Part shown: positions 1 to 64,000 of the stretch, piece by piece | How positions within the stretch are numbered: position 1 is the stretch's first letter | Layout: each line of letters opens with the position of its first letter | Source: an uncultured Gammaproteobacteria bacterium | GTDB lineage: Bacteria > Patescibacteriota > Microgenomatia > Levybacterales > UBA12049 | NCBI GenBank assembly: GCA_964637955.1 | Contig: CAZWXQ010000002.1 | Coordinates: forward strand, 135,782 to 199,781 | Length of the DNA stretch: 64,000 bases | Direction of reading: 5' to 3' | Program-made: the position numbers and the translations under genes | Notes under the pieces: generated by a model | The model's input: the letters and a program-made list of their open reading frames with translations, nothing else | Databases searched by the model: none | What the model was told of the DNA's origin: nothing

Positions 1-3000
1 CTAATGCATCTTCTTTATATCCAAGCTTTGCTTTTCTGCTCGCGATATCTATTAGGGTATCGAATGTAGAAATATGTACATCGGTAGGATCTGATGAATC
101 AATTAAAGCCCTTTCAACTTTGGTTAAAAATACGAAGGCATCATGTTTCATTTCCAATCCTTGCATAATCTCAGTTAGCTCACGATAGAAAAAGAATCTA
201 TTTCCCAAAGCTTCATAAATCGGATAATCTTCACCTATATAAGATTTTCCTTCCTCGAAAATTTGTTCTGTCTCATTTAAAATTTCTAAAGCTTTAATTT
301 TATCTCCGGAAGCAAGCGCAGTTCTAGCTATTTCGATAAATGCTTTTTGTTTTTGGAATTTCTGAGGGATATTTCGGGCAAGACGAACTGCTTCATCTAC
401 GCTCTGGCTAGATACTGCGATTGAAAGGCTGCTAAGTTTTTTTGATCTTTCTAAGTTACTTTCAGATCCAAGTGCCAGTCTTATAGCTCTTTGGATGCTT
501 AATGAAAAATCCTCTATATTATCAAATTCTATTTGGGTGGGTAGAGAAGCGCTATTAAGGTCTTTGTAATTTAGAAGAGGGATATTTGAAGTTAGTTCTC
601 TCGGCATACTTTCAGTAGTAATTCCAAACTTTTCTCTTAACTGATCTATGGCAATAACTTGAATTTCTTCTCTAGTTAAATAGGAGACAGCTTTCATCAA
701 ATCTTTGCTTATTTTAACCGCATTATTCTTATGAAGACTTAAATGTCCAGCTTCGTTTTTTGTATAAGCAGTTGAGATTTTTTCAGATAGAGTTTTGGAA
801 AGTTTCCCACTTCTTACAGCAGCGTCAAGATATGCAGGAAGAATTTCAATCGCAGCTTTTAAATGTTCGCTTTCATGAATTCTGCCAAGTTCTCTCATCA
901 TGGAATCGAATCCACTTTTTTCATCTGCCAATTCATAAAGTTGGCCTATCGTAACGTAAAGTCCGTAATAAGGCGTATCACCAAATGCCAGTTCTGCAAG
1001 GAAAGAACCAAGTTCACCGGTATTATAAGAATGTTGTATTTCGTGAATACTTATTTGTTGAACTATGTCATTGGTTAGTTCTTTTAGTTTTTCATCTTTT
1101 CTTTTTTTATTTTCATCGTAGTCTTCAAGGTAAGTTATATTATCCCATTCTTGGAGAACGAGTATTGGCATTTCATCGCGAACATACACTAATATCCCCA
1201 TGAATGTTTCTAGTGATTCACTAATTTGGTCTAGATATACAACTTTTCTGTCACTAGAATCTATATTTCTTACATTTAATCCATTTATTTCTTCACTTGC
1301 TAGGGAAATGCTTTGATCCACAAAATAAACCAAATGTTGGTCTCCAAAATAATCGTACTGCGCAATTTTGTGAATTCTTCCTATTGAAGCTTCAATAGTA
1401 GATTTATCATCTAAATCTATGTGGAATGAATAATCAAAATTTAAAAAGTAAGCGGCTAGTAATTCTTCAGTTTCTTTTAATTTTATTCTTCTGTCCAGTG
1501 ATGAGTAGTAGATCTCATTTGATTTTAGGTTTTCAATATATACATGACTATGATTTGGATCGTTATCCATTGCCTCGTAAACATTAGCTTGTGCTTTATT
1601 TAGTAACTCTTGGATTTCAGGAGAAAGAGAGGAGCTAAGGAGAACTTCTCGAATTCTTTGGAAATGTTCAAGAATTTGTGAGTTTCCCAAAACTTCAGAT
1701 CTTATACTTATAGTATTTTCAATTTCAGTTGTATCTTCAAATGTGTTTATTTTTATGAATGCTTCGCTAAAATCTTTAAGTAAAAAATTTACTTGTTCCT
1801 GTTTTCCGAAATAATCTTTAAGTTTTTCAAAAATTTCAGGACTTACACCATTTATGTTTCCTAAAATAGAATTCAAATCTTCAAATTTTATGCCTATGCC
1901 CCTGACTATATTCTCGATATCTAGATCTGATGTGGGAGTGATTGGAGTTTCATAGACAACAGCTGTAATTAAAGCTAAATCCTCTGGATTTTCTTTCAAA
2001 ATACTTACTACATCTTTAATAGTTAGATCTTCATTCCAAGTTCTTTCAATTTTTCTTCTTTCAAGTGCTGGCACAGAAGTTCTCTCATGAGTTGGAGTTT
2101 CGACTAAAAATGAATTCGGGAGTCCGTCAGTAGTTATAAGATCTGTATTTTTATTTTCCTGTTTACTTTTCTTAGCGAAGAAAAGCATGCCAATATCTTC
2201 AAAGCTGGTAGATCCATTTTCATATCCTTTTTGAAATACTATGACAGTTTCACTAAATCCGCATTTTTCTAGAGCTTCTCTTAATGGTTCAGGAGTGGCG
2301 ATATTTCTTTTTGCATTGCTTCCAAGTCCTGAATCAGTTTTTACGTACCCGATAAAAATTCCTTCTTCTTTTAGGATTCTTGCAGCATTTGTTGCGAAAT
2401 CCACAGAGTTTTCCATATAATCCAAGCCCCAACCGGAGAAGAGAACGTCCACACTTCCATCTGGAATATCGCTATCTCCAAGGCCATGTCCGTATTCATA
2501 TACAAGATTTTTCTTAATTTTTGCGTGATCTTTTTTGCTTGTAGATTGGAGCATCGAATTCAATATTTCTCTTTGAGTTTCGGCTTCAGGAACTTTTTCA
2601 CCTGAAAAATATTTATTCCAAAATTGGGTAGGGAGAAGTTTTGAATAAACTTGATCAAAAGCCATTGAAAATAATTCATCCTGAGAAAGTTTGTCTTGCA
2701 CCTTTTCATTTACAAGCCATGAGATTGTATAGGAAATATTCTCTCTTAATTCTTCATCTAGATTTTCTTCCAAGTAGCTTAATGTATATGGAAATCTTTG
2801 GGACTGGGGCAAATCAAAATAGACAACATTGTCTTCGAGGTTATTATATCCTTTACCTCCATAATATTCGCTTAAATGGCGAGTTAGAAGTATCCCGCCA
2901 TCATCAATAAATTTAAAAATGTAGTGACTACGTTCGGCCGGCGTAAGAGAGCTCCACAACCTTTCATCTATTTTTAGATGTTGTCTTACAAAGATAGCAA

Positions 3001-3571
3001 TTTTTTCAGAAGAGGGAAGTGTCCAGAACATTTGCTCCTCAGCAGATTCAAAATCCTTTCTGCCATGTGCTTCTCTTAACTTTTGCTCAGCACTTCTTGA
3101 TTGCTCCTTGGAATATGTTCTTTCTCCATTTATCAATTCCTTAACTTGAGCGATTGCTCTCGTATCTACGAGAATTGACCTGGCGCCTTTCTTAGCTGCA
3201 TGTACTGCGAAAAACGGATAGAATTCAGGTCTGAAATGTACTACTGTTTTTCCTTCAAGACTGCCTACAAGTTTTTCAGCTGTATCAGCCAAAGCTCTCT
3301 CGGCATACAAATTCATTCCTGGCCAAGCTCTTCCATCAGGTCCACCTGAATTTTTATCTGGATAAAAAGTATCTCCATCGAAAAACGGATCGTATCTGTG
3401 AGTCTGCGAAAACTCGCTACCAATTATTTCGTATTGAATGCGTCCTGTAGCATCATTTTCACGTCTTTTTGGATCGCGTACTGGTTCAGGTAAAACAGCA
3501 TGGAGAGCCTCAATTAAAGGAGTTTGTTGTGGGATTTCGTCTGAATCAATTAAAACTTCTACACCTGCCAT
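1..3571 (-). CDS. Large hypothetical protein, 5' partial in window (start codon at 3571-3569; runs off the window at position 1). At least 1190 aa. Contains an HEIQH (HExxH) zinc-metallopeptidase-like motif.
   Basis: Manual reverse-strand translation from the ATG at 3569-3571 reads without a stop to position 1. It is absent from the ORF track because there is no stop in the window. The many short plus-strand ORFs here are antisense artefacts. Confidence 0.6.
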   Translation of the reverse strand, partial: MAGVEVLIDSDEIPQQTPLIEALHAVLPEPVRDPKRRENDATGRIQYEIIGSEFSQTHRYDPFFDGDTFYPDKNSGGPDGRAWPGMNLYAERALADTAEKLVGSLEGKTVVHFRPEFYPFFAVHAAKKGARSILVDTRAIAQVKELINGERTYSKEQSRSAEQKLREAHGRKDFESAEEQMFWTLPSSEKIAIFVRQHLKIDERLWSSLTPAERSHYIFKFIDDGGILLTRHLSEYYGGKGYNNLEDNVVYFDLPQSQRFPYTLSYLEENLDEELRENISYTISWLVNEKVQDKLSQDELFSMAFDQVYSKLLPTQFWNKYFSGEKVPEAETQREILNSMLQSTSKKDHAKIKKNLVYEYGHGLGDSDIPDGSVDVLFSGWGLDYMENSVDFATNAARILKEEGIFIGYVKTDSGLGSNAKRNIATPEPLREALEKCGFSETVIVFQKGYENGSTSFEDIGMLFFAKKSKQENKNTDLITTDGLPNSFLVETPTHERTSVPALERRKIERTWNEDLTIKDVVSILKENPEDLALITAVVYETPITPTSDLDIENIVRGIGIKFEDLNSILGNINGVSPEIFEKLKDYFGKQEQVNFLLKDFSEAFIKINTFEDTTEIENTISIRSEVLGNSQILEHFQRIREVLLSSSLSPEIQELLNKAQANVYEAMDNDPNHSHVYIENLKSNEIYYSSLDRRIKLKETEELLAAYFLNFDYSFHIDLDDKSTIEASIGRIHKIAQYDYFGDQHLVYFVDQSISLASEEINGLNVRNIDSSDRKVVYLDQISESLETFMGILVYVRDEMPILVLQEWDNITYLEDYDENKKRKDEKLKELTNDIVQQISIHEIQHSYNTGELGSFLAELAFGDTPYYGLYVTIGQLYELADEKSGFDSMMRELGRIHESEHLKAAIEILPAYLDAAVRSGKLSKTLSEKISTAYTKNEAGHLSLHKNNAVKISKDLMKAVSYLTREEIQVIAIDQLREKFGITTESMPRELTSNIPLLNYKDLNSASLPTQIEFDNIEDFSLSIQRAIRLALGSESNLERSKKLSSLSIAVSSQSVDEAVRLARNIPQKFQKQKAFIEIARTALASGDKIKALEILNETEQIFEEGKSYIGEDYPIYEALGNRFFFYRELTEIMQGLEMKHDAFVFLTKVERALIDSSDPTDVHISTFDTLIDIASRKAKLGYKEDAL

Positions 3572-3649
3572 TTATAAGGTTAGAATTATAACTTATAGTC
3601 TGAAGTTATGCAATTATTTAGTATATTTAATCTTTGTTATAATCTGAGC

Positions 3650-4246
3650 ATGAATTATAAGGATCAAGTGTTTTCAGCAGATGAAATAAAGGGTAAAGAG
3701 TTTATAGATTGTGAATTCGAAAACTGTCGATTTGTTTCCACAAATCTTAGATTCACCTCGTTTAAAAATACTAATTTTCTAACCTGTGATTTATCATCTG
3801 CAGCTTTTGATCTAACATCTTTCGTAAGCTGCAAATTTCCTGAAAGTAAGTTAAGTAATGTAGATTTCTCTGAGATGCAGATAAAAGACTGTGACTTTTC
3901 AAATTCCATTCTTCGGAACTGCGTTTTTCAGCAGCTGAAACCAGGGAGTAAAAATGAAAAGGAGAAATTTGACTTAAGTCGTATAAATTTTGAAAATGCA
4001 CAGCTCCAAAGCGCATTATTTTCTTTCTGTGATTTAAAAGAAGCCAACTTCAGAGGTGCTGATCTGGAAAGCGTAGTCTTCGAAAAGTGTAAATTAAAAG
4101 AAACAAATTTCACTGGAGCAAATATTAGTGGCACAAACTTTTCAGACTCTTCGATAGACGGCGCCATCCTTGATGTCGATGGTTTTATTTCATTCGGAGT
4201 ATCAACCGGTTTCAAGCTCGAAAACCTAAACCACCCAGAAAAATAA
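3650..4246 (+). CDS. Pentapeptide-repeat protein
   Basis: Runs of A(D/N)LxX-type pentapeptides (CDFSNSILRNCVF, ANFRGADLESVVFEKCKLKETNFTGANISGTNF). A TGTTATAAT-like -10 box at about 3637 argues for the internal ATG at 3650 rather than 3608. Confidence 0.6.
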   Translation: MNYKDQVFSADEIKGKEFIDCEFENCRFVSTNLRFTSFKNTNFLTCDLSSAAFDLTSFVSCKFPESKLSNVDFSEMQIKDCDFSNSILRNCVFQQLKPGSKNEKEKFDLSRINFENAQLQSALFSFCDLKEANFRGADLESVVFEKCKLKETNFTGANISGTNFSDSSIDGAILDVDGFISFGVSTGFKLENLNHPEK

Positions 4247-4342
4247 AAGTCCGATTCCCATTAGTCTTTACTCCGCAGAGTTTATCCTGTATCTCTTGAT
4301 GAAGGATTGACACCGAAGCAAAAATATATATAATTCCATTTT

Positions 4343-4744
4343 ATGAAAGAAAATGGCGTAGGGAAGGTAATTTTTGGAGAGCCCAATGAATTTTTAGCAG
4401 CACGATTACATGCTCAAGCCCTCGATTGTGCAGATAAGGCTGATAAATCACGAGGAAATTATCTAAGAAGAGATTCTTTTTATAGAGACGCAGCAGCCTT
4501 AGAAGAATTGGCTTTTGCTACATATCCTCCAGAAAGGGTAGAGGCTAGGTGTGCGTCTGCATTTTATGCAGTCAGTTTTCATTATAATTCAGGCTATCCT
4601 GAAGATGTAATTAGATCAGGTGCGCATTTTTTAAGAAATTTACCCCAGCCTGCATTGGAAATTGTAGGTAGAAGAATTCAGGTTATGTTAGATGAAGCAA
4701 AGCTGCGTGTTAATTCTCCTTTGTATATTAATTCCCAACCTTGA
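4343..4744 (+). CDS. Hypothetical protein (133 aa)
   Basis: ORF only; no recognisable motif. Confidence 0.35.
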   Translation: MKENGVGKVIFGEPNEFLAARLHAQALDCADKADKSRGNYLRRDSFYRDAAALEELAFATYPPERVEARCASAFYAVSFHYNSGYPEDVIRSGAHFLRNLPQPALEIVGRRIQVMLDEAKLRVNSPLYINSQP

Positions 4745-5873
4745 CACAAAGCTAAAAGGTGCCATAATTAGCCTCATCTTGAACATTATATTTACAAATC
4801 CATATAAAAACGAATTTGAAAAAAAATTTCAAATCGCAGAGTCACATGTCAGAAATATAATTAATAATCCATTTAAAATAAGTACAGTTTCTGAAGATGG
4901 TTTAACAATAAGTATATATTTAAGTCAACTAATAGATAAAAAATTCTACATATTAGTTTGGACTGAAATTCAAGGAAATAACCTGCAAGTTAAAAGTGCA
5001 TTTAAACTATTAAAAGGATTTGTTGAAGAAGAGCATGTTAATGATCCAAAATGGATCCTTCAAAAATTTGTAAATGAATTTGGCCTCGTGATTCAGGTAG
5101 GTGAGCAGGTAGGTAAATTCATATATAAAGAAGATATTTTAGTAAAACCTTCGCTTACTCCCACGAATCTTCTTACATTTAATAATTTTCAAAATCACGC
5201 TTTTTTTGGCAGTCAATATTTCAAAATCATTGAAAGCCCAGGGCACAAAGTGGTTAAATGCTTTTTGATTTTCTTTATTGATGTAGATAGGTATTTATCT
5301 TGGATAGATGATAAATCTAATTCTGATAATGAAGAAGCAGCAAAAATATTGAAAGAGAAATTGAAAAGTTGCCCAGTTGGTAAGCCTGGATGGAGGGAGT
5401 ATGAAGGAATATGTAAGGAGATAGTTGAGTTTTTATTCAGAGATGATTTTTACAACTTTAATGCAGAGGAGCAACTTAGTACTTATGATGGGCTAGAAAT
5501 AAGAGATTTATTAGTGGTAAATGATGCTAAACCAGAGTCTTTATTTTGGAGTGGAGTTAAAAATGAATTTGGTTCAAATCAGATTATTTATGAATTTAAG
5601 AATCTCACAGATGAAATAGGGAAAGATGAGGTTTATCAAACAGACGATTACACTAACAAGGCGATTGGTTTTTTTGCAATCATTTTTTCAAGGAAAGGGT
5701 TATCCCCGAATGGGGTTAGTGCAGTTAAAAGAAAATATGATTCAACAGATAAAGTATTGGTTTTGAATTGTACAGATGAAGATTTAATCGAAATGCTTAC
5801 GTTGAGGAGTGCAGGGAAAGATCCTACGATCATACTTCAGCAAAAGAAAACAGAATTTGAAAGTACATATTGA
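4692..5873 (+). CDS. Hypothetical protein (about 390 aa; start uncertain, overlaps the upstream ORF by 52 nt)
   Basis: Long ORF with AT-rich codon usage typical of this genome. Confidence 0.45.
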   Translation: MKQSCVLILLCILIPNLDTKLKGAIISLILNIIFTNPYKNEFEKKFQIAESHVRNIINNPFKISTVSEDGLTISIYLSQLIDKKFYILVWTEIQGNNLQVKSAFKLLKGFVEEEHVNDPKWILQKFVNEFGLVIQVGEQVGKFIYKEDILVKPSLTPTNLLTFNNFQNHAFFGSQYFKIIESPGHKVVKCFLIFFIDVDRYLSWIDDKSNSDNEEAAKILKEKLKSCPVGKPGWREYEGICKEIVEFLFRDDFYNFNAEEQLSTYDGLEIRDLLVVNDAKPESLFWSGVKNEFGSNQIIYEFKNLTDEIGKDEVYQTDDYTNKAIGFFAIIFSRKGLSPNGVSAVKRKYDSTDKVLVLNCTDEDLIEMLTLRSAGKDPTIILQQKKTEFESTY

Positions 5874-5930
5874 GATTTGTATTTTATGAAGAGGTAGAGC
5901 CGAGGCGGATACCTCTTCATACAAAAATTT

Positions 5931-6227
5931 CTACATAGGTAGGGCTTCGAATATTTTTACACTTGTTAGTGTCGGGCAATCATTTTTCACCATTTCTTCT
6001 ACTTCTTCCTGACTTTGGGCATTTATTATCGTATAGCCAGAGATTGCGTCAACGCCTGCTGGAAGATCTTTTTTACTTCCATCTTTCATGATTTCTACGC
6101 CAGCTGCGAAAGGGTTTCCGCTGTCGACAACTCTATCGCCTAAAACTTCAAACCATTTGGTCCAGCCGTCCATAACATTTTGAGAAGGTTCCACTGAACC
6201 TACATATAAAATTACAAATTTCTTCAT
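5931..6227 (-). CDS. Small YciI-like / dimeric alpha-beta-barrel family protein (98 aa)
   Basis: MKKFVILYVG...DGWTKWFEVLGD...SGNPF pattern. RBS AAAGGGGGTGA upstream. Confidence 0.4.
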   Translation of the reverse strand: MKKFVILYVGSVEPSQNVMDGWTKWFEVLGDRVVDSGNPFAAGVEIMKDGSKKDLPAGVDAISGYTIINAQSQEEVEEMVKNDCPTLTSVKIFEALPM

Positions 6228-6489
6228 TTTTTCTTTTCACCCCCTTTCTAGACTCACTTTCTTTTTCGAAGAAAAAGACTAGTGAGCTCTTGATCCCAAA
6301 GCCGAAGGCTGTTGGGACATTTTAGTAATCTCTTATCGAACCCTCCTTGGAGGGAGAGATTTAGAGTTAGTTATACTTAGATCTTCGATCTAAGTATTGA
6401 ATTTCCTATCGGTTATTCTTAATAAGAAATTCTTATTTGCACCGTTGGCAATCTTAAGTTGCCGACGAGCACTAATAAGCTTATTAACC

Positions 6490-6822
6490 TCACTTATCAT
6501 TTTCCATTAAATAATGTGCGTAATTTTCGAGTGATTCAGCATCTGTGCCCCAATATGCCTGAAATTCATTTAGCCAAACCTGAATATTTTTTACGCACTC
6601 TCTATTCAAAATTAAGAAATTTGTGCGTCCGATTTTTTTAGACCTTATTAGTCCAGAAGTCTTCAGAACTTTTATATGTTTATGAATTGCCGGAAGAGAG
6701 AGATTCTCTTGGTGGGCGAGTTGAGTGATAGAGTGGGGCTGAAGTCCCAGACAATGCACGATATCTCGTCTGTGCTGATTTCCTAGAGCTTCAAAAATAT
6801 TATCAAGTTCTTTATTTTTCAT
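6490..6822 (-). CDS. ArsR/SmtB-family HTH transcriptional regulator
   Basis: HRRDIVHCL...SITQLA...LSLPAIHKHIKVLKTSGLI helix-turn-helix signature. Confidence 0.7.
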   Translation of the reverse strand: MKNKELDNIFEALGNQHRRDIVHCLGLQPHSITQLAHQENLSLPAIHKHIKVLKTSGLIRSKKIGRTNFLILNRECVKNIQVWLNEFQAYWGTDAESLENYAHYLMENDK

Positions 6823-6828
6823 AAAAGG

Positions 6829-6844
6829 TTAACTTTAAAGTTAA
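6829..6844. promoter_or_regulatory. Perfect 16-bp palindrome TTAACTTTAAAGTTAA immediately upstream of the ArsR-like gene start; candidate autoregulatory operator
   Basis: Seen in sequence, 7 nt from the start codon at 6822. Confidence 0.45.
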
Positions 6845-6900
6845 GTATAATGATTTGGATAGTTTTTGTCAATCTGTAGCTTCTGATATAATTTTTTCAA

Positions 6901-6935
6901 ATGGAATATAAAACGAAGACTGATTTAATTCTTCC
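6901..6935 (+). repeat. Direct repeat copy 1 (35 bp, the first 35 bp of the M23 gene). Copy 2 is at 8491-8525 with 2 mismatches.
   Basis: ATGGA(A/T)TATAAAACGAAGACTGATTTAATTCT(T/C)CC appears at both positions. Confidence 0.9.
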
Positions 6936-7479
6936 ATTTAATGGAACCTGGATGGTTTCTAATGGAGGAAGAACTAAAGAAACAAATAATCATTTGAGGG
7001 AAGATGGCCCTAGGCATCAGATCTATGCTTATGATTTTCGAGAAGAATTTACAGGAATTAAAGATAGGTTGGAGGACTATGAAGTTTTTGGAAAAGAAGT
7101 TTTATGTCCGGCTGATGCCAGGATTATCTTGGTAAAGAACGATTCAGTTGACATTAATCCTGGTGAGCAAAATAAAGGTGTTGGAATGGGGAACGGCGTG
7201 GGACTCGATTTTGGAAACGGCGAATTTGGTTTAATTTGTCATTTTAAATTTAACTCTATAACAGTAAAGGAGGGGGATAGAGTAAAACAAGGAGAATTGA
7301 TTGGTCTTTGTGGAAATAGTGGAGGTTCCTCCCAGCCCCATATTCACTTCAATCTTCAAGAAAATCCAAAAATGAAAAATCGAAAAGCATTGCCAGCTCA
7401 GTTCAGAAAAATATTGGTAAATGGAGAGTTGAAGGAAGAATATGAACCCGTTCGTTTCGATATGGTTTCAAATCCATAA
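6901..7479 (+). CDS. M23-family (LytM-like) peptidase
   Basis: GNSGGSSQPHIHF HxH motif and upstream HxxxD-like region. Promoter-like TTGTCA...TATAAT lies upstream. Confidence 0.65.
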   Translation: MEYKTKTDLILPFNGTWMVSNGGRTKETNNHLREDGPRHQIYAYDFREEFTGIKDRLEDYEVFGKEVLCPADARIILVKNDSVDINPGEQNKGVGMGNGVGLDFGNGEFGLICHFKFNSITVKEGDRVKQGELIGLCGNSGGSSQPHIHFNLQENPKMKNRKALPAQFRKILVNGELKEEYEPVRFDMVSNP

Positions 7480-7551
7480 CCCATGATATATTTAGCCTCG
7501 TAAATAAGCTTATAGTTTGACTTAAATTCATATTTTAGGTATAATTCTGAC

Positions 7552-8472
7552 ATGACTAGTGAACAAATTCCGGAAAATAATTTTCGTGAGATGGTTTTGA
7601 GAGGTAGAACACCTGCTGAATACATCGAACAAACGCTTGCTGAGGAAGAGAGTTTTAATCGTGAGCTTCGACCTGAATTGCCTTCATTTACGGCCTGGGA
7701 TAAAGCAGGGTTTATTCTTGGACTTGTAGAGAGGGGAATTATCGAAGAAAATGATATCGCATCAGTCGTACCTGGAATTGGTTTATCTGAACATGAAGTA
7801 GAGCATTTTTTAGATCAGATAATTCCAGAAGCAAAAGAGGCAATTGAACAAGACAGAAAGCTGCATGAAATGGAAGCAGCAAAACAAAGAGTTGAGCTTG
7901 CAGAAGCCTTCTCCAGAAGCTGGGGAGTAGATAGAATCTCTGCATTTGCTGATATAGGTTTATTAAATATAGACGCAATTAGAGCTCTAGATCCATCTTG
8001 GGCGAATGCACTTGAGAGATTCCCAGAATATAAGCCTGAACTTGAAAGAATAATAGCAGGGATAGAAGATCCAGAGGCCAAAGCTATGGCATTAATGAGA
8101 AATTTATTTTATGTAAGTAATCTTCATCCGTCAGAAACCATGGAAATTTTTAGGACTGAACAGAAAACCGGAACTTATGTATATCAAGATAGTTTATTTA
8201 GAGCTTCATATGTTTTACACCAGCTTAAAACTGAAAGAGATCCAGATTTTAGTGTAATTAAATTTGGAGGAGGTGGAATGATGATTTCTATGAATTTTAC
8301 TAGTGTGGATGACCCGGAATCAATGAAAAGAAAAGATAGAAAAGATAGATTAAGTTTGTTGCAATTTGGAGCTGTAACTCCTTTTGAGGTAACCAGTCCT
8401 GATAAAAATGTTTTTCAACCAGGACTCGCTAGTCAAATAAATCAATTTACTATTTTGCCTTCAGAAAGTTAA
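7552..8472 (+). CDS. Hypothetical protein (306 aa)
   Basis: ORF; consensus-like promoter (TTGACT...TATAAT) at about 7515-7545. Confidence 0.5.
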   Translation: MTSEQIPENNFREMVLRGRTPAEYIEQTLAEEESFNRELRPELPSFTAWDKAGFILGLVERGIIEENDIASVVPGIGLSEHEVEHFLDQIIPEAKEAIEQDRKLHEMEAAKQRVELAEAFSRSWGVDRISAFADIGLLNIDAIRALDPSWANALERFPEYKPELERIIAGIEDPEAKAMALMRNLFYVSNLHPSETMEIFRTEQKTGTYVYQDSLFRASYVLHQLKTERDPDFSVIKFGGGGMMISMNFTSVDDPESMKRKDRKDRLSLLQFGAVTPFEVTSPDKNVFQPGLASQINQFTILPSES

Positions 8473-8490
8473 CTTCTTATATTTAGCCAC

Positions 8491-8525
8491 ATGGATTATA
8501 AAACGAAGACTGATTTAATTCTCCC
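8491..8525 (+). repeat. Direct repeat copy 2. A relic 5' fragment of the M23 gene (MDYKTKTDLILP then a stop after 16 codons).
   Basis: 33/35 identity to 6901-6935. Confidence 0.9.
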
Positions 8526-8583
8526 TATAAAAATAATTTAGCTATTTCTAAAAAGGCATTTTTAGTTATACTAGATTAATAAT

Positions 8584-9477
8584 ATGGATGTAGTTTCAGA
8601 GCAAACTGGTGTTCATGAATGGGGGGAATACGCAGAGAGAAGAGTTCTTGCTCCCCCTGAATTCATAAAAGAAATTAGTGAAAAGCTAAAAGAAAAAGAT
8701 ATTCTTTCGGTTGGAGAGCATCATGATTTAGAGCAAGATGCAAGTTATGGTTGGATCCAGCAGTTTGCAGGAGAGATTTTTGAAGCTTATGATTGGTATA
8801 GGCTCGGAAAAATTACAGGTAAAGAGCCAATGCCATTTGAAAGACTTTTAAGGCGCGAATCTAAATTGGTAGAAAAACTTATGGAAAGGCAGCCTAGCTT
8901 TGAAGAATTAAAAAAGATGCATGTAGGAAGGTTTTTTGCGCTTGGAGTCTTGCCACTCGCTAAAGCAGCAGGTTATACGGATTTGGTTTTAGAAGGATTC
9001 GATGAAATTAGCCCGGGGGCAAGTTATCAATTAAGTAAAGATAAGACAGGTGATTTGCTCAGGCTTACTTACGCTATGATATTGGGATTTAATATTCATG
9101 GCGCATGGCCAAGAGGGCAGTTTGTTAAGCCAGAAGAGGTTGGTGATTCAATATTTGAAAAGATAAAAGCAGCAAAAACCTCAAATCCAGAAGCTAAAAT
9201 ACTCGTCTATAATGGTGCAATGCATAACGTGACTGAGCCTTTTAAATTAGGATCAAAAGTGAGCCTTGGTATATTTGGGGAAACAGATCCAAATGAGTGG
9301 AGTTATGCTCCAAGAGCTAGGGAATTATGGGGAGAATGGTATGGAGCAATGGATTTGATGAATGGAGGCAGGCCTCTTCCGAATAGCCATTTTAAATATA
9401 TGCAAGAAAAAGCAGAGCCTGGACAAATTACGAGATTCACGCATGGTATAGATCAGCAAACTTATATATTAAATTGA
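8584..9477 (+). CDS. Hypothetical protein (297 aa)
   Basis: ORF only. Confidence 0.5.
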   Translation: MDVVSEQTGVHEWGEYAERRVLAPPEFIKEISEKLKEKDILSVGEHHDLEQDASYGWIQQFAGEIFEAYDWYRLGKITGKEPMPFERLLRRESKLVEKLMERQPSFEELKKMHVGRFFALGVLPLAKAAGYTDLVLEGFDEISPGASYQLSKDKTGDLLRLTYAMILGFNIHGAWPRGQFVKPEEVGDSIFEKIKAAKTSNPEAKILVYNGAMHNVTEPFKLGSKVSLGIFGETDPNEWSYAPRARELWGEWYGAMDLMNGGRPLPNSHFKYMQEKAEPGQITRFTHGIDQQTYILN

Positions 9478-9517
9478 ATTAGAAAGATATTATATTTTCT
9501 TGCTATAATTAGCTTCT

Positions 9518-10714
9518 ATGAATTTAGGTATTGGAATAGTTGGGCTACCAAATGTGGGGAAGTCAACTTTGTTTAATGCACTTCTTAAGAAGCAGCAGGC
9601 GCTTGTGGCGAATTATCCGTTTGCGACCATTGAGCCAAATGTGGGCGTAGTCGCTGTGCCAGATGCTAGGCTTGAAAAGCTTGCGGGGATTACGATGAAT
9701 GAAGAGAAGATGGGAAGTCTTCCTCCATTAAAGCCTGCGACTGTTAATTTCGTGGACATTGCCGGACTCGTTAAAGGAGCTAGTGAAGGCGCAGGACTTG
9801 GAAATAAATTTCTTTCTCATATCCGCGAAGTTTCAGTTATTGCTCATGTAGTTCGAGTGTTTAGCGATCCAGATGTAATAAGATATCAGGATGAAAAAGA
9901 GGCCCGCCTGCCAGCGCTTGAGCGCAGCGATAGCGGGCAGGGAAGCGTTGACCCTAAAGCAGATTATGAAACCATTAACACAGAATTGATCTTAGCTGAT
10001 ATTCAGACGCTAACAAAAACTCTTGAGAATAGAAAACTTGAGCCACATAAAAAGAGTGGAGCAGAGAAATTACTTGAAAGTTTGAATTCTGGAAAGAGAG
10101 CGTTTGATGTTATTCTAACTGATGAAGAAAAGGATGCAACTTGGGATATGTTTCTTCTTACCAATAAGCCTGAGATTATAGTTCTTAATGTAGCGGAAGA
10201 TGAATATATGGGAGACGCAATTGGAGGATTTATTGATAAATGGTCTGAGGTTTTAGGCATGCCAAAAGAAAAATTTGTTGTAATTTCAGCTAAGATTGAA
10301 GCTGAATTAGCTAGTTTAAGTGAAGAAGAGCAATTGGAATATTTGAAAGATTTAGGCTTAGCTCATTCGGGATTAGAGCGTCTAATTCAAAAAGCTTATG
10401 AAGAACTTGGTTTGATTTCATTTCTCACATGCGGGGAAAAAGAAGTTCGAGCATGGACTATGAAAAAAGGCTTGAGTGCGCAAATGGCTGCTGGAGAAAT
10501 CCATACAGATTTTATTAAAAAATTTATAAAAGCTGAGGTTGTAAGCTTTAACGATTTCGTTGATCCTGATGGTTGCGGAGGTCCTGCCCGCAACGGCCAG
10601 CCTTGCGTGGCAGGCGGGTGGAAAGGCGCGAGGGAAAATGGGAAAGCGAGAATGGAAGGACGAGATTATATAATGCATGATGGTGATGTAGTGGAATTTA
10701 AAATTGGCTCATAG
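9518..10714 (+). CDS. ychF: Ribosome-binding ATPase YchF (Obg-family GTPase with C-terminal TGS domain)
   Basis: N-terminal GIVGLPNVGKSTLFNAL P-loop and NxxD region. C-terminal ...GRDYIMHDGDVVEFK matches YchF. Confidence 0.85.
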   Translation: MNLGIGIVGLPNVGKSTLFNALLKKQQALVANYPFATIEPNVGVVAVPDARLEKLAGITMNEEKMGSLPPLKPATVNFVDIAGLVKGASEGAGLGNKFLSHIREVSVIAHVVRVFSDPDVIRYQDEKEARLPALERSDSGQGSVDPKADYETINTELILADIQTLTKTLENRKLEPHKKSGAEKLLESLNSGKRAFDVILTDEEKDATWDMFLLTNKPEIIVLNVAEDEYMGDAIGGFIDKWSEVLGMPKEKFVVISAKIEAELASLSEEEQLEYLKDLGLAHSGLERLIQKAYEELGLISFLTCGEKEVRAWTMKKGLSAQMAAGEIHTDFIKKFIKAEVVSFNDFVDPDGCGGPARNGQPCVAGGWKGARENGKARMEGRDYIMHDGDVVEFKIGS

Positions 10715-10732
10715 TTAAGCAGATTAAATAAT

Positions 10733-12127
10733 ATGTCTGAAACAGATATTGATTCGGGTATTGGAATCTCTAATCAGGTAGTCCACCAAGGTATTGAAGC
10801 TCCAAAAATACCGATTGTAGATTCCTCGTTGACTTTGGAGCAAGCTCTATCTGTTCCTCAGGAATCAACTCCACCTGCCGAAATACTTGCAAGACAAAGA
10901 TTAGTCGATGTGCAATATTATTCATTTGATGGATTACTTCATCAGGGTCAAATAGTAATAGATGCTGATTTGGTTGATGATACTAAGGTGGCATTTGAAT
11001 TTATGAAAGATTCAGGCTTTCCGGTTCAGAGCGTAAAGCCAATGGGAATAATTCCGTTGCTCCCTGAAGCAGATAGGCCAGCAGCTTGGAAAAATTCAAT
11101 TGGGTTTAATTATAGAAGAGCAGTGGGTAAAGAAAGCTTATCAAGCCATTCACTTGGGAGAAGTTTTGATATAAATCCGCATCTTAATCCTTATGTAAAA
11201 GGGGATTTAGTGGTTCCACCGGATGCAGTTTATGATCCAAGTCAACCTGGAGCAATATCAGCTGATTCGCCGCTTGTTGCATTCATGAAAGACAGAGGTT
11301 GGGAATGGGGAGGAGATTGGCCGGATAGAAAAGATTATATGCATTTTCAAAAAAATGCTCCACAAGCAATTTTTGTTTTAGGAGGTGGAAATAGAGTTAT
11401 TGAAGAAGAGGGAAAAGATCCAATGTTTACAACGTCTCCATATAAAGGCAAATTTTTTCCGAGAATGACAGGAGGTGCGAAGGCAAGGCCATATGCTGCT
11501 CTTGATTTGGCTCAGAAATACCCAGGTGCCAAAATTGTAACTCTCAGTCAAAGGCCAGAAGAATTACAAGAAAAAGGACCTATTAAAGAACCACCATTTG
11601 CTAGTGTTATGGCAGAGGATCTAATGTTGAAAAAAGTTGATAAATCAAGAATTATTGAGCAAACTGCATCTACGTCGACGTTAACAGAGTTTATGGAAGT
11701 AGTTAAATTATCTGCTGAATTTGATTTGCTAAATGTTGACGTGGTTGTAAGTGACTTTCAATTAGAAAGGGCGCAATTACTCTTGGATACCATAATGGAT
11801 CCAGATAAATATGCTAGTTTGAAAAGACAACTTAGAGGTTTATTTACGAACGCTTCAGAGGTAGAGTTATTTGAAGAAAAAATGTATGAACTTGAACAAG
11901 CAGTTAATAAAATAAGATCAAATGGTTCTAGGCTGAATCTTGTTTCTGCAGAAGAAGTGCTTCGAAAAAGAAGTGGACATTATGCCACACTTATTGATCA
12001 GGTGAGGAAATTAGAGGGATATAGTAATGTACAGAATAAAGAGAAACAAGATGTTGATAAGATAAAAAGAGGAGAGTTTAATTTTGCACAGCCTACTTTC
12101 AGACAATATATAATGTCTCTGAATTAA
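10733..12127 (+). CDS. Fusion protein: N-terminal M15C-like zinc peptidase (VanY / L-Ala-D-Glu peptidase type) plus a C-terminal domain that may be DUF218-like
   Basis: SSHSLGRSFDI (SxHxxGxAxD) and GWEWGGDW...DYMHF match the M15 metal-binding motifs. The C-terminal half (FVLGGG...) is unassigned. Confidence 0.55.
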   Translation: MSETDIDSGIGISNQVVHQGIEAPKIPIVDSSLTLEQALSVPQESTPPAEILARQRLVDVQYYSFDGLLHQGQIVIDADLVDDTKVAFEFMKDSGFPVQSVKPMGIIPLLPEADRPAAWKNSIGFNYRRAVGKESLSSHSLGRSFDINPHLNPYVKGDLVVPPDAVYDPSQPGAISADSPLVAFMKDRGWEWGGDWPDRKDYMHFQKNAPQAIFVLGGGNRVIEEEGKDPMFTTSPYKGKFFPRMTGGAKARPYAALDLAQKYPGAKIVTLSQRPEELQEKGPIKEPPFASVMAEDLMLKKVDKSRIIEQTASTSTLTEFMEVVKLSAEFDLLNVDVVVSDFQLERAQLLLDTIMDPDKYASLKRQLRGLFTNASEVELFEEKMYELEQAVNKIRSNGSRLNLVSAEEVLRKRSGHYATLIDQVRKLEGYSNVQNKEKQDVDKIKRGEFNFAQPTFRQYIMSLN

Positions 12128-12206
12128 TTGTTTAGAATTTATTTTTTATGATACTCTTTAAAAGAATCTGCCTTTTTTGTAAATTAAAAAGTTTATATAA
12201 AATATA

Positions 12207-13121
12207 ATGGATCATACTTCAACAAATAACTTTAAAGAATTAATTTCAAGAATTCGCGAATACAGTGAAATTAATTTTATTAATGGTCATGATGAGGAGA
12301 TTGGTTACTTTCCAATTTTTGAAGATGTACCAAAAATTTTAGTTAGATTTTCTTATGGATTTAATGCTCCAAATATGTCTTCTCAATATTTTGATAAAGA
12401 AAAAGAAAGTGAAGTAGTTGCTGATAGAAATGTTAGAATTTTTTTGGATAGTCAAGGTTTTGAAAGTGAAAATTGCCTTTGGGCTTTAGGTAAATTTCAA
12501 GGTCAGGAGTCTCAAATAGAAGAAGTAAGTCTAGAGACTCTAGCTGATAAAAATAAATCAGTAGGGAATGTGGTTTTTACAAGAGATCCAAGACTTACAT
12601 TAATAATTAAACCAGCAGATTGTCCGACAGGAGTATTTTATTGTAAAGATAAAGATGAAAATTCTGTAACCGGAATAATTCATGGAGGAGCTGAATCAGC
12701 AAATTACGGTCTTATAAGACAAGGATTACAAGTTCTTCAAATTCAATTGGGCGTAGATTTAAAATCTTTAAAAATTGGAGTTTTCCCAGGTATGAAGGAC
12801 TATTCTATGAGTAAATTTCAAAATGTAAATGGTGAATTAAAAAGAAGATATCAAGGATTTTATCCGATTAATTTAGATGGTTTCCTTGAGAATCCAAAAA
12901 CTGATGATCCTACAGAACTGCGAAAAGTAGATTTAGTTAGTATATTCGAAATGCAAGCTATGCAAGCAGGAGTAGCTCCTGAAAATATGGAAGTATATAG
13001 AGTAGATACTTATGCTGATGCAAAAGTTGGAAGAGCATTTTCAAGAAGATTTTCAAGTGATAATAATGGCGCTCGACCAGGGTCAAATATGATTGCTACA
13101 AAATTACTTATTAGAAATTAA
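12207..13121 (+). CDS. Hypothetical protein, possibly YfiH/PgeF (DUF152) -like
   Basis: KPADCPTGVFY...GIIHGGAESANYG resembles the DCxP...HAGW region; weak. Confidence 0.3.
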   Translation: MDHTSTNNFKELISRIREYSEINFINGHDEEIGYFPIFEDVPKILVRFSYGFNAPNMSSQYFDKEKESEVVADRNVRIFLDSQGFESENCLWALGKFQGQESQIEEVSLETLADKNKSVGNVVFTRDPRLTLIIKPADCPTGVFYCKDKDENSVTGIIHGGAESANYGLIRQGLQVLQIQLGVDLKSLKIGVFPGMKDYSMSKFQNVNGELKRRYQGFYPINLDGFLENPKTDDPTELRKVDLVSIFEMQAMQAGVAPENMEVYRVDTYADAKVGRAFSRRFSSDNNGARPGSNMIATKLLIRN

Positions 13122-13159
13122 TTTGACATAATGTATTTTGGCTTGTTATTATGACTTTG

Positions 13160-13387
13160 TTCTTTTAAAGAAAAGTAGGGAATATAAAATAGAGCGTGTG
13201 GCTAGATCGTTTTATCGGTCAGTGACGAGGAAGAAGGCTGGCTTATTAGTAAGTCAGGATCGAACACTGCAAGCATAGCTTGTTGTAGTATCTGCGGAAA
13301 CCTTCAGGTTGAGATTATCGACCTAAATTCGTTTTTGAAAAGAAAACGAAGCATAATTACTACTTTTCTCCAAAAGATTATAATTTT
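13160..13387 (+). ncRNA. Candidate cis-regulatory leader of glmS (possible glmS ribozyme)
   Basis: About 265-nt intergenic region with a TTGACA promoter-like box at 13124. The leader contains GUGACGAGGAAGAAGG (the GACGAGGA core of the glmS ribozyme) and several hairpins. Not alignable by eye to the full consensus. Confidence 0.3.
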
Positions 13388-15166
13388 ATGTGTGGAATTT
13401 TCGGTTACGTTGGACTTAAGACTGATTCTGGGCAAATGATTCTAGAAGGTTTAAAACTACTTGAGTATCGTGGCTATGATTCTTGGGGAATAGCGATAAA
13501 ATCCCAAATCCCAAATCCCAAATCCCAAATAATTGTTGAAAAGCACATTGGAAAAATTGGCAGCGCGAAAGTAAATTTTCCAGAAAGTGAGATAGGAATT
13601 GGTCATACAAGATGGGCGACTCACGGAAAAGTAACCGACGAAAATTCACATCCTCATCTTGACTGTTCTTCTCAGATCGCAGTAGTTCATAACGGAATTA
13701 TCGAAAATTTCCAGGAATTAAAATCTGAATTAGAAAAGAAAGGTCACAAGTTTATTTCAGAAACTGACACTGAAATTTTCCCACATCTACTCGAAGAAAA
13801 CCTTAAATCTAATAATTTTGAAGAATCTTTTAAATCCACATTCTCAAAAATAAAAGGACTTAATGCAATTGTCGCGTTTGATGCTAATTCAGATCAAATT
13901 ATAGCTGCAAAAACAGGGTCGCCATTAGTAGTTGGTAAAAATAGTGATGGGTTTTTTATTTCATCCGATGTCTCTGGAATTATAAATCAAACAGATGAAG
14001 TAATTTTTCTCGAGGATAATCAAATGATAGTTGTTGATAAAAATATAAAACTTTTAGATTTAGTTCATGACAAAGAATTGCCTATTAAATTCACAAAGCT
14101 TGATTGGAAATTTGAAAATACGCAGAAAGGGAATTATGAGCATTTTTTACTTAAGGAGATAAATGAACAGCCAAAAGTTTTGGAGAATATTAGCTTAAAT
14201 AGTCATTCTGATGTTAAAAAATTGGCTGATTTGATCTCGGATGCGAAGGGAACATTTATGCTTGGGTGCGGAACCGCGTCATATGCAGCGCTAACTGGGG
14301 TATATTTATTTTCAAAGGTTGCAAAAAAACATGTAAATTTTTCAATAGGATCAGAGTTTGGATATATTGAGGATTATCTTAATTCAAAAAGTCTTATTAT
14401 TCCAATTTCTCAAAGTGGCGAGACTATAGATGTAGTAGAGCCGGTAGGTAAAGCGAAAATGAAGGGTGCAAAAATAGCCGCAATTACAAACGTTTTAGGT
14501 TCTACTCTTTACAGACAAGCTGATTTCAGGTTTATGCTTGGAGCTGGGGTGGAGAAAGCAGTAATTGCTACGAAAAGTTTTACATCGATGTTTTCAGTTT
14601 TACTTTTAGCAGCATATTCGATTGCCGGAAGGCAGAAAGAAGGAGAAAACCAGATTCTAGATGCCGCGAAAAGTTTGAAAGATTTACTTGAAGAAAAAAA
14701 TATACACCAAATAAAAAAAGTTGCGAAACTTGTTAAGAATCACAAGCATGTTTATATTCTGGGAAGAGGGCTTTCTTATCCGGCTGCTTTAGAAGGAGCG
14801 CTAAAGCTTAAAGAAACTGCATATGTTCATGCTGAAGGATTTGCTGGAGGAGAACTTAAGCATGGAGTAATTGCTTTGGTTGAAAAAGGGACACCAATAT
14901 TTGTTCTTGCACCAAATGACGAAACTTATCCAGAAATAATTTCAAATGCACAGGAAGTAAAAGCACGTGGAGGATTTATTATTGGAATTGGTCCAAAAGA
15001 AAATGACGTTTTTGATGAGTTTTTAAAGACAGCAGATGCGGGTGCAGCGACTCTAATTCCTCAAATAGTTTATCTCCAGCTCTTGGCTTATTATCTTGCT
15101 CTAGAAAATGGAATAACGGACCCTGATAAGCCTCGAAATCTCGCCAAGAGTGTTACAGTCAAATAA
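13388..15166 (+). CDS. glmS: Glutamine--fructose-6-phosphate aminotransferase
   Basis: MCGIFGY N-terminal Cys2 Ntn start, RGYDSWGIA, and two SIS domains. Confidence 0.9.
   Translation: MCGIFGYVGLKTDSGQMILEGLKLLEYRGYDSWGIAIKSQIPNPKSQIIVEKHIGKIGSAKVNFPESEIGIGHTRWATHGKVTDENSHPHLDCSSQIAVVHNGIIENFQELKSELEKKGHKFISETDTEIFPHLLEENLKSNNFEESFKSTFSKIKGLNAIVAFDANSDQIIAAKTGSPLVVGKNSDGFFISSDVSGIINQTDEVIFLEDNQMIVVDKNIKLLDLVHDKELPIKFTKLDWKFENTQKGNYEHFLLKEINEQPKVLENISLNSHSDVKKLADLISDAKGTFMLGCGTASYAALTGVYLFSKVAKKHVNFSIGSEFGYIEDYLNSKSLIIPISQSGETIDVVEPVGKAKMKGAKIAAITNVLGSTLYRQADFRFMLGAGVEKAVIATKSFTSMFSVLLLAAYSIAGRQKEGENQILDAAKSLKDLLEEKNIHQIKKVAKLVKNHKHVYILGRGLSYPAALEGALKLKETAYVHAEGFAGGELKHGVIALVEKGTPIFVLAPNDETYPEIISNAQEVKARGGFIIGIGPKENDVFDEFLKTADAGAATLIPQIVYLQLLAYYLALENGITDPDKPRNLAKSVTVK
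13498..13529 (+). repeat. Tandem heptanucleotide repeat (AAATCCC)x4.5 inside the glmS coding sequence, encoding IKSQIPNPKSQII
   Basis: Seen directly: aaatcccaaatcccaaatcccaaatcccaaat. Confidence 0.9.
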
Positions 15167-15200
15167 TTTAACCCATAGTTAAAAATGATATAATTGCTTC

Positions 15201-16613
15201 ATGAAAATGGAAGAAGCACCGCATGAAATAGTATTCAAGCCAACTCCTCAGCCTCCTGCAGATTTAAATGCGGGATTAGGTGGAACAGCACCTGATGTTC
15301 CAGACGACATTCTAAGAGAAATAGAATTATGGAAGGGTAAGCCTCGATATAGTCAATCTCGAGCTGATCAAGCATTGTTAATATTATCTGATTTACCGAT
15401 GACATATTTTGATGCTGAGGAAATGGATCACATGCAGACAGAGTATTTTAGTTTTTTAAAGCATTTCTGGATGCCTGAAAATACACAATTATACGATTTA
15501 GACAGGAGTCGCAGGATAGGTCAGGAGCCAATTTCAAATCTTCAAAGCACTTTCCAGCGCATAGAAGTTCAAGTGGAGAATGGATTTCCAATCGAGATAA
15601 CTTTTGGAACAAGGCCAGGTGACGAGAGAAGACTTAATGAAGACTCATTGTTAGTCTCCTCATTTGGTAATAAAAAGCAATTATTTACTGTTTTTGATGG
15701 AGCAAGTAGCCAGAAGCCAATTGAAGGATTGCAAAAATTTGAATGGGCGGGTGCTCCAATTTCTGGAGCGTTTTATGTTTCTCATCTCGCATCGCTAGAG
15801 TTTCCATCTACACGGGAATATCAGGATTTGATTTCAAATCCAAATGCGAGTGCATATGATTTTATCAACGGCCTTAATTCGTGGTTAAGGCAAAGACAAG
15901 GTAGAGTAGAGGGAGTGGATTACTCTGATGTATTAACCATTCCTGGAATGTGTGCCACTTCGGTAGTAGTGGATCAGGAAAAAGGAAAAGTAACTGGAGC
16001 GCATGTAGCTGACTCTATGGCTATAGCTAAAATAAGAAATCCAGAAACAGGAAAAGTGGAGTTTAAAGTAATTACAAATGACTTAAATAAAAGGTTTGAT
16101 GAAAGAACACTTGGTCTAGCTAAGAATGTTGCCAAGGACAATGGAATTACTATTAGAGAAGCAGCAGGGCATCCATTGGTAAAGCAAGAGTTAAAAGAAT
16201 CATATACAGAAAAGATTAATACTCCAGAAGGAACTGGAATTGTAAATGGAATGAATGAGTTAATCGATAATGGATTGGTGCAGACTTTTGAGCTTGATTT
16301 AGATTCTTTGGAAGCGATCGTTTTGGCAACCGACGGATTTTATGATCCGTGGTTACATTTTATAGAGTCGGGTGATTTGCCTGAAGAAGAAAAAGTCAGA
16401 TTATTTGAAGATATGTTTGCTAGAATTTCTGAGATGGATCCAGGTAAATGGTCTGGAAAAATTATCGATGATCCATCAGGCGCTGCTCATGGAATTTTGG
16501 AGCATGATCCAGATCATGAAAAAATTCCAAGAATAAAAACAAAAGATGATGCAACTTTCATGTTAATAGACTTTGCGAAAATGAGAAAATCTTCCTCATT
16601 GAAGGCAGCTTAG
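15201..16613 (+). CDS. Hypothetical protein with a PP2C-like (PPM) phosphatase-type domain
   Basis: RLNEDSLLV...FTVFDGASS...LATDGFYD resemble PPM metal-binding Asp motifs. Moderate. Confidence 0.4.
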   Translation: MKMEEAPHEIVFKPTPQPPADLNAGLGGTAPDVPDDILREIELWKGKPRYSQSRADQALLILSDLPMTYFDAEEMDHMQTEYFSFLKHFWMPENTQLYDLDRSRRIGQEPISNLQSTFQRIEVQVENGFPIEITFGTRPGDERRLNEDSLLVSSFGNKKQLFTVFDGASSQKPIEGLQKFEWAGAPISGAFYVSHLASLEFPSTREYQDLISNPNASAYDFINGLNSWLRQRQGRVEGVDYSDVLTIPGMCATSVVVDQEKGKVTGAHVADSMAIAKIRNPETGKVEFKVITNDLNKRFDERTLGLAKNVAKDNGITIREAAGHPLVKQELKESYTEKINTPEGTGIVNGMNELIDNGLVQTFELDLDSLEAIVLATDGFYDPWLHFIESGDLPEEEKVRLFEDMFARISEMDPGKWSGKIIDDPSGAAHGILEHDPDHEKIPRIKTKDDATFMLIDFAKMRKSSSLKAA

Positions 16614-16616
16614 AAT

Positions 16617-17888
16617 TTGTATAATAGTCATATGCAAGCAGTTTTATTAGCCGCAGGAGCAAGTTCTAGAATGTATCCGTTTTCAGAAAATGGCCACAAA
16701 TCCATGATTAAAATTCTTGGCAAACCACTTCTAGAGCATGTGATCTTGGGTTTAAAAAGTAAAAACATTGCTGATCTTATAATTGTTGTAAATGAAAAAA
16801 ATGATACTAGAGACTATTTTGGAAATGGAGAGAAGTTAGGTGTAAATATCTCTTATGTTACTCAAAAAAATCCTGACGGAGCAGGAAATGCGCTTCTTCT
16901 TTGTAAAGATTTAATAAATGATGACTTTCTTTTAATTAATTCTTATAGAGTCGACTGCGATAAATATATAGATGCCTTACTTGATAAAAAATCAGGAAAT
17001 GATGCGACTCTTCTTTTACATGATCGAGATAACACATGGCTTTACGGAGTAGTAAAAGTAGAGAATGAAAAAGTAATTGGAATTGTAGAAAAACCTGAAA
17101 AAGGAACAGAGCCCTCAAAAAAATGCATTGTAGGAATATATTTGTTCTCGAAAAATTTTCTAGAGATCTTAGAAAATATACCTTCGGAGCATTATCAACT
17201 GGAAAAAGCACTTGATTCATTTTCCAAGTCACATAAAATTTCATTTGTGGAATCAAATGATGAAGATATTGTTTTAAAGTATCCTTGGGATTTATTTAGA
17301 ATTAAAGATTATCTTCTAAATTCCATAAAATCTAATCAGGGAAATAACGTCAAGATAGGGGAAGATGTGATAATCGAGGGGGAGGTTTTTATAGGAGATA
17401 ACGTTACCATAATGGATAAAGCTACTTTAAAAGGCCCTTGTTTCATAGGGAACAATTCTTACATTGGGTCAAATTCTCTACTTAGGGATGGGGTAGACGT
17501 GGAAGAGGATAGTGTTGTGGGATCATTTATGGAGGTTAAAAATACTTTGATTATGAAAGGAAGCAAGACGCATTCAGGATTTTTAGGGGACAGTATAATA
17601 GGGGAAAATGTTAGAGTTGCTGCCTCTGTCACGACTACAAATGTAAGGCTGGATCGAGAAAATATTTTCTCAGTCATTGCAGATAAAAAAATAGATACAG
17701 GACTTAAGGAATTAGGAGTAATAATCGGAAGCAATACTAAGCTTGGAGGAAATGTAACAATAATGCCGGGAATTGTTATTGGAGATAATAGTCTTATCGG
17801 TCCATCAACAACAGTAATAAGTAATGTAGAAAGTAACGTAAAATATTATACTGAGTTTAAAGAAGTTGTAGCTAAAGTAAATGGATAA
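16617..17888 (+). CDS. Bifunctional sugar-1-phosphate nucleotidyltransferase / left-handed beta-helix (hexapeptide) acetyltransferase, GlmU-like
   Basis: N-terminal AVLLAAGASSRM...LGKPLL nucleotidyltransferase signature. C-terminal [LIV]GxxxxI hexapeptide repeats. Position directly downstream of glmS. Confidence 0.65.
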   Translation: MYNSHMQAVLLAAGASSRMYPFSENGHKSMIKILGKPLLEHVILGLKSKNIADLIIVVNEKNDTRDYFGNGEKLGVNISYVTQKNPDGAGNALLLCKDLINDDFLLINSYRVDCDKYIDALLDKKSGNDATLLLHDRDNTWLYGVVKVENEKVIGIVEKPEKGTEPSKKCIVGIYLFSKNFLEILENIPSEHYQLEKALDSFSKSHKISFVESNDEDIVLKYPWDLFRIKDYLLNSIKSNQGNNVKIGEDVIIEGEVFIGDNVTIMDKATLKGPCFIGNNSYIGSNSLLRDGVDVEEDSVVGSFMEVKNTLIMKGSKTHSGFLGDSIIGENVRVAASVTTTNVRLDRENIFSVIADKKIDTGLKELGVIIGSNTKLGGNVTIMPGIVIGDNSLIGPSTTVISNVESNVKYYTEFKEVVAKVNG

Positions 17889-18504
17889 AGTAATTCTTTT
17901 TGATATCGATAAAACACTCTTTGATCGCGAGAAGTATCTTGGTGGTTTTTTTGTACTTTTGGAATCAGAATTTGGTTTAAATTCAGATGAAGCTAACGAG
18001 GTGGGAAAATTTTATCAAGAAGTTAAAGATGAGTACGGATATTTCTCAAGCGAAGCATTTTTGATCAGAATTTATGGAAGATTTCCAGACCTTTCAGAAA
18101 AATTGGATTACTATTTTTCGCAAGAGAACTTGGATAAATTTTTATACGAAGACTCAAAAGTACTTTATGAATTTAAAAAATCAAGAATTGGAATTTTTTC
18201 AAAAGGAGACGGACCTTTTCAAAAAGCAAAAATAAAGAGTTTTGGAGATATTATAGAGCAAGATCTTATTTACGTTTTTCATAATAAGCTTGAAAAGCTT
18301 CCGGAAATTCTAGAAAAACATAATGATTCAAAGTTAACTATTGTTGACGATAATATAGCTGTGTTGGTGAATGCAAAGAGTCTGAATCCAAATGTAAGAA
18401 CAATTTTAATTGATCGAACTAGAGAGTTTGAAGGTGTTAGTGGTGTTGATTTTAGATTAGATTCTCTTTCTGATATAATCCCAATTCTAAGCGACCATAT
18501 TTAG
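17881..18504 (+). CDS. HAD-superfamily hydrolase
   Basis: ILFDIDKTL (DxDxT) motif I. Confidence 0.6.
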   Translation: MDKVILFDIDKTLFDREKYLGGFFVLLESEFGLNSDEANEVGKFYQEVKDEYGYFSSEAFLIRIYGRFPDLSEKLDYYFSQENLDKFLYEDSKVLYEFKKSRIGIFSKGDGPFQKAKIKSFGDIIEQDLIYVFHNKLEKLPEILEKHNDSKLTIVDDNIAVLVNAKSLNPNVRTILIDRTREFEGVSGVDFRLDSLSDIIPILSDHI

Positions 18505-18568
18505 AAATCATAATTAATATATTGGTTGAACAAGGAGGGCAGAATAAGGGATTTGTCAATCTAACGCT

Positions 18569-19570
18569 ATGAGTAAAATACCAAAAGTTGTAACAATTGG
18601 TGGGGGAACGGGAAGCTATGCTTCTTTAATGGGTTTGAAAAAATATGATCTCAAGCTCTGCGCTATCGTGAACATGCTTGATAACGGCGGTTCTTCGGGA
18701 ATTCTGCGTGATGAGCTAGGAGTTCTTCCTCCAGGAGATGTTAGGCAGTGTCTTGTGGCGCTTGCTGATTCTTCAAAACTTCTTCGCGATTTGTTTAATT
18801 ATAGATTTGAGGAGGGGGGACTTAAAGGACATAGCTTCGGAAATATTTTCCTTTCTACTTTAGAAAAACAGAGTGGAAGTATGAAAAAAGCCATAGAGGA
18901 GGCTGGAAAAATTTTAAGAATAAAAGGAAATGTTGTTCCAGTTACTTTAACAAAAGAAACAACTCTTTGTGTAGAACTTGATGATGGGACTGTTATAAAA
19001 GGAGAGACGCACATTGATGTTCTTGAGAAAAAAGAGAAAAGAGCACCAATTAGTAAAGCTTATCTAAGCAATAAAGCGCTTTTAAATGAGGACGCAAAAG
19101 AAAGTATAGAAAAAGCGGATTTTATAATAATTGGTCCAGGTGATATGTATACAAGTCTTTTGCCAATTATTTTGGTGGATGGTGTGCCAGAGGCAATAAA
19201 AAATTCACCAGCTAAGATAATATTTGTTTTAAATCTAATGACAAAATATGGTCAGACAAGCCATTACAGTGCAAAAAAACATATTGAAGAATTTGAAAAA
19301 TATCTTGGAAAAGGAATTATTGATTATGTTCTTGTTAATTCAAAAAATCCCAAGAAATCAGTCTTATCTTGGTACGAAGAATATGATGAGTTTCCTGTAG
19401 CTGATGATTTAAATGACAGCGAAAGTTTTGAAATCATTCGTAAAGATCTTTTAAAAGATGTGGTAATTACTCCAGAAGCTTCAGATAAACTCCGAAGAAG
19501 TATCATAAGACATGATTCAAAAAAGCTTGCAGATGCAGTAATGCAGCTAGTTGAAAACCCTAAGCTTTAG
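18569..19570 (+). CDS. yvcK: YvcK/CofD-family (UPF0052) gluconeogenesis factor-like protein
   Basis: VVTIGGGTGS...DNGGSSGILRDE...PPGDVRQCLVALA signature. Confidence 0.8.
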   Translation: MSKIPKVVTIGGGTGSYASLMGLKKYDLKLCAIVNMLDNGGSSGILRDELGVLPPGDVRQCLVALADSSKLLRDLFNYRFEEGGLKGHSFGNIFLSTLEKQSGSMKKAIEEAGKILRIKGNVVPVTLTKETTLCVELDDGTVIKGETHIDVLEKKEKRAPISKAYLSNKALLNEDAKESIEKADFIIIGPGDMYTSLLPIILVDGVPEAIKNSPAKIIFVLNLMTKYGQTSHYSAKKHIEEFEKYLGKGIIDYVLVNSKNPKKSVLSWYEEYDEFPVADDLNDSESFEIIRKDLLKDVVITPEASDKLRRSIIRHDSKKLADAVMQLVENPKL

Positions 19571-20156
19571 ACCTCGATTTTTTAATGTGTTCGTGAACAA
19601 GTGTGTTTACTCCAGGAATTAGCTGAATAAAATAAACAGATTTTTCAGCCAATATCTCAAGAGGATTAGTTTTATATTTATACTTTTTATATAAATCAGG
19701 TGCTTGTTTTTTAAGCACCTCACTAGAGCTAATCATGGTCACATCCATTCCCTCTTTTTTAAAGAGCATTTTAGAGCGAGCGAAATGTTCAGGAGTCGTC
19801 ATTACCATAAGATGTTTTAAGTTTAATTTATCTGCGATTTTCTTAACTTCCTGGGCATTTTGCACAGTGTCCTTGGAAATATCTTCAAGTATTATTTTTT
19901 CTTTTGGAAAGTCGGGGAAGTTTAAGATCAGAAAATCGCTCATGGCCTTGGCCTCAGAAGGGAAGTCGATGCCAGCCGTTTTTCCACCTGAAAAAATTAT
20001 ATGTGAGAAATTACTTGAATTAAATAATACTCCACCTGCTATTACAGAAAACTGCGCCCTGTCACTTAAAAAATGTTTGGTTTTTCTAATTCTATTTCTG
20101 GTCCAACTAATGCCGATATTTTTACCTAAAACCACTAAGCCGTCGTATTCATTCAT
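19560..20156 (-). CDS. DUF218 (YdcF/SanA/ElyC-like) domain protein
   Basis: VVLGKN...FSGGKTAG...SEAKAM...ILEDISKDTVQNA. Confidence 0.6.
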   Translation of the reverse strand: MNEYDGLVVLGKNIGISWTRNRIRKTKHFLSDRAQFSVIAGGVLFNSSNFSHIIFSGGKTAGIDFPSEAKAMSDFLILNFPDFPKEKIILEDISKDTVQNAQEVKKIADKLNLKHLMVMTTPEHFARSKMLFKKEGMDVTMISSSEVLKKQAPDLYKKYKYKTNPLEILAEKSVYFIQLIPGVNTLVHEHIKKSRSKA

Positions 20157-20189
20157 AAAATAATCTTAACACAAGTATTGAAGTGAAAA

Positions 20190-20768
20190 TTAGGGTATGG
20201 AGAGGCGGGAAATGCGAACGTTTTCAAGCATTTTCTGATATCTAATCAAATTTACAAAAGTCTCTTTTAAAACCTCAGTGATTGCATGACGCGACGCTTG
20301 AGCAGATTTCCCAAGTCTTTCGCCAAGTTCAGTGTCAGGAGAGAGACTGTGAAGATCAATTCCTGCTTCAGAAAGCAAGGTTTTTATACCGGCCTCGTCG
20401 CTATGTGCTGTGATGATGCCAACATCATCTTTTTTATGAGATTTTATAATTTTTTTGATTTCAGACATGTAATCGCTTGTTTTTTCTGTTAGATTCCCAA
20501 CTCGAATAGCATCCTGCGGAATATCGATATCTTTTAGATAATTTTTCATAAGACTTAAGCCCGACTGGGAATTGGAAAATAAAACTATCACTTTGGCAAT
20601 TCCTGCTAGAACTAGCAATCCGGCGGCAAGTGTTGTAATTCTTGTTGATGGATCAAGAACAGGGCTCTGTCCATTTAAACTTTGTGCAGTGCCAAAAACG
20701 ATCAGAGCACTTATAAGGTGAGGAGTTTCTATCTCTGGAGTATCGTGTTGGGTAAATCTTTCGAGCAT
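20190..20768 (-). CDS. Hypothetical protein (192 aa), possibly a distant DUF218-like protein
   Basis: ORF; weak resemblance only. Confidence 0.4.
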   Translation of the reverse strand: MLERFTQHDTPEIETPHLISALIVFGTAQSLNGQSPVLDPSTRITTLAAGLLVLAGIAKVIVLFSNSQSGLSLMKNYLKDIDIPQDAIRVGNLTEKTSDYMSEIKKIIKSHKKDDVGIITAHSDEAGIKTLLSEAGIDLHSLSPDTELGERLGKSAQASRHAITEVLKETFVNLIRYQKMLENVRISRLSIP

Positions 20769-20945
20769 TAATTAAAGTATACATCTTTTTCATCACTTAA
20801 TTACAATTTATCCCAAATCCTATAGTTAAGTAAGTTATTTTAAATTTGTGCTATAATTCTTTGGTTTTTAATATTGAACGTCTATTTTGCTGACGTTTCT
20901 TAATGTTAAAAACAAGCACATTAAAATTTAACAGGAAATTTAGTT

Positions 20946-20997
20946 TAGACACGGATTTTCAGGTATTGAGAATTCGATATTTGAAAGGCCGTGTCTA
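20946..20997. repeat. Inverted repeat TAGACACGG...(34 nt)...CCGTGTCTA at the left edge of the GC-rich island
   Basis: 9-bp perfect arms seen in sequence. Confidence 0.8.
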
Positions 20998-21026
20998 AAA
21001 TAACACAGCAAGTGGAGAAATTGGCG

Positions 21027-21215
21027 ATGCCAATGTCAGTAATTCCACCGTCGTGGACGAAGCGCCCCAGCGATTACGGTGATTCATCTTACGAAGAGGT
21101 GGTAGGCTACGACGAAAGTCGTTTCTGGGGACTCAACGTGTCTCTAGGTACAGTTGTCAAGGTAGCGTTCGCGGTCATCATCGCGCTCGTGCTTCTGGCA
21201 ACCTCAGGAACCTAG
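21027..21215 (+). CDS. Small protein A (62 aa) with C-terminal transmembrane helix (VVKVAFAVIIALVLLATSG)
   Basis: SD-like GGAGAAA upstream; high GC3. Confidence 0.45.
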   Translation: MPMSVIPPSWTKRPSDYGDSSYEEVVGYDESRFWGLNVSLGTVVKVAFAVIIALVLLATSGT

Positions 21216-21241
21216 TTCGAGAAGAACGGAGAGGAGAGATC

Positions 21242-21436
21242 ATGGACGAGAGAGACTTGGTTCAGGAAGCCAGAGCGAATAACTCTGACAACAGCTTCAC
21301 GAGTTCATCGCCTTGGGTGGCGCTTCTCGTGATGCTCGCGATCCTGATCATGCTCTACGGGGCATACTACTTCTTTTTTGGAGATCCAGAGCAGATCGAC
21401 GGGATCATTCGCTCGATTGCAGAGCAGATCAACTAA
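21242..21436 (+). CDS. Small membrane protein B (64 aa; PWVALLVMLAILIMLYGAYYFFF)
   Basis: Strong SD GGAGAGGAG 6 nt upstream; high GC3. Confidence 0.55.
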   Translation: MDERDLVQEARANNSDNSFTSSSPWVALLVMLAILIMLYGAYYFFFGDPEQIDGIIRSIAEQIN

Positions 21437-21447
21437 GGAGGTTCGAG

Positions 21448-21684
21448 ATGCGACAGTATTGGTCCAAGATCGAGGACGAAGAGGGCGAGGTGTACAATGC
21501 CTCCCATCTGCTCCTGGAAGTGCTCGGGTCGATCGTGGCGATCATCGTCACCTTCGTGTTCATCATGCCCGGTTGGGTGTGGAACGCCGCTCTCGAGCCT
21601 GTGCTCAAGGGAGTTCGGCTCATCCAGGCTGACATCTACGAGGGTCGCAATCAAGCGAGTCTCGAGTCAGAGAACGGTTCCTGA
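21448..21684 (+). CDS. Small membrane protein C (78 aa; LGSIVAIIVTFVFIMPGWVW)
   Basis: AAGGAGG SD 7 nt upstream; GC3 about 80%. Confidence 0.55.
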   Translation: MRQYWSKIEDEEGEVYNASHLLLEVLGSIVAIIVTFVFIMPGWVWNAALEPVLKGVRLIQADIYEGRNQASLESENGS

Positions 21685-21727
21685 TCGTCAGGAAGCAGCC
21701 GGCCAAAAGCCGAGAAAGGGCAGTCAA

Positions 21728-21832
21728 ATGTTCAAGACCGGGTTCAAGTGGCTCGTGGCAATCACCGCAGTGGTGACCTCCATCGGAGTCGCAGTCGCGA
21801 CCTGGTACGAGAAGCATGGTTACAAGAGGTAA
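21728..21832 (+). CDS. Small membrane peptide D (34 aa; FKWLVAITAVVTSIGVAVATW)
   Basis: GAAAGGG upstream; in tandem with C and E. Confidence 0.4.
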   Translation: MFKTGFKWLVAITAVVTSIGVAVATWYEKHGYKR

Positions 21833-21834
21833 TC

Positions 21835-21972
21835 ATGAACCGAACTGTTTGTTCGCGCGCTTCGCCCTTGTTGGTGATATTCCTGTTTAATGGAGCCTGC
21901 GGAAGGAAGCTTCTGTCAATCATCTGGCCGATGGCGGTTGGAATGGTATGCAGAAATTGCAGATCTCCGTAG
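21835..21972 (+). CDS. Small Cys-containing hydrophobic peptide E (45 aa)
   Basis: AGAGG SD. Starts 3 nt after the stop of D. Confidence 0.35.
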   Translation: MNRTVCSRASPLLVIFLFNGACGRKLLSIIWPMAVGMVCRNCRSP

Positions 21973-22165
21973 CAGGGGAACAAGGGATACATTGCGGTGT
22001 CTGTAGTGTTGGTTTTTACCAACGCACACGCGATATTTCGCACCCACTTTCTTCTTTTGTTCCTATTTCTAAGTTATTAAATTGTATTGATAATTTAGGA
22101 ATAAATACTATGAATAATTATCCGTTGTTTCTAGCCACGATGTATGTTAAAATTAGATTCACAAT

Positions 22166-22438
22166 ATGATATATAATTTAACATTAGTTTTAAGATCAAG
22201 TCTCAAAGAAGATCAGAGAAAAAAGCTTATCGATGGAGTAAAGGACTCTTTTGGTAAAGCAAAAATTACTGAAAAAGAAATAGGACAAAAGCCACTAGCT
22301 TATCCTATTGATAAAGAAGTTTCTGGATATTTTGTGTCAATGGTAGCAGAGCCAGAAGAGGTAATTTCAAAAGATTTCGAAAAAAAGTTATTTTCAAACG
22401 ACAACATCTTAAGACATTTATTTTTAAGAACAAAATAA
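22166..22438 (+). CDS. rpsF: 30S ribosomal protein S6
   Basis: MIYNLTLVLR...GQKPLAYPI...GYFVSM pattern. Sits in the rpsF-ssb-rpsR order. Confidence 0.75.
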   Translation: MIYNLTLVLRSSLKEDQRKKLIDGVKDSFGKAKITEKEIGQKPLAYPIDKEVSGYFVSMVAEPEEVISKDFEKKLFSNDNILRHLFLRTK

Positions 22439-22513
22439 ATTTCGATATACCATGTACGATTTATCATTTTCGTAAATGGACAATTATAGATAATAAATGG
22501 TAAATATTAATTT

Positions 22514-23050
22514 ATGGCAAGATCATTAAACAGAGTGCAGCTCATCGGAAATCTAACAAGAGATCCAGAGCTAAGATATACCCCGCAGGGTACAGCTGTT
22601 TGCTCATTTAGTATTGCCACAAATAGATCTTGGACGACAGATGCAGGCGAGAAGAAAGACGAAGCTGACTTTCATAGAATAGTCGCTTGGAATAAACTCG
22701 CAGAACTTTGTAGTCAGTTTTTAACTAAAGGAAGAAAAGTTTATGTAGAAGGTAGGCTTTCTACTAGAAACTGGCAAGCCCAGGATGGAGCACAGAGAAG
22801 TACAACTGAAGTAATAATTTCAGATATGATACTTCTTGACTCAGCAGGTGGTAGATCAAGAGAAGATGAATCACCTGAAGAGCCAATGGGAGAAGAGGGA
22901 GAGGCAGAAGCTCTAAAGAATCCTTCATCAGCAAAAGCAGATGCAGGACAAAGAGAATCTAAATCTAAAAAAGAAAGTAAAAAGAAAGAGGAGCCGGAAT
23001 CAGAGGAGGCACCAGCTGAAGAAGTTGCACCCGATGATATACCATTCTAG
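22514..23050 (+). CDS. ssb: Single-stranded DNA-binding protein
   Basis: OB-fold N-terminal region (NRVQLIGNLTRDPELRYTP), acidic tail ending DDIPF. Confidence 0.85.
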   Translation: MARSLNRVQLIGNLTRDPELRYTPQGTAVCSFSIATNRSWTTDAGEKKDEADFHRIVAWNKLAELCSQFLTKGRKVYVEGRLSTRNWQAQDGAQRSTTEVIISDMILLDSAGGRSREDESPEEPMGEEGEAEALKNPSSAKADAGQRESKSKKESKKKEEPESEEAPAEEVAPDDIPF

Positions 23051-23137
23051 AAATATTGACAATTTACCATTGATGATTGATCAATTGATAGTCGGAAATA
23101 GTAAATTATAAATAATAAATAGTAAATTTTTAAAATT

Positions 23138-23383
23138 ATGGCAAGAGATAGAAGACCAAAAAAGAGAATAATGAAAGGAGTCCCAAAGGACTGTTATTTC
23201 TGTGTTGAGAAAAAAGAACCAACATTTGAAGATACAGCGGTTCTTCAAAGATTTCTTACAGAAAGAAGTAAAATTATTCCAAGAAGTAGAAACGGATTAT
23301 GCGCAAAACATCAAAATGCTTTGGCTTTGAATACAAAATACGCAAGACATTTAGCGCTTCTTCCATTTGTAGTCCGAAGTTAG
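23138..23383 (+). CDS. rpsR: 30S ribosomal protein S18
   Basis: CYFC...RFLTERSKIIPRSRNGLCAKHQ...ARHLALLPF. Confidence 0.8.
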   Translation: MARDRRPKKRIMKGVPKDCYFCVEKKEPTFEDTAVLQRFLTERSKIIPRSRNGLCAKHQNALALNTKYARHLALLPFVVRS

Positions 23384-23499
23384 CTCCATACATTGTCATC
23401 TTGAACTTGTTTTAGGATCTTTAAAATATTTTTCTTCTGTTCTTTTCTCCGAGAAAAGAACGAAAAGCTCTCGTCAAGTCTAGATTTGTGCTTTTAATT

Positions 23500-23565
23500 A
23501 TTCGTTCATTTATCGGGGGATTTCACCCCTTCCTCGACAAGTTTGCGAGGAATCCCCCTGATGCA
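23500..23565 (+). ncRNA. GC-rich nested stem-loop element in the rpsR-ctpA intergenic region (candidate structured RNA or terminator-like element)
   Basis: GGGGGAUU...AAUCCCCC encloses CCUCG-ACAAGUUUG-CGAGG. GC-rich in an AT-rich spacer. Confidence 0.25.
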
Positions 23566-23711
23566 TTCACTCCTACTTTCATGCACAAATCTGCGAAATT
23601 GACGAAAAATTAATTCTATATTTTTAAACATAAATACTGCATGGCCTATCGAATTTGATGCATTTCTAACCGGTTGTTAAAGTTTGAAAGTTTCTCTATA
23701 ATAGATTCTTA

Positions 23712-24968
23712 ATGCGAAAATCTCCTCGAATTCAAGTTTTTATCCTCATAATTATTGCTGGTTTGGTCGGATATTATATAGGTGTAAATAAAGTTAATTT
23801 TGAGTGGAAAAAGTTTCATCCAAAAATTACAGTAACGAGTAAAGCTCCGCCTCCAGAAATGAAAACTGCAGATTTTGCCCAGTTTTGGACTGTCTGGCAA
23901 AAACTTGAATCAGATTATTATGACAAGACCAAGCTCGATCCTCAAAAAATGGTAAATGGAGCTATTATGGGCATGGTAAATAGCTTGGGAGATCCATTTA
24001 CAGTTTATCTTCCACCAGTTCAAAATGATAATTTTAAGTCTGGGCTTGCTGGCCAATTCCAAGGAATTGGCGCTGAGCTGGGTACAAAAGACAGCCAGGT
24101 GATAGTTATAGCTCCAATCACAGGAGGTCCTGCAGAAAAGGCTGGTATTAAAGCTGGAGATATAATTCTTGCGGTTGATGGAAAATCCATAGCAAATTGG
24201 ACCATAAATCAGGCTGTAGAGAAAATTAGAGGACCTAAAGGTACAAGTGTGACTCTTACGTTGGGTCAAAAAGACAAGGAGCCAAGAGATGTAAAGATTG
24301 TTCGCGATGTTATAACCGTGAAGAGTCTTGAGGCAGGTATTAAAAAAGTTAAAGATCTAAACGGAGTAAAGTTAGATAAATCACTTGATAATCAAGAAGT
24401 AATTTATGCAAGACTTTCTCAGTTCGGAGATAACACAAATGATGAATGGCTTGATCAAATTAATAAGGTGAGTATCGCCATGAATACAAATAAAAATGTA
24501 AAAGGAGTAATCTTTGATCTTAGAAATAATCCAGGCGGATATCTTACAGATGCTGTATTTATTGCCTCAGAATTCCTTCAGGAAGGTCAGCCAGTAGTTA
24601 TGCAAGAAGAAGGCGGACAAAGAACAGTTTTAAAGGCTAATAGAAAAGGACTTCTTCAAGATATGCCCGTTATTATCTTAGTAAATAAAGGTTCTGCATC
24701 AGCAAGTGAAATTGTGACTGGTGCTTTAAGGGATCACAATAGAGCCACGGTAGTAGGAGATACTTCTTTTGGAAAAGGTACTATTCAGCAGGCAGAGGAC
24801 CTTGGTGGAGGTGCTGGTCTTCACGTAACAATAGCAAAATGGCTAACTCCGAATGGCACATGGGTACATGAAAAAGGAATTGAGCCAGACATTAAAGTAG
24901 CTCTTGATCCAAAGCAGCCTGAGCGAGACCTTCAGCTTGAAAAAGCAGTTGCGGAATTGTTAAAATAA
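23712..24968 (+). CDS. ctpA: S41-family carboxy-terminal processing peptidase
   Basis: N-terminal TM, PDZ (GIKAGDIILAVDGKS), S41 core (DLRNNPGGYL...GSASASEIVTGAL...GKGT). Confidence 0.8.
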   Translation: MRKSPRIQVFILIIIAGLVGYYIGVNKVNFEWKKFHPKITVTSKAPPPEMKTADFAQFWTVWQKLESDYYDKTKLDPQKMVNGAIMGMVNSLGDPFTVYLPPVQNDNFKSGLAGQFQGIGAELGTKDSQVIVIAPITGGPAEKAGIKAGDIILAVDGKSIANWTINQAVEKIRGPKGTSVTLTLGQKDKEPRDVKIVRDVITVKSLEAGIKKVKDLNGVKLDKSLDNQEVIYARLSQFGDNTNDEWLDQINKVSIAMNTNKNVKGVIFDLRNNPGGYLTDAVFIASEFLQEGQPVVMQEEGGQRTVLKANRKGLLQDMPVIILVNKGSASASEIVTGALRDHNRATVVGDTSFGKGTIQQAEDLGGGAGLHVTIAKWLTPNGTWVHEKGIEPDIKVALDPKQPERDLQLEKAVAELLK

Positions 24969-25065
24969 CTTCAAATATTCGGCTTGAGTAAATTGACGCC
25001 AGATATTTTCAAATAAAATTCAGAAATAATTAAGAATTCTCGTTTATACTTAAACGACATTAGCT

Positions 25066-26202
25066 ATGAAGAGATTACTTCTTATTGCAGCCATTTTAAT
25101 ATTTCTATTAGGTGGATTATATTTTTTATCTGAGAAGTTTTCTTTTAGTATTGCTCCAAAAAATACTACTGAAAATGTAATTAATAATGAAAAAGTAAAA
25201 GTTCTTACTGAAGAATCAGTAGTAACTAATGCCGTAGAAAAAGTGGGACCAAGCGTAGTTACTATAGTAGAAACTTTTCCTCAGGGCTCAAAGGTTTCGC
25301 AAGAAAATAATCCATTCTCAATTTTTGGTTTCGACCAGGCACCTGAACAAAGCAATGAGCCTCAAAGTATAGGATCTGGATTCGTAGTTAGTAATGATGG
25401 CTTGATAGTTACAAATAAGCATGTGGTTTCAGATACAGGAGTTAAGTACTCGATTCTAACCAGCAGTGATAAAAAGTATGAAGTAGAAAAAATTTATAAA
25501 GATCCTTTAAACGATGTTGCCATCCTTAAGGTAAATACAACTGAACTAAAGCCAGTCACTCTTGGGAATTCAGATAATCTAAAAGTAGGGCAGTTCGTAA
25601 TAGCTATTGGTTCAGCTCTTGGAGAATTTAGAAATTCTGTGACGACAGGAGTAATTTCAGGCCTGGGACGAGGAATTACAGCAGGAAGTCAGTTTCAAGG
25701 ATTTGCAGAAAAACTTGATAATGTTATTCAAACAGATGCAGCTATAAATCCAGGAAATTCAGGAGGGCCGCTTCTAAATTCTTCCTCACAAGTAATCGGA
25801 GTAAATACAGCGGTTTCTGCTGAAGGTCAAAACATAGGATTTGCACTTCCAATAAATGTTATTAAGCAGTCTCTTGATAATTTTAATAAAACCGGACAGT
25901 TTAACCGTCCATTTATAGGAGTTTCTTATGTGATTCTTACGCCTGATGTAGCTTCGGTAAATGAGTTAGTAGCCGGAGCATATATTGATACTGTTGTGCC
26001 TGGTTCTCCTGCAGAAAAAGCAGGTCTTGAAAAAGGCGATATAATAGTTACGGTTAACGGAAAGAAGATTGAGAAAGATAAATTTGAACTTTCTCACGCA
26101 ATATCAGAGAATAAGATAGGGGATGAGATAATACTTAAAGTTTGGCGCGATGGGAAGGTTCAGGACATCAAAGTCACTTTAGGAGAAACGCCTCAAGAAT
26201 AA
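25066..26202 (+). CDS. htrA: HtrA/DegP-family trypsin-like serine protease with PDZ domain
   Basis: GSGFVVS...TNKHVV, D...AILKV, GNSGGPLLN catalytic triad context. C-terminal PDZ (AGLEKGDIIVTVNGKKI). Confidence 0.8.
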   Translation: MKRLLLIAAILIFLLGGLYFLSEKFSFSIAPKNTTENVINNEKVKVLTEESVVTNAVEKVGPSVVTIVETFPQGSKVSQENNPFSIFGFDQAPEQSNEPQSIGSGFVVSNDGLIVTNKHVVSDTGVKYSILTSSDKKYEVEKIYKDPLNDVAILKVNTTELKPVTLGNSDNLKVGQFVIAIGSALGEFRNSVTTGVISGLGRGITAGSQFQGFAEKLDNVIQTDAAINPGNSGGPLLNSSSQVIGVNTAVSAEGQNIGFALPINVIKQSLDNFNKTGQFNRPFIGVSYVILTPDVASVNELVAGAYIDTVVPGSPAEKAGLEKGDIIVTVNGKKIEKDKFELSHAISENKIGDEIILKVWRDGKVQDIKVTLGETPQE

Positions 26203-26204
26203 TG

Positions 26205-27140
26205 TTACTTCAAAAAAACGTATTGCTTAAAGATTATTGTAATTATCAGATCGGTGGCCCTGCAGAATACTTTTATGAATTCAAGTCAGTTGTTGATCTT
26301 ATTGAATGTCTTGGTGAATACGCAGAAATTAATCCTGAATTAAAAAATATTTTTATTCTAGGAAGCGGAACGAATATATTATTTAGCGATAAAGGTTATA
26401 GAGGCTTAGTGTTAAAAAATTCATTGATGGGAATAGAAAGAGAAGATTTGATTTTGGAAGCGGCGTCTGGAATTTTATTTGACGAATTAATCAACTATGC
26501 GATCTTAAAGCATATGTCAGGTCTCGAATGGGCTGGAGGACTTCCAGGAACAGTTGGAGGTGCTGTGAGAGGTAATGCTGGGGCATATGGCGGTGAGACA
26601 AAAGATACATTAGTTGAAGTAAAAAGTATAAATATTAAAACATTTGAAATAAAAACGAGAACTAATGCCGAATGTAATTTTACATACAGGCAAAGTATTT
26701 TTAAAAGAGGGGAAGGGGAAGATGAAATTATCTTGTCAGCTAAATTTAAATTTGAATATTCTGACATGGATACTATCAAAGCAAATACCCAGAAAAATAT
26801 AGATCATAGAATAGATAGGCACCCACTAGAATATCCTAATGTTGGAAGTATTTTTAAAAACGTACCTGTGGAAAAAGTTTCACCTCAAGTTCTAGAAGAA
26901 TTCGCGGCAAATATAAAATTTGATCCATTTCGTGTGTTGCCGGTAGCCAAACTTATTGTCTCATGTGGTCTTGTAGGGAAGCAAATAGGAGGAGCCCAAA
27001 TTTCCACGAAGCATCCAAACTTCATAGTGAATCTAGGAAATTCTTCATCTCAAGACGTTTTAGATCTCATAGATTTAGTAAAGAAAGAAGTGAAGAAAAA
27101 ATTTGAAATAGATCTCGAAGAAGAAGTAATGATCGTATAA
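26205..27140 (+). CDS. murB: UDP-N-acetylenolpyruvoylglucosamine reductase
   Basis: NYQIGGPAEYF...ILGSGTNILFSDKGYRGLVL FAD-binding signature. ATG at 26205 right after the htrA stop is preferred over the 26142 overlap. Confidence 0.75.
   Translation, partial: LLQKNVLLKDYCNYQIGGPAEYFYEFKSVVDLIECLGEYAEINPELKNIFILGSGTNILFSDKGYRGLVLKNSLMGIEREDLILEAASGILFDELINYAILKHMSGLEWAGGLPGTVGGAVRGNAGAYGGETKDTLVEVKSINIKTFEIKTRTNAECNFTYRQSIFKRGEGEDEIILSAKFKFEYSDMDTIKANTQKNIDHRIDRHPLEYPNVGSIFKNVPVEKVSPQVLEEFAANIKFDPFRVLPVAKLIVSCGLVGKQIGGAQISTKHPNFIVNLGNSSSQDVLDLIDLVKKEVKKKFEIDLEEEVMIV
27097..27140 (+). repeat. Direct repeat R1 copy 1 (the last 44 bp of murB). Copy 2 is at 27748-27791 (41/44).
   Basis: AAAAAATTTGAAATAGATCT(C/T)GAAGAAGAAGTAATGAT(C/T)GTATA(A/G) appears twice. 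Confidence 0.9.
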
Positions 27141-27171
27141 AATAGCCTCGTTTTTGCTATAATCTTTTGCT

Positions 27172-27699
27172 ATGAGTGAATTAATTGGCTCACGTCCAGA
27201 AGGAATAAGCTTTTACAAGCCTGGAGACGAGATTACGCTTTTTGGGGGAGATTTAAAAAATAATAGATCATTTGTAAGCGAGAATGTTCACGTGGGGGAT
27301 TTAGGCATAGCATGGCTTATTGGAAACGAAATTGAAGATGTTAATTTTAAAGATTTTGCTCAAGGATTTTTGCCTGACGGAAATGAACCACAAATTAGAC
27401 TCATAAGAGATTTTGAGCAGGTAGGCATATATCAGTTGTTACTTTTCCTAGATAGAATTCCTGATAATATGCATATTGAGTCTTTAGTAGTGCTACCAAA
27501 TGGCAAATGGTGTGAAGCACATGTTTCTCAACCGCTCCCCCCTACGCTTCCTGGCAATTTTAATGTATATAACGCTTGGGGAGTAGATGATCAAGGAAAA
27601 CCTCTTTATCTCTTGGCACGTCCAGATACAGATTTATTAAGCCAATATAAATTTTCGTTTAAAATGAGATTAGAATCGAGCCAAGGACTAACAGCTTAA
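27172..27699 (+). CDS. Hypothetical protein (175 aa) bracketed by R1 copies
   Basis: ORF; TATAAT promoter-like box at about 27150. Confidence 0.5.
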   Translation: MSELIGSRPEGISFYKPGDEITLFGGDLKNNRSFVSENVHVGDLGIAWLIGNEIEDVNFKDFAQGFLPDGNEPQIRLIRDFEQVGIYQLLLFLDRIPDNMHIESLVVLPNGKWCEAHVSQPLPPTLPGNFNVYNAWGVDDQGKPLYLLARPDTDLLSQYKFSFKMRLESSQGLTA

Positions 27700-27719
27700 A
27701 AAAACGAGTCTACTGGAAG

Positions 27720-27744
27720 ACTTGATACTTCATTTTAAATCCCA
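27720..27744 (+). repeat. Direct repeat R2 copy 1 (25 bp ACTTGATACTTCATTTTAAATCCCA). Copy 2 is at 28336-28360, perfect.
   Basis: Seen in sequence. Confidence 0.9.
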
Positions 27745-27747
27745 ATA

Positions 27748-27791
27748 AAAAAATTTGAAATAGATCTTGAAGAAGAAGTAATGATTGTATA
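27748..27791 (+). repeat. R1 copy 2 (relic murB 3' end encoding KFEIDLEEEVMIV*)
   Basis: Sequence identity to 27097-27140. Confidence 0.9.
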
Positions 27792-27828
27792 GTGTTATTT
27801 ATTCAAAATTTCCCCTAAACTTTAGAGG

Positions 27829-28287
27829 TTAGATTTTCTCTGCAAATACTAAATACAAAAATATTAGAAATGCAATAATAACAAAGATAAATGAACTGCT
27901 AATTACACTAAATTCACTAATTATTACTCCTCTTTCTCTAGTTTTTTGAATTTGACGATTCGAAATTAATCCACTTATAAATGAAAGTAGTGGGCAAATA
28001 AATATAAATAAAATAAATGCAGCTAAATAGAGAGGTGTTCCGTCTAAAATAAATGGAAAATGAATACGAATAAAGTTTATATTAAATGCATAAATACATA
28101 TATATATAATATAAATTAAAGACATCAGAAGCATAATCCCTGAAAAAATAGATAACTTATTCCATTTGGGATTTTTTTCAGGTGCTATTTCTAGAACAGG
28201 AGTCTGAATAAGTTCATTTTGATCTGCTTGAGAAATGGAAGGGGGAAGTGCAGCTTCTGGTATTTGAGTAATTTCTTGCATATACAT
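27829..28287 (-). CDS. Hypothetical integral membrane protein (152 aa, about 3 TM) bracketed by R2 copies
   Basis: Hydrophobic stretches; ORF. Confidence 0.5.
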   Translation of the reverse strand: MYMQEITQIPEAALPPSISQADQNELIQTPVLEIAPEKNPKWNKLSIFSGIMLLMSLIYIIYICIYAFNINFIRIHFPFILDGTPLYLAAFILFIFICPLLSFISGLISNRQIQKTRERGVIISEFSVISSSFIFVIIAFLIFLYLVFAEKI

Positions 28288-28335
28288 TTATACTGATAAG
28301 TTCTCTTAACATTGTCAATAAACAGTCATATTATA

Positions 28336-28360
28336 CTTGATACTTCATTTTAAATCCCAC
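28336..28360 (+). repeat. R2 copy 2
   Basis: Perfect 25-bp match to 27720-27744. Confidence 0.9.
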
Positions 28361-28371
28361 ATACTAAATAT

Positions 28372-30051
28372 ATGGAGGGGTTTTTCTTTCAAATAGCCAT
28401 AGTTATAGTCGTAGCTGCGACGCTTTCAATTGTTTTTCGTTTTCTTAAGCAGCCCTCCATCTTAGCTTTCATCATCACTGGAATTATCGTAGGTCCGCTT
28501 GGACCCTTTGGATTTACTGATGAGGAATTTCTTAAGTCACTAGCTTCTATTGGAATTACACTTCTTCTTTTCATGATTGGGCTTGAATTAAACGTAAAAG
28601 AACTTAAGCACGTGGGGAAGAATGCTCTGGTTGCGGGTGGGCTTCAAATGTTTATGACTACTATTGCTGGGGCAGGGGTGGGGATTCTTCTTGGATATAA
28701 TGCTGTTATTTCGCTTTATGTTGGTCTTGCTCTAGCATTTTCTTCCACGATTCTTATTATAAAACTCTTTTCAGATAAGAGAGATCTGAAAAGTCTTTAT
28801 GGAAAACTTACAGTCGGAATTCTAATTATTCAGGACATAATTGCAATTTTTGTTCTAATAATTCTTTCCACTTTTAATGCGTCACATGGATCATTTGATT
28901 TCCTAAGTCTCATAATTGCTGGACTTAAAATATTTATTTTATTTGGTAGCGTATATTTACTCAGCCGTGAAGTTCTACCCAAGTTTTTAAATAAAATTTC
29001 GCGCTCTTCAGAATCTCTATTTTTATTTAGTCTTGCTTGGGTTTTTGGAATAGCAGCATTAGTTTCGTCTCCTCTCATCGGATTTTCAATAGAGATAGGT
29101 GGACTTCTTGCAGGAATAGCACTTTCTAGCACTATTGAGAGTTTTCAGATTACTACAAAGATAAAACCTTTACGAGATTTTTTCTTGACTATATTTTTTG
29201 TAACTCTTGGAACAGAATTAACATTTAATAATTTCTCAAGCACCATTATTCCTACGATTACACTTTCTCTCTTTGTTCTAGTAATTTCACCGATAATAAT
29301 TCTTCTTATTTTGGGATTATTAAAATACAAAAAAAGAACTTCATTTTTTTCTGCAATATCCCTTGCACAAGTTTCTGAATTCTCATTAATAATGGTTTTT
29401 CTCGGGCATTCTATTGGGCACGTATCCAGCGAGGTTGTCTCTGTTATTACTTTGGTTGGGGTAATCTGCTTTGTCGTTTCGACTTATTACATAACTTACA
29501 GCAATCAGATCTATAAAATTTTTATGCCATTTTTGGGAATTTTTGAGCGTAAAAGCGCAAAAGAAGAAGTGTCCGCTGAAGAAATTAAAGACCATATAAT
29601 CTTGGTGGGTGCAAATAGGATGGGGGAGGGAATCTTGGTTGCATTAAAGAAAAAAGATGAAAAAGTAATTGTGGTAGATTTTGATCCAGAGATTATAGAA
29701 AAAATAAAGAAAGATTCTGATGGAGAGGTAGAGACTTTCTTTGGTGACATCTCAGATCCCGAGATTCAAGAAGCTGTAAATATCAGTAAGGCAAGTTTAA
29801 TCATTTCTACTGTTTCAGATCCTGAGGATGTATTCATTCTTCTTAAGCATGTTAAAAAAATAAAAGGTCTTAGGGTGATCGTTGCGGCATTTGAGAAAAG
29901 TGATGCCAGAGAGTTTTATAAAGAGGGAGCAGACTATGTTATTATGCCGCACGTCGCAGGAGGAAATCATTTAGCAAATATACTTATTGAGAAAAATCAT
30001 TTGAAATTAATAGAAGAGTATAAAGAAAAGGAAAAGTCTTATTATTCTTAG
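28372..30051 (+). CDS. CPA2-family monovalent cation/H+ antiporter (Kef-type) with C-terminal TrkA-N/RCK domain
   Basis: About 12 TM N-terminal region. HIILVGANRMGEGILVAL...VIVVDFDPE Rossmann RCK motif. Confidence 0.75.
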   Translation: MEGFFFQIAIVIVVAATLSIVFRFLKQPSILAFIITGIIVGPLGPFGFTDEEFLKSLASIGITLLLFMIGLELNVKELKHVGKNALVAGGLQMFMTTIAGAGVGILLGYNAVISLYVGLALAFSSTILIIKLFSDKRDLKSLYGKLTVGILIIQDIIAIFVLIILSTFNASHGSFDFLSLIIAGLKIFILFGSVYLLSREVLPKFLNKISRSSESLFLFSLAWVFGIAALVSSPLIGFSIEIGGLLAGIALSSTIESFQITTKIKPLRDFFLTIFFVTLGTELTFNNFSSTIIPTITLSLFVLVISPIIILLILGLLKYKKRTSFFSAISLAQVSEFSLIMVFLGHSIGHVSSEVVSVITLVGVICFVVSTYYITYSNQIYKIFMPFLGIFERKSAKEEVSAEEIKDHIILVGANRMGEGILVALKKKDEKVIVVDFDPEIIEKIKKDSDGEVETFFGDISDPEIQEAVNISKASLIISTVSDPEDVFILLKHVKKIKGLRVIVAAFEKSDAREFYKEGADYVIMPHVAGGNHLANILIEKNHLKLIEEYKEKEKSYYS

Positions 30052-30128
30052 TTTATAATTATCAGTTGGTATGCCTAAAAATGAACCTATAGTTTGATTT
30101 TATTTTTATTTTTTGATAAAATTCCCCG

Positions 30129-30812
30129 ATGAGTTTTATAGAGCAAGAACGCGGACTAGTTAATGAAATTCCTAAACCTTTTCCCACGATAACTTATATT
30201 GGACTTCCTTCATTGAGTACATACTTTGAAGAATTGGTAAATCCGACATTGCCTCAAATGCAAGCATGCTCGTTAATTAGAGCTAATGGTATTCAAGTGG
30301 CTGATCCTGATAATACCCATAAAGTAATTGAAAAGAGTGATATTGACGGAGCTGATAAATGGACGGAAGGTGCAGTGAACTGTTCAATTTCAGCATTGGT
30401 CGGGCAAAATCCTGAAGGTAATTCAGTATCTGTATTAACTCACATGTCTCCAGGAGTTTTTGACTATAGATATGCTCCAAGCGAAAGTGCAAGAAGAGCA
30501 TACATTCGATTAATTGATAAATTTGCTCAAAGAACTGTAGGAGATCGATATGCCTTTATTTTTGGGGGAACGGATGAGAGGATGCGTGCATTAGATGGAT
30601 TCATAACAACCTCAAATAGAGCTGCAAAAATTCACCAAAAGCGTTTAGATATACCTACATTAGTACAAAAACCCGCTTGGAAAGATGATACTACACCAAC
30701 AAATGTTTTTATTTCTACTAAAGATAGGGCAATTTATCTCATTGAAATAGGAGGAAGTAGAGATATATATACTGTTCACCCTTCAAGATTATGGAGTTTG
30801 CCTGAGTATTAA
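30129..30812 (+). CDS. Hypothetical protein (227 aa)
   Basis: ORF only. Confidence 0.45.
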   Translation: MSFIEQERGLVNEIPKPFPTITYIGLPSLSTYFEELVNPTLPQMQACSLIRANGIQVADPDNTHKVIEKSDIDGADKWTEGAVNCSISALVGQNPEGNSVSVLTHMSPGVFDYRYAPSESARRAYIRLIDKFAQRTVGDRYAFIFGGTDERMRALDGFITTSNRAAKIHQKRLDIPTLVQKPAWKDDTTPTNVFISTKDRAIYLIEIGGSRDIYTVHPSRLWSLPEY

Positions 30813-30837
30813 GGGAAAAGTTTTGTAGAATTAAACA

Positions 30838-31752
30838 TTATTTTTCTTGTTCAATTGATTCTAAAGCTTGGGTAGTTTCATTTAAAACATCATCAATTTC
30901 TCCATCCATAATTTTTTCTAAGTTATGCCATGACTTATTTACTCTATGATCTGTAAGTCTATCTTGAGGGAAATTATAAGTTCTGATTTTTTCATTTCTC
31001 ATACCGCGACCAACTTGAGTGGATTTTATAGAGCTTAATTCACTATGTTGTTTTTCAACTTCAATTTCCCAAAGTTGAGCACGAAGTAAATTCATAGCAA
31101 TTTCCCTGTTTTGGCCTTGGAATCTTTCTGTTGATGCAGTTACCACGATTCCTGAGGGTATGTGTTTAATTCTGACTGCAGTTGAAACTTTATTTACATT
31201 TTGTCCTCCGTGTCCACCAGATCTATATGCTTCAAACTCTATGTCTGCTGGGTTGATATGTAAATCTATATCCTCAAGTTCAGGGAGTATTGAGATAGTG
31301 GCTGTTGAAGTATGAACTCTTCCTCTTTTTTCAGTCGTAGGAATTCTCTGAACTCTGTGAACGCCTGCTTCGTATTTGAATAAATTAAATAGACCTTTAC
31401 CTTGGTAGCTTCCTGACATTCTAAAAACGCCATCGTCTACTTGTTCAACTTTTATCCCAACTCTTTCAGCAAATCGTGAGTACATTCTAAGCAACTCGTC
31501 TCCCCAAAGTTTTGCTTCTTCACCACCTGCTGCGCCTGAGGATTGAAGTATTACATTTCTCTCGTCCAGTGAGTCACCATCCTCGATATCATTTGAGTTT
31601 TCAAAATTTCCCATGATTTGATCTTTTTGGCGATTTAATTCATTCAGTTCTTCTTGCGCCATTTCACTAAAATCAGGATCCTGCAATAGATGCGTAGTGT
31701 CTTTTATTTTTGCATCAATAGCCTCTATAAGTGCTTTTCTGTAATCATCCAT
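30838..31752 (-). CDS. prfA: Peptide chain release factor 1 (short N-terminus)
   Basis: [12 protein letters not shown] (PxT motif, RF1-type), [14 protein letters not shown] motif, [14 protein letters not shown]. Confidence 0.8.
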
Positions 31753-31859
31753 ATTACTTAATTTGAAATTTAAAATTTAGAATTTTCAATAAATATTAAA
31801 AATTAAATCATTTAGGTTTTATTTAAAATTGAAAACTTAAAATTTAAAATTAGCGTTGG

Positions 31860-32159
31860 CTAGCTAATTTGCGAAAGCATTTCGCGGAGTGTTTTTGGAG
31901 CTTCTGCCTTTTTCTTTTCTTGTTCTTTTTTCTCTTTACTTACCACCTGATATTTTTTAGCATTTTCTGTTCTAGTCTGGAATTTCTGAATTCTAGAAGC
32001 TGAATCCACAAATTTTTGCTCACCTGTATAAAATGGGTGACAATTATAGCAAAGCTCTACGTGAATAACTTCCTGGGTAGAACCAGTAATAAATTTGTTT
32101 CCGCAAACACAAATAACTTGTGCTTCTTCAAAATATTGTGGGTGAATTGCTTGTTTCAT
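31860..32159 (-). CDS. rpmE: 50S ribosomal protein L31 with a Lys/Glu-rich C-terminal extension
   Basis: MKQAIHPQY...CVCGNKF...[10 protein letters not shown]. Confidence 0.75.
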
Positions 32160-32197
32160 AACATTATTATACCTTAAATTGAGGCCAATGACAATAT

Positions 32198-33175
32198 TTA
32201 TTGTGTTAACGTAGGCAAAGGACTTGGAATAATTATTCGATCAGAACCAGATAAATAACTTGCTTGTCCTGTTAATAAAATTCTGTCAACTTTAGAAGCA
32301 ATTTTTGTTATTTCTGGTCCAGCTCCATCAAGGGGTACAGGAATTGAAAATCCTTCGTTTTTTATTCTCTGTGTCTCATCTTTTCTTTTTAATTTAGCTT
32401 GCCAGGATTCATATCGATCTGGTCTTCTAGGGGTAATTGGATTTGCAAAAACAAAGGGAGAAAGTGATTCTCCCGATTCATCGACCATAAACCCAATTGT
32501 ATATCCATTTAATTCATGAGTATTAGGTTCAGGATTTTCAACGGAATCAATGATTCTTCTTACAGTATCGCTATCACTAGCTTTAGGATGATACATAATT
32601 GCTACAACACCACGATCTGCAAGAATCACTCTTGCTCCATCTGAATGTTCTGAAGAGCTAAGTCTAATTCGATCTTTATTATTTCTCCTTGTGACTTGAG
32701 TGAGATTTGTTTCAATTAATCCTGGAAATGTTTTTTTCGTAGAGCGATCAGTGCTCGCAGTTTTAAGAATTGCGCCCAATCTGCTTAAAGCAGGAGAACT
32801 AGATCCTTCAAGGGAGGTTAAGGTAGGTTCTAAGGCTGTCATAGCTTCTTGCTCAAATGCTTTGCGAACTCTTCTTTCTTGAGCTGTTTGCTGTTTATGT
32901 CTTCGAGCATTTAGTACATCCTGCGTAGCTGCAATTTGATGATCGATGCGTCTAACTGCTTCTTGTATTCTGTACCCAGCATTTCTTAATGGTTCAAGTC
33001 GAGCATCGATTGCTTCTCGTTCCTGTTCTAATGGGCGAATTGCGAGTTGAAGGCTTGCAAGGTCTTCAAGAAAACCATCGCGGCTTGCCTGATTTGCTGC
33101 GAGTTGTCTAACTAAATCTCTTTTCGGCAATGTTTCAAGTCCAGGCTTTGGTCTTTGATCGCTATCTATTCTCAT
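32198..33175 (-). CDS. Hypothetical protein (325 aa), N-terminal coiled-coil-like, locally higher GC
   Basis: ORF only. Confidence 0.45.
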
Positions 33176-33214
33176 AAAGTGGAATTATAGCACTAAAACT
33201 ACTTAAATCAACAG

Positions 33215-34141
33215 TTAGGATTTCGCAAACAGTTTGTGGATAGGGTGATAGTGGAGTCTGTTTTCTGCGATAAATATTCCTAAGAATACGAGGATTGCTC
33301 CGACTACATAAATAGGAGTAATGTGCTCATTAAGTAGTGGAATAGCAACTACTATGGTGGCAATTGGATCTACATAACTAAATATTCCTACCTCAGACGC
33401 TTTTATATATTTAGTTCCATATACGAAAAAGTAATGCGCAAGAATAGAAGAAAAATAAATTGCGTATAGAATTCCAGCCAAGCCTTTAACTGTAATGTCA
33501 GAAATTAAACTAAATGATTGTGCTTCCCAAAATACGAAAGGTAATAAGGGAATAGAGCCAATCAAAAACATCCAGAATACTAATGCCAGAGGATCATTTC
33601 TGACTGTTAATTTTCTTAAAAGAATTATTTGAATTACGCCACATATTGTAGCGAGAAAAATAAGCATACTTCCTAAAATGCTGCCCGAGAATCCGCTTTC
33701 TAAAATTGGACGAAAAATTATTGCCATAATTCCCAAAAGGCTAATTAAGGTTCCTGCAATTACTTTTGAAGTGGGCCTTTCTTTAAGAAATAAAATTGAA
33801 GCTATAATTAGAATTATGGGTCCAAATGAAAGAATAATGGGAGCATTAATGCTGGGCGTTAGCTTCAGTCCGAAAAATAAAAGAGGAATTTGAATCGTAA
33901 TCGAAAGTAGAGACATAATTATTAAATTTTTACGATCCTCTTTAGCTATTTTAATTTTTTTGAATATAAAAGGAAGAATAATTAATGCACTAATAAAAAA
34001 TCTTAGAAAAATAAATGTAAATGTTGGAATTTCTTCCAGCGACCATTTGTAAATAGGAAGGGCAGCGCCCCATAGGACGTTGGCCAAAATTAAAAATAAT
34101 ATTGCTGTCTGGACATATCCAGCATTTTTAATGTATCGCAT
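33215..34141 (-). CDS. EamA/DMT-family transporter (10 TM)
   Basis: Two repeated 5-TM halves, hydrophobic throughout. Confidence 0.6.
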   Translation of the reverse strand: MRYIKNAGYVQTAILFLILANVLWGAALPIYKWSLEEIPTFTFIFLRFFISALIILPFIFKKIKIAKEDRKNLIIMSLLSITIQIPLLFFGLKLTPSINAPIILSFGPIILIIASILFLKERPTSKVIAGTLISLLGIMAIIFRPILESGFSGSILGSMLIFLATICGVIQIILLRKLTVRNDPLALVFWMFLIGSIPLLPFVFWEAQSFSLISDITVKGLAGILYAIYFSSILAHYFFVYGTKYIKASEVGIFSYVDPIATIVVAIPLLNEHITPIYVVGAILVFLGIFIAENRLHYHPIHKLFAKS

Positions 34142-35369
34142 TGGGCAGGCTCTCGAGGGTTATAGCTTTTTTTTCTCCTGTTTTCATGTTTTTCAAAATA
34201 ATTTGATCACTATCGATTAAAATAACGAAAGGAATACCTTTTTTATCGGCATATTTTAGTTGCTTATCAATTTCTTTGTCATCGATATAAAGCTCAACTG
34301 GAATACCTTTATTTCTAATTTCCTGGGCGATTTTAAAAGACTTATGATGTCTGTTAGTAACCAAAATTTCCGTACCTCCCAAATCATCAGGGAAGAGTTT
34401 TGCTTCTTCCATGGCTTCCATTGTTCTGTCAAACCCAAATGCAAATCCTACAGCCGAAACTTGCTTCTCAGCAAACATCCCGATCAGCTTGTCGTAACGG
34501 CCTCCGCCTCCGAGAGAGCCTTTATAACTTGGTGTAATTACTTCAAAAATTGCGTTTGTATAATAATCTAATCCTCGAGCTAAAATTGGATAAAATTGAT
34601 AGTACTTTTCATCAATTTCCATTTCTTTGAGGATCTCGAAAATCTTTTTAAGATTTGGAGTCATGTCTTTTTTCTTTAAAACATAGAGCCAATCTTTGGC
34701 CTGTTCTTTGTTATATGCTGTTTTTTCAGCAATTTCAGAAATAACTCTTTCTTCACCAATCTTATCTAGTTTATCTACAGCGCGGGCAACGATAAGATCC
34801 ATTTCGGCAAGTTCTTTTGGACCGTATCCTTCTTTAACGAATGGAGAAATCTTAGTTTGCTCGACTTTTAAGACTTCACGGTCATTAATAAGAACTTTAA
34901 AATTTTCAAAACCAAGCTTTTTATAAGAAGTTACTGCAAGAGCAATTAACTCTGCGTCTGCAAGAGCAGAGGATGCGCCAATAATATCCGCATCAACTTG
35001 AAGAAATTCCCTGTATCTTCCTCTTTGAGTGTTTTCTGCTCTGTACACATTTTGGATTTGATATCTCTTGAAAGGGAGGGGAAGATCATTTGAATATTGC
35101 GCTATGACTCGGGCCAAAGGAACAGTTTGATCATATCGCATTGCGACACGTCTTCCTCCATTATCTTCGAATTTATACATAAGTTTGTCACCTTCCTCGC
35201 CATATTTTCCGGTCAAGACATCTTCATATTCGAGAACGGGTGTTTCAAGAGGATCAAAACCATATGAATTAAAAACCTCTTTAAGGGTATTTAATACAAA
35301 ATTTCTTTTTCTAACATCACGAGGTAAAAAATCTCTGAAGCCTTTTAAAGTCTGAGCGCTCATAACCAA
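34128..35369 (-). CDS. hisS: Histidine--tRNA ligase
   Basis: GFRDFLP, class II motifs, ...GGGRYD motif 3 region. Confidence 0.85.
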   Translation of the reverse strand: MVMSAQTLKGFRDFLPRDVRKRNFVLNTLKEVFNSYGFDPLETPVLEYEDVLTGKYGEEGDKLMYKFEDNGGRRVAMRYDQTVPLARVIAQYSNDLPLPFKRYQIQNVYRAENTQRGRYREFLQVDADIIGASSALADAELIALAVTSYKKLGFENFKVLINDREVLKVEQTKISPFVKEGYGPKELAEMDLIVARAVDKLDKIGEERVISEIAEKTAYNKEQAKDWLYVLKKKDMTPNLKKIFEILKEMEIDEKYYQFYPILARGLDYYTNAIFEVITPSYKGSLGGGGRYDKLIGMFAEKQVSAVGFAFGFDRTMEAMEEAKLFPDDLGGTEILVTNRHHKSFKIAQEIRNKGIPVELYIDDKEIDKQLKYADKKGIPFVILIDSDQIILKNMKTGEKKAITLESLPNAIH

Positions 35370-35387
35370 ATTGTAGCATAAAAAGTG

Positions 35388-36410
35388 TTATTTAGGATCA
35401 GTATTTTGCGTTTCTTTTTCTTTAAAATAGAAAGTATAGAATTCTTGTCCTGCAACCAAAATAATACTGATTACTGGAACTGCCAAAATTGCTCCCAAAA
35501 ATCCTGCAACTTTTATTCCGATAAGTAGAGATAAGATCACTATTATCGGATTTACATTAAAGGCTTTACCAATTAATTTTGGACCTAATACATTAAATAT
35601 AAATTGTTGGATTCCAAAAATAATTAAGAAAATAAGAATTGCTCGGTCTGGGCTTTCTACGAGTGTTACAAGCAGAGGAGGGATAATGCCTATTATTGGA
35701 CCGATCACAGGAACAGCGGTTAGGATTCCAGCGAGTACGGAAGTAGAAGTGGCATAATTAACTCCAAAAATAGTAAGTACGACGTATGTGATTAATCCTC
35801 CAATCACGCCCCATAAAACCTGAATTCTAACAAAAGAAGCAAATGAATTATCGATTACTCCTTGAATGAATTTAATCTGAGAATGATATTTTTTAGGGGA
35901 AAGAGCAAAAATCTTCCTATTTATATTATCCCTATCTATGACAAGATAAAATGACAAAATAAGAATAGTCACCAAGTTAACAAAAAATTGAGTAACTGAT
36001 GGAATTATATTTTCTGAAATTTTAACAGTATGAGTAACATTATTTAGTCCTTCCTGAAATGCTGGTGGAAATTCTTTTAACATTCCAGGCGCAAGTCTTT
36101 GTAATGAATTAAATTGTGCATTTAGATCTGGAATGAAGATCATAAAAGTTGCGGCAAGAAGCGCACCAGCTAAAACAAAAACGATAACAGTTGAAATTAC
36201 TTTAGGAAGCCTTAGATATTTTGTAACTAGATCTACGAAAGGTTCTAGGACAAAGCTTACTAGCCAACCAAGAATAATTATCCAGATAATATCTGAAAAA
36301 TTACGAAGTAAGTCAAAAACAAATTCCAAGAGATAAATACTAACTGCTAAAGTAAGTAGTATTGTAAGAACTTTTAAGGACGATAATTCCTTTTTAATAT
36401 CATCAATCAT
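35388..36410 (-). CDS. AI-2E family transporter (PerM/UPF0118)
   Basis: Multi-TM protein with family-like topology and length. Confidence 0.55.
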   Translation of the reverse strand: MIDDIKKELSSLKVLTILLTLAVSIYLLEFVFDLLRNFSDIIWIIILGWLVSFVLEPFVDLVTKYLRLPKVISTVIVFVLAGALLAATFMIFIPDLNAQFNSLQRLAPGMLKEFPPAFQEGLNNVTHTVKISENIIPSVTQFFVNLVTILILSFYLVIDRDNINRKIFALSPKKYHSQIKFIQGVIDNSFASFVRIQVLWGVIGGLITYVVLTIFGVNYATSTSVLAGILTAVPVIGPIIGIIPPLLVTLVESPDRAILIFLIIFGIQQFIFNVLGPKLIGKAFNVNPIIVILSLLIGIKVAGFLGAILAVPVISIILVAGQEFYTFYFKEKETQNTDPK

Positions 36411-37440
36411 TTACCTCAATTATTTCTCTTTTCGAATGTGAAATCAACTGAGCTTTACCCCCTCTAAGTAATACTAAATCTTCTATTCTAACTCCTCCAA
36501 ATCCTGGAATATAAATTCCTGGCTCGATTGAAAAAATCATGCCATTTTTTAACACCTCTTTCGAATTAGGGGAGATGTGCGGATTTTCATGAACTTCAAG
36601 TCCAATTCCATGACCAACTGAATGAATTATATTTGGATAATTTTGTTTTAAAATATAATTTCTTGCAGTTTTATCTATTTCTGAAGCTATTACTTGGTGG
36701 TTAATTTTAGCTATAGCCAATTTTTGAGCCTCCAAAACTGTTTCGTGAATTTTTTTAAACTCCTGAGGAGCACGTCCAAAGTAAACAGTCCTAGTCATAT
36801 CTGAACAATAATTATTTATTTTTACTCCAAAATCCATGAGTACAATGTGATTCTTTTTAAGCTTATTATTTCCAGTTTCGTGATGTGGAGTAGAGGAGTT
36901 TGCACCAAATGCGACAATAGGTTTAAATGAAATAACGCTATTTCTAGATTTAAAGAAATTTATTAGTTCATCTGCAATTTGTAATTCTGTTACGCCAGTT
37001 TTTAATTTTTTTAAAACAAAGTCAAAAGCTTCATCGCCAATCTTACAAGCTTTTTTAATATTTTCTATTTCGCTTTTAGTTTTTATGATTCGTTTTTCTG
37101 AAAAAGCTGATGGAAAAATCTTTGCAAATTTATTAAGTGCTTTATATTCTGAAACGGTTAAATTATTTTCTTCAACTTCAAGGGAGGAGATGTTATTAAT
37201 TTCAAAAAATTCCTTAGCATCTTTTACTAAAAAATAAATTGCTCCATTCTCAATTACTTCAAATCCTTTAGTTTGTTTTTTTACAGCTTCTGAATATCTT
37301 TGATCAGTGATTATGTATTTTTTATTTTTTGTAAGTAATACAAATGCTTCGCGTTCGGATTCTGAAAAGCCTGAAAAACCAGTTAGGTAAACAATGTTTG
37401 GAATAGAGGAAATTAAAATAGCATCAGATTTTTTTTTCAT
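36403..37440 (-). CDS. M24-family Xaa-Pro aminopeptidase / metallopeptidase
   Basis: Pita-bread fold motifs: HGIGLEVHE, D...D metal ligands, GMIFSIEPGIY. Confidence 0.75.
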   Translation of the reverse strand: MKKKSDAILISSIPNIVYLTGFSGFSESEREAFVLLTKNKKYIITDQRYSEAVKKQTKGFEVIENGAIYFLVKDAKEFFEINNISSLEVEENNLTVSEYKALNKFAKIFPSAFSEKRIIKTKSEIENIKKACKIGDEAFDFVLKKLKTGVTELQIADELINFFKSRNSVISFKPIVAFGANSSTPHHETGNNKLKKNHIVLMDFGVKINNYCSDMTRTVYFGRAPQEFKKIHETVLEAQKLAIAKINHQVIASEIDKTARNYILKQNYPNIIHSVGHGIGLEVHENPHISPNSKEVLKNGMIFSIEPGIYIPGFGGVRIEDLVLLRGGKAQLISHSKREIIEVND

Positions 37441-38222
37441 TTCTCAGGAGTTGGAGAAGGGGACTTGCTAATAGATTTAGAAGGAATTGTTTCTGTTTCA
37501 CTAATTTCTATTCTTGGGTTTTTTGGAACATCAGGGAATATTATAATTCGACTCGCTGTAATCCTTTCTGAATCTTTGGGATCCACAAAACCTATCACTA
37601 GAGCATTTTTTAAATTATCAATTTTTGTAAATCCGATTGTCTCGAGTTCTCCATCTGAGAAAGAAAAAGTTTTTGTTATTTTTTCTATATCAACTTTATA
37701 ATTCTTTTCACTTTCCGTTGAAAGGGTAACTGTGAATTCCTCATCGTCTTTATCGGAAATTACTCCATTTAGAAAAACAGGAATACTTATTTCATTTACA
37801 AATCTTGCAAGAAGTTTTCCGGAATCCTTATTGTAGAGGCCTATAGCTGAGATTTTTGTGCCCTTTTTTACATCTGTTAAATCAAATGTGCCTTCACCTG
37901 ACGAGAATTTAGTTAATTCATCAGTATCTATGATTCTAGTTTTATCATTTAAATCAAGGATTCTTATTTCATTTTCATTTACGCTTTCTACCACACCAAC
38001 CATTCCTCTTTTTTCAACAAGCTTTAATTCTGCAACGCGAGACGCAACTTTATCTTTAATTAAATCCACTTTGCTTTCTGTAGCTTCAACGCTCGTTTCG
38101 CTATCATCATCAGGCGTAGTCGTTTGCGCAAATGAATTATTTGTAGTAATCAAGAATGTAAGAAAGAATAGTATAAAAAAATATTTTTTCATTTTAAAAA
38201 TTCTCTGTTGAGTAGGAAACAA
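37437..38222 (-). CDS. Hypothetical secreted protein (signal peptide; Pro/Ser/Thr-rich C-terminus)
   Basis: MKKYFFILFFLTFLITTNNSFA signal-like N-terminus. Confidence 0.5.
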   Translation of the reverse strand: MFPTQQRIFKMKKYFFILFFLTFLITTNNSFAQTTTPDDDSETSVEATESKVDLIKDKVASRVAELKLVEKRGMVGVVESVNENEIRILDLNDKTRIIDTDELTKFSSGEGTFDLTDVKKGTKISAIGLYNKDSGKLLARFVNEISIPVFLNGVISDKDDEEFTVTLSTESEKNYKVDIEKITKTFSFSDGELETIGFTKIDNLKNALVIGFVDPKDSERITASRIIIFPDVPKNPRIEISETETIPSKSISKSPSPTPEK

Positions 38223-38619
38223 CTCTTTTTACTTTTACAATTTCTCCGTTTGGAGCAATTGCTGAGATTTCAATAATATTTTCATCCGCAGATAAATTTA
38301 TATCTGTTGAGAAATTTCCATCTTTTCCAGGAACTGCTGCTTCCTCATTATCAGCTGTTAGTATTACTATTTTAGCATCTGGAATGGTTTTACCGGAAAT
38401 TTTGATGTTTTTTTCTTCAACGACCTCCTCATCTTTAGGTGAATCAATTGTTAAAAATAAATTTGAGGATGGGGTAGGAGTAGGATTGTCCACCGTAATA
38501 GTTTTAAGCTCAGTTGGATTAATTTTTTTAGTTGATTGATAAATAAAGAAAACGCCAGTTGCAACGGCAACGCCGATAATTATAGATATTATAGCGAGGA
38601 TTATCTTTTCTTTTTTCAT
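38194..38619 (-). CDS. Hypothetical membrane-anchored protein (141 aa)
   Basis: N-terminal TM (ILAIISIIIGVAVATGVFFIY). Confidence 0.5.
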   Translation of the reverse strand: MKKEKIILAIISIIIGVAVATGVFFIYQSTKKINPTELKTITVDNPTPTPSSNLFLTIDSPKDEEVVEEKNIKISGKTIPDAKIVILTADNEEAAVPGKDGNFSTDINLSADENIIEISAIAPNGEIVKVKRVVSYSTENF

Positions 38620-38716
38620 AGATACTGGGGCAATTATAATCTTTTTTTGTAAAAATCATCTTACAACTTCATTAAATCCCTTGTCAAGAAAACTATGACT
38701 ATGCTAGGATACGAAG

Positions 38717-39241
38717 ATGGATATAATGATACTTCCTGGAGATGGCCTAAGAGTTAAAGGAAAAAATTCGACTTTAGTTTTGAATCCTACGGTCGCTACA
38801 ACGAAAACTGAAGCTGATGGTGTAATATTGCTTGATAAATTCCTAAGCTTTAATGACTCAAAAATTGAAGGATCTCGAATTAGAATAATCGGTCCAGGAG
38901 ATTATGAGGTGGGAGGAGCAAAGATTACTGCTATTAGTGTATTTGAAAAACTAGCTGTCAGAATTGACATCGATAATGTAAAAATTTTAATAGGAAATGG
39001 TGAAGCAATTGAGAAAATTCAAGATAAAGTGGAGGACAGCGATATTTTAGTTGTTAATGCAGATATGAAATTTAATTATTCAACTCTTGCTTCACTTGAG
39101 CCTAAAGTCCTTATGGTTTATGGGGAGTTGAAAGATGAAGTAGGCAAGTCTCTTGGAAAAGAAAATGCTGAAAAAATGAATAAATACTCGGTGACAAAAG
39201 ATAAGCTTCCCTCAGAGCTACAATTTATTTTACTTGGCTAG
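38717..39241 (+). CDS. Hypothetical protein (174 aa)
   Basis: ORF; not L9-like despite its position upstream of dnaB. Confidence 0.45.
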   Translation: MDIMILPGDGLRVKGKNSTLVLNPTVATTKTEADGVILLDKFLSFNDSKIEGSRIRIIGPGDYEVGGAKITAISVFEKLAVRIDIDNVKILIGNGEAIEKIQDKVEDSDILVVNADMKFNYSTLASLEPKVLMVYGELKDEVGKSLGKENAEKMNKYSVTKDKLPSELQFILLG

Positions 39242-39320
39242 TCTGCTCATCAAAATATAAAATTTGGTAGTGTTTGATTTATTGTTTTTTTAGTTACTCT
39301 GGATTATTATTTTAAAACTT

Positions 39321-40682
39321 ATGAAAGTAAACAAAACTCCTCCACATAATGAGGAAGCAGAGCAGAGCGTTCTGGGAGCCATACTTCTTAGTAAAGAAGC
39401 GATTAGCTTGGTATCGGATCAAATAAAACCAGCTGATTTTTATGATGATTCCCATGGAAAGATTTATGAGGCTATGCTTGAACTTTTTGAGCTAGGAAAA
39501 CCAATAGATATTTTAACTCTTTCAAAATCATTAAAGAAAATTAAGGCAAATATTGAACCTTCATATCTAACAGATTTATTAAATGTAGTTCCAACAGCAG
39601 CAAATATTGAGCATTACGCAGAAATCATTAAGGAAGAATCTACAAAAAGAAATTTAATAACTGTTGGGACTTCTATTGTAGAAATGGGCTTTATGGAAGA
39701 CAAAAATGCCGAAGAATTGCTTGATAAAACAGAACAGGCAGTTTTTGCTATGACTCAAGGTCAAACAATCAAAGGATTTTCACCAATTAAAGATAGTTTG
39801 GCGCAGAGTTTTGATCGTATTGATGAACTCCATAAATCAGGTGGAGGAGTGAGGGGAGTTAAAACTGGATTTACTGACGTAGATGCAATTTTGTCTGGAA
39901 TGCAGGCTGCAAATCTTCTAATTCTCGCAGCAAGACCAGGTCAAGGAAAAACGGCTATGCTTGTAAATATGGCTCAAAGTATCGCTGTTAAAGAAAAAAA
40001 AGCCGTTGGTATTTTTTCGCTTGAAATGAGTCAGGAGGAGTTGGTAGATCGTCTTTTGGTGGGGCAGGCTGATGTTGATGCATGGAGACTAAAGACTGGA
40101 AAATTAAATGAATCAGATTTTGCAAAGCTTTCTGAAGCAATGGGAGTTTTAGCTGATGCGCCAATTTACATAGATGACACTCCTGGAATTTCGATTTCTC
40201 AAATTAGAACTAAAGCAAGAAGGCTTCAACTTGAACACGATGTTTCTATTATTATTGTAGATTATCTTCAGCTTGTTGATCCAGGCAAGCACTATGATAA
40301 CAGAGTCCAAGAGGTTTCAATAGTTTCTCAGGCATTAAAAAATCTTGCTCGTGAGCTTAAGATTCCAGTACTCGCTGCTTCTCAGTTGTCACGCGCAGTT
40401 GAGCATAGAGGAGGAGATAAAAGGCCTCAGCTTGCAGATCTTCGTGAATCAGGCGCTATTGAGCAGGATGCTGATGTAGTTATGTTTATTTATAGGCCTG
40501 AGGCAGAAATTGCAAATATAATGAACGTAAAACTTTTGATTGCCAAGCATAGAAATGGTGCACAGGGAGAAATTGATTTACTTTTCCGGGGTGATCGAGT
40601 TAAATTTTATTCTGTTGATAGAAAACGAGAAGAGATAGCGCCTCCTCCTGATATGCCTCCAGAAACAGCACCTATAATATAA
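39321..40682 (+). CDS. dnaB: Replicative DNA helicase
   Basis: PPHNEEAEQSVLGAIL N-terminal, Walker A GARPGQGKT, RecA-like C-terminal domain. Confidence 0.9.
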   Translation: MKVNKTPPHNEEAEQSVLGAILLSKEAISLVSDQIKPADFYDDSHGKIYEAMLELFELGKPIDILTLSKSLKKIKANIEPSYLTDLLNVVPTAANIEHYAEIIKEESTKRNLITVGTSIVEMGFMEDKNAEELLDKTEQAVFAMTQGQTIKGFSPIKDSLAQSFDRIDELHKSGGGVRGVKTGFTDVDAILSGMQAANLLILAARPGQGKTAMLVNMAQSIAVKEKKAVGIFSLEMSQEELVDRLLVGQADVDAWRLKTGKLNESDFAKLSEAMGVLADAPIYIDDTPGISISQIRTKARRLQLEHDVSIIIVDYLQLVDPGKHYDNRVQEVSIVSQALKNLARELKIPVLAASQLSRAVEHRGGDKRPQLADLRESGAIEQDADVVMFIYRPEAEIANIMNVKLLIAKHRNGAQGEIDLLFRGDRVKFYSVDRKREEIAPPPDMPPETAPII

Positions 40683-40826
40683 GTTTGATCCTGCGCCTTT
40701 AGAATTAGAATAAAGTAGTTTGCCTTATGCTATTCTTCTATTTTGAAGAAAAGGTGCTGGATTTGATATCTTTACATATCCTATTTAGACTTAGTATGAT
40801 AATTTAATTGAGAGGGGGTGAATTGA

Positions 40827-41174
40827 ATGGACAATACAAATAACGGTACCAATCCAGCACCAGCTGATCCAGCAGGAGCACCAGCTCCAGTAGCTGATCC
40901 ATCAGCAGGTGGTTCATTAGGTTGGACTCCGCCGACACCAGAACCAGCAGCGCCTATCGCAGAACCAGCTGCACCAGTAGCAGATCCAGCAGGAGCACCA
41001 GCAGGTGGAGTACCAGCACCAGAGCCAACAAATAGTTGGACACCTGAGCCATCAACACCACCACAGCCAGCTGATCCAGTTGCACCTGCAGCTGACCCAG
41101 CAGTGGGAGGAGAAGCTCCTGCGCCAGCAGCGCCTGTTGATAGTGGAACTGGAACAGGTCAACCTGCAGCTTAA
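40827..41174 (+). CDS. Pro/Ala-rich low-complexity (disordered) protein with repeated (A)DPAGAPA and WTP(E)P motifs
   Basis: GAGGGGGTGA SD. Codon third positions are A/T-rich (native usage) despite the high local GC. Confidence 0.5.
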   Translation: MDNTNNGTNPAPADPAGAPAPVADPSAGGSLGWTPPTPEPAAPIAEPAAPVADPAGAPAGGVPAPEPTNSWTPEPSTPPQPADPVAPAADPAVGGEAPAPAAPVDSGTGTGQPAA

Positions 41175-41187
41175 GCTTTAGGAAGAT

Positions 41188-41245
41188 CTTTTGTTTCGAA
41201 ACAAAAAATAGACTAACCCATTTGGAATTAGTCTATTTTTTATTT
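41188..41245 (+). terminator. Tandem hairpins (TTTTGTTTC/GAAACAAAA, then AATAGACTAA/TTAGTCTATT followed by a T-run): rho-independent terminator
   Basis: Perfect stems plus a TTTTTATTT tract. Confidence 0.7.
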
Positions 41246-41278
41246 GTAAATTCAAAAATATAAATATATATTTTTATT

Positions 41279-42331
41279 ATGGGAGAAATTAATGAAGTTG
41301 TAATTGATACTGATTCTGAACCTATAGATCAATCGAGGTCTATAATACAGTCTGTTCATCCAAATATTCAAGAAGATTATGGCACAGATATAAAATTAAC
41401 CTCAGATAAAAAATATGATGACCCACTTTTACAGGAAAAACACGATGTTAGAGTTTTTACAAAATCAACTGAAAAAGGTAGATTGGAAAGACAAAAACTT
41501 GCTCATGAAAGCTGGAGTAGTAGAAGAATTTTGTCAATTAAAGAAAGAATTAAAGATTTTTATAAAACAAAATCCCAAGAGGATATAGATTTAAAAAAGC
41601 GTAATGATTTTGAGTATTATATTGATGAAAATGGAACAATTAATGAATTGGCATTTACCCAGAAATCATATGTTCTTCATAGTATTGCTTTTAGTCTTGG
41701 AGGACAAAGAAATAGAGTCTTAAATCCACAAGCGACTTGGATGCAGAAATTAGCAAATGTAGTTGTAAATAAACCAATTATTTCTGCTTCAAAGGTTTCT
41801 TGGGAAGATAAAAGATCATTTTATACTTGGTTTCCGTTTGGTGTAGTTCTAAATAAAGGTAGAATTGAATCTACACATTTAGGTGATCAAGGAACAACAG
41901 CACTGTCTATCTCTAAAAGATCTAGTAATTTTCTTTATCATGATGATGTTGATAGTTATAAGAGTGCTTTTACTGCAGTTAAAAAAAGTGATGGATATAA
42001 TGAATTAACAATATCACATTCTTCATATGATATAGCAGGTTTATATATAAATTTAGACGATCTTTTTAAATTTCATGAAACAGATTATGTAGAATCGCAT
42101 GGTCATGCTGGAAAAGTAAATTTTAAAGAAATTTATTCCACAGCAGCTAAATATGGAATGAAAGTATTTGCTTTTAAAAATGGAGTTGCACACGAAACTG
42201 AATTAGATGAAAATGGAAAAATTATTTTAGGTAAAACAGTTACACCTGAAGAAATGTTAAATGAGAGGATTAAAATTCCTGAAGAAAATTTAGATGAAAT
42301 TCAGGAAGAAGCGAAGAAGGCAATATCGTGA
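41279..42331 (+). CDS. Hypothetical protein (350 aa)
   Basis: ORF only. Confidence 0.5.
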   Translation: MGEINEVVIDTDSEPIDQSRSIIQSVHPNIQEDYGTDIKLTSDKKYDDPLLQEKHDVRVFTKSTEKGRLERQKLAHESWSSRRILSIKERIKDFYKTKSQEDIDLKKRNDFEYYIDENGTINELAFTQKSYVLHSIAFSLGGQRNRVLNPQATWMQKLANVVVNKPIISASKVSWEDKRSFYTWFPFGVVLNKGRIESTHLGDQGTTALSISKRSSNFLYHDDVDSYKSAFTAVKKSDGYNELTISHSSYDIAGLYINLDDLFKFHETDYVESHGHAGKVNFKEIYSTAAKYGMKVFAFKNGVAHETELDENGKIILGKTVTPEEMLNERIKIPEENLDEIQEEAKKAIS

Positions 42332-42335
42332 AATT

Positions 42336-42713
42336 ATGAAAAGAGTAGGTGCGGTTTGTTTTATTATTGATGACGAAAAAATTCTTTTAGCTTTAATTGA
42401 ATATTCCACTGAAGATAGGAAATGGAATGGAATTGGAGGGTTTGTAGAAGAAGGGGAGGCTCCTGAAGATGCAGTGGTGCGAGAAATTGGGGAAGAAACA
42501 TTTATAAAAGTTGATAAAAAAGACTTGATAAAAGTAAAAGAATTATATTTAGATATTCACTTAATAGTTTACAGAACTAATAAGTGGAGTGGAGAGTTAA
42601 GAATTAAAGATAATTCACTAAAGGAGCTTAAGTGGTTCTTTAGAAACGAAATTCCAATTCATCAAATGCATGATGGGAATGAAGAATGGATATTGGAATT
42701 ATTTAAGAGTTGA
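42336..42713 (+). CDS. NUDIX hydrolase
   Basis: Nudix box GGFVEEGEAPEDAVVREIGEETF. The internal ATG at 42336 is preferred. Confidence 0.7.
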   Translation: MKRVGAVCFIIDDEKILLALIEYSTEDRKWNGIGGFVEEGEAPEDAVVREIGEETFIKVDKKDLIKVKELYLDIHLIVYRTNKWSGELRIKDNSLKELKWFFRNEIPIHQMHDGNEEWILELFKS

Positions 42714-42718
42714 TATTG

Positions 42719-42801
42719 TACCGAGGGAGAGATTCGAACTCTCAAGACCTTGCGGCCAGCAGTTTTTGAGACTGCCGCGTATACCGTTCCGCCACCCCGG
42801 C
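42719..42801 (-). tRNA. tRNA-Leu (anticodon CAA), class II with long variable arm
   Basis: Reverse complement reads GCCGGGGTGGCGGAACGGTATACGCG-GCAGT-CUCAAAA-ACTGC-(long arm)-GAGAGTTCGAATCTCTC-CCTCGGT-A. It has GTTCGAATC T-loop, U33 and A37. The acceptor has two G-U wobbles. No CCA is encoded. Confidence 0.75.
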
Positions 42802-42862
42802 TAATGCCTCCAGAGCTTTTTGAGCTTTGATTTTGAGGCTGTAATATTATATACTTTCCTTT

Positions 42863-43825
42863 ATGACACTTCAAGAAATCTACGACTTGGCGATTCAAAT
42901 GGGAATGGATGCAGATCCACGAGGAAGAAAAAGAGTAGACGAGATTTTAAAGAGAAGAAAAAAAGAACACGCTGATTTGCCTTCAAAAAAGAAGCAATAT
43001 TTCGACGAAGAAACCCTCACTAATCCATATTCCGATACTAGGATATTATTCGGAGACAGAAAAACCCCAATTAAAAAAATCTTGGTAGGAATTGATGCAG
43101 ATGCCACAGAGGTTTTAGTGGCTGATAGATTGAATCAAAAAGGTGAAAAAATTGATGCAGTGGTAGGACATCATCCAATAGGCGTTTCTCTCGCAGCGCT
43201 TCATGATGTAATGGATATTCAAGTTGATAGCTACGCAAAGGTAGGAGTTCCAGTAAACGTAATGGATGCTCTTATGCGCGAGCGAATGGATGATATAAAA
43301 AGAAGGATTCATCCGAATAACCATAATCAAATCACAGATACCGCCAGACTTCTTCAAATGCCTTTAGTTAGTTTGCATACAGTTTGGGATAACATTGGCG
43401 ATCATTTTATGGAAGATTATCTTTCAAAAAAAGAATTTGAAACAGTGGATGAAATTATTGACTATCTGATGGAGCTTCCAGAATATCAAGAAGCAACCAA
43501 AGGAAAAAATGCACCTGAAATTGTTTCAGGAGGTCCAAAGAGTAGAGTAGGAAAATTAGCAATTTTCTTTACGGGAGGAACAAATCCTTCAAAAGAAGCA
43601 TATGCAGAGCTTGCTCGTGCAGGAGTTGGCACAATAGTAGATATGCATATTCCAGAGGATGGTCTTAAGGAAGCTAAAAAAATGCACATGAATGTAATTA
43701 ATGCTGGACATATGGCATCAGATTCAATTGGGGCAAATATTTTCTTAGATGAACTTGAAAAGAGGGGAGTAGAAATCATTGCGGGATCAGGACTTATCCG
43801 CATTAGTAAAAATAAAAAGAAATGA
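42863..43825 (+). CDS. NIF3-family dinuclear metal centre protein (YqfO/DUF34-like)
   Basis: KILVGIDADATEV...DAVVGHHPIG signature. Confidence 0.6.
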   Translation: MTLQEIYDLAIQMGMDADPRGRKRVDEILKRRKKEHADLPSKKKQYFDEETLTNPYSDTRILFGDRKTPIKKILVGIDADATEVLVADRLNQKGEKIDAVVGHHPIGVSLAALHDVMDIQVDSYAKVGVPVNVMDALMRERMDDIKRRIHPNNHNQITDTARLLQMPLVSLHTVWDNIGDHFMEDYLSKKEFETVDEIIDYLMELPEYQEATKGKNAPEIVSGGPKSRVGKLAIFFTGGTNPSKEAYAELARAGVGTIVDMHIPEDGLKEAKKMHMNVINAGHMASDSIGANIFLDELEKRGVEIIAGSGLIRISKNKKK

Positions 43826-44385
43826 TTGGTGTACAAGAGCTTCGAGCTGGCACAGTATTTGAAGAGGCAGGCAATTTATATATTGTAATTTCTTATGAGC
43901 ACATCAAAATGGGTAGAGGAAGTGCAAATATTAAAGTTAAAGTTAGAAATATAAGACAAGGTTCTACTACTGAAAAAGGCTACACGAATAATGCGAAAGT
44001 TAATAATGTTCAGGTATTTAAAAGAGATGTTCAATACTTGTATAAGGACTCGGATTTAGCTTTTTTCATGGATCCAAAATCATTTGAGCAGATTGAAGTT
44101 CCACTAGCGCTTATTGGAGAAACTGATTCTGCTTATTTAAGAGAAGGGGAAAGTTATAATGTATCTTTCCTAGATAAGGAAGCGCTAGCCTTAAATCTTC
44201 CTCCTAAAATGGATTTTACTGTTGCTGAAGCAGACCCAGGCGTAAAGGGAAACACAGCTAGCAATATTTATAAAGATGCAGTTCTAGACAATGGAATGAA
44301 AGCTAGAGTTCCATTATTTATCAAGGCAGGGGATAAGGTCCGGATTGATACTAGGACCGGTGAGTATAGTCAAAAAGTAAATTAG
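43822..44385 (+). CDS. efp: Elongation factor P
   Basis: ELRAGTVFEEAGNLYIV...HIKMGRGSANIKVKVRN and three-domain length. Confidence 0.85.
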   Translation: MIGVQELRAGTVFEEAGNLYIVISYEHIKMGRGSANIKVKVRNIRQGSTTEKGYTNNAKVNNVQVFKRDVQYLYKDSDLAFFMDPKSFEQIEVPLALIGETDSAYLREGESYNVSFLDKEALALNLPPKMDFTVAEADPGVKGNTASNIYKDAVLDNGMKARVPLFIKAGDKVRIDTRTGEYSQKVN

Positions 44386-44390
44386 TTTTT

Positions 44391-45599
44391 ATGCAAAATC
44401 CCTTGATTACGGTCTTAAGGATCCCTTCCTTTTTTTCTCTCGTAATTTCTGAATTCTTCTCGCAGTTTGCGATGAATCTTCTTAACTTTATACTCCTCAT
44501 CGTAGTGTTTCAGATTTCAAGTTCAAATTTGGCAGTTGCTGGAGTAGTTTTGTCTTTCACCTTGCCTTCAATATTTTTTGGAATAATTGCCGGAGTTTAT
44601 GTAGACAAGTGGAATAAAAAAAATGTTTTGATATATACAAATTCTTTAAGAGCACTTGTCGCGTTTCCATTAATTTTTATTTCGCATGAATTATTTTTAG
44701 TTTATTTACTCAGCTTTTTGATTTCTTTAATAACTCAGTTTTTTGTGCCTGCAGAGACTCCAATCATCCCGCATTTAGTTCCGAAAAAATTGCTTCTTCC
44801 TGCAAATGCGCTATTTAGCATGGGAATATTTGGTTCAATTATCGTTGCTTATGCATTGTCAGGGCCGTTGCTTTTGCTCCTTGGAAAAACCAATGTGTTT
44901 ATTCTAATCACAATTTTATTTGCTATATCAGCATTTTTTGCCTATTTAATCAGGCTTAATCATACAAAGGCTCATAAAGGAAAACAAAAAATAAATGTTG
45001 CTTTAGAGATTAAAGAAGCATTTCGCGTAATGAAAGGAAATAAGAAAATCTATCATTCTTTGTTTTTATTAACTTTACTTCAAACTTTAGTTTTAATAAT
45101 TGCAGTTGTTGGACCTGGATATGCCGAAAACGTTTTGCATATTCAGGTGGAAAAATTCCCAGTTCTGTTTGTTACGCCTGCTGTGATAGGAATGAGTATT
45201 GGTGCAGTAATTATAGGTAATTTTCTTCAAAATAAATCAAAACAAAACTTAGCAAAAATTGGACTTTTGGTTATAGGAATTGCCATGATTTTATTTCCAA
45301 ATCTCAATAGATTTATTAGCTTTAATTCACTCCATATGATGTTTGTTTTAGCAATGATAATAGGATTTGCTTTTGCTCTTGTTTTTGTTCCGTCAAATAC
45401 ACTTATTCAGGAGGAAACTACGGATGAGCAGAGAGGAAAAGTTTATGGATCTTTAAATACGCTAACGGGAGTTGTTTCTTTGATTCCAGTTCTTGGTGTA
45501 GGAATTCTTGCAGATGCTATTGGAGTAGTGACAGTTATTACCATGATTGGAATTGGAGTGTGTGTTATTGCTATAATCAGGTTTCTAAAATTTAATTAA
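44391..45599 (+). CDS. MFS-family transporter (12 TM)
   Basis: Hydropathy and GxxxDKWNKK loop 2-3 motif. Confidence 0.6.
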   Translation: MQNPLITVLRIPSFFSLVISEFFSQFAMNLLNFILLIVVFQISSSNLAVAGVVLSFTLPSIFFGIIAGVYVDKWNKKNVLIYTNSLRALVAFPLIFISHELFLVYLLSFLISLITQFFVPAETPIIPHLVPKKLLLPANALFSMGIFGSIIVAYALSGPLLLLLGKTNVFILITILFAISAFFAYLIRLNHTKAHKGKQKINVALEIKEAFRVMKGNKKIYHSLFLLTLLQTLVLIIAVVGPGYAENVLHIQVEKFPVLFVTPAVIGMSIGAVIIGNFLQNKSKQNLAKIGLLVIGIAMILFPNLNRFISFNSLHMMFVLAMIIGFAFALVFVPSNTLIQEETTDEQRGKVYGSLNTLTGVVSLIPVLGVGILADAIGVVTVITMIGIGVCVIAIIRFLKFN

Positions 45600-46297
45600 T
45601 GTCATTCTTTTTTATAATTTTAATAATTTGTCTAATTTTATTTCTTTTTAGGCTATATCATGTAGCATATGATGATTATATTCTTGTTAAAAAGAATATA
45701 AGTCTTGAAGAAATATTTAACTGTGCGTTTTTCTATGCTCTAATTTCACTTCTGTTCGCAAGAATTTTTTATGTAATATTTAACCCAAGTCCAGTTCTTC
45801 TAAGTCCACTTGGCTTTTTAGTATTTCCATATTATCCTGGACTTTCTCTAATTGGAGGATTCATAGGAGGAACAATTGCTCTTTTAATTTATGGGCGATG
45901 GAAGAAGTTTCCCATGGGAAGAGTATTCGATTTTTTTACTGTTTCATTTACATTTATTCTCCCATTTGGCTTGATTGGTTATCTGTTGTTGTCGCAGGAT
46001 TTTAGCATTGGATCTTTAGTAAAGTTAATTATTTTTACGATTATTGCTCTTGCTGCTAATTTATATCTTTATCCCAAAGCTAGTAGTTTAGAGATTAAAG
46101 ACGGAAGCATAAGTTCACTTTTTTTAATTTTCTTTTCATTAACAATGCTTTTGACTTATGCAATCGACAATTCTGGTCTTTCTAATTTCATAAGTCACAG
46201 AGAGAACTTTATATATTTATTATTACTTTTAACGGGTATAATTTCGTTATTAAAGTTAGAAATAGGAAAAAAGGGGAAGAGCAAAAATGGAAAATAA
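45599..46297 (+). CDS. Hypothetical polytopic membrane protein (possibly Lgt-like; weak)
   Basis: Multiple TM; no clear Lgt signature. Confidence 0.4.
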   Translation: MSFFFIILIICLILFLFRLYHVAYDDYILVKKNISLEEIFNCAFFYALISLLFARIFYVIFNPSPVLLSPLGFLVFPYYPGLSLIGGFIGGTIALLIYGRWKKFPMGRVFDFFTVSFTFILPFGLIGYLLLSQDFSIGSLVKLIIFTIIALAANLYLYPKASSLEIKDGSISSLFLIFFSLTMLLTYAIDNSGLSNFISHRENFIYLLLLLTGIISLLKLEIGKKGKSKNGK

Positions 46298-47018
46298 TTT
46301 CCCAGAAATCTTATTTGAAAATGATGATTTGCTTGTATTAAATAAGCCAAGCGGAATTACTGTTAATAGATCTGAGACCACAAATGGGAATACTCTCCAA
46401 GATCTTGTTGAAAAAATGAGACCAATCTCTACAGACGAAGAGCCAGAATTTATTGATAGAAGCGGAATAGTTCATAGGCTCGATAAGGAAACTTCAGGAT
46501 GCATCATTGTTGCTAAAAATTCATCAAGTTTTAGAAATCTTCAGGCTCAATTTAAGGAAAGAAGGATAGAGAAAGAATATGTTGCGCTTTCTCATGGGGA
46601 AATTAAACCAATTGAGGGCGAAATTGATGTGCCAGTAGGTAGGCTTCCTTGGAACAGGAAAAGATTTGGGGTTCTTTCAGGGGGAAGGGAAGCAGTGACT
46701 GGGTATAAAGTAGAAAAGTATTATAAATTGGATGGGGAAGTGCTCACTTATGTAAGACTGTTTCCAAAGACAGGAAGAACCCATCAGATCCGAGTTCATT
46801 TAAAATACATAAATCATCCCATTTTTGGAGATGAGCTTTATAGCGGGCGAAAAACTTCAAGAAATGATAGAAGAAAATTGATACGAGTATTTTTACATGC
46901 TGAAAAAATTAACTTTTTTGATCCTAAAACTGAAGAGCAAATTGAATGTACTGCATCGCTTCCAAAGGAATTAACAAGCTTACTTGAAAATCTTAGTGAG
47001 TTTCCTATAATTAAGTAG
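46287..47018 (+). CDS. RluA-family pseudouridine synthase
   Basis: HRLDKETSGCIIVAKN catalytic Asp motif. Confidence 0.8.
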   Translation: MENNFPEILFENDDLLVLNKPSGITVNRSETTNGNTLQDLVEKMRPISTDEEPEFIDRSGIVHRLDKETSGCIIVAKNSSSFRNLQAQFKERRIEKEYVALSHGEIKPIEGEIDVPVGRLPWNRKRFGVLSGGREAVTGYKVEKYYKLDGEVLTYVRLFPKTGRTHQIRVHLKYINHPIFGDELYSGRKTSRNDRRKLIRVFLHAEKINFFDPKTEEQIECTASLPKELTSLLENLSEFPIIK

Positions 47019-47032
47019 GAGGTGATTTTTTA

Positions 47033-47161
47033 TGGGTGGATTTGGATCGTTTTATAAGGGAGAAAAGAAAAAGGCAAAAAAAGGTAAAGATAATAAGCCT
47101 GTTTATTCTAATGCTCCAACTTATGTCATGCCTGAATTAATTTCTAAGAAAAAACCTGCTT
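47033..47161 (+). CDS. Small Lys-rich ORF (42 aa, MGGFGSFYKGEKKKAKKGKDNKPVYSNAPTYVMPELISKKKPA)
   Basis: Perfect SD AGGAGGTGA 7 nt upstream. Below the ORF-track size cut-off. Confidence 0.35.
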
Positions 47162-47222
47162 AATTAATGTGATTCTTAAATGAATTAAATCTAATTTATA
47201 GTAGTGTAAAAATTTTCTGCTC

Positions 47223-48008
47223 ATGAAAAAAACACAAAAAAAAGAGGGAAGCAAAAACCTTCATTTAGGATTTTATTTTGGTTTAGTCGTATTCTTTATT
47301 GTTTTTATTTCTGTTATTTTTAAAATCTTTGATACCGTAAAGCGTAGTGAATTTGATGGAGATAATCTTTTTACTGTTGCAGTAGTTTCGGGTAAAGACA
47401 CAAACATAATTTTGGCCTCTCCTAAAGAAGGGACTCTTAAAAAACTAACAATAATAGGCTTAAATTCATCAAAAGGATTAAATTCAGCTGGAATTCCGTA
47501 TGATAGCCTTGCTCAAGCGAATGAAAATTTAACTGTATCTCCGAAATCATATTTCACGAAAATTATTTTTCATAAAGATGGATTTAAAAGTAATCTTACT
47601 ATTATCGATTTGCTACGATTATCATTGTTTTCCCAAAAAACCGATGGATCAAAAGTTAATGAAGCAGAAGTTCAATCTAGTGATCAAGCAGAAGTGAATA
47701 GTTTAGTGTCAAAATGGTTTCAAGACCCACAGATTTTAGAGGATGATTTAAATATAGAGATTACAAATTCTACACAGGTGTCAGGTCTTGGTAACAGGAT
47801 GGCAAATTCAATTACAAATATGGGGGGAAATGTTGTTTTGGTAAATTCATCAACAACTCCTGCAACAAAATCGAAGATATATTATAAAAAAGATTCATAT
47901 ACCGTTAATAAGCTTTCAAGAATTCTTGATATGCCGACAGAGAAAAAAGAAACTAATGCGCTTTCCGACATCATAATTGAAATAGGAGAGGATAAGGAGA
48001 ATTATTAA
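47223..48008 (+). CDS. Membrane-anchored LytR_C (LytR/CpsA/Psr C-terminal)-domain protein
   Basis: N-terminal TM. C-terminal ...NIEITNSTQVSGLGNRMANSITNMGGNVV pattern. Confidence 0.45.
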   Translation: MKKTQKKEGSKNLHLGFYFGLVVFFIVFISVIFKIFDTVKRSEFDGDNLFTVAVVSGKDTNIILASPKEGTLKKLTIIGLNSSKGLNSAGIPYDSLAQANENLTVSPKSYFTKIIFHKDGFKSNLTIIDLLRLSLFSQKTDGSKVNEAEVQSSDQAEVNSLVSKWFQDPQILEDDLNIEITNSTQVSGLGNRMANSITNMGGNVVLVNSSTTPATKSKIYYKKDSYTVNKLSRILDMPTEKKETNALSDIIIEIGEDKENY

Positions 48009-48141
48009 TGCTTTTTATATTCTGTTTAATTATTATTGCAATCGTTTCGATAATTTGGGCTTATTATTCGATTGTAAAAGAAAGGCAAAGGCATGAAATT
48101 GAAAAGGCAAAAGAAGAAATTACTACGGGAAGAGTAATCTT

Positions 48142-48825
48142 TCATTCCTCTTCTGTATCTGACTCAGATTCCTCTTTATGACTTTTTGATTTGTCACTTT
48201 TAATGTGAAGCTTCTTCTCAATAACATGTACAAAAGAGGGTTGATCTTTAAACTTTGAAGATTTCTTTAGCTCTCTTATAAAGATGCTTACATTTTGGTG
48301 ATTTGCCGATTTTACAAAAGCTTCATACTTATTTCCTCCGTTTATAAATTTAATTAGTCTGTTGCCTATATCATCAGGAAGTACACCGATATATTTTTTT
48401 CCTTGTAGAACAAAAATTTTTAGTCTTTTGATTGACATATCCACAGATTGTCCTGTTTGGAGTCCGTGTAGGATTTCAGCTTGAGCAAGGTTAATGAGAT
48501 CAACAACCTTTGTTTTCCCAGTCTCTTCAATAAAAATATTATTTACCTGAATAAACATAGGGGAATCATCATTTTTTGGCAAATCACTTTTAAGTCTTTT
48601 AATATTTTTGAGTGCAATTGAGTTTAGGGGATCGATTTCAAGGACTTTTTCAAAACTTGTTTTTGCATCTTTTGAATTTCCCAGGACGCTGTATGCAAGG
48701 CCCATTCTATTAAGCGCTGAAACATCATTGGGGTTTTCTTCGAGAAGTGATTTGTTTAATTTAATGGCGTTATTCCAGTCTCCCGCAAGGGTAGCTGCAA
48801 TCGCTTGATCAGAAGTTATTTTCAT
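48142..48825 (-). CDS. TPR-repeat protein
   Basis: ALNRMGLAYSVLGNSKDAKTSFEKVLEIDP tetratricopeptide motifs. Confidence 0.6.
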   Translation of the reverse strand: MKITSDQAIAATLAGDWNNAIKLNKSLLEENPNDVSALNRMGLAYSVLGNSKDAKTSFEKVLEIDPLNSIALKNIKRLKSDLPKNDDSPMFIQVNNIFIEETGKTKVVDLINLAQAEILHGLQTGQSVDMSIKRLKIFVLQGKKYIGVLPDDIGNRLIKFINGGNKYEAFVKSANHQNVSIFIRELKKSSKFKDQPSFVHVIEKKLHIKSDKSKSHKEESESDTEEE

Positions 48826-48893
48826 GAGGATTTAATTGAAAAATTTTACTAGTTCGAATTGCAAAAGTCAATACGTGAATGGTAAAATAGAGT

Positions 48894-49652
48894 TTGACTG
48901 CTGCAAAAAAGCAGTTTATTTTTATTATGAGTGGACATTCTAAGTGGTCAACAATTAAAAGACAAAAGGGAGTAGCAGATGCAAAGCGCGGTGCAACCTT
49001 CACTAAAATTTCTAATGCTATAACTATTGCTGTAAAACAAGGAGCTGGTGTTAGTGATCCTGATCAGAATCCAAGACTCAGGCTTGCTATTGAACTTGCA
49101 CGCACAAATAATATGCCAAAAGAAAATATAGAGCGTGCAATTGCAAAAGCTAGCGCAAAAGGAGCAGGGGAGTTAACTGAAGTAACTTATGAAGGATTTG
49201 CTCCTGGTGGTGTTTCAGTAATGGTTGAGGCAGTAACTGATAATACGAATAGAACGACCCCGCTAGTTAAAAGCTTATTTAATAAATATGGAGCAAGTTT
49301 TGGAGGACAGGGGTCAGTAGCATATCAATTTGAGCAAACCGGCGAAATCACGGTAAATAAAAACGGTAAATCAATTGATGATATTTTTTTGAGCGCAGCA
49401 GAGCTTGGAGCAAATGATGTTGAAGATGGGGAAGAAGAGGCCATTGTTTATACAAGTGTTGCAGATCTGAATATGGTAAAAGAAGGGCTAAAATCTGGCG
49501 GGTTTGAAGTAGCTGAAGCACAGATTTCTAGGAAGCCAACAAATACTGTAAATGTTGACGGGGAAATGAAAGAGAAAATTTTAGGTTTTCTATCAACGCT
49601 TGAGGATATGGATGATGTCCAAAAGGTTTATTCGAATATCTCATTAAGCTAA
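48894..49652 (+). CDS. yebC: YebC/PmpR-family transcriptional regulator
   Basis: MSGHSKWSTIKRQKGVADAKRG N-terminus. Confidence 0.85.
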   Translation: MTAAKKQFIFIMSGHSKWSTIKRQKGVADAKRGATFTKISNAITIAVKQGAGVSDPDQNPRLRLAIELARTNNMPKENIERAIAKASAKGAGELTEVTYEGFAPGGVSVMVEAVTDNTNRTTPLVKSLFNKYGASFGGQGSVAYQFEQTGEITVNKNGKSIDDIFLSAAELGANDVEDGEEEAIVYTSVADLNMVKEGLKSGGFEVAEAQISRKPTNTVNVDGEMKEKILGFLSTLEDMDDVQKVYSNISLS

Positions 49653-50485
49653 TGAAAATAAAGTTACCAAAAATCCTCAAGAAAGGATTTTTCACAAAAA
49701 GGCAAAGGTTTGTTGTTGGTGTATTAATTCTTTCAGCTCTTCTTTTTATAACGGATCATTTTTTAGCAAGGTCAAGCATATTTGTTTTGTTTATTTTATC
49801 CATTCTTACTAATGTATTTTTATATTGGGCTCTTCATAAAGATTTGCATGAACATTTTTCACCGCAGGTATTTATATTGCCTTTTCTTTACACATTAGGA
49901 TTTGGCCTTTTTTCACCATTGATTCCAGCAAGAATCTTAGCGGATCTGATTCTAACTGTTATTTATGCGATCGGACTATATTCACTATTCCTTTCACAAA
50001 ACATTTTCACCATTTCAGGGGTAAGGACGATTGCACTTCTGTCTGGAGCTAGAACTGTATCCTTCGTAATTACTATACTTACTTTCTTGTTTATAACAAC
50101 CGTAATTTTTAGCTTAAATTTGAATGTTTTCATAGCTTTATTATTCTTTTTCATGACATCATTTTTACTCACAATGCAATCGATTTGGACATATACGTTA
50201 GAGAAGAGTATTAAGAAAAATTTAGTTTATGTATTGCTATTAGCTATTTGTCAGCTTGAAGTCGCAATGCTTTTATGGTTTTGGCCCAACAGAAGCTGGC
50301 TGCTTTCTTCGTTTGATCCGCCGCCAGTTCTTATCTCACTCTTCTTAACTGGATTTTTCTATATATGCATTGGGTTATCTCATTTATGGTTTGAAAAGCG
50401 TTTATTTAAATCTACTCTTTGGGAATATGTATGGATTGGATTAATTGTATTTGTTTTTCTCGTTGCATTTACTTCATGGACATAA
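49652..50485 (+). CDS. Hypothetical polytopic membrane protein (277 aa)
   Basis: About 8 TM by hydropathy. Confidence 0.5.
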   Translation: MKIKLPKILKKGFFTKRQRFVVGVLILSALLFITDHFLARSSIFVLFILSILTNVFLYWALHKDLHEHFSPQVFILPFLYTLGFGLFSPLIPARILADLILTVIYAIGLYSLFLSQNIFTISGVRTIALLSGARTVSFVITILTFLFITTVIFSLNLNVFIALLFFFMTSFLLTMQSIWTYTLEKSIKKNLVYVLLLAICQLEVAMLLWFWPNRSWLLSSFDPPPVLISLFLTGFFYICIGLSHLWFEKRLFKSTLWEYVWIGLIVFVFLVAFTSWT

Positions 50486-50976
50486 GTATGTATTTAGCTT
50501 CATTTAGCCTCAAATATAGGGAGTAAAGGAGTGTACTTAAGAGTCAATCAAGAGATGTTAACTATATATTTATTTTTTTAGCCTCAAAAAATTATTTAAT
50601 TAGCTTCGATTTGTGCGTAAAGAAAATTTATACGATGTTGCTAAAGGGAAGAGGAGAGAGGGCATTGAGGCTAGATGATATAGTTTGATACATAATATAA
50701 ACTATAGGATGATATAGTTTGATATAGTCATAAAATTATTATAGGATATTATAGGATATAATTTAGCTTCAAATGTTCATTTTCACGAGATTTTATGCAC
50801 TATTTTCACAACCATACTGAGGTACATAGGGCTTCTTTCATGTAGGTGAATAAATCAATGATTAGCTTCTGCATTCGGAAATTATTGCGATATGATCATA
50901 TTATAAGGAAACGACATCCTCCTCTGGATTACTTATTGAGTCTAATTCTAAATCGAACAAAATACGAACGTTCTAA

Positions 50977-51345
50977 TTAATAAGATTTTGAGGCTAAAAT
51001 CAAACGATTAGATTGATTTAGCAAGCTAATTTTCACATTGTGGATAACCTCGAAGGGAGCGAGGTCTTCAGGAATCGATTCTTGCAAATCTTTTTGAGTA
51101 TCTTTAGAGAGAAGGACAATGTAATTGGCGAATTCATTATTATTTAATTTACTTACTGCTCTAAGAGCTATAAGTAAATTAATAGGTATTTTTAGCGGCA
51201 GGAAGCAGAAATTGTTTATGTCGTAGAATAATACTTTTACGACGCGACTGAGGCTGGTTTTGCCAGAGAAGACCCTTTTTACATACCAATTTTTTCCTAT
51301 ATATTCTTGCAATTTATATTTTTTATTTCTATATTCGCTACTCAT
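50977..51345 (-). CDS. Hypothetical protein (122 aa) embedded in the AT-rich repeat region
   Basis: ORF; weak STAS-like resemblance only. Confidence 0.3.
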   Translation of the reverse strand: MSSEYRNKKYKLQEYIGKNWYVKRVFSGKTSLSRVVKVLFYDINNFCFLPLKIPINLLIALRAVSKLNNNEFANYIVLLSKDTQKDLQESIPEDLAPFEVIHNVKISLLNQSNRLILASKSY

Positions 51346-51772
51346 AATTACCTGTTTTACTTATGCTAAAAATTTATACCCCTTCCCTACTATAGGTTTG
51401 TAATATATTGAAAATTCGAGGCTAAATGAAGCTAGGTTTTAATTACTATCGCACTCATCCAGCCTTGAAAGAGAGGTTATTTTATATTTACACGATGATA
51501 TTCGAATCTATATCTACAAGAGGGGTGAATGCTCTCGAGACATTAAATTGATGTTATTTAACACGCGTTCTGAAAACATCATTATAACTTTGTTGATTTA
51601 TTACCGAAATTCGGTAATAAGAGATACTACTGGTAAATTTGATTAGTTAAAACGTCTATTTGTACGTCAGTTTTAAAATAACGCGTCTAGGGCCGTTCTA
51701 GGGGCTCTTAGCCTCGAAGATTGGTAAATCTAGCCTCGAATTGGTTCCTATGGTATACTGAAATACTTAATT

Positions 51773-52582
51773 ATGTCTAATAATTTACCAATTGGTATTT
51801 TTGATTCTGGTGTCGGCGGACTTACCGTTGTTAAAGAAATTTTAAAATTTCTTCCAAATGAAAATTTAATTTATTTGGGAGACACAGCAAGGGTTCCATA
51901 TGGAACGCGTGACACCGAGACTGTAAATAAATTCTCAGATGAGTTAGTGCGTTTCATGTTAAAAAGTCAGGTTAAGTCAATCGTAGTGGCTTGCAATACG
52001 ATCTCAGCAATATCGTTATCGAACATATTAAAATCCGCTGGCGAGATCCCAGTGATCGATGTTATTGTGCCAACTATAGAATATGCATTAAGAAATAAAG
52101 ACGTTAATACTATTGGAATAATTGGAACTCAAGCAACAATTAATTCTAAGGTTTATGAGAACAAGATAAAAAATATAGACAAAGACGTAAAAGTTTTCAC
52201 AAAAGCATGTCCTTTATTTGTTCCTTTAGCTGAGGAAGGATTTTCGGAAACTCTGGAGGCTTTGCAAATTTCCAAAAAATATTTGAGTTATTTTGATGAC
52301 AAAAATTTGGATTTGCTTATTTTAGGATGCACTCATTATCCAATACTTAAAGGTGCTATTGAAAAGTCTTTGCGTCGCAGAATAAAGATAATTGATTCTG
52401 CCTTTCCTACTGCAGAAAAATTAAAAAAAGTTCTTTCTGAAAAAAAATTATTAAATACTGAAAATAAAAATCCAAAACTTGAGTTCTATGTTACTGATAA
52501 TCCCCTTCGGAGTCTGGAGATTGCAAATATGCTTTTTGAGGGTAAATTCCCTGGAAAAATTGAAAAAATTATTTTGGCTTAG
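51773..52582 (+). CDS. murI: Glutamate racemase
   Basis: IGIFDSGVGGLTV, YLGDTARVPYG, ...GCTHYP catalytic Cys motifs. Extended -10 TGGTATACT at about 51748. Confidence 0.85.
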   Translation: MSNNLPIGIFDSGVGGLTVVKEILKFLPNENLIYLGDTARVPYGTRDTETVNKFSDELVRFMLKSQVKSIVVACNTISAISLSNILKSAGEIPVIDVIVPTIEYALRNKDVNTIGIIGTQATINSKVYENKIKNIDKDVKVFTKACPLFVPLAEEGFSETLEALQISKKYLSYFDDKNLDLLILGCTHYPILKGAIEKSLRRRIKIIDSAFPTAEKLKKVLSEKKLLNTENKNPKLEFYVTDNPLRSLEIANMLFEGKFPGKIEKIILA

Positions 52583-53708
52583 AAAATATTGGTTGATTTG
52601 ATAAACATGATTCCCAAAGCCTTTCAGTGTACGCTTCATGTTGACTAGCTAAATCTGAATCTACGCTGTACATGTTTAATTCTGCAGTTCCAGCTCTTAT
52701 GCCAGACATAACTTCATTGTGCGAGCCAGACCAAACAACCGATTGGCCTTTTATCTTGAATTGCCAACTTTTACCATGCAGACCTCCTTCCGGACCAAAT
52801 CTAAATCTAAGATCAGATCCGCTTCTTATAATTCCTTTAGCAGCAAGTCGATTACTTACATACACAGGTGGTGAAAACTTATAAACATCTTGTTTCGAAG
52901 CAACTGCTCTAACTTGGACGCCTCTTTTTATTGCAGCATCAAGCCTTTTTAAAAGTTTATGTCCAGGTAAAAGTGGGAGTGAGGTAAAAATTTCATCATC
53001 TTTTTCTGTTCCGTCAATTAGATAGTTAGTAAAATCATATATTCTAGATCTTCCACTTTTTCCTGAATCATACACGAAATATGTGTCTGCGGTTCCCGGA
53101 ATAATTTCATCTTCTTTTGGTGGATTTATGCATATATCTGTGAGGGTTTCAACTAACTTTGGATCTGTTATTTTTACCATAAATCCATGCATTTTAAAGA
53201 CAGTATCATCTTCAGGATTAAAGTCTCCGATATAAGCGGTTTTGCCTACGATCCAGATTTTTTGATGGTCTGCACCGGCATATGGAAAAAATTGACGAAG
53301 CTTGGTATCAGGTCTTGTAAGTAGCAACTTAATATTTGTTTCAGCTTTAATTTTTTCGTGTAAAGCTTTAGTCTTAGAATATGAATTTTCAATTTCATCT
53401 CTGTTTGGGTAAAAAGGAATATGCCTAACGTATGATGGAACACCTTGAGTCCTAAATAAGCTTAATGGATTATGTAAAATTCTTACATCAGCATTTCTGT
53501 TGGCTGCATCATTTAAATGAGGTAAGATGCTGTTGGCAAATTCTCCGGCTTGAAAATCCAATCCTTTTATCCATACTCTGCCTCCGTCCCCTACTTTATT
53601 TATTTCTCCGTTAAGGTCATCCAAAACGTCCCAAGGATTATCCATCAGCTTAAATCGTTCTTGAGGTTTTATTTTTTCTGTTTCAATATGCTCCGGTTGT
53701 CTTTCCAT
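52569..53708 (-). CDS. PLD-superfamily protein with two degenerate HKD motifs
   Basis: HQKIWIVGKTAYIGDFN and HGKSWQFKIKGQSVVWSGSHN (HxK...GSxN). No TM segment. Confidence 0.55.
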   Translation of the reverse strand: MERQPEHIETEKIKPQERFKLMDNPWDVLDDLNGEINKVGDGGRVWIKGLDFQAGEFANSILPHLNDAANRNADVRILHNPLSLFRTQGVPSYVRHIPFYPNRDEIENSYSKTKALHEKIKAETNIKLLLTRPDTKLRQFFPYAGADHQKIWIVGKTAYIGDFNPEDDTVFKMHGFMVKITDPKLVETLTDICINPPKEDEIIPGTADTYFVYDSGKSGRSRIYDFTNYLIDGTEKDDEIFTSLPLLPGHKLLKRLDAAIKRGVQVRAVASKQDVYKFSPPVYVSNRLAAKGIIRSGSDLRFRFGPEGGLHGKSWQFKIKGQSVVWSGSHNEVMSGIRAGTAELNMYSVDSDLASQHEAYTERLWESCLSNQPIFSKPK

Positions 53709-53769
53709 TGTTATGGCGGAATTTTAACAAATACCAGGATTTAAATCAAAATAATTATTGTTTTCTTAT

Positions 53770-54492
53770 TTAACTTTGGGGCGTAGGCTCTGATGTTAGT
53801 GGAATTCCAAGTGCAATTCTTTCAGTAGGGATAACTCTTCCTGAATTTAATTTTCCTATCAAATGTCCATGAGAATCCGATGAAGCTTGCGCAATTTTTC
53901 CTTTATCAATTGTTGTGATGTGTCTTTCAGTTGCTCTACTGTTATTAATGAACCCTACCGTTTGAATCTGATTGCCCAGAAGCGTTCCTACTACGAGCTC
54001 AACTGCTAGCCAATTACTTTGTCCTACTCCGTCTCCGGGATCTTTACCAAGTGCATATGGAGAATTTTTAATTACTATTGGAGAGCTTCCATCCCAAGCT
54101 AAGCCATTTATCGAGCGAATTTTTTCGAGGTCAATTTCCTCATCCGTGTTACTTGGTGACTTTCTTATATTTAGATTGGATCCATCTACGCTCATGTCAA
54201 TTCTGTATGCAGCAGTGTCTATGCCTGCAATTTCTCCATTGGAAAGCATCTCAGTTAGGGTTATTTCGCGTTGTGCTGTTTTGTCATATTCATTAAATCC
54301 TACTGCAACTATTTCAACTGCTCCTGCTGCTATTACTCCGGCGAGCGCAATATTCCTAATCCTTCTAAATATAGATCTGTTATTTGTAGCTCTCGGTTTT
54401 ACTATCCGCTCAGAATTAGGTCGAGCATTGTAATCTCTGTCTGGTCTTGCTGGGCTAAATTCTTGTGGCATGATATATTTTATAGCATTCAT
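53770..54492 (-). CDS. Hypothetical membrane-anchored protein (240 aa; single TM, then an extracytoplasmic domain)
   Basis: TM IALAGVIAAGAVEIVAV; ORF. Confidence 0.45.
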   Translation of the reverse strand: MNAIKYIMPQEFSPARPDRDYNARPNSERIVKPRATNNRSIFRRIRNIALAGVIAAGAVEIVAVGFNEYDKTAQREITLTEMLSNGEIAGIDTAAYRIDMSVDGSNLNIRKSPSNTDEEIDLEKIRSINGLAWDGSSPIVIKNSPYALGKDPGDGVGQSNWLAVELVVGTLLGNQIQTVGFINNSRATERHITTIDKGKIAQASSDSHGHLIGKLNSGRVIPTERIALGIPLTSEPTPQS

Positions 54493-55217
54493 TTAGCTAT
54501 TTATGCAAATTAACCAATTTTATGCTTTATGTTGTTGTGGGTAAATAAATTGCTCAAGAATTTTTGTGCTTTTTTATAATCTTTGGTGTTTTTGAAGAGA
54601 ATTGTTTAAAGATCCACTCTAGCCAGAGCAAAATATATAGTCGTTCGTATTTTATTCGTAAATTTCAGTTACTGGGATTTGTAAGGGAAAAACTAGAGGC
54701 CTCTTTATGCAATTGATTATTTTAAATTTGATAATTTTTAATTATTTAGGTTAATAAATAATAACGATTATTGTGAATATTTTAAGTCATTATTAATTTA
54801 CTTAGGCTTGTAGCTTATTCGTATTTGGAGTATTAAATTAGAATATATTATATGTTTTTGATTTTTACTTAATTGTGCTTATTAATTCTCAATACATTAT
54901 TCAAATATTCAATCTTGTTTTGTTTAATAATCAATTTATATTGTTTATGGTTTTGTGAACATGATGATTTGGTTGGTCTACTAAGCCCAGTGTTTTCTTA
55001 GATGTTGCAGAATCGTTTTTAATGTCGTAGAATAAATAATGTGAAACAAATCTGCCTCACATTATTCTTAGATTTTACAACGTCTTCGACATCGCAAAAT
55101 CTAAGATATCTTTTGATATATTTTGATATAAAAATACTTGAAATGTGGCACTCTCCCCTCCCCTCTGCTAATAGCAATTATCGAAAAAATTTAGCCTTAA
55201 TTTTTAACTAAAATTTT

Positions 55218-56150
55218 ATGCAAGAAAAGCTGCCGAAGCTAATTGACGATTTTTTAGAATACTTAGAAATAGAAAAAAATTGCAGTAAGCTTACAATTCG
55301 AGACTACAGACATTATCTTGATGTTTTTTTAGATTGGTATATTGTTAATATTCCATCAAAAGATCTTGAAAATTTGGATCTTTCTGACATAAGAAAGTAT
55401 AGAGTTTTTCTATCCAATAAAACTGACGAGAAAGGTGCTGGTCTTAAAAGAGTTACTCAGAATTATTACATCATTGCTCTTCGTTCATTCCTAAGGTTTC
55501 TTATTAAAAATGACTATAAAACACTTGAGCCATCAAAAATTGATTTACCTAAGACAGAAAGCAGGTCTTTGAAGTTTTTGGAGCGTGAGCAGGTGGATCG
55601 ATTGGTCACAGCTGCAGATACTTCAAAAGAGGAAGGGATAAGAGATAGGACGATCATGGAGTTGCTTTTTTCTACAGGCCTTCGTGTTTCTGAGCTCACC
55701 AAGCTTAATCGAGATCAGATAAATTTGGATCGCAAGGAGTTTGGAGTAATAGGAAAAGGAGGTCGATCAAGAATTGTGTTCGTTTCTGACCGTGCAGCTG
55801 AGTGGATAAATAATTACCTCAAGGCAAGAAAAGACGAATATAAGCCTCTTTTTATCAGGTATTCAGGTGCAGTTGATGAAACTAATAATGGTGAAAAAAT
55901 GAGGCTCACTCCCCGCTCAGTTGAGCGCATAGTTAAAAAATATGTAAAAATTACCAGATTACCAGTTGACGCTACTGTTCATACGCTTAGGCACTCATTT
56001 GCTACAGATCTGCTTACAAATGGAGCAGATATCAGAAGCGTTCAGGAGATGCTTGGGCATAAAAATATAGCCACGACTCAAATATATACTCACGTAACAA
56101 ATAAACAGCTTAGAGAGGTACATAAATCATTCCACAGTGGTAATAAATAA
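55218..56150 (+). CDS. XerC/XerD-type tyrosine site-specific recombinase
   Basis: R...HxxR...Y box: ELLFSTGLRVSEL, HTLRHSFATDLL, GHKNIATTQIYTHV. Confidence 0.8.
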   Translation: MQEKLPKLIDDFLEYLEIEKNCSKLTIRDYRHYLDVFLDWYIVNIPSKDLENLDLSDIRKYRVFLSNKTDEKGAGLKRVTQNYYIIALRSFLRFLIKNDYKTLEPSKIDLPKTESRSLKFLEREQVDRLVTAADTSKEEGIRDRTIMELLFSTGLRVSELTKLNRDQINLDRKEFGVIGKGGRSRIVFVSDRAAEWINNYLKARKDEYKPLFIRYSGAVDETNNGEKMRLTPRSVERIVKKYVKITRLPVDATVHTLRHSFATDLLTNGADIRSVQEMLGHKNIATTQIYTHVTNKQLREVHKSFHSGNK

Positions 56151-56151
56151 T

Positions 56152-56529
56152 TCAATTATCTCGAATAAGTTCTTGGAGGTTAAGTCCTTTATTGCCTAAT
56201 TCGCCAGCGATAAATCCTGCATGTATGTCCGATCTTCTTTTTTCTCGGCTTCTTTTTTCTTCCATTAACGCAATGTCTTTAGCTAATATAGCAGGATCTA
56301 CTTCGATTTCTCCAGGCTGAAGATCTCCTTGACCATCTCCTGGTATTTCGCTTGGGCTTGGATTGATATGCGGTAATACCTGACCATCCCTGAAAGTTAT
56401 TTGTCTTCTTAGGGTTAGGCTCGTATCAGGCGTAATTCCCCTGACGGGTATAGGAACATGTGGTGTTTCTTGGTGAATATCTCGCTCAATCACAACGCAA
56501 ATAATATTGCAGAGAATGATAAGTAACAA
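56152..56529 (-). CDS. Hypothetical protein (125 aa)
   Basis: ORF only. Confidence 0.4.
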   Translation of the reverse strand: MLLIILCNIICVVIERDIHQETPHVPIPVRGITPDTSLTLRRQITFRDGQVLPHINPSPSEIPGDGQGDLQPGEIEVDPAILAKDIALMEEKRSREKRRSDIHAGFIAGELGNKGLNLQELIRDN

Positions 56530-56708
56530 AAGCTAATTGTTTCCACTTATTCTCTTTTTATAAAAATTTACTTTTTCGCGGGCCCGAGAGGCTTGAGTGT
56601 AGTTTCCTTTTAATGTTTCTCTGACTTGTAAGAGAAACGCTTTTTGAAATTTTACTTCGTCGCGACTCATAATTTAGTAATTTGATTTTGGTAAATCACA
56701 ACTATTTA

Positions 56709-57518
56709 TTATAGTACTTGGTAAGTTAATATTACTGTGACTTCAATGTTGTTTTCTCCTGGAGTGATTGATGTTGCTGGGGCACCTGCTTTAGCGTCCA
56801 AAGCCATTGCTTCGTTTTGCATAACAGGCATTGGGTAAATTCCGCCAAACGTTTCCCTGACATTTATAACATTGCCTAGTTTTATTCCTGATGCTTTTGC
56901 TAATCCCTCTGCTGATGCTTTTGCTTTATTAACTGCTTCAATTCTCGCTTCGTTCTTAAGTTTAATTTCTGTTGCATCGTCAAGTGTAAATGAAATTCCA
57001 CCAACTAAATTTGCCCCTCCAGCTGTAGCTGCATCAACTGCCGCATTTGCCTTATCAATTGGAACTTCAACTTCAAAATTCTGAGACACTGTATATCCAG
57101 ATATTCTTTGATTATCGCCTATCGTTAGATTGGCGTAATTTGGATTTACAGAATAGTTTGTGGTTTTTATATCTTTTTCTTCAACACCAAGCGCCTTAAG
57201 GCTATTTGTAATTTGAGTTGCAGCTTTATTTGTTTTTGCTTGAGCTTCTGTAACGGTTGCTCCTGTTTGGGTAACGCCCATGTTGATTACTGCTTTGTCT
57301 GGAGCTGCTGATGCCTTGCCGGTTCCAGTTGCTTCAAAAGGTGTTGAATTGAGTGTATTTATGTTATTTACTGTAAAGGGAATCGGACCAGCAATTTTTG
57401 TGTAGACAAAAAGAATAATAAAGAATGCTACCACTGCGCCTATTAATTCTCCCCCGCCCTTGTATTTCATTTTTTCCATCGCCTTTATATATAAATATAT
57501 CTTGGAGTAGCTTGTCAA
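56709..57518 (-). CDS. SIMPL-domain (DUF541) protein, membrane-anchored
   Basis: N-terminal TM and ...VINMGVTQTGATVTEAQ...TNYSVNPNY pattern. Confidence 0.55.
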   Translation of the reverse strand: MTSYSKIYLYIKAMEKMKYKGGGELIGAVVAFFIILFVYTKIAGPIPFTVNNINTLNSTPFEATGTGKASAAPDKAVINMGVTQTGATVTEAQAKTNKAATQITNSLKALGVEEKDIKTTNYSVNPNYANLTIGDNQRISGYTVSQNFEVEVPIDKANAAVDAATAGGANLVGGISFTLDDATEIKLKNEARIEAVNKAKASAEGLAKASGIKLGNVINVRETFGGIYPMPVMQNEAMALDAKAGAPATSITPGENNIEVTVILTYQVL

Positions 57519-57546
57519 GTGGGTGGATATGTAGCGTATCTAAGGC

Positions 57547-57972
57547 TTATAGGACGCAAGATGCAGAGACCAAATCTCCCTCGTGCAGGGCTTTGCTTCC
57601 ATTTTGACTTTGGATGGAAATATAATAATTACCCGTTCCACAAGCTCGTTTACTAATTTTCCAATAACTATCATTTTTAATTACCTCAATTTGATTTACA
57701 TCCGACTGTTTTGGCTCCTCTATAGTTACTGGATAACTTTTTTGAGATGGAGCTTCAATTTGAGTATTAACCACACTTACTTTTGGAGAAGGGTTTAGAT
57801 CTAGGTTCGAAAGAGAAAGAATTAGAGGCGGTGTTATAGCTAAGATAAAAACGAAGCTGAAAACGATTGCAAGCTTTCTTTTTAGGCTTCTTTTATTTTT
57901 CGGGGATTTATATACGTAGGTCGATTCATTGTCCCAATAATCATATTCGTGTTTTTTTCGTTTACCTAGCAT
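57547..57972 (-). CDS. Hypothetical membrane-anchored protein (141 aa)
   Basis: TM LAIVFSFVFILAITPPLILSL. Confidence 0.45.
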   Translation of the reverse strand: MLGKRKKHEYDYWDNESTYVYKSPKNKRSLKRKLAIVFSFVFILAITPPLILSLSNLDLNPSPKVSVVNTQIEAPSQKSYPVTIEEPKQSDVNQIEVIKNDSYWKISKRACGTGNYYISIQSQNGSKALHEGDLVSASCVL

Positions 57973-58308
57973 AGTTTTGGGATTCTAGCACACTATGAGT
58001 TGGGCTGTCAAATTAGTATTTATTGCCAAATCAGTGTTTGATTGAGTAAAAAAATAATTGACTATAAGTTTGTTTAAAATTGTAATCTCGTGTATCCTTA
58101 TGGTCTTTCATAGAAAATGTTCGATGAGTACTGCGGCTTGAATTTAAGCAATAGATTGCTTGTTCTTGCGCTTGAATTACCCCTCACAGAGACTGTAATT
58201 TAAGTACTGCGCCTCTGAGTTTTAAGAAATAAAAAAACTTGATACATCAAGCTTATTCTTGACTTGCGCTTTTGTAGCCTTATTTAGTAATTTCTCGAAA
58301 AGTACTTC

Positions 58309-58338
58309 GCGCTATTCTTAAATGAATAAGAATAGCGC
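58309..58338. promoter_or_regulatory. Perfect 12-bp-arm palindrome GCGCTATTCTTA-aatgaa-TAAGAATAGCGC abutting a TTGACA -35 box (58339-58344): candidate operator plus promoter
   Basis: Seen in sequence. Confidence 0.5.
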
Positions 58339-58485
58339 TTGACATCATTTTTTGTAATTGGCATTATTAGATTAATGGCGGAGGTTATGTGTCCCGCAGA
58401 TCCTTTTTACAGCCGAGATTTTAATTATCTCGAATTTTTTTTGCAACCACTTTTTCTCCCAGATGCGCAAAGGAGGGAGAAGTAA

Positions 58486-59517
58486 ATGTCCCAAGGTGTT
58501 GAGGCAGGCTTTACCCCAGACCTTATTAGAGAAGCTTCACCTAGCGCCGACCCAATTCAAATTGATGTTTATACGCATCCTTCTATGGAAGTAATTAGAG
58601 AGCCGTTTAAATACTCGCTTCAAGAAAAAATTTTCCAAGAATGGGCGCATCTTTTAGGTGATGATTTTAATACGTATATGAATCTTGATGTTTTTAGAGA
58701 AAAAGCTGAGGAAGTGGTTGCATTATATAGTATGACTGAAAATTTTGATCAGGAAACATTTGATAGAAAAATGGCATATTTAAAGATCTCAGCATTAAGT
58801 ATTGCAACATCAATGGGGAGAGATGTATATGAGATTTGGGATAGGAAATTAACAGAAAAAATGCAAGAAAAATACGAACCAAATGCATTTACAAATATGA
58901 GGATGAGAGGATTTAGTATTGATGAAACTAGAGAATACTTAAAAGATTTATATAATCGAGGAATTGAATACCAGATGGTTGAAGTTGAAATTCCTGAATC
59001 AGAACAAGAGGCAAGAAGGCATAGGGCTCCTTCTTTCCCAGATGAATTGCAGGATTTTGCAGACACTTGGCAAAGAGCTGCATTTGGATCAGATTTAGAA
59101 AATAGCGATAGGATCCCCGTTATTATTGGCGAAGCATACGAATTAATGGATGAATTTAAGGATTTATCAGAAAATGAAATAAACGATTTGTCGGAAGGAG
59201 CAAAAGCAGATTTAATTTTAGGGGAAATTGCCGATGTTTTAATTGCTGCTGATGGATATTTTTCGGCAAAAGATATTGAAGTTGGAGCTCATCAGACAAT
59301 GGCATTTAAAAGAATGATCGACACTTATGGAGATCTTCCTAAATTAAGAAGGCTAGGTGTTCCAACAAGATATGCGATGCACTATCTACACGACACAAGA
59401 CATAGGATTGAAGAAGGTAAAAAGCCCAAGCCATCGCCTGTTCCAGGTTATAAGCCATTTTTTAGACAGATTGCGCAGCAGCAAGGACTAGGTTATGCAT
59501 CAGGCATGCTACATTAA
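58486..59517 (+). CDS. Hypothetical protein with a MazG-like (all-alpha NTP pyrophosphohydrolase) C-terminal region
   Basis: ...GEAYELMDEF...ADLILGEIADVLIAADGYF resembles the EExxE/D MazG metal-binding helices. SD AAGGAGGG. Confidence 0.4.
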   Translation: MSQGVEAGFTPDLIREASPSADPIQIDVYTHPSMEVIREPFKYSLQEKIFQEWAHLLGDDFNTYMNLDVFREKAEEVVALYSMTENFDQETFDRKMAYLKISALSIATSMGRDVYEIWDRKLTEKMQEKYEPNAFTNMRMRGFSIDETREYLKDLYNRGIEYQMVEVEIPESEQEARRHRAPSFPDELQDFADTWQRAAFGSDLENSDRIPVIIGEAYELMDEFKDLSENEINDLSEGAKADLILGEIADVLIAADGYFSAKDIEVGAHQTMAFKRMIDTYGDLPKLRRLGVPTRYAMHYLHDTRHRIEEGKKPKPSPVPGYKPFFRQIAQQQGLGYASGMLH

Positions 59518-60271
59518 CTGGTCCTACGCCACCTAAGGTTGGAGTGTATAATTTGACCTTATTTTGAACATCTTCTTCGCTATAATCTCCTTTTAATTTT
59601 CCATCTTCTAGAAAAAGTCCAACTCCGATTAAAACTTGATTTTGATTAAGGACTTCAGGTTTCAATACGTCTCCTCTACCTACTGCGGAAATAATTATAT
59701 CAGCCTTTCTTATAAGTTCATTTGGGTCTGGAGTTTGACTATCAATCACATCAAATGTAACTTCCATTTTATCTAGAAGTTTGATGGTAGGTCCGCCTGC
59801 TGTTTCACCCTTCCCTATTACAGCGATTTTTTTATCTGAAAGATCACTTAAGCCTAAGGAATTCAAAATCTCGATTACTGCTAGAGCTAGCGGAGCATCA
59901 AATTTAGACTCATTATTAAATCCATCAACATCTTTTTGAACACTTACTGAATGGGAGATTTTATCACGATCAAATGAATCTGGAAGTGGGCGCTGTGTAA
60001 TAATGCCATGAATAGAGGGATCATTATTGAGTTTAGAGATTAATTTTAATAAGTCTTTTTCTGATGTGGACTCGAAATGAAATAGTTTAATTTCAGCACC
60101 AATCTCTTCTCCTTTTAACTTTTTTTGCTTAATATAAGAATGTGATGCTGCATCATTGCCAATTAAAATAATTGCAAGAGTAGGAGTGACTCCTTTTTGT
60201 TTGAGTTTTTGAACTTCAGGTTTGAGGTTTTCTAAAATTTCAGAGGCAATTTGTTTACCGTCTATCTTCAT
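59462..60271 (-). CDS. folD: Bifunctional methylenetetrahydrofolate dehydrogenase/cyclohydrolase
   Basis: MKIDGKQIA...LAIILIGNDAAS...KDVDGF...TPTLGGVGPV. Confidence 0.85.
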   Translation of the reverse strand: MKIDGKQIASEILENLKPEVQKLKQKGVTPTLAIILIGNDAASHSYIKQKKLKGEEIGAEIKLFHFESTSEKDLLKLISKLNNDPSIHGIITQRPLPDSFDRDKISHSVSVQKDVDGFNNESKFDAPLALAVIEILNSLGLSDLSDKKIAVIGKGETAGGPTIKLLDKMEVTFDVIDSQTPDPNELIRKADIIISAVGRGDVLKPEVLNQNQVLIGVGLFLEDGKLKGDYSEEDVQNKVKLYTPTLGGVGPVNVACLMHNLVLAAAQSV

Positions 60272-60292
60272 ATTATTGAATCGAGCTGGAAA

Positions 60293-62758
60293 TTATTCGA
60301 CACATGTTATGGCTGCAACGCCGTCACCGTTTTTGCTGAATCTCATTAAGATCACACCTTGTGTAGCTCGAGTAAGTTTTGGAATAGATTCTATATCAAG
60401 TTTCACAACCTGGCCTTTGTGAGAAGTTATGATGACTTCGCGGCAGTTTGGAGGAATAATCTGGGAGGCTGCTACCTTACCCGTTTTATTCGTTACTTCA
60501 GCTATTTTTACTCCTTGTCCTCCTCTGCTTTGAGCATTAAATTCGTTTATTAATGTCTTTTTGCCATATCCATTTTCAAGAATGGTAAGAAGCATCAAGT
60601 TAGTGCTTTTATCTACAACGTCCATTCCTACTACTTTATCATCACCTGTAAGTTTTATTCCTCTTACTCCCATTGTTGCGCGTCCCAACGGTCTTACTGA
60701 CTTCTCAGAGAATCTAATACTCTTTCCATCTCTTGTATAAACTAAAATATCATTATCTCCGGTTGTAGGGTTGCTCCAGACTAACTCATCGCCTTTATCG
60801 AGCTTGATTGAAGCGATTCCGCTTCTTCTTATGTTTTCAAACTCACTCATTGCGGTTTTCTTAACGGTTCCTTTTCTCGTAGCTAAGAATACATATTTAA
60901 ATTTAGCTGTTTTGTTATATGTAATAAACGATTCAACTTTTTCTCCAGCTTCAATATTTATTAAGTTAATTACAGCTGTCCCTTTACTGGTTCTTGAGCT
61001 TTCGTCAATCTCATACGCTTTTGTTTGGTAAACCTTCCCTTTATTTGTGAAGAAAAGGATATTGTCATGAGTTTCTGTGTATCTTATATGAAGTATTCCA
61101 TCTTCATCTTTGGTTGTCATGCCTTTAACTCCTACGCCACCTCTTTGCTGAGTTCTGAAAGAAGTCATGCTTTGTCTTTTAATGTATCCTGTTGTTGTTA
61201 AAGTAATAACGGTTGGTTCATTTGGAATTAGATCCTCTTCTGAAAATTCTCCCACTTTGCCTTTATAAACTTTCGTTCTTCTGTCATCTGCGTATTTATC
61301 TTTGAGATATGCTAACTCATCTTTAATTACTTCTAGAATTTTTTCAGGGTGAGCCAAAAGATCTTCTAGATAAGCTATTGTTTCTTTAACCATACTGTAC
61401 TCATCTTCAATTTTTTGTCTTTCAAGAGCAGCAAGACGTCTTAGCTGAAGGTCTAAAATAGCTACTGATTGAATCTCAGAAAGTTTAAATTTACTCATCA
61501 AGTTGTTTTTTGCATCTTCTTGAGTCTTACTCTCGCGAATTGTTTTTATAACTGCATCTAGGTTTTCAACAGCGATTTTAAGTCCTTCAAGAATGTGAAG
61601 TCTTGCTTTTGCTTGCTTAAGCTCAAATTCAGATCTCTTTTTTACTACCAGATATCTATGCTTGATATATTCTTCAAGAATTGTTTTAAGGTTTAAGGTT
61701 TGAGGTGTATTGTCTACGAGAGCAACGATATTAGATGAAAATGTTGTTTGAAGCGCAGTATATTTAAACAAACTATTAAGGATTCTTTTTGGAGTTGCAT
61801 CTCTTTTAAGTTCTACTACAACTCGGATTCCATGTCTATCTGATTCATCTCGAAGATCTGAAATTCCCTCAATCTTCTTTTCTTTAACAAGCTCTGCGAT
61901 TCTTGCAACAAGAAGAGCTTTGTTAACTTGATATGGAAGCTCTGTGATAATGATTGCGCTTTTTCCTTGACCAATTTCTTCAATATCTGCTTTTCCGCGA
62001 ATTAGTACTTTGCCTCGTCCTGTGGAATACATATTTTTAATTTCTTCAGCATCGTAAATAGCTCCAGCTGTTGGGAAATCAGGTCCTTTTACGAACTGGA
62101 GTAATTCATCTACTGTGACATCTGAATCTGCAGAAATTTCTGGTTCTGTTGTGATTTTAGTCTTCCCGATCATAAAGTTTACGGCATCAATTATTTCGCC
62201 TAAATTGTGTGGGGGAATCTTGGTAGCCATTCCGACAGCAATTCCTTCACTTCCCATAAGAAGAAGATTTGGAAGTTTTGCTGGTAGGTAATTTGGTTCT
62301 TTTTGAGTTGCATCGAAATTATCTATAAAATCTACAGTTTCTTTTCCTATATCCTCAAGCATCTCAGAAGTAATGGCAGCCATTCTAGCTTCTGTATAAC
62401 GCATAGCAGCTGGCGGATCCCCATCCATACTTCCAAAGTTTCCCTGCCCATCAATTAAGGGATATCTCATTGAGAAATCTTGCGCAAGACGAACCATAGC
62501 ATCATAAATAGGTACATCTCCATGAGGATGATACTTTCCCATAACTTCTCCTACTACAGTTGCGCTTTTTTTATATTTCGCACTATGAGTGAGGCTAAGT
62601 TCATGCATGGAAAAGAGAATTCTTCTGTGAACTGGCTTGAGTCCGTCTCGAACATCTGGGAGCGCACGGGAAACAATAACAGACATGGCGTAATTTAAGT
62701 ACGCCGATTTCATCTCTTTTGTAATTTCTGTCTGTTGAAGTCTTCCTATATCAGCCAT
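60293..62758 (-). CDS. gyrA: DNA gyrase subunit A
   Basis: [11 protein letters not shown], active-site region ...[10 protein letters not shown], GyrA-box-like C-terminal beta-pinwheel repeats. Confidence 0.9.
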
Positions 62759-62850
62759 AATGTTAGTTATTAGTAACTAGATATTAGATATTAGTTTGTA
62801 GCAGGTTTGCATGAAACTCAACTATATAACTAGTATCTATTATCTAATTT

Positions 62851-64000
62851 CTAAATTAGATATGCGGCAATAAGTAATGCTACGATGTTTAGAACCTTAA
62901 TCATTGGGTTAATTGCTGGGCCTGCTGTGTCTTTATATGGGTCTCCGACTGTGTCACCTGTTACTGCTGAAGCATGCGCAAAGCTTCCTTTTCCTCCGAG
63001 ATTTCCTTCTTCAATATATTTTTTAGTGTTATCCCAAGCTGCTCCACCTGTGGTCATAGAGATTGCAACGAATAGTCCAGTTACAATTGCTCCGATAAGC
63101 ATCCCACCAAGAGCAAGAGGTCCGAGTAAGAATCCAACTACGATTGGGGCAAGTACTGGAATTAGAGCTGGGAAGATCATTTCTTTTAATGCAGCTGTAG
63201 TTACAATATCAACACATTTGGCATAGTCAGGAAGTGCTTTTCCTGTCATGATGCCTTTAATATCTTTAAACTGACGTCTTACTTCCTCTACAAGTGAAAC
63301 GCTTGCTTTTCCTACAGCTTCCATAGCAAGTGCTCCAAAGAAATAAGGCAAAGCGCCTCCTATGAATAATCCAATAATTACAGCTGGATCAGTAAGGCTA
63401 AATGATGCAGATGTAATGTTGCCACCTAATTTTTTTAGCTCTTCAGTATATCCTGCGAAAAGAACTAATGCAGCGAGTCCAGCTGAACCAATTGCATAAG
63501 CTTTGGTAACAGCTTTAGTTGTGTTGCCTACAGCATCAAGTGGATCTGTAACATTTCTTACTTTTTCTGGAAGTCCTGCCATTTCTACGATTCCACCTGC
63601 ATTGTCAGTGATTGGTCCGAACGCATCAATTGCTACAACGATCCCGGTCAGTGAAAGCATAGACATCGCTGCAATTGCTATTCCATAAAGACCAGCCAAT
63701 TGATATGCAATTAATGTACCTGCTGATATGAGTAGTATAGGCGCTAAAGTTGATTTCATAGAAACTGCGAGTCCTGCAATTACGTTGGTTCCTGATCCAG
63801 TTGATGAAGCCTTAGCTATAGTTTTAACAGGGCTGAATTTTTTTGAAGTATAGAATTCTGTAATTACTACCATGCCAATTGTGATAACTAGTCCAATGAT
63901 CGTCGTGATAAATAAATTAAGTGCACTGATATTCCCTAATCCTTGAGGGAACATATATTTGGTAAGGAAATAAAATCCTACAAGCGCAAGAACTGCTGAG
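62851..64000 (-). CDS. hppA: Membrane-bound H+(or Na+)-translocating pyrophosphatase, C-terminal portion (gene continues beyond the window end)
   Basis: ...[11 protein letters not shown]..., [18 protein letters not shown] and AAWDNTKKY motifs. Confidence 0.8.

Follow-up and report, generated by a model that had tools for sequence, protein, structure and literature searches.

Bacterial small membrane proteins (<80 aa) typically have a single helix, are preceded by a Shine-Dalgarno (SD) sequence, are restricted to particular lineages and often remain uncalled in genome annotation. In all these respects they resemble the products of a 1.1 kb GC-rich island which we analyzed in the AT-rich genome of a Levyibacteriota bacterium (CPR, Microgenomates), within a 64,000-nucleotide stretch of DNA referred to here as the window. 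Unlike the usual small membrane proteins, however, the island strings four to six of them in one operon with conserved structured untranslated regions (UTRs), and its codon preferences run opposite to those of the host and have stayed so over deep divergence. Type I toxin–antitoxin loci likewise encode small hydrophobic peptides with a single transmembrane (TM) helix, from mRNAs that are long-lived and strongly structured at both the 5′ and the 3′ end, and stable, folded mRNAs are typical of the hok-type toxins. The island shares such peptides and such mRNA structure with hok/sok, TisB, Fst, and AapA1, but it showed no antisense signal in a consensus scan and no family match, and it has several cistrons in a single syntenic copy. 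Tandem genes for small TM proteins are also found in phage lysis cassettes (holin, antiholin, spanins), whereas the island has neither an endolysin nor phage genes nearby, nor any significant PHROG or IMG/VR match. The OLE RNA and OapA system offers another parallel, that is, a GC-rich structured RNA lying beside, and probably cotranscribed with, genes for membrane proteins in a genome of high AT content, together with an apparent maintenance of composition at the RNA level; but the island is mostly coding, its structured parts being a hairpin of 52 nt and, at the 3′ end, ~230 nt without Rfam match, and it contains no OLE-like sequence. Horizontally acquired genomic islands, in turn, share the atypical GC content and codon usage and the absence from the next-closest genomes, but here we found neither mobility genes nor a donor, the locus is syntenic in five diverged lineages, and there has been no drift to host composition. 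No published description of this locus was found in the literature. As described below, the atypical unit is a lineage-specific operon of four tiny single-pass membrane proteins with conserved RNA structures at both ends.

The GC content of the island is 0.50–0.62 against a window mean of 0.352. Sliding windows of 200 nt gave 0.50–0.59 over 21000–21999, in agreement with the compositional jump reported in the original prediction, and 50-nt windows reached up to 0.66. With 300-nt windows the only other multi-window stretch with GC ≥0.48 was 40827–41174, which was considered as a related island and rejected, since it holds an unrelated P/A-rich ORF; a single 300-nt window at 9651 also reaches 0.48. 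In L006 and L016, GC-rich DNA close to rpsF was similarly discarded as an analogue of the island, as it represents an Ala/Pro-rich insert in YchF. The change in composition is the sole point in favor of an assembly chimera, in which a high-GC fragment would have been joined into a CPR contig. Against this, Logan contigs of two runs (L001, which corresponds to window positions 19162–23772, and L002, which covers 20897–23560) reproduced both junctions at 100% identity, and orthologous islands are present in at least 10 further samples, which leaves a chimera with a negligible probability. The orthologous islands occupy the same locus, from p192 to rpsF, in four related lineages, L085/L086, L095 (partial in L093), L088–L092, and L087; together with the window, the island-bearing set thus comprises five Levyibacteriota lineages, the only ones that could be compared, in two deep groups. 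The neighbors of the island are DUF218, CofD, rpsF, and ssb. The closest genomes without p192, L015 and L052, are also without the island, and their DUF218–rpsF spacer is 70 nt long; relative to this island-free spacer the window carries 1.94 kb of extra DNA, at either end of which ancestral spacer sequence is imperfectly repeated.

The gene p192 (20190..20768, minus strand, 192 aa) is transcribed divergently from the island. Only 10 homologues were found among 5.8e9 proteins, and wherever their contigs were long enough all of them adjoin a GC-rich island, hence p192 is a neighbor and marker of the island-bearing clade. The short contigs of P0006 and P0008–P0010 yielded no additional island sequence. 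p192 shows weak similarity to the DUF218 protein encoded next to it, and is probably a diverged DUF218 paralogue; its AF2 model has a Rossmann-like alpha/beta fold (pLDDT 70), for which a fold search returned only generic Rossmann-like structures (TM 0.3–0.36), and a profile search of PDB was uninformative.

The predicted operon promoter region (20819..20857, plus strand) consists of a CCTATAGT box at 20819–20826 and an extended −10 element, TGCTATAAT, at 20849–20857, which matches the operon −10 consensus TGnTATAAT. Both are invariant or nearly so in the window, L085, L088, and L087, and occur also in L093, the partial sequence of which carries TGGTATAAT. An extended −10 promoter facing the island had been proposed earlier, and we found it to be kept in the four complete island lineages that were aligned, consistent with TGCTATAAT acting as the promoter of the small-ORF operon; the CCTATAGT box may instead belong to the divergent promoter of p192. 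A simple promoter scan did not list the operon promoter because it lacks a −35 element. The ~165-nt leader which would follow bears two hairpins. The small one (20877..20897, plus strand; AACGTC/GACGTT, then a T-rich tract) is located ~15–35 nt past the predicted transcription start, and in alignments it recurs with altered stems in L085 (GCGTC/GACG), L093 (ACATCA/TGATGT), L088 (ACGTCT/AGACGT plus T7), and also L087; it could serve as an attenuator or as a 5′-terminal stabilizer. The long one (20946..20997, plus strand) spans 52 nt, with ~24 bp and a 4-nt loop. The 9-bp inverted repeat which had been described at the left edge of the island is indeed present, as the outer part of this 24-bp hairpin. 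The long hairpin folds in five of five lineages with −28 to −37 kcal/mol, and RNAalifold recovered 24 pairs, six of them with compensatory double changes. The fold z-score of 20850–21049 was −6.9 on the plus strand and −5.1 on the minus strand, and the presence of G-U pairs in the leader hairpin favors the plus-strand RNA.

All five ORFs listed in the original prediction are present at the coordinates given there. As tandem genes, ORF1 to ORF4 are credible, each having an SD, one TM helix, and a frame-specific GC content at third codon positions (GC3), while the fifth is not a gene. The proposed GC3 of 70–80% was observed for ORF2 (0.69), ORF3 (0.76), and ORF4 (0.80), but ORF1 and ORF5 reach only 0.59; the third positions of host genes are A/T-rich, as had been noted, with a GC3 of 0.20–0.33. 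The GC enrichment is frame specific, as GC3 lies well above GC2 in ORF2–4 and in most of their counterparts in other lineages. Each of ORF1–4 has one 17-residue hydrophobic window with a Kyte–Doolittle score of 2.2–2.75, compared to only 1.5 for ORF5, and the SD claimed for every ORF holds for ORF1–4 but is not conserved before ORF5. SD use in the island fits the host practice for internal cistrons: of 52 host genes within the window just 3 have an SD, and each of these lies against, or overlaps, the ORF before it. SD motifs, like the GC1/2/3 pattern, were seen in the islands of all lineages. Taken together, a tandem cassette of SD-led small single-TM proteins behind a host-type extended −10 promoter is supported. 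Four to six cistrons are present per island across the lineages, the gene sets of L087/L088 differ from that of the window, and one TM helix per product is kept even where the sequence has diverged. An integron gene-cassette arrangement was not found at this locus, which has no integrase, only the one hairpin in the leader, no attC after each ORF, and gaps of 11–43 nt between ORFs.

ORF1 (21027..21215, plus strand, 62 aa, SD GGAG) encodes a protein with a C-terminal TM anchor (Kyte–Doolittle 2.75) and a conserved N-terminal motif, IPPSWT[KR][RH]P...SR[FVY]WG; its orthologues in L085, L093, and L095 are 44–63% identical. In comparison with L085 its dN is 0.29 and dS 1.73 (dN/dS ~0.17) and the indels are in frame, a substitution pattern which indicates that ORF1 is under purifying selection. 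ORF3 (21448..21684, plus strand, 78 aa, SD AAGGAGG, GC1/2/3 0.61/0.35/0.76) has an acidic N-terminus and one TM helix, with a conserved C-terminal helix, WVWNAALEP..KGVxLIxADI. A phmmer search of 1.84e9 representatives with ORF3 returned two relatives only: P0011 from L085 (59%, E 1.8e-14) and P0012 from L095 (48%, E 3e-5). Its dN and dS are 0.37 and 0.52, and its coding status is supported by these homologues, the SD, and GC3. ORF2 (21242..21436, plus strand, 64 aa, SD GGAGAGGAG, Kyte–Doolittle 2.53, GC1/2/3 0.49/0.34/0.69) and ORF4 (21728..21832, plus strand, 34 aa, basic flanks) each have a single TM helix and evolve fast. The position of ORF2 is occupied in L085 and L095 by an SD-led single-TM ORF, with an identity of only 20% to that of L085, and that of ORF4 by a single-TM ORF in the same two lineages; upstream of ORF4 the window and L085 have in common AGCC(G/A)AGAAAGG(G/A)C(A/G)GTCAA-ATG. 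At an identity of 20–24%, it is position, SD, TM helix, and GC3 that support the status of these two ORFs as genes. On the other hand, ‘ORF5’ (21835..21972, plus strand) overlaps the structured 3′ RNA. It starts with ATG in the window and with TTG without SD in L085, a counterpart is missing from L095, L088, and L087, and its dN and dS against L085 are 0.14 and 0.13. Overlapping frames of both strands are equally ‘conserved’ in this region, which implies that nucleotides and not a protein are conserved. Judged by these sequence comparisons, the locus is a protein-coding small-ORF operon in which ORF1 and ORF3 qualify and ORF5 does not, and ORF1 and ORF3 represent at least two new orphan families of small membrane proteins. 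The Logan gene caller called nothing in the island, while four genes were called by JGI in the L085 island, and the locus is thereby a concrete example of genes missed by some gene-calling pipelines.

Searches that covered up to 5.8 billion proteins as well as phages, plasmids, and metagenomes revealed no homologue outside this small clade. Homology searches with the peptides, suggested along with the original prediction, produced no family match, and the relatives of ORF3 fall within the clade. Word-indexed protein searches, one using a concatenation of the five peptides and one using only ORF3, returned nothing, but the index is insensitive for such peptides, because even the L085 orthologue was missed. 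An exact-protein lookup of ORF3 showed it not to be on record. Likewise, blastn and tblastn against phages and plasmids (the phage tblastn set comprising 50,697 records), scans of IMG/VR, and two JGI metagenome scans, one with ORF3 and the other with an ORF1 alignment, gave no match.

The 3′ end of the unit is a conserved structured region of ~220–230 nt (21843..22064, plus strand). It starts at ~21843–21866 with a small hairpin and an invariant CGCGCGCTTCGC block, continues with domain A, a long irregular hairpin (21880–21975), and ends with domain B, a three-way junction (21976–22064). The CGCGCGCTTCGC block and other motifs are kept in five of five lineages, and independent minimum free energy (MFE) folds, calculated lineage by lineage, produced the same architecture in all five. 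The MAFFT/RNAalifold alignment of domain B being poor, its structures were aligned by hand, fitted to the predicted folds, and the pairs counted with our own script. Of the cells in this alignment, 121 of 121 were canonical pairs, and most pairs covary; as there are only five lineages in two deep groups, the covariation statistics are thin. The z-scores of domain B were −5.0, −5.0, −2.3, −5.7, and −5.9. At the gathering score Rfam 15, which includes SRP, 6S, OLE, and ribosomal-protein leaders, gave one tRNA in the window and nothing else, and at E≤10 only chance miRNA-type matches on the leader hairpin were obtained within 20700–22300. With an nhmmer profile of the 3′ region, neither the rest of the window nor 80 other Levyibacteriota loci yielded a further copy. 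A resemblance to the SRP RNA apical motif at 21902–21912 (CGGAAGGAAGC) was dismissed, as it had no Rfam SRP match and is not kept in L088 and L087, and so was a long-range pairing of ORF1 codons with the CGCGCGCTTCGC block, for which the other lineages offer no consistent partner. Two conserved RNA structures are new, namely, the hairpin of the leader and the three-way junction at the 3′ end.

The original prediction had explained the composition of the island by acquisition from a high-GC donor. A recent transfer of the cassette, with its GC content and codon usage being those of the donor, would account for a composition, a codon usage, and a dense use of SDs unlike those of the surrounding genes, for the absence of the island and p192 from the nearest genomes outside the clade, and for the imperfect spacer repeat that flanks the 1.94 kb of extra DNA. 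But the same locus holds orthologous islands in five lineages whose flanking genes are at or close to synonymous saturation: protein identity of the flanking genes between lineages is 54–92% (73–92% for the S41 peptidase), and dS of rpsF, the S41 peptidase, and p192 ranges from 0.8 to >2, at a GC3 of 0.12–0.40. The island ORFs have a GC3 of 0.47–0.88 in every lineage, and in all lineages their codon usage is inverted with respect to the host, TTA falling from 29% to 0% and ATC and AAG rising from 15% to 78% and from 26% to 89%, respectively. The spacers between ORFs (GC 0.46–0.62) and the 3′ UTR (0.48–0.52) are GC rich as well. Since GC has been kept in every lineage while synonymous sites of the neighbors became saturated, we conclude that either selection or some local biased process maintains it and that it is not a leftover of recent transfer. 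Moreover, the similarity of the islands tracks the closeness of the flanking genes (L085, then L095, then L088/L087), no donor or outside homologue turned up among 5.8e9 proteins and 1.84e9 representatives, nor in phages, plasmids, viral contigs, or JGI contigs, and the locus has no integrase, transposase, tRNA or att flank, or clear direct repeats, its repeats being only one of 10 nt and a degenerate one of ~20 nt. We consider a recent transfer highly improbable. The clade ancestor may have acquired the island in a single ancient event, yet this does not explain the persisting composition, as after a transfer predating the clade drift to host composition would be expected. The locus could alternatively be a hotspot of cassette exchange, at which the 5′ and 3′ elements anchor recombination and the GC-rich middle is swapped from a pool or subjected to biased gene conversion. 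The flanks are conserved and the middle is very divergent or nonhomologous, as such exchange would predict, and the SRR14271336 assembly breaks at 20897–20917, just left of the island, but a contig break has simpler explanations, for example, low coverage. No GC-rich pool emerged from the protein, phage, plasmid, viral, or JGI searches, and ORF1 and ORF3 follow the host relationships. Reported effects of biased conversion are far smaller than the GC3 shift from 0.2 to 0.7 seen here. We regard a hotspot of this kind as very unlikely. Probably the composition is maintained at the RNA level. The case thus separates atypical composition from recent horizontal transfer, two things which are usually conflated, and a stably inherited inverted codon usage points to selection on nucleotide content across the whole unit in a reduced AT-rich CPR genome.

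From the anatomy, conservation, coding status, and persistent composition described above we infer the transcription, mRNA stability, and protein function of the unit as follows. We argue, with somewhat more confidence than doubt, that the island is a transcription unit, specific to its clade and inherited vertically, which produces a structured, long-lived or gated mRNA for small membrane proteins. Transcription would start from the extended −10 promoter and proceed through the ~165-nt leader into four SD-led cistrons for single-pass proteins of 34–78 aa, of which ORF1 and ORF3 are conserved while ORF2 and ORF4 turn over quickly, and would end with the structured RNA of ~230 nt, a short distance upstream of the rpsF promoter. 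High GC would be a property of the whole transcript, that is, of third positions, spacers, and 3′ UTR, making it an unusually structured, nuclease-resistant polycistronic mRNA with a 5′ stem-loop, a 3′ multihelix cap, and a GC-rich body that offers few AU-rich sites for cleavage. Such an architecture could allow long-lived and/or tightly gated synthesis of the small membrane proteins, which may work jointly in the envelope; there are several ways to hold a transcript GC rich, and selection for a stable or structured mRNA would be one of them. The holin, toxin, bacteriocin, and exclusion roles suggested in the original prediction are speculative, as no family matched. The peptides could instead be effectors that damage or gate membranes, akin to type I toxins, holins, or exclusion proteins, with a structured GC-rich mRNA that remains translationally silent until processed. 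Their small size with a single TM helix and charged flanks, the strong conserved 5′ and 3′ RNA structures reminiscent of the stable folded mRNAs of hok-type toxins, and the fast divergence of ORF2 and ORF4 and differing gene sets, as are common in conflict genes, would all suit this role. We nevertheless regard it as unlikely, because neither the five peptides nor p192 significantly matched a toxin, holin, or defence model of Pfam, PADLOC, PHROGs, or NCBIfam, endolysin and phage context are missing, the consensus scan found no antisense (minus strand) promoter or terminator inside the island, the locus is single copy and syntenic with purifying selection on ORF1, and four to six cistrons with strong SDs are not a type I architecture.

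The structured ends also raise the question of whether the whole island is one large structured noncoding RNA in which the ORFs are incidental. In genomes rich in AT, long GC-rich intergenic regions show an enrichment of structured RNAs (PMC6429828), and regions of this kind serve to find noncoding RNAs. In the alpha proteobacterium HIMB5, about one-fourth of the analyzed GC-rich unknown intergenic regions bore short ORFs (PMC6429828). Both ends of the island are structured and conserved, Logan called no genes, and ORF5 is spurious. On the other hand, the frame-specific GC enrichment (GC3 >> GC2) of ORF2–4 and most counterparts, the dN/dS and in-frame indels of ORF1, the SDs before ORF1–4, and the retention of one TM helix per product despite sequence change all argue for coding; compared with shuffled sequence, the ORF body is hardly more structured (z-scores 0 to −2.7), and no Rfam family matched. 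A purely noncoding island can be given hardly any credence. A dual-function RNA of ~1.2 kb, itself under selection as a GC-rich scaffold with the conserved 5′ hairpin and the 3′ module of long hairpin and three-way junction as its caps, which the tiny membrane proteins tether or partner, as in an OLE/OapA-like envelope ribonucleoprotein, we hold to be decidedly unlikely; in its extreme version the RNA would be built for survival and translation outside the largely leaderless, AT-rich regime of its producer. Either version, if true, would account for a composition, codon usage, and UTR structure held against the host mutational bias.

Shortly downstream of the 3′ RNA, the putative promoter of rpsF itself (22125..22153, plus strand) consists of TTGTTT, 17 nt, and a TG-extended TAAAAT, and its sequence is kept in the five island lineages as well as in the island-free L015 and L052. 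As it ends ~12 nt before the ATG at 22166, the rpsF mRNA is probably near-leaderless. If the RNA-level explanation of the island is true, it would provide a natural case of mRNA architecture controlling small membrane proteins amid mostly leaderless mRNAs. In many of the remaining host genes, a −10 box was seen to adjoin the ATG.

The best-supported reading of the GC-rich island between p192, the gene of a 192-amino acid protein (20190-20768, minus strand), and rpsF (ATG at 22166) is a clade-specific operon of four small single-pass membrane proteins, whose predicted transcript carries conserved terminal structures. Between about 20990 and 22050 GC lay at 0.50-0.62 as against a mean of 35.2% for the 64-kb window, which bears out the compositional jump described in the original prediction. 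The assembly chimera that it had raised as a possibility could be excluded, as the rpsF and p192 proteins were matched on Logan contigs of two sequencing runs and contig L001, which corresponds to window 19162-23772 with 100% identity, covers the entire island; contig L002 covers 20897-23560. The Logan assembly of SRR14271336 has a break at 20897-20917, left of the island, where the ends of L002 and L004 overlap by 21 nt; this could reflect poor coverage or a mixture of strains at the leader. The SRR14271332 assembly is continuous there. The sole other extended stretch of the window that is as GC-rich (40827-41174) holds a 115-aa Pro/Ala-rich low-complexity ORF, unrelated to the island, which has a Shine-Dalgarno (SD) site and lies directly downstream of a DnaB-like helicase gene.

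All five plus-strand ORFs predicted earlier were found, and their GC1/GC2/GC3 values were 0.56/0.46/0.59 for ORF1 (21027-21215), 0.49/0.34/0.69 for ORF2 (21242-21436), 0.61/0.35/0.76 for ORF3 (21448-21684), 0.43/0.43/0.80 for ORF4 (21728-21832) and 0.39/0.52/0.59 for ORF5 (21835-21972), while six host genes near the island showed GC3 of 0.20-0.33. These per-ORF values confine the claimed GC3 of 70-80% to ORF2-4. Four of the five are credible genes. Orthologs of ORF1 are present in the related contigs L085, L093 and L095, sharing the motif IPPSWT[KR][RH]P...SR[FVY]WG and a TM helix at the C-terminus, with dN of 0.29, dS of 1.73 and indels in frame. ORF3 has orthologs in L085 and L095, and these two were all that a complete phmmer search of 1.84 billion representative proteins returned. 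For ORF2 and ORF4, identity with the ORFs at the corresponding positions is only 20-24%, yet each lineage has in both slots an SD-led, high-GC3 ORF encoding one TM helix. In the lineages of L087 and L088 the small TM ORFs number four to six and differ in part from those of the window; between these two lineages they are homologous (KKWYERWP, FF[KR]G, YSRRAG). Across all lineages the small-ORF products contain one 17-residue window each with a Kyte-Doolittle value of 1.8-3.4, the exception being the basic 'b' ORF of L087/L088 (1.5-1.75). Single-TM products from SD-led ORFs at ORF1-4 thus support the membrane-peptide cassette originally proposed. On the other hand, ORF5 failed every test and was rejected as a gene: its dN (0.14) is about the same as its dS (0.13), its start and SD are not conserved, overlapping frames on both strands are equally 'conserved', its product is weakly hydrophobic, and no such ORF exists in L095, L088 or L087. 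It may be noted that gene calls at the island are inconsistent, as the window's island has no Logan call (L001 1608-3004) and its L085 ortholog (L085 4972-5742) has four small genes (39, 82, 57 and 57 aa) in the JGI annotation, and that a word-indexed protein search missed the L085 ortholog of ORF3 despite 59% identity.

The island is confined to a narrow clade. Loci retrieved by SSB place the genome in the Levyibacteriota (CPR, Microgenomates). Neither island-like DNA nor its peptides were found in the 80 species-representative Levyibacteriota loci obtained in this way. In the two most syntenic of these, L015 and L052, only ~70 nt separate the DUF218 gene from rpsF; one half of this spacer aligns to window ~20110-20178 and the other to 22102-22168, so that the window has p192 and the island (~1.94 kb) as extra DNA. 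A degenerate copy of the ancestral spacer lies at each side of this extra DNA (20157-20178 and 22102-22122), which would fit DUF218 and its spacer having been duplicated in tandem. The island is also flanked by TTGGTTTTTA, a perfect direct repeat of 10 nt (20861-20870 and 22009-22018), probably by chance. Only 10 homologs of p192 occur among 5.8 billion proteins, making it an orphan family restricted to the island-bearing clade, and every homolog-bearing contig of sufficient length has 1.0-1.3 kb of GC 0.50-0.62 before rpsF, bounded on the other side by p192 or the adjacent DUF218 gene, in loci of GC 0.36-0.41. Besides the window, four lineages were recognized, with p192 identity to the window of 86% (L085/L086), 79% (L095; L093 is a partial copy), 63% (L088-L092) and 54% (L087). 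Window and L085 DNA are 81% identical in the first 299 nt beyond p192 and 71% identical in the final 690 nt. The p192 protein has a predicted generic Rossmann-like fold and weak similarity to the adjacent DUF218 protein, of which it is probably a diverged paralog; p192 and the island may be linked by function, or only phyletically. In L087, L094 and L096 the order of p192 and the DUF218-like gene is swapped.

Upstream of the island a CCTATAGT box and an extended -10 element, TGnTATAAT, are both conserved, followed by a small hairpin and T-tract (20877-20897). The 9-bp inverted repeat reported at the left edge is present and makes up the outer portion of a longer hairpin of 24 bp (20946-20997), which folds in all five lineages with compensatory double changes at six pairs, the plus strand being favored by G-U pairs and a stronger z-score. 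The leader of L088 and L087 contains an extra insert of ~70 nt (alignment gap coordinates ~140-215), absent in the window, L085 and L093, with two further hairpins, ATCCTC.GA.GCCTT.GGGC..CGAAGGAT and GGATTTCGAT..ATCGAAAT. About 230 nt 3' of ORF4 are conserved at the nucleotide level and include an invariant CGCGCGCTTCGC block. Independent folds gave each lineage the same plan here, a long hairpin (21880-21975) and a three-way junction (21976-22064); in a manual alignment fitted to the folds, 121/121 cells of the junction are canonical pairs with most stem sequences quite different, and its z-scores were -5.0, -5.0, -2.3, -5.7 and -5.9. The leader hairpin and the 3' region have no Rfam match, the only gathering-score match in the 64-kb window being an 83-nt tRNA gene (42719-42801, minus strand), and no other copy of either element was found in the rest of the window or in 80 other loci. 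The sequence CGGAAGGAAGC (21902-21912) resembles the apical motif that is conserved in bacterial SRP (4.5S) RNA; without an Rfam SRP match or conservation in L088/L087, this is probably a coincidence. Just downstream, the predicted rpsF promoter, common to genomes lacking the island, is retained.

The composition of the island had suggested horizontal acquisition from a high-GC donor, possibly the host of an epibiont. Neither idea is supported, since protein, phage, plasmid, viral and metagenome searches returned no homolog of any island peptide or DNA outside the clade, no mobility genes occur at the island, and the composition was kept past synonymous saturation. In comparisons of the window with the four remaining lineages, rpsF, the S41 peptidase and p192 show dS of 0.8 to >2, at or near saturation, with GC3 of 0.12-0.40, while GC3 of the island ORFs is 0.47-0.88 in every lineage. 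Codon choice is inverted from host to island (TTA 29% to 0%, ATC 15% to 78-84%, AAG 26% to 89-100%, TTC 20% to 85%). As the composition outlasted synonymous turnover of this extent, either selection or some local biased process must be upholding it; a single ancient gain by the clade ancestor is possible but leaves its persistence unexplained. Inter-ORF spacers (0.46-0.62) and the 3' UTR (0.48-0.52) are GC-rich too; therefore, GC-richness is a property of the inferred transcript and not of codons alone. Within the ORF body the folding z-scores, between 0 and -2.7, are nothing unusual and speak against one giant ncRNA.

With the operon as the preferred reading, GC-richness would be selected at the nucleotide level, and the most likely reason would be an mRNA of unusual stability, translational gating or both. 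In the window, GGAG or GAGG stands upstream of just 3 among 52 long ORFs, all three abutting or overlapping the preceding ORF, and in many of the rest a -10 box resembling TATAAT lies no more than ~25 nt from the ATG (for example 7552, 9518, 15201, 16632, 23712, 27172 and, on the minus strand, 32198-33175), which suggests that mRNAs of this genome are mostly leaderless or very short-leadered. A structured leader of ~165 nt with four SD-led cistrons is therefore unusual here, and the island SD sites are consistent with the host's way of starting internal cistrons. The peptides are possibly toxin- or holin-like; Pfam, PADLOC, PHROGs and NCBIfam gave no family match for such a role. Structured RNAs are known from long GC-rich intergenic regions of AT-rich genomes, and a considerable fraction of such regions prove to be small ORFs that annotation has missed (PMC6429828); the island has both. 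The original observation was largely correct, and what is new are orphan small-protein families, two RNA structures and an island whose composition has persisted. In two further Levyibacteriota (L006 5401-5750; L016 4701-5200) the gene of the YchF GTPase was noticed to have a GC-rich insert, which encodes an Ala/Pro/Ser-rich segment (…SSQGAPASLA.AANADARL…).

Follow-up and report, generated by a model that had tools for sequence, protein, structure and literature searches.

What brought two unrelated small genes side by side between murB and a kef-type antiporter gene, and why are the sequences bordering this position each present twice? The locus that raises these questions lies in a 64-kb stretch of DNA (hereafter, the window) from an uncultured, Patescibacteria-like host. 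A preliminary description had read its direct repeats as nested, and as the footprint of sequential cassette insertions at a gene end, either site-specific (att-like) or homology-mediated. As we argue here, the locus is best read as a recombination scar and not as a new class of mobile element.

Layout of the murB–kef locus and its repeats

The locus runs murB, R1a, gene A, R2a, the trinucleotide ATA, R1b, gene B (minus strand), R2b and kef. It thus consists of two head-to-tail R1–X–R2 units, and the repeats follow each other in the order R1a, R2a, R1b, R2b, i.e. they are interleaved rather than nested as first described. The features are the following.

26202..27140, plus strand: murB, UDP-N-acetylmuramate dehydrogenase, 312 aa, ATG at 26202 (NCBIfam NF010480, 261 bits against a cutoff of 259, and TIGR00179; Pfam MurB_C and FAD_binding_4)
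27096..27140, plus strand: R1a, the final 14 codons and TAA stop of the functional murB (repeat alignment)
27143..27155, plus strand: left arm, TAGCCTCGTTTTT, 13 nt, of a weak imperfect inverted repeat around gene A (12/13 complementary to 27700-27712)
27155..27163, plus strand: extended -10 promoter of gene A, TGCTATAAT, with the ATG 8 nt further on (read from the sequence)
27172..27699, plus strand: gene A, encoding a soluble 175-aa protein of unknown function (one remote homologue)
27700..27712, plus strand: right arm, AAAAACGAGTCTA, of the inverted repeat around gene A (pairs with 27143-27155)
27720..27744, plus strand: R2a, a duplicate of the kef promoter's initial 25 nt (-35 element TTGATA and 17-nt spacer) without the -10 box (25/25 with R2b)
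27745..27747, no strand: ATA, the tail-to-head joint from R2a to R1b and the single novel junction of the locus (alignments to relatives)
27748..27792, plus strand: R1b, a non-coding relic of the murB 3' end, KKFEIDLEEEVMIV followed by a TAG stop (42/44 with R1a)
27808..27826, minus strand: CCUCUAAAGUUUAGGGG and a U-rich run after it, a hairpin of gene B that resembles a terminator (fold of the minus strand, retained in its centroid structure)
27829..28287, minus strand: gene B, 152 aa, three hydrophobic segments (hydropathy; homologue in lineage L126)
28335..28359, plus strand: R2b, the -35 element and spacer of the functional kef promoter (promoter scan)
28372..30051, plus strand: kef-type CPA2 cation/proton antiporter gene, 559 aa, with a TrkA-N domain (Pfam Na_H_Exchanger and TrkA_N; NCBIfam CPA2)

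The two repeats are genuine and not a product of chance. When the window was shuffled 100 times with its dinucleotide frequencies kept, neither the R1 nor the R2 pattern turned up at up to three mismatches, and the two repeats are, with one further pair (R3), the three longest local direct repeats in it. No third copy of R1 or R2 was found in the 64-kb window, and searches of viral contigs gave zero matches. The R1 copies agree at 42/44 positions (27096-27139 versus 27748-27791) or, when shifted to take in the third base of the stop codon, at 41/44 (27097-27140 versus 27749-27792). The latter is the identity originally reported, with the second copy placed one base off. As had also been recognised, the relic still codes for the end of murB: its reading frame is kept, (I)KKFEIDLEEEVMIV-stop, and murB itself is full length. 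The three differences between R1a and R1b, which include the change from TAA to TAG, are all synonymous transitions (p ~0.005-0.03 under neutral decay of a relic), which is what one would expect had each copy formerly closed a functional murB, in strains that differed slightly. R2 is perfect, in agreement with the preliminary description (25/25; 27720-27744 versus 28335-28359, where the second copy had again been set one base off). The functional kef promoter consists of TTGATA, 17 nt, CATACT (28360-28365), 6 nt and the ATG; a promoter scan reported the R2b site and nothing at R2a. The joint between the two units, CCCA/ATA/AAAAAATTTG, is abrupt.

The 175-aa gene A and the 152-aa gene B on the opposite strand lie between the repeats as described earlier. 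Neither has a match in Pfam, NCBIfam, PHROG or PADLOC, and a word-indexed homologue search returned only the two proteins themselves. Gene A has a homologue, P0003, with ~31-33% identity across the full length (E 9e-14) and a different genomic context; over its promoter and 5' end, gene A matches the sole A homologue found (in L118) at 33/37 nt. Since its -10 box ends just 8 nt before the ATG, the transcript of gene A is probably leaderless. An AlphaFold2 model of A, built from a two-sequence alignment, was unusable (pLDDT 34). The inverted repeat around gene A has a shuffle p of ~0.001, with the same score reached by 1/26 other genes, and a 7-bp hairpin follows the gene (bases 27705-27724). 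Gene B is not an ORFan: direct comparison uncovered a 143-aa homologue in L126 that the word-indexed search had missed.

Two candidate promoter elements were rejected. The stretch CCCCTAAACTTTAGAGG (27808-27826), considered as a relic of a slot promoter, is by folding the terminator hairpin of gene B. The pattern CCTATAGTTT-N20/21-TATAAT, considered as a cassette-specific promoter module, also stands ahead of conserved non-coding sequence that lies upstream of rpsF (window, L124 and L126), and is therefore a promoter type of the lineage.

Regarding mobility functions, no integrase, transposase or recombinase domain was detected in a scan of 22 proteins encoded from 18.6 to 37.4 kb (3/22 have no Pfam match at all), which bears out the earlier remark that no integrase is adjacent. 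The R1–X–R2 units themselves contain no integrase, only A or B. Single-stranded DNA folds of 27695-27830 and 28285-28375, computed for both strands, gave no attC-like hairpin and were no better than shuffles (z 0.1-0.6). An Rfam scan of the whole window found one tRNA-Leu only.

A variable slot between murB and kef

Useful relatives were obtained only through a MurB homologue search followed by exact-protein look-ups; when MurB was searched against the species genomes of GTDB and metagenome contigs of JGI, no match exceeded 50% identity or shared the gene order. We compared seven lineages with the conserved order S41–HtrA–murB–slot–kef–RF, and the percentages given below are MurB identities to the window. 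In three of them murB is followed directly by kef (L127, 61%, gap of 46 nt; L124/L125, 65%, 9 nt; L123, 70%, 57 nt), i.e. the empty site that the preliminary description had suggested looking for exists. In three others an unrelated plus-strand gene fills the slot (L121/L122, 78%; L120, 80%; L119, 86%). The remaining lineage, L126 (65%), carries the 143-aa homologue of gene B in the same orientation (42% identity, E 1e-23), without repeats. Gene B is shared by the window and the distant L126 but missing from closer relatives. Over the eight lineages, window included, the slot has five mutually unrelated occupants and three empty sites.

The murB–kef gap is a slot whose content varies between strains; the murB stop codon forms its left border, and ACTTGAT, with which the kef promoter begins, its right border. 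The kef promoter is conserved from ACTTGAT onward in L119, L120, L123 and L126, and the left edge of R2 coincides with an edge of conservation in every relative. R1, in turn, corresponds to the invariant C-terminus of MurB across the relatives. R1 is the conserved left flank of the slot (MurB C-terminal codons) and R2 its right flank (-35 element and spacer of the kef promoter). The lineage has at least two classes of allele, one with a plus-strand gene that has its own promoter and one with gene B on the minus strand, each between murB and kef; the stretch R1b–B–R2b–kef of the window is collinear with the murB end, gene B and kef of L126. The inner edges of the repeats are where the alleles cease to match, and the outer edges meet at the single abrupt joint of R2a with R1b. 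None of the relatives compared has R2 followed by R1, and none has R1/R2-like repeats around its single slot gene; degenerate murB-end relics considered at the right-hand junction in L119 and in L120 were not significant (p 0.03-0.33). No genome of the same species was found to carry gene A in a parental, single-cassette allele. Of the earlier idea of cassette-like insertions at a gene end, the variable site with other single genes in relatives is thus upheld, and the sequential site-specific insertions are not.

Origin of the doubly filled slot

We favour, with a probability of roughly 0.6, the view that two alternative slot alleles were joined through a single tail-to-head junction by host recombination, with no dedicated recombinase. 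A segment of one allele, which starts 44-47 nt ahead of the murB stop and ends 12 nt short of the kef ATG, would have been added beside the other allele instead of replacing it. One new junction, R2a/ATA/R1b at 27744-27748, would suffice, and it would duplicate both conserved flanks of itself. The event may have been a homology-facilitated illegitimate recombination (HFIR) of incoming DNA, with one end anchored in murB or kef and the other end illegitimate, or a Campbell-type integration, in which a circularised slot copy entered through one crossover. RecA-type recombination could later act on the product: R1 x R1 would delete the A unit (652 bp), R2 x R2 would delete R1b and gene B (615 bp), and either deletion would be predicted to restore a single-cassette allele.

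Some observations sit less easily with a fusion of two alleles. R2 is identical at 25/25 positions but R1 differs at 3/44, which is slightly uneven for one donor, the promoter being conserved and the sample small. HFIR normally replaces recipient DNA, and a net duplication requires the illegitimate joint to fall within the homologous region. The 13-nt inverted repeat around gene A could hint at a different entry route for A.

Tandem duplication is the commonest bacterial rearrangement, and a local duplication of an ancestral R1–X–R2 unit by illegitimate recombination, with the gene then replaced or deleted in one or both copies, would yield exactly a tail-to-head joint in a slot whose content is demonstrably prone to change. 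However, at least two further events would be needed, and replacement of one copy only would have to rely on R2a, an arm of 25 nt. The flanks are 95-100% identical, whereas the genes between them are unrelated and oppositely oriented; the two units lack the whole-length homology of a simple tandem duplication, matching only at their 44-nt and 25-nt ends. One-step fusion is more economical because relatives already carry each allele class on its own, and we regard local duplication as rather unlikely. Insertion at a staggered break with fill-in would make the 44-47 nt of the murB end a long target-site duplication, the inserted fragment (A promoter, A and R2a) coming from the murB–A–kef locus of another strain. 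Flank duplications of tens of nucleotides do seem to recur in the window: the 227-aa gene between kef and RF is seemingly flanked by a ~38-nt duplication of the kef end (shuffle p ~0.004), and a relic of the 5' end of an M23 peptidase gene sits 1.6 kb downstream of that gene. The score of the kef-end relic barely exceeds the best of 16 control gene-end pairs, however, and we know of no bacterial mechanism that produces 40-nt target-site duplications. Moreover, R1a and R1b would have begun identical, so that their synonymous-only differences need an extra explanation; a staggered break is in our opinion improbable. A 3'-end relic of the M23 gene, considered after the 306-aa gene, was not significant apart from an 11-mer.

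Att-like integration, the site-specific option of the preliminary description, would here mean that a recombinase of the tyrosine or serine type, encoded elsewhere, brought in a small A or B element, R1 (or R2) serving as attL/attR and the murB end being restored. It draws on a classic footprint: direct repeats with an intact target 3' end, an empty site in relatives and, in R2, a perfect 25-mer that resembles an att core. Against it, the repeats end at ordinary edges of conservation and not at those of a core site, show no dyad symmetry or hairpin and have no other copies in the window or viral contigs; no recombinase domain is found in the 22 neighbours scanned (three without a Pfam match); single slot genes in relatives lack such repeats; and the element's cargo would have to include part of the flank on the other side (R2a or R1b). 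This origin is as improbable as a staggered break, and it is the homology-mediated half of the original either/or that survives. That the locus is an assembly chimera of co-existing A and B strains is suggested by its metagenomic source and its likeness to two concatenated haplotypes. It is nevertheless highly improbable, as two contigs from separate runs in Logan (8.4 and 17 kb, unbranched), made with another assembler, cross the locus with 100% identity. Exact repeats here run to 25 nt at most, which is less than the k of that assembler, which we take to be 31, and the joint must therefore be present in reads; a bubble between strains gives no path from R2 to R1, so the k-mers of the joint must exist in them.

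The fusion of two alleles might also be one moment of an integrase-free exchange of cassettes in a reduced genome, with conserved gene ends and promoter stubs as portable recombination handles. Flanked by copies of these handles, a cassette would loop out as a 0.6-kb circle through host recombination, pass into a neighbouring cell and integrate again through one crossover; the tandem would be a captured intermediate. We consider this unlikely; if it were true, the flank duplications at three loci in 64 kb (murB/A, kef/227-aa gene and M23 peptidase/306-aa gene) would reflect a regular process and not accidents.

Relation to known systems

The locus gives a base-pair view of gene turnover in a small Patescibacteria-like genome without mobile-element machinery nearby: one gap, in eight lineages, is found in three states, namely empty, singly filled and doubly filled. 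By keeping both parental flanks, the doubly filled state would provide rare direct evidence for additive over replacement recombination. In read data we would predict low-frequency variants carrying A only or B only, and circles of 652 or 615 bp.

Similarly to integrase elements at gene 3' ends, the last 44 nt of the target are repeated around an inserted gene, the target gene is intact and relatives have the empty site. Here, in contrast, no integrase is found among the neighbours scanned, core and arm sites are lacking, a fragment of the opposite flank is carried along and the repeats are ordinary conserved sequence. Integron cassettes are likewise small single-gene units in series at one site, beside a conserved promoter region. 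However, they are mostly promoterless and co-oriented, whereas gene A has an extended -10 element and gene B points the other way and has a terminator hairpin of its own; no intI is found among the 22 proteins scanned, and attC hairpins are lacking.

HFIR, as outlined in PMC6382021, combines one homologous with one abrupt non-homologous junction, needs no dedicated recombinase and adds foreign DNA beside its anchor; in the documented events covered there, the usual outcome is replacement of recipient DNA, with 3-10 bp of microhomology. On our reading the murB–kef locus would share with it the one homologous and one abrupt junction, the conserved anchor and the lack of a dedicated recombinase, and it differs in a net gain of one copy of each flank.

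Minimal mobile elements of Neisseria (Saunders and Snyder 2002; PMC3787668) are described as differing genes between constant flanking genes of related genomes, with no mobility genes, and their exchange is ascribed in the same account to homologous recombination in the flanks (PMC3787668). With regard to mobility genes and terminal repeats, which such elements lack, the murB–kef locus has none of the former among the proteins scanned, and it has duplicated flanks and the weak 13-nt inverted repeat at A. The likeness lies in differing, often uncharacterised genes that occupy the space between the same conserved pair. However, minimal mobile elements are known from Neisseria, while the host here is uncultured and Patescibacteria-like, and they offer one alternative per strain between single flanks, whereas the window holds two alternatives in tandem, with 44- and 25-nt copies of the flanks duplicated at the tail-to-head joint.

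Gene order and repeats between murB and kef

The genes murB and kef, whose identities are secure, are separated by two small genes, A and B. The locus also contains two pairs of direct repeats: R1, formed by copies of the murB 3' end, and R2, formed by copies of the start of the kef promoter.

Features of the murB-kef locus
26202-27140, plus strand: murB; its last 44 nt are R1a
27096-27139, plus strand: R1a, the murB 3' end, followed by an A completing the TAA stop
27172-27699, plus strand: gene A, 175 aa
27720-27744, plus strand: R2a, 25/25 identical to R2b
Between R2a and R1b: the bases ATA
27748-27791, plus strand: R1b, 42/44 identical to R1a, followed by a G completing a TAG stop
27829-28287, minus strand: gene B, 152 aa
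28335-28359, plus strand: R2b, 25/25 identical to R2a
28372-30051, plus strand: kef, encoding a CPA2/Kef-type transporter

Both repeat pairs reported in the preliminary description are present, at coordinates that were correct to within one base. The repeats had been called nested; their order, R1a, R2a, R1b, R2b, is instead interleaved, and constitutes two R1-X-R2 units arranged head-to-tail, 652 and 615 bp apart. A window-wide scan for local direct repeats ranked them, together with a further pair described below (R3), as the three longest, and the R1 and R2 patterns had no occurrences at ≤3 mismatches in 100 dinucleotide-preserving shuffles of the window. The locus is 100% identical to the window in Logan contigs of two runs, SRR14271332 (8.4 kb) and SRR14271336 (17 kb). 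Since a bubble of two strains provides no path from R2 back to R1, and since the longest exact run common to any repeat pair (25 nt) is shorter than the k of 31 used for Logan assemblies, the reads must contain the R2a|R1b joint.

R1 encodes the C-terminus of MurB, which is almost invariant (...FEIDLEEEVMIV). R2 corresponds to the beginning of the kef promoter, which the promoter scan resolved as TTGATA, a 17-nt spacer, CATACT, 6 nt and ATG; TATAAT-like boxes 6-8 nt upstream of the start codon are common among window genes. R2a is without a -10 box and was not called as a promoter in the scan. All three differences between R1a and R1b are synonymous transitions (CTC/CTT, ATC/ATT and TAA/TAG), an outcome with p ~0.005 under neutral relic decay, or ~0.03 counting transitions only. 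This pattern fits both R1 copies having formerly been the 3' ends of functional murB genes in strains that had diverged slightly and, since the lineage-specific KKF codons are kept in R1b, the two parents would have been close relatives.

Chance is very unlikely to produce open frames as long as these two (152 and 175 codons; ~1e-5 to 1e-6 per frame in 35% G+C DNA). By hydropathy, gene A encodes a soluble protein and gene B one with three hydrophobic segments. A search of 1.8 billion cluster representatives gave one remote homologue of gene A, P0003 (~31-33% identical over the full length), whose gene is flanked by unrelated genes on a 1.4-kb Logan contig, L118. At the nucleotide level, 33/37 positions are identical between 27153-27189 and L118:187-223, a segment that takes in the -10 box, short leader and initial six codons (MSELIG); conservation is far higher in this 5' end than in the remainder, the proteins being only ~31% identical. 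A 13-nt inverted repeat (12/13) hugging gene A has a shuffle p of ~0.001, yet one of 26 control genes equals its score, and it carries little weight.

A variable slot in related genomes

GTDB species genomes and JGI contigs contained no MurB relative closer than 50% identity; relatives at 61-86% identity were found in a large protein collection. Their contigs keep the gene order S41 protease, HtrA, murB, [slot], kef, release factor, L31.

Content of the murB-kef slot in relatives (locus; MurB identity; slot)
L127; 61%; empty, 46 nt
L124/L125; 65%; empty, 9 nt
L126; 65%; 143-aa gene, minus strand
L123; 70%; empty: murB stop, 20 nt, ACTTGCTACTT..., kef (Kef 82% identical)
L121/L122; 78%; plus-strand gene, >237 aa
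L120; 80%; 264-aa HTH gene
L119; 86%; 220-aa gene

The plus-strand slot genes showed no relatedness by BLASTP, either among themselves or to A or B. The L126 slot gene is a homologue of gene B (42% identity, E 1e-23), and L126 is collinear with the window's R1b-B-R2b-kef unit through the murB end, spacer, B terminator region, B and B-kef intergenic region. In none of the relatives is the murB end or R2 repeated. ACTTGAT, the left edge of R2, is the exact point at which conservation among relatives starts. As the conservation edges coincide with the repeat edges, the variable slot extends from the inner edge of R1 to that of R2; the outer edges of both repeats are fixed by the single joint at 27744/27745-27748.

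Other gene-end duplications and intergenic features

A 227-aa gene of unknown function (30129-30812, within the region 30052-30851) lies between kef and the release-factor gene. It is missing in relatives, and the two flanking genes abut or overlap in L119, L120, L124, L126 and L127. Some 38 nt of the kef 3' end (~30014-30051) are seemingly duplicated past it (~30804-30851), with a shuffle p of ~0.004 and a score that only just exceeds the highest among 16 control gene-end pairs. A second gene-end relic in the window involves an M23 peptidase gene, whose first 32 nt (ATGGAATATAAAACGAAGACTGATTTAATTCT, 6901-6932) are repeated (31/32) at 8491-8522, 1590 nt downstream. This copy, a dead 16-codon stub (MDYKTKTDLILPIKII-stop), comes after a gene of unknown function that encodes 306 aa (7552-8472). 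The 11-mer TATATTTAGCC occurs past the M23 stop (7487-7497) and again directly before the relic (8479-8489); the order here is nested, not interleaved. Another variable slot is the gap between rpmE (L31) and an EamA transporter gene (32198-33175), which holds a 325-aa gene without Pfam match in the window, an 86-aa gene in L119 (12674-12934) and a 237-aa gene in L126 (9457-10170), and is empty in L120, L124 and L127.

A promoter-like module (CCTATAGTTT / CCTATAGTT(T), 20-21 nt, TATAAT, 6-8 nt, ATG) is found at window positions 7509, 20816 and 30086 and at L118:161, L119:8957, L120:8955, L121:1910, L124:855 and L126:117. It lies upstream of unrelated inserted genes (the 306-aa and 227-aa genes, slot genes of three relatives and the gene A homologue); its CCTATAG part is absent from other window promoters. 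It also precedes conserved non-coding DNA upstream of rpsF, so that it represents a type of promoter in this lineage, perhaps a separate class or regulon, and not a cassette mark. The non-coding stretch (20769-22160, ~1.4 kb in which no ORF is convincing, with a minus-strand gene on one side and rpsF-ssb-rpsR on the other) begins just past the module, has a hairpin with an 11-bp stem at 20938-21007, and shows conservation with L120 (73-81% identity) and, in part, with L119 and L126. It matched no Rfam family above chance and is a candidate for an undescribed non-coding RNA or long leader.

The motifs TTAGCYTC and TAGCCTC (18 and 14 copies window-wide versus 6.5 and 5.9 expected; no shuffle reaches either) cluster in two gene-poor intergenic stretches, 50486-50976 and 51346-51772, within which a perfect 17-nt repeat, GATGATATAGTTTGATA, lies at 50674 and 50708. 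The motif also occurs right past the stops of murB (27143) and M23 (7493). An imperfect short-period repeat of Pro/Ala-type codons (CAGCACCAGC...) occupies 40855-41113, within a 115-aa ORF at 40827-41174.

Origin of the tandem arrangement

The tandem is most readily interpreted as the scar of a recombination that fused two alleles of the variable slot. Because murB-(plus-strand gene)-kef and murB-B(minus)-kef both exist separately in relatives, a single additive recombination would be the most economical history: one allele would have been put beside the other, carrying flanking sequence of 44-47 nt on its left side and 25 nt on its right. Host recombination could have achieved this through homology-facilitated illegitimate recombination, which in several transformable bacteria occurs at 1e-2 to 1e-3 of the homologous transformation frequency, with joints of 3-10 bp microhomology (PMC6382021). 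Campbell-type integration, i.e. a single crossover with a circularised fragment, would be another route.

The idea of a cassette-like site is supported, among other things by the empty sites of L123, L124/L125 and L127, in which murB is directly followed by kef. Its site-specific (att-like) version, with integration at the murB end, is not supported. It had been remarked that no integrase is adjacent, and the 22 neighbouring proteins scanned (18.6-37.4 kb) yielded no recombinase domain. Nor are there attC-like or dyad structures at the locus, and a search for other R1 or R2 copies found none in the 64-kb window or in viral contigs. An inserting element would, moreover, need to carry a piece of the opposite flank. 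The lack of recombinase domains among the scanned neighbours and of attC-like structures also led us to reject an integron; an integrase-borne island and a simple tandem duplication were likewise rejected for the murB-kef locus. A regular, integrase-free cassette exchange using the conserved flanks as handles seems improbable to us.

The slot itself recalls the minimal mobile element of Neisseria, in which content similarly varies between conserved flanking genes without mobility genes (PMC3787668); unlike that element, the slot in the window carries a tandem of two alternatives and has both of its flanks duplicated.
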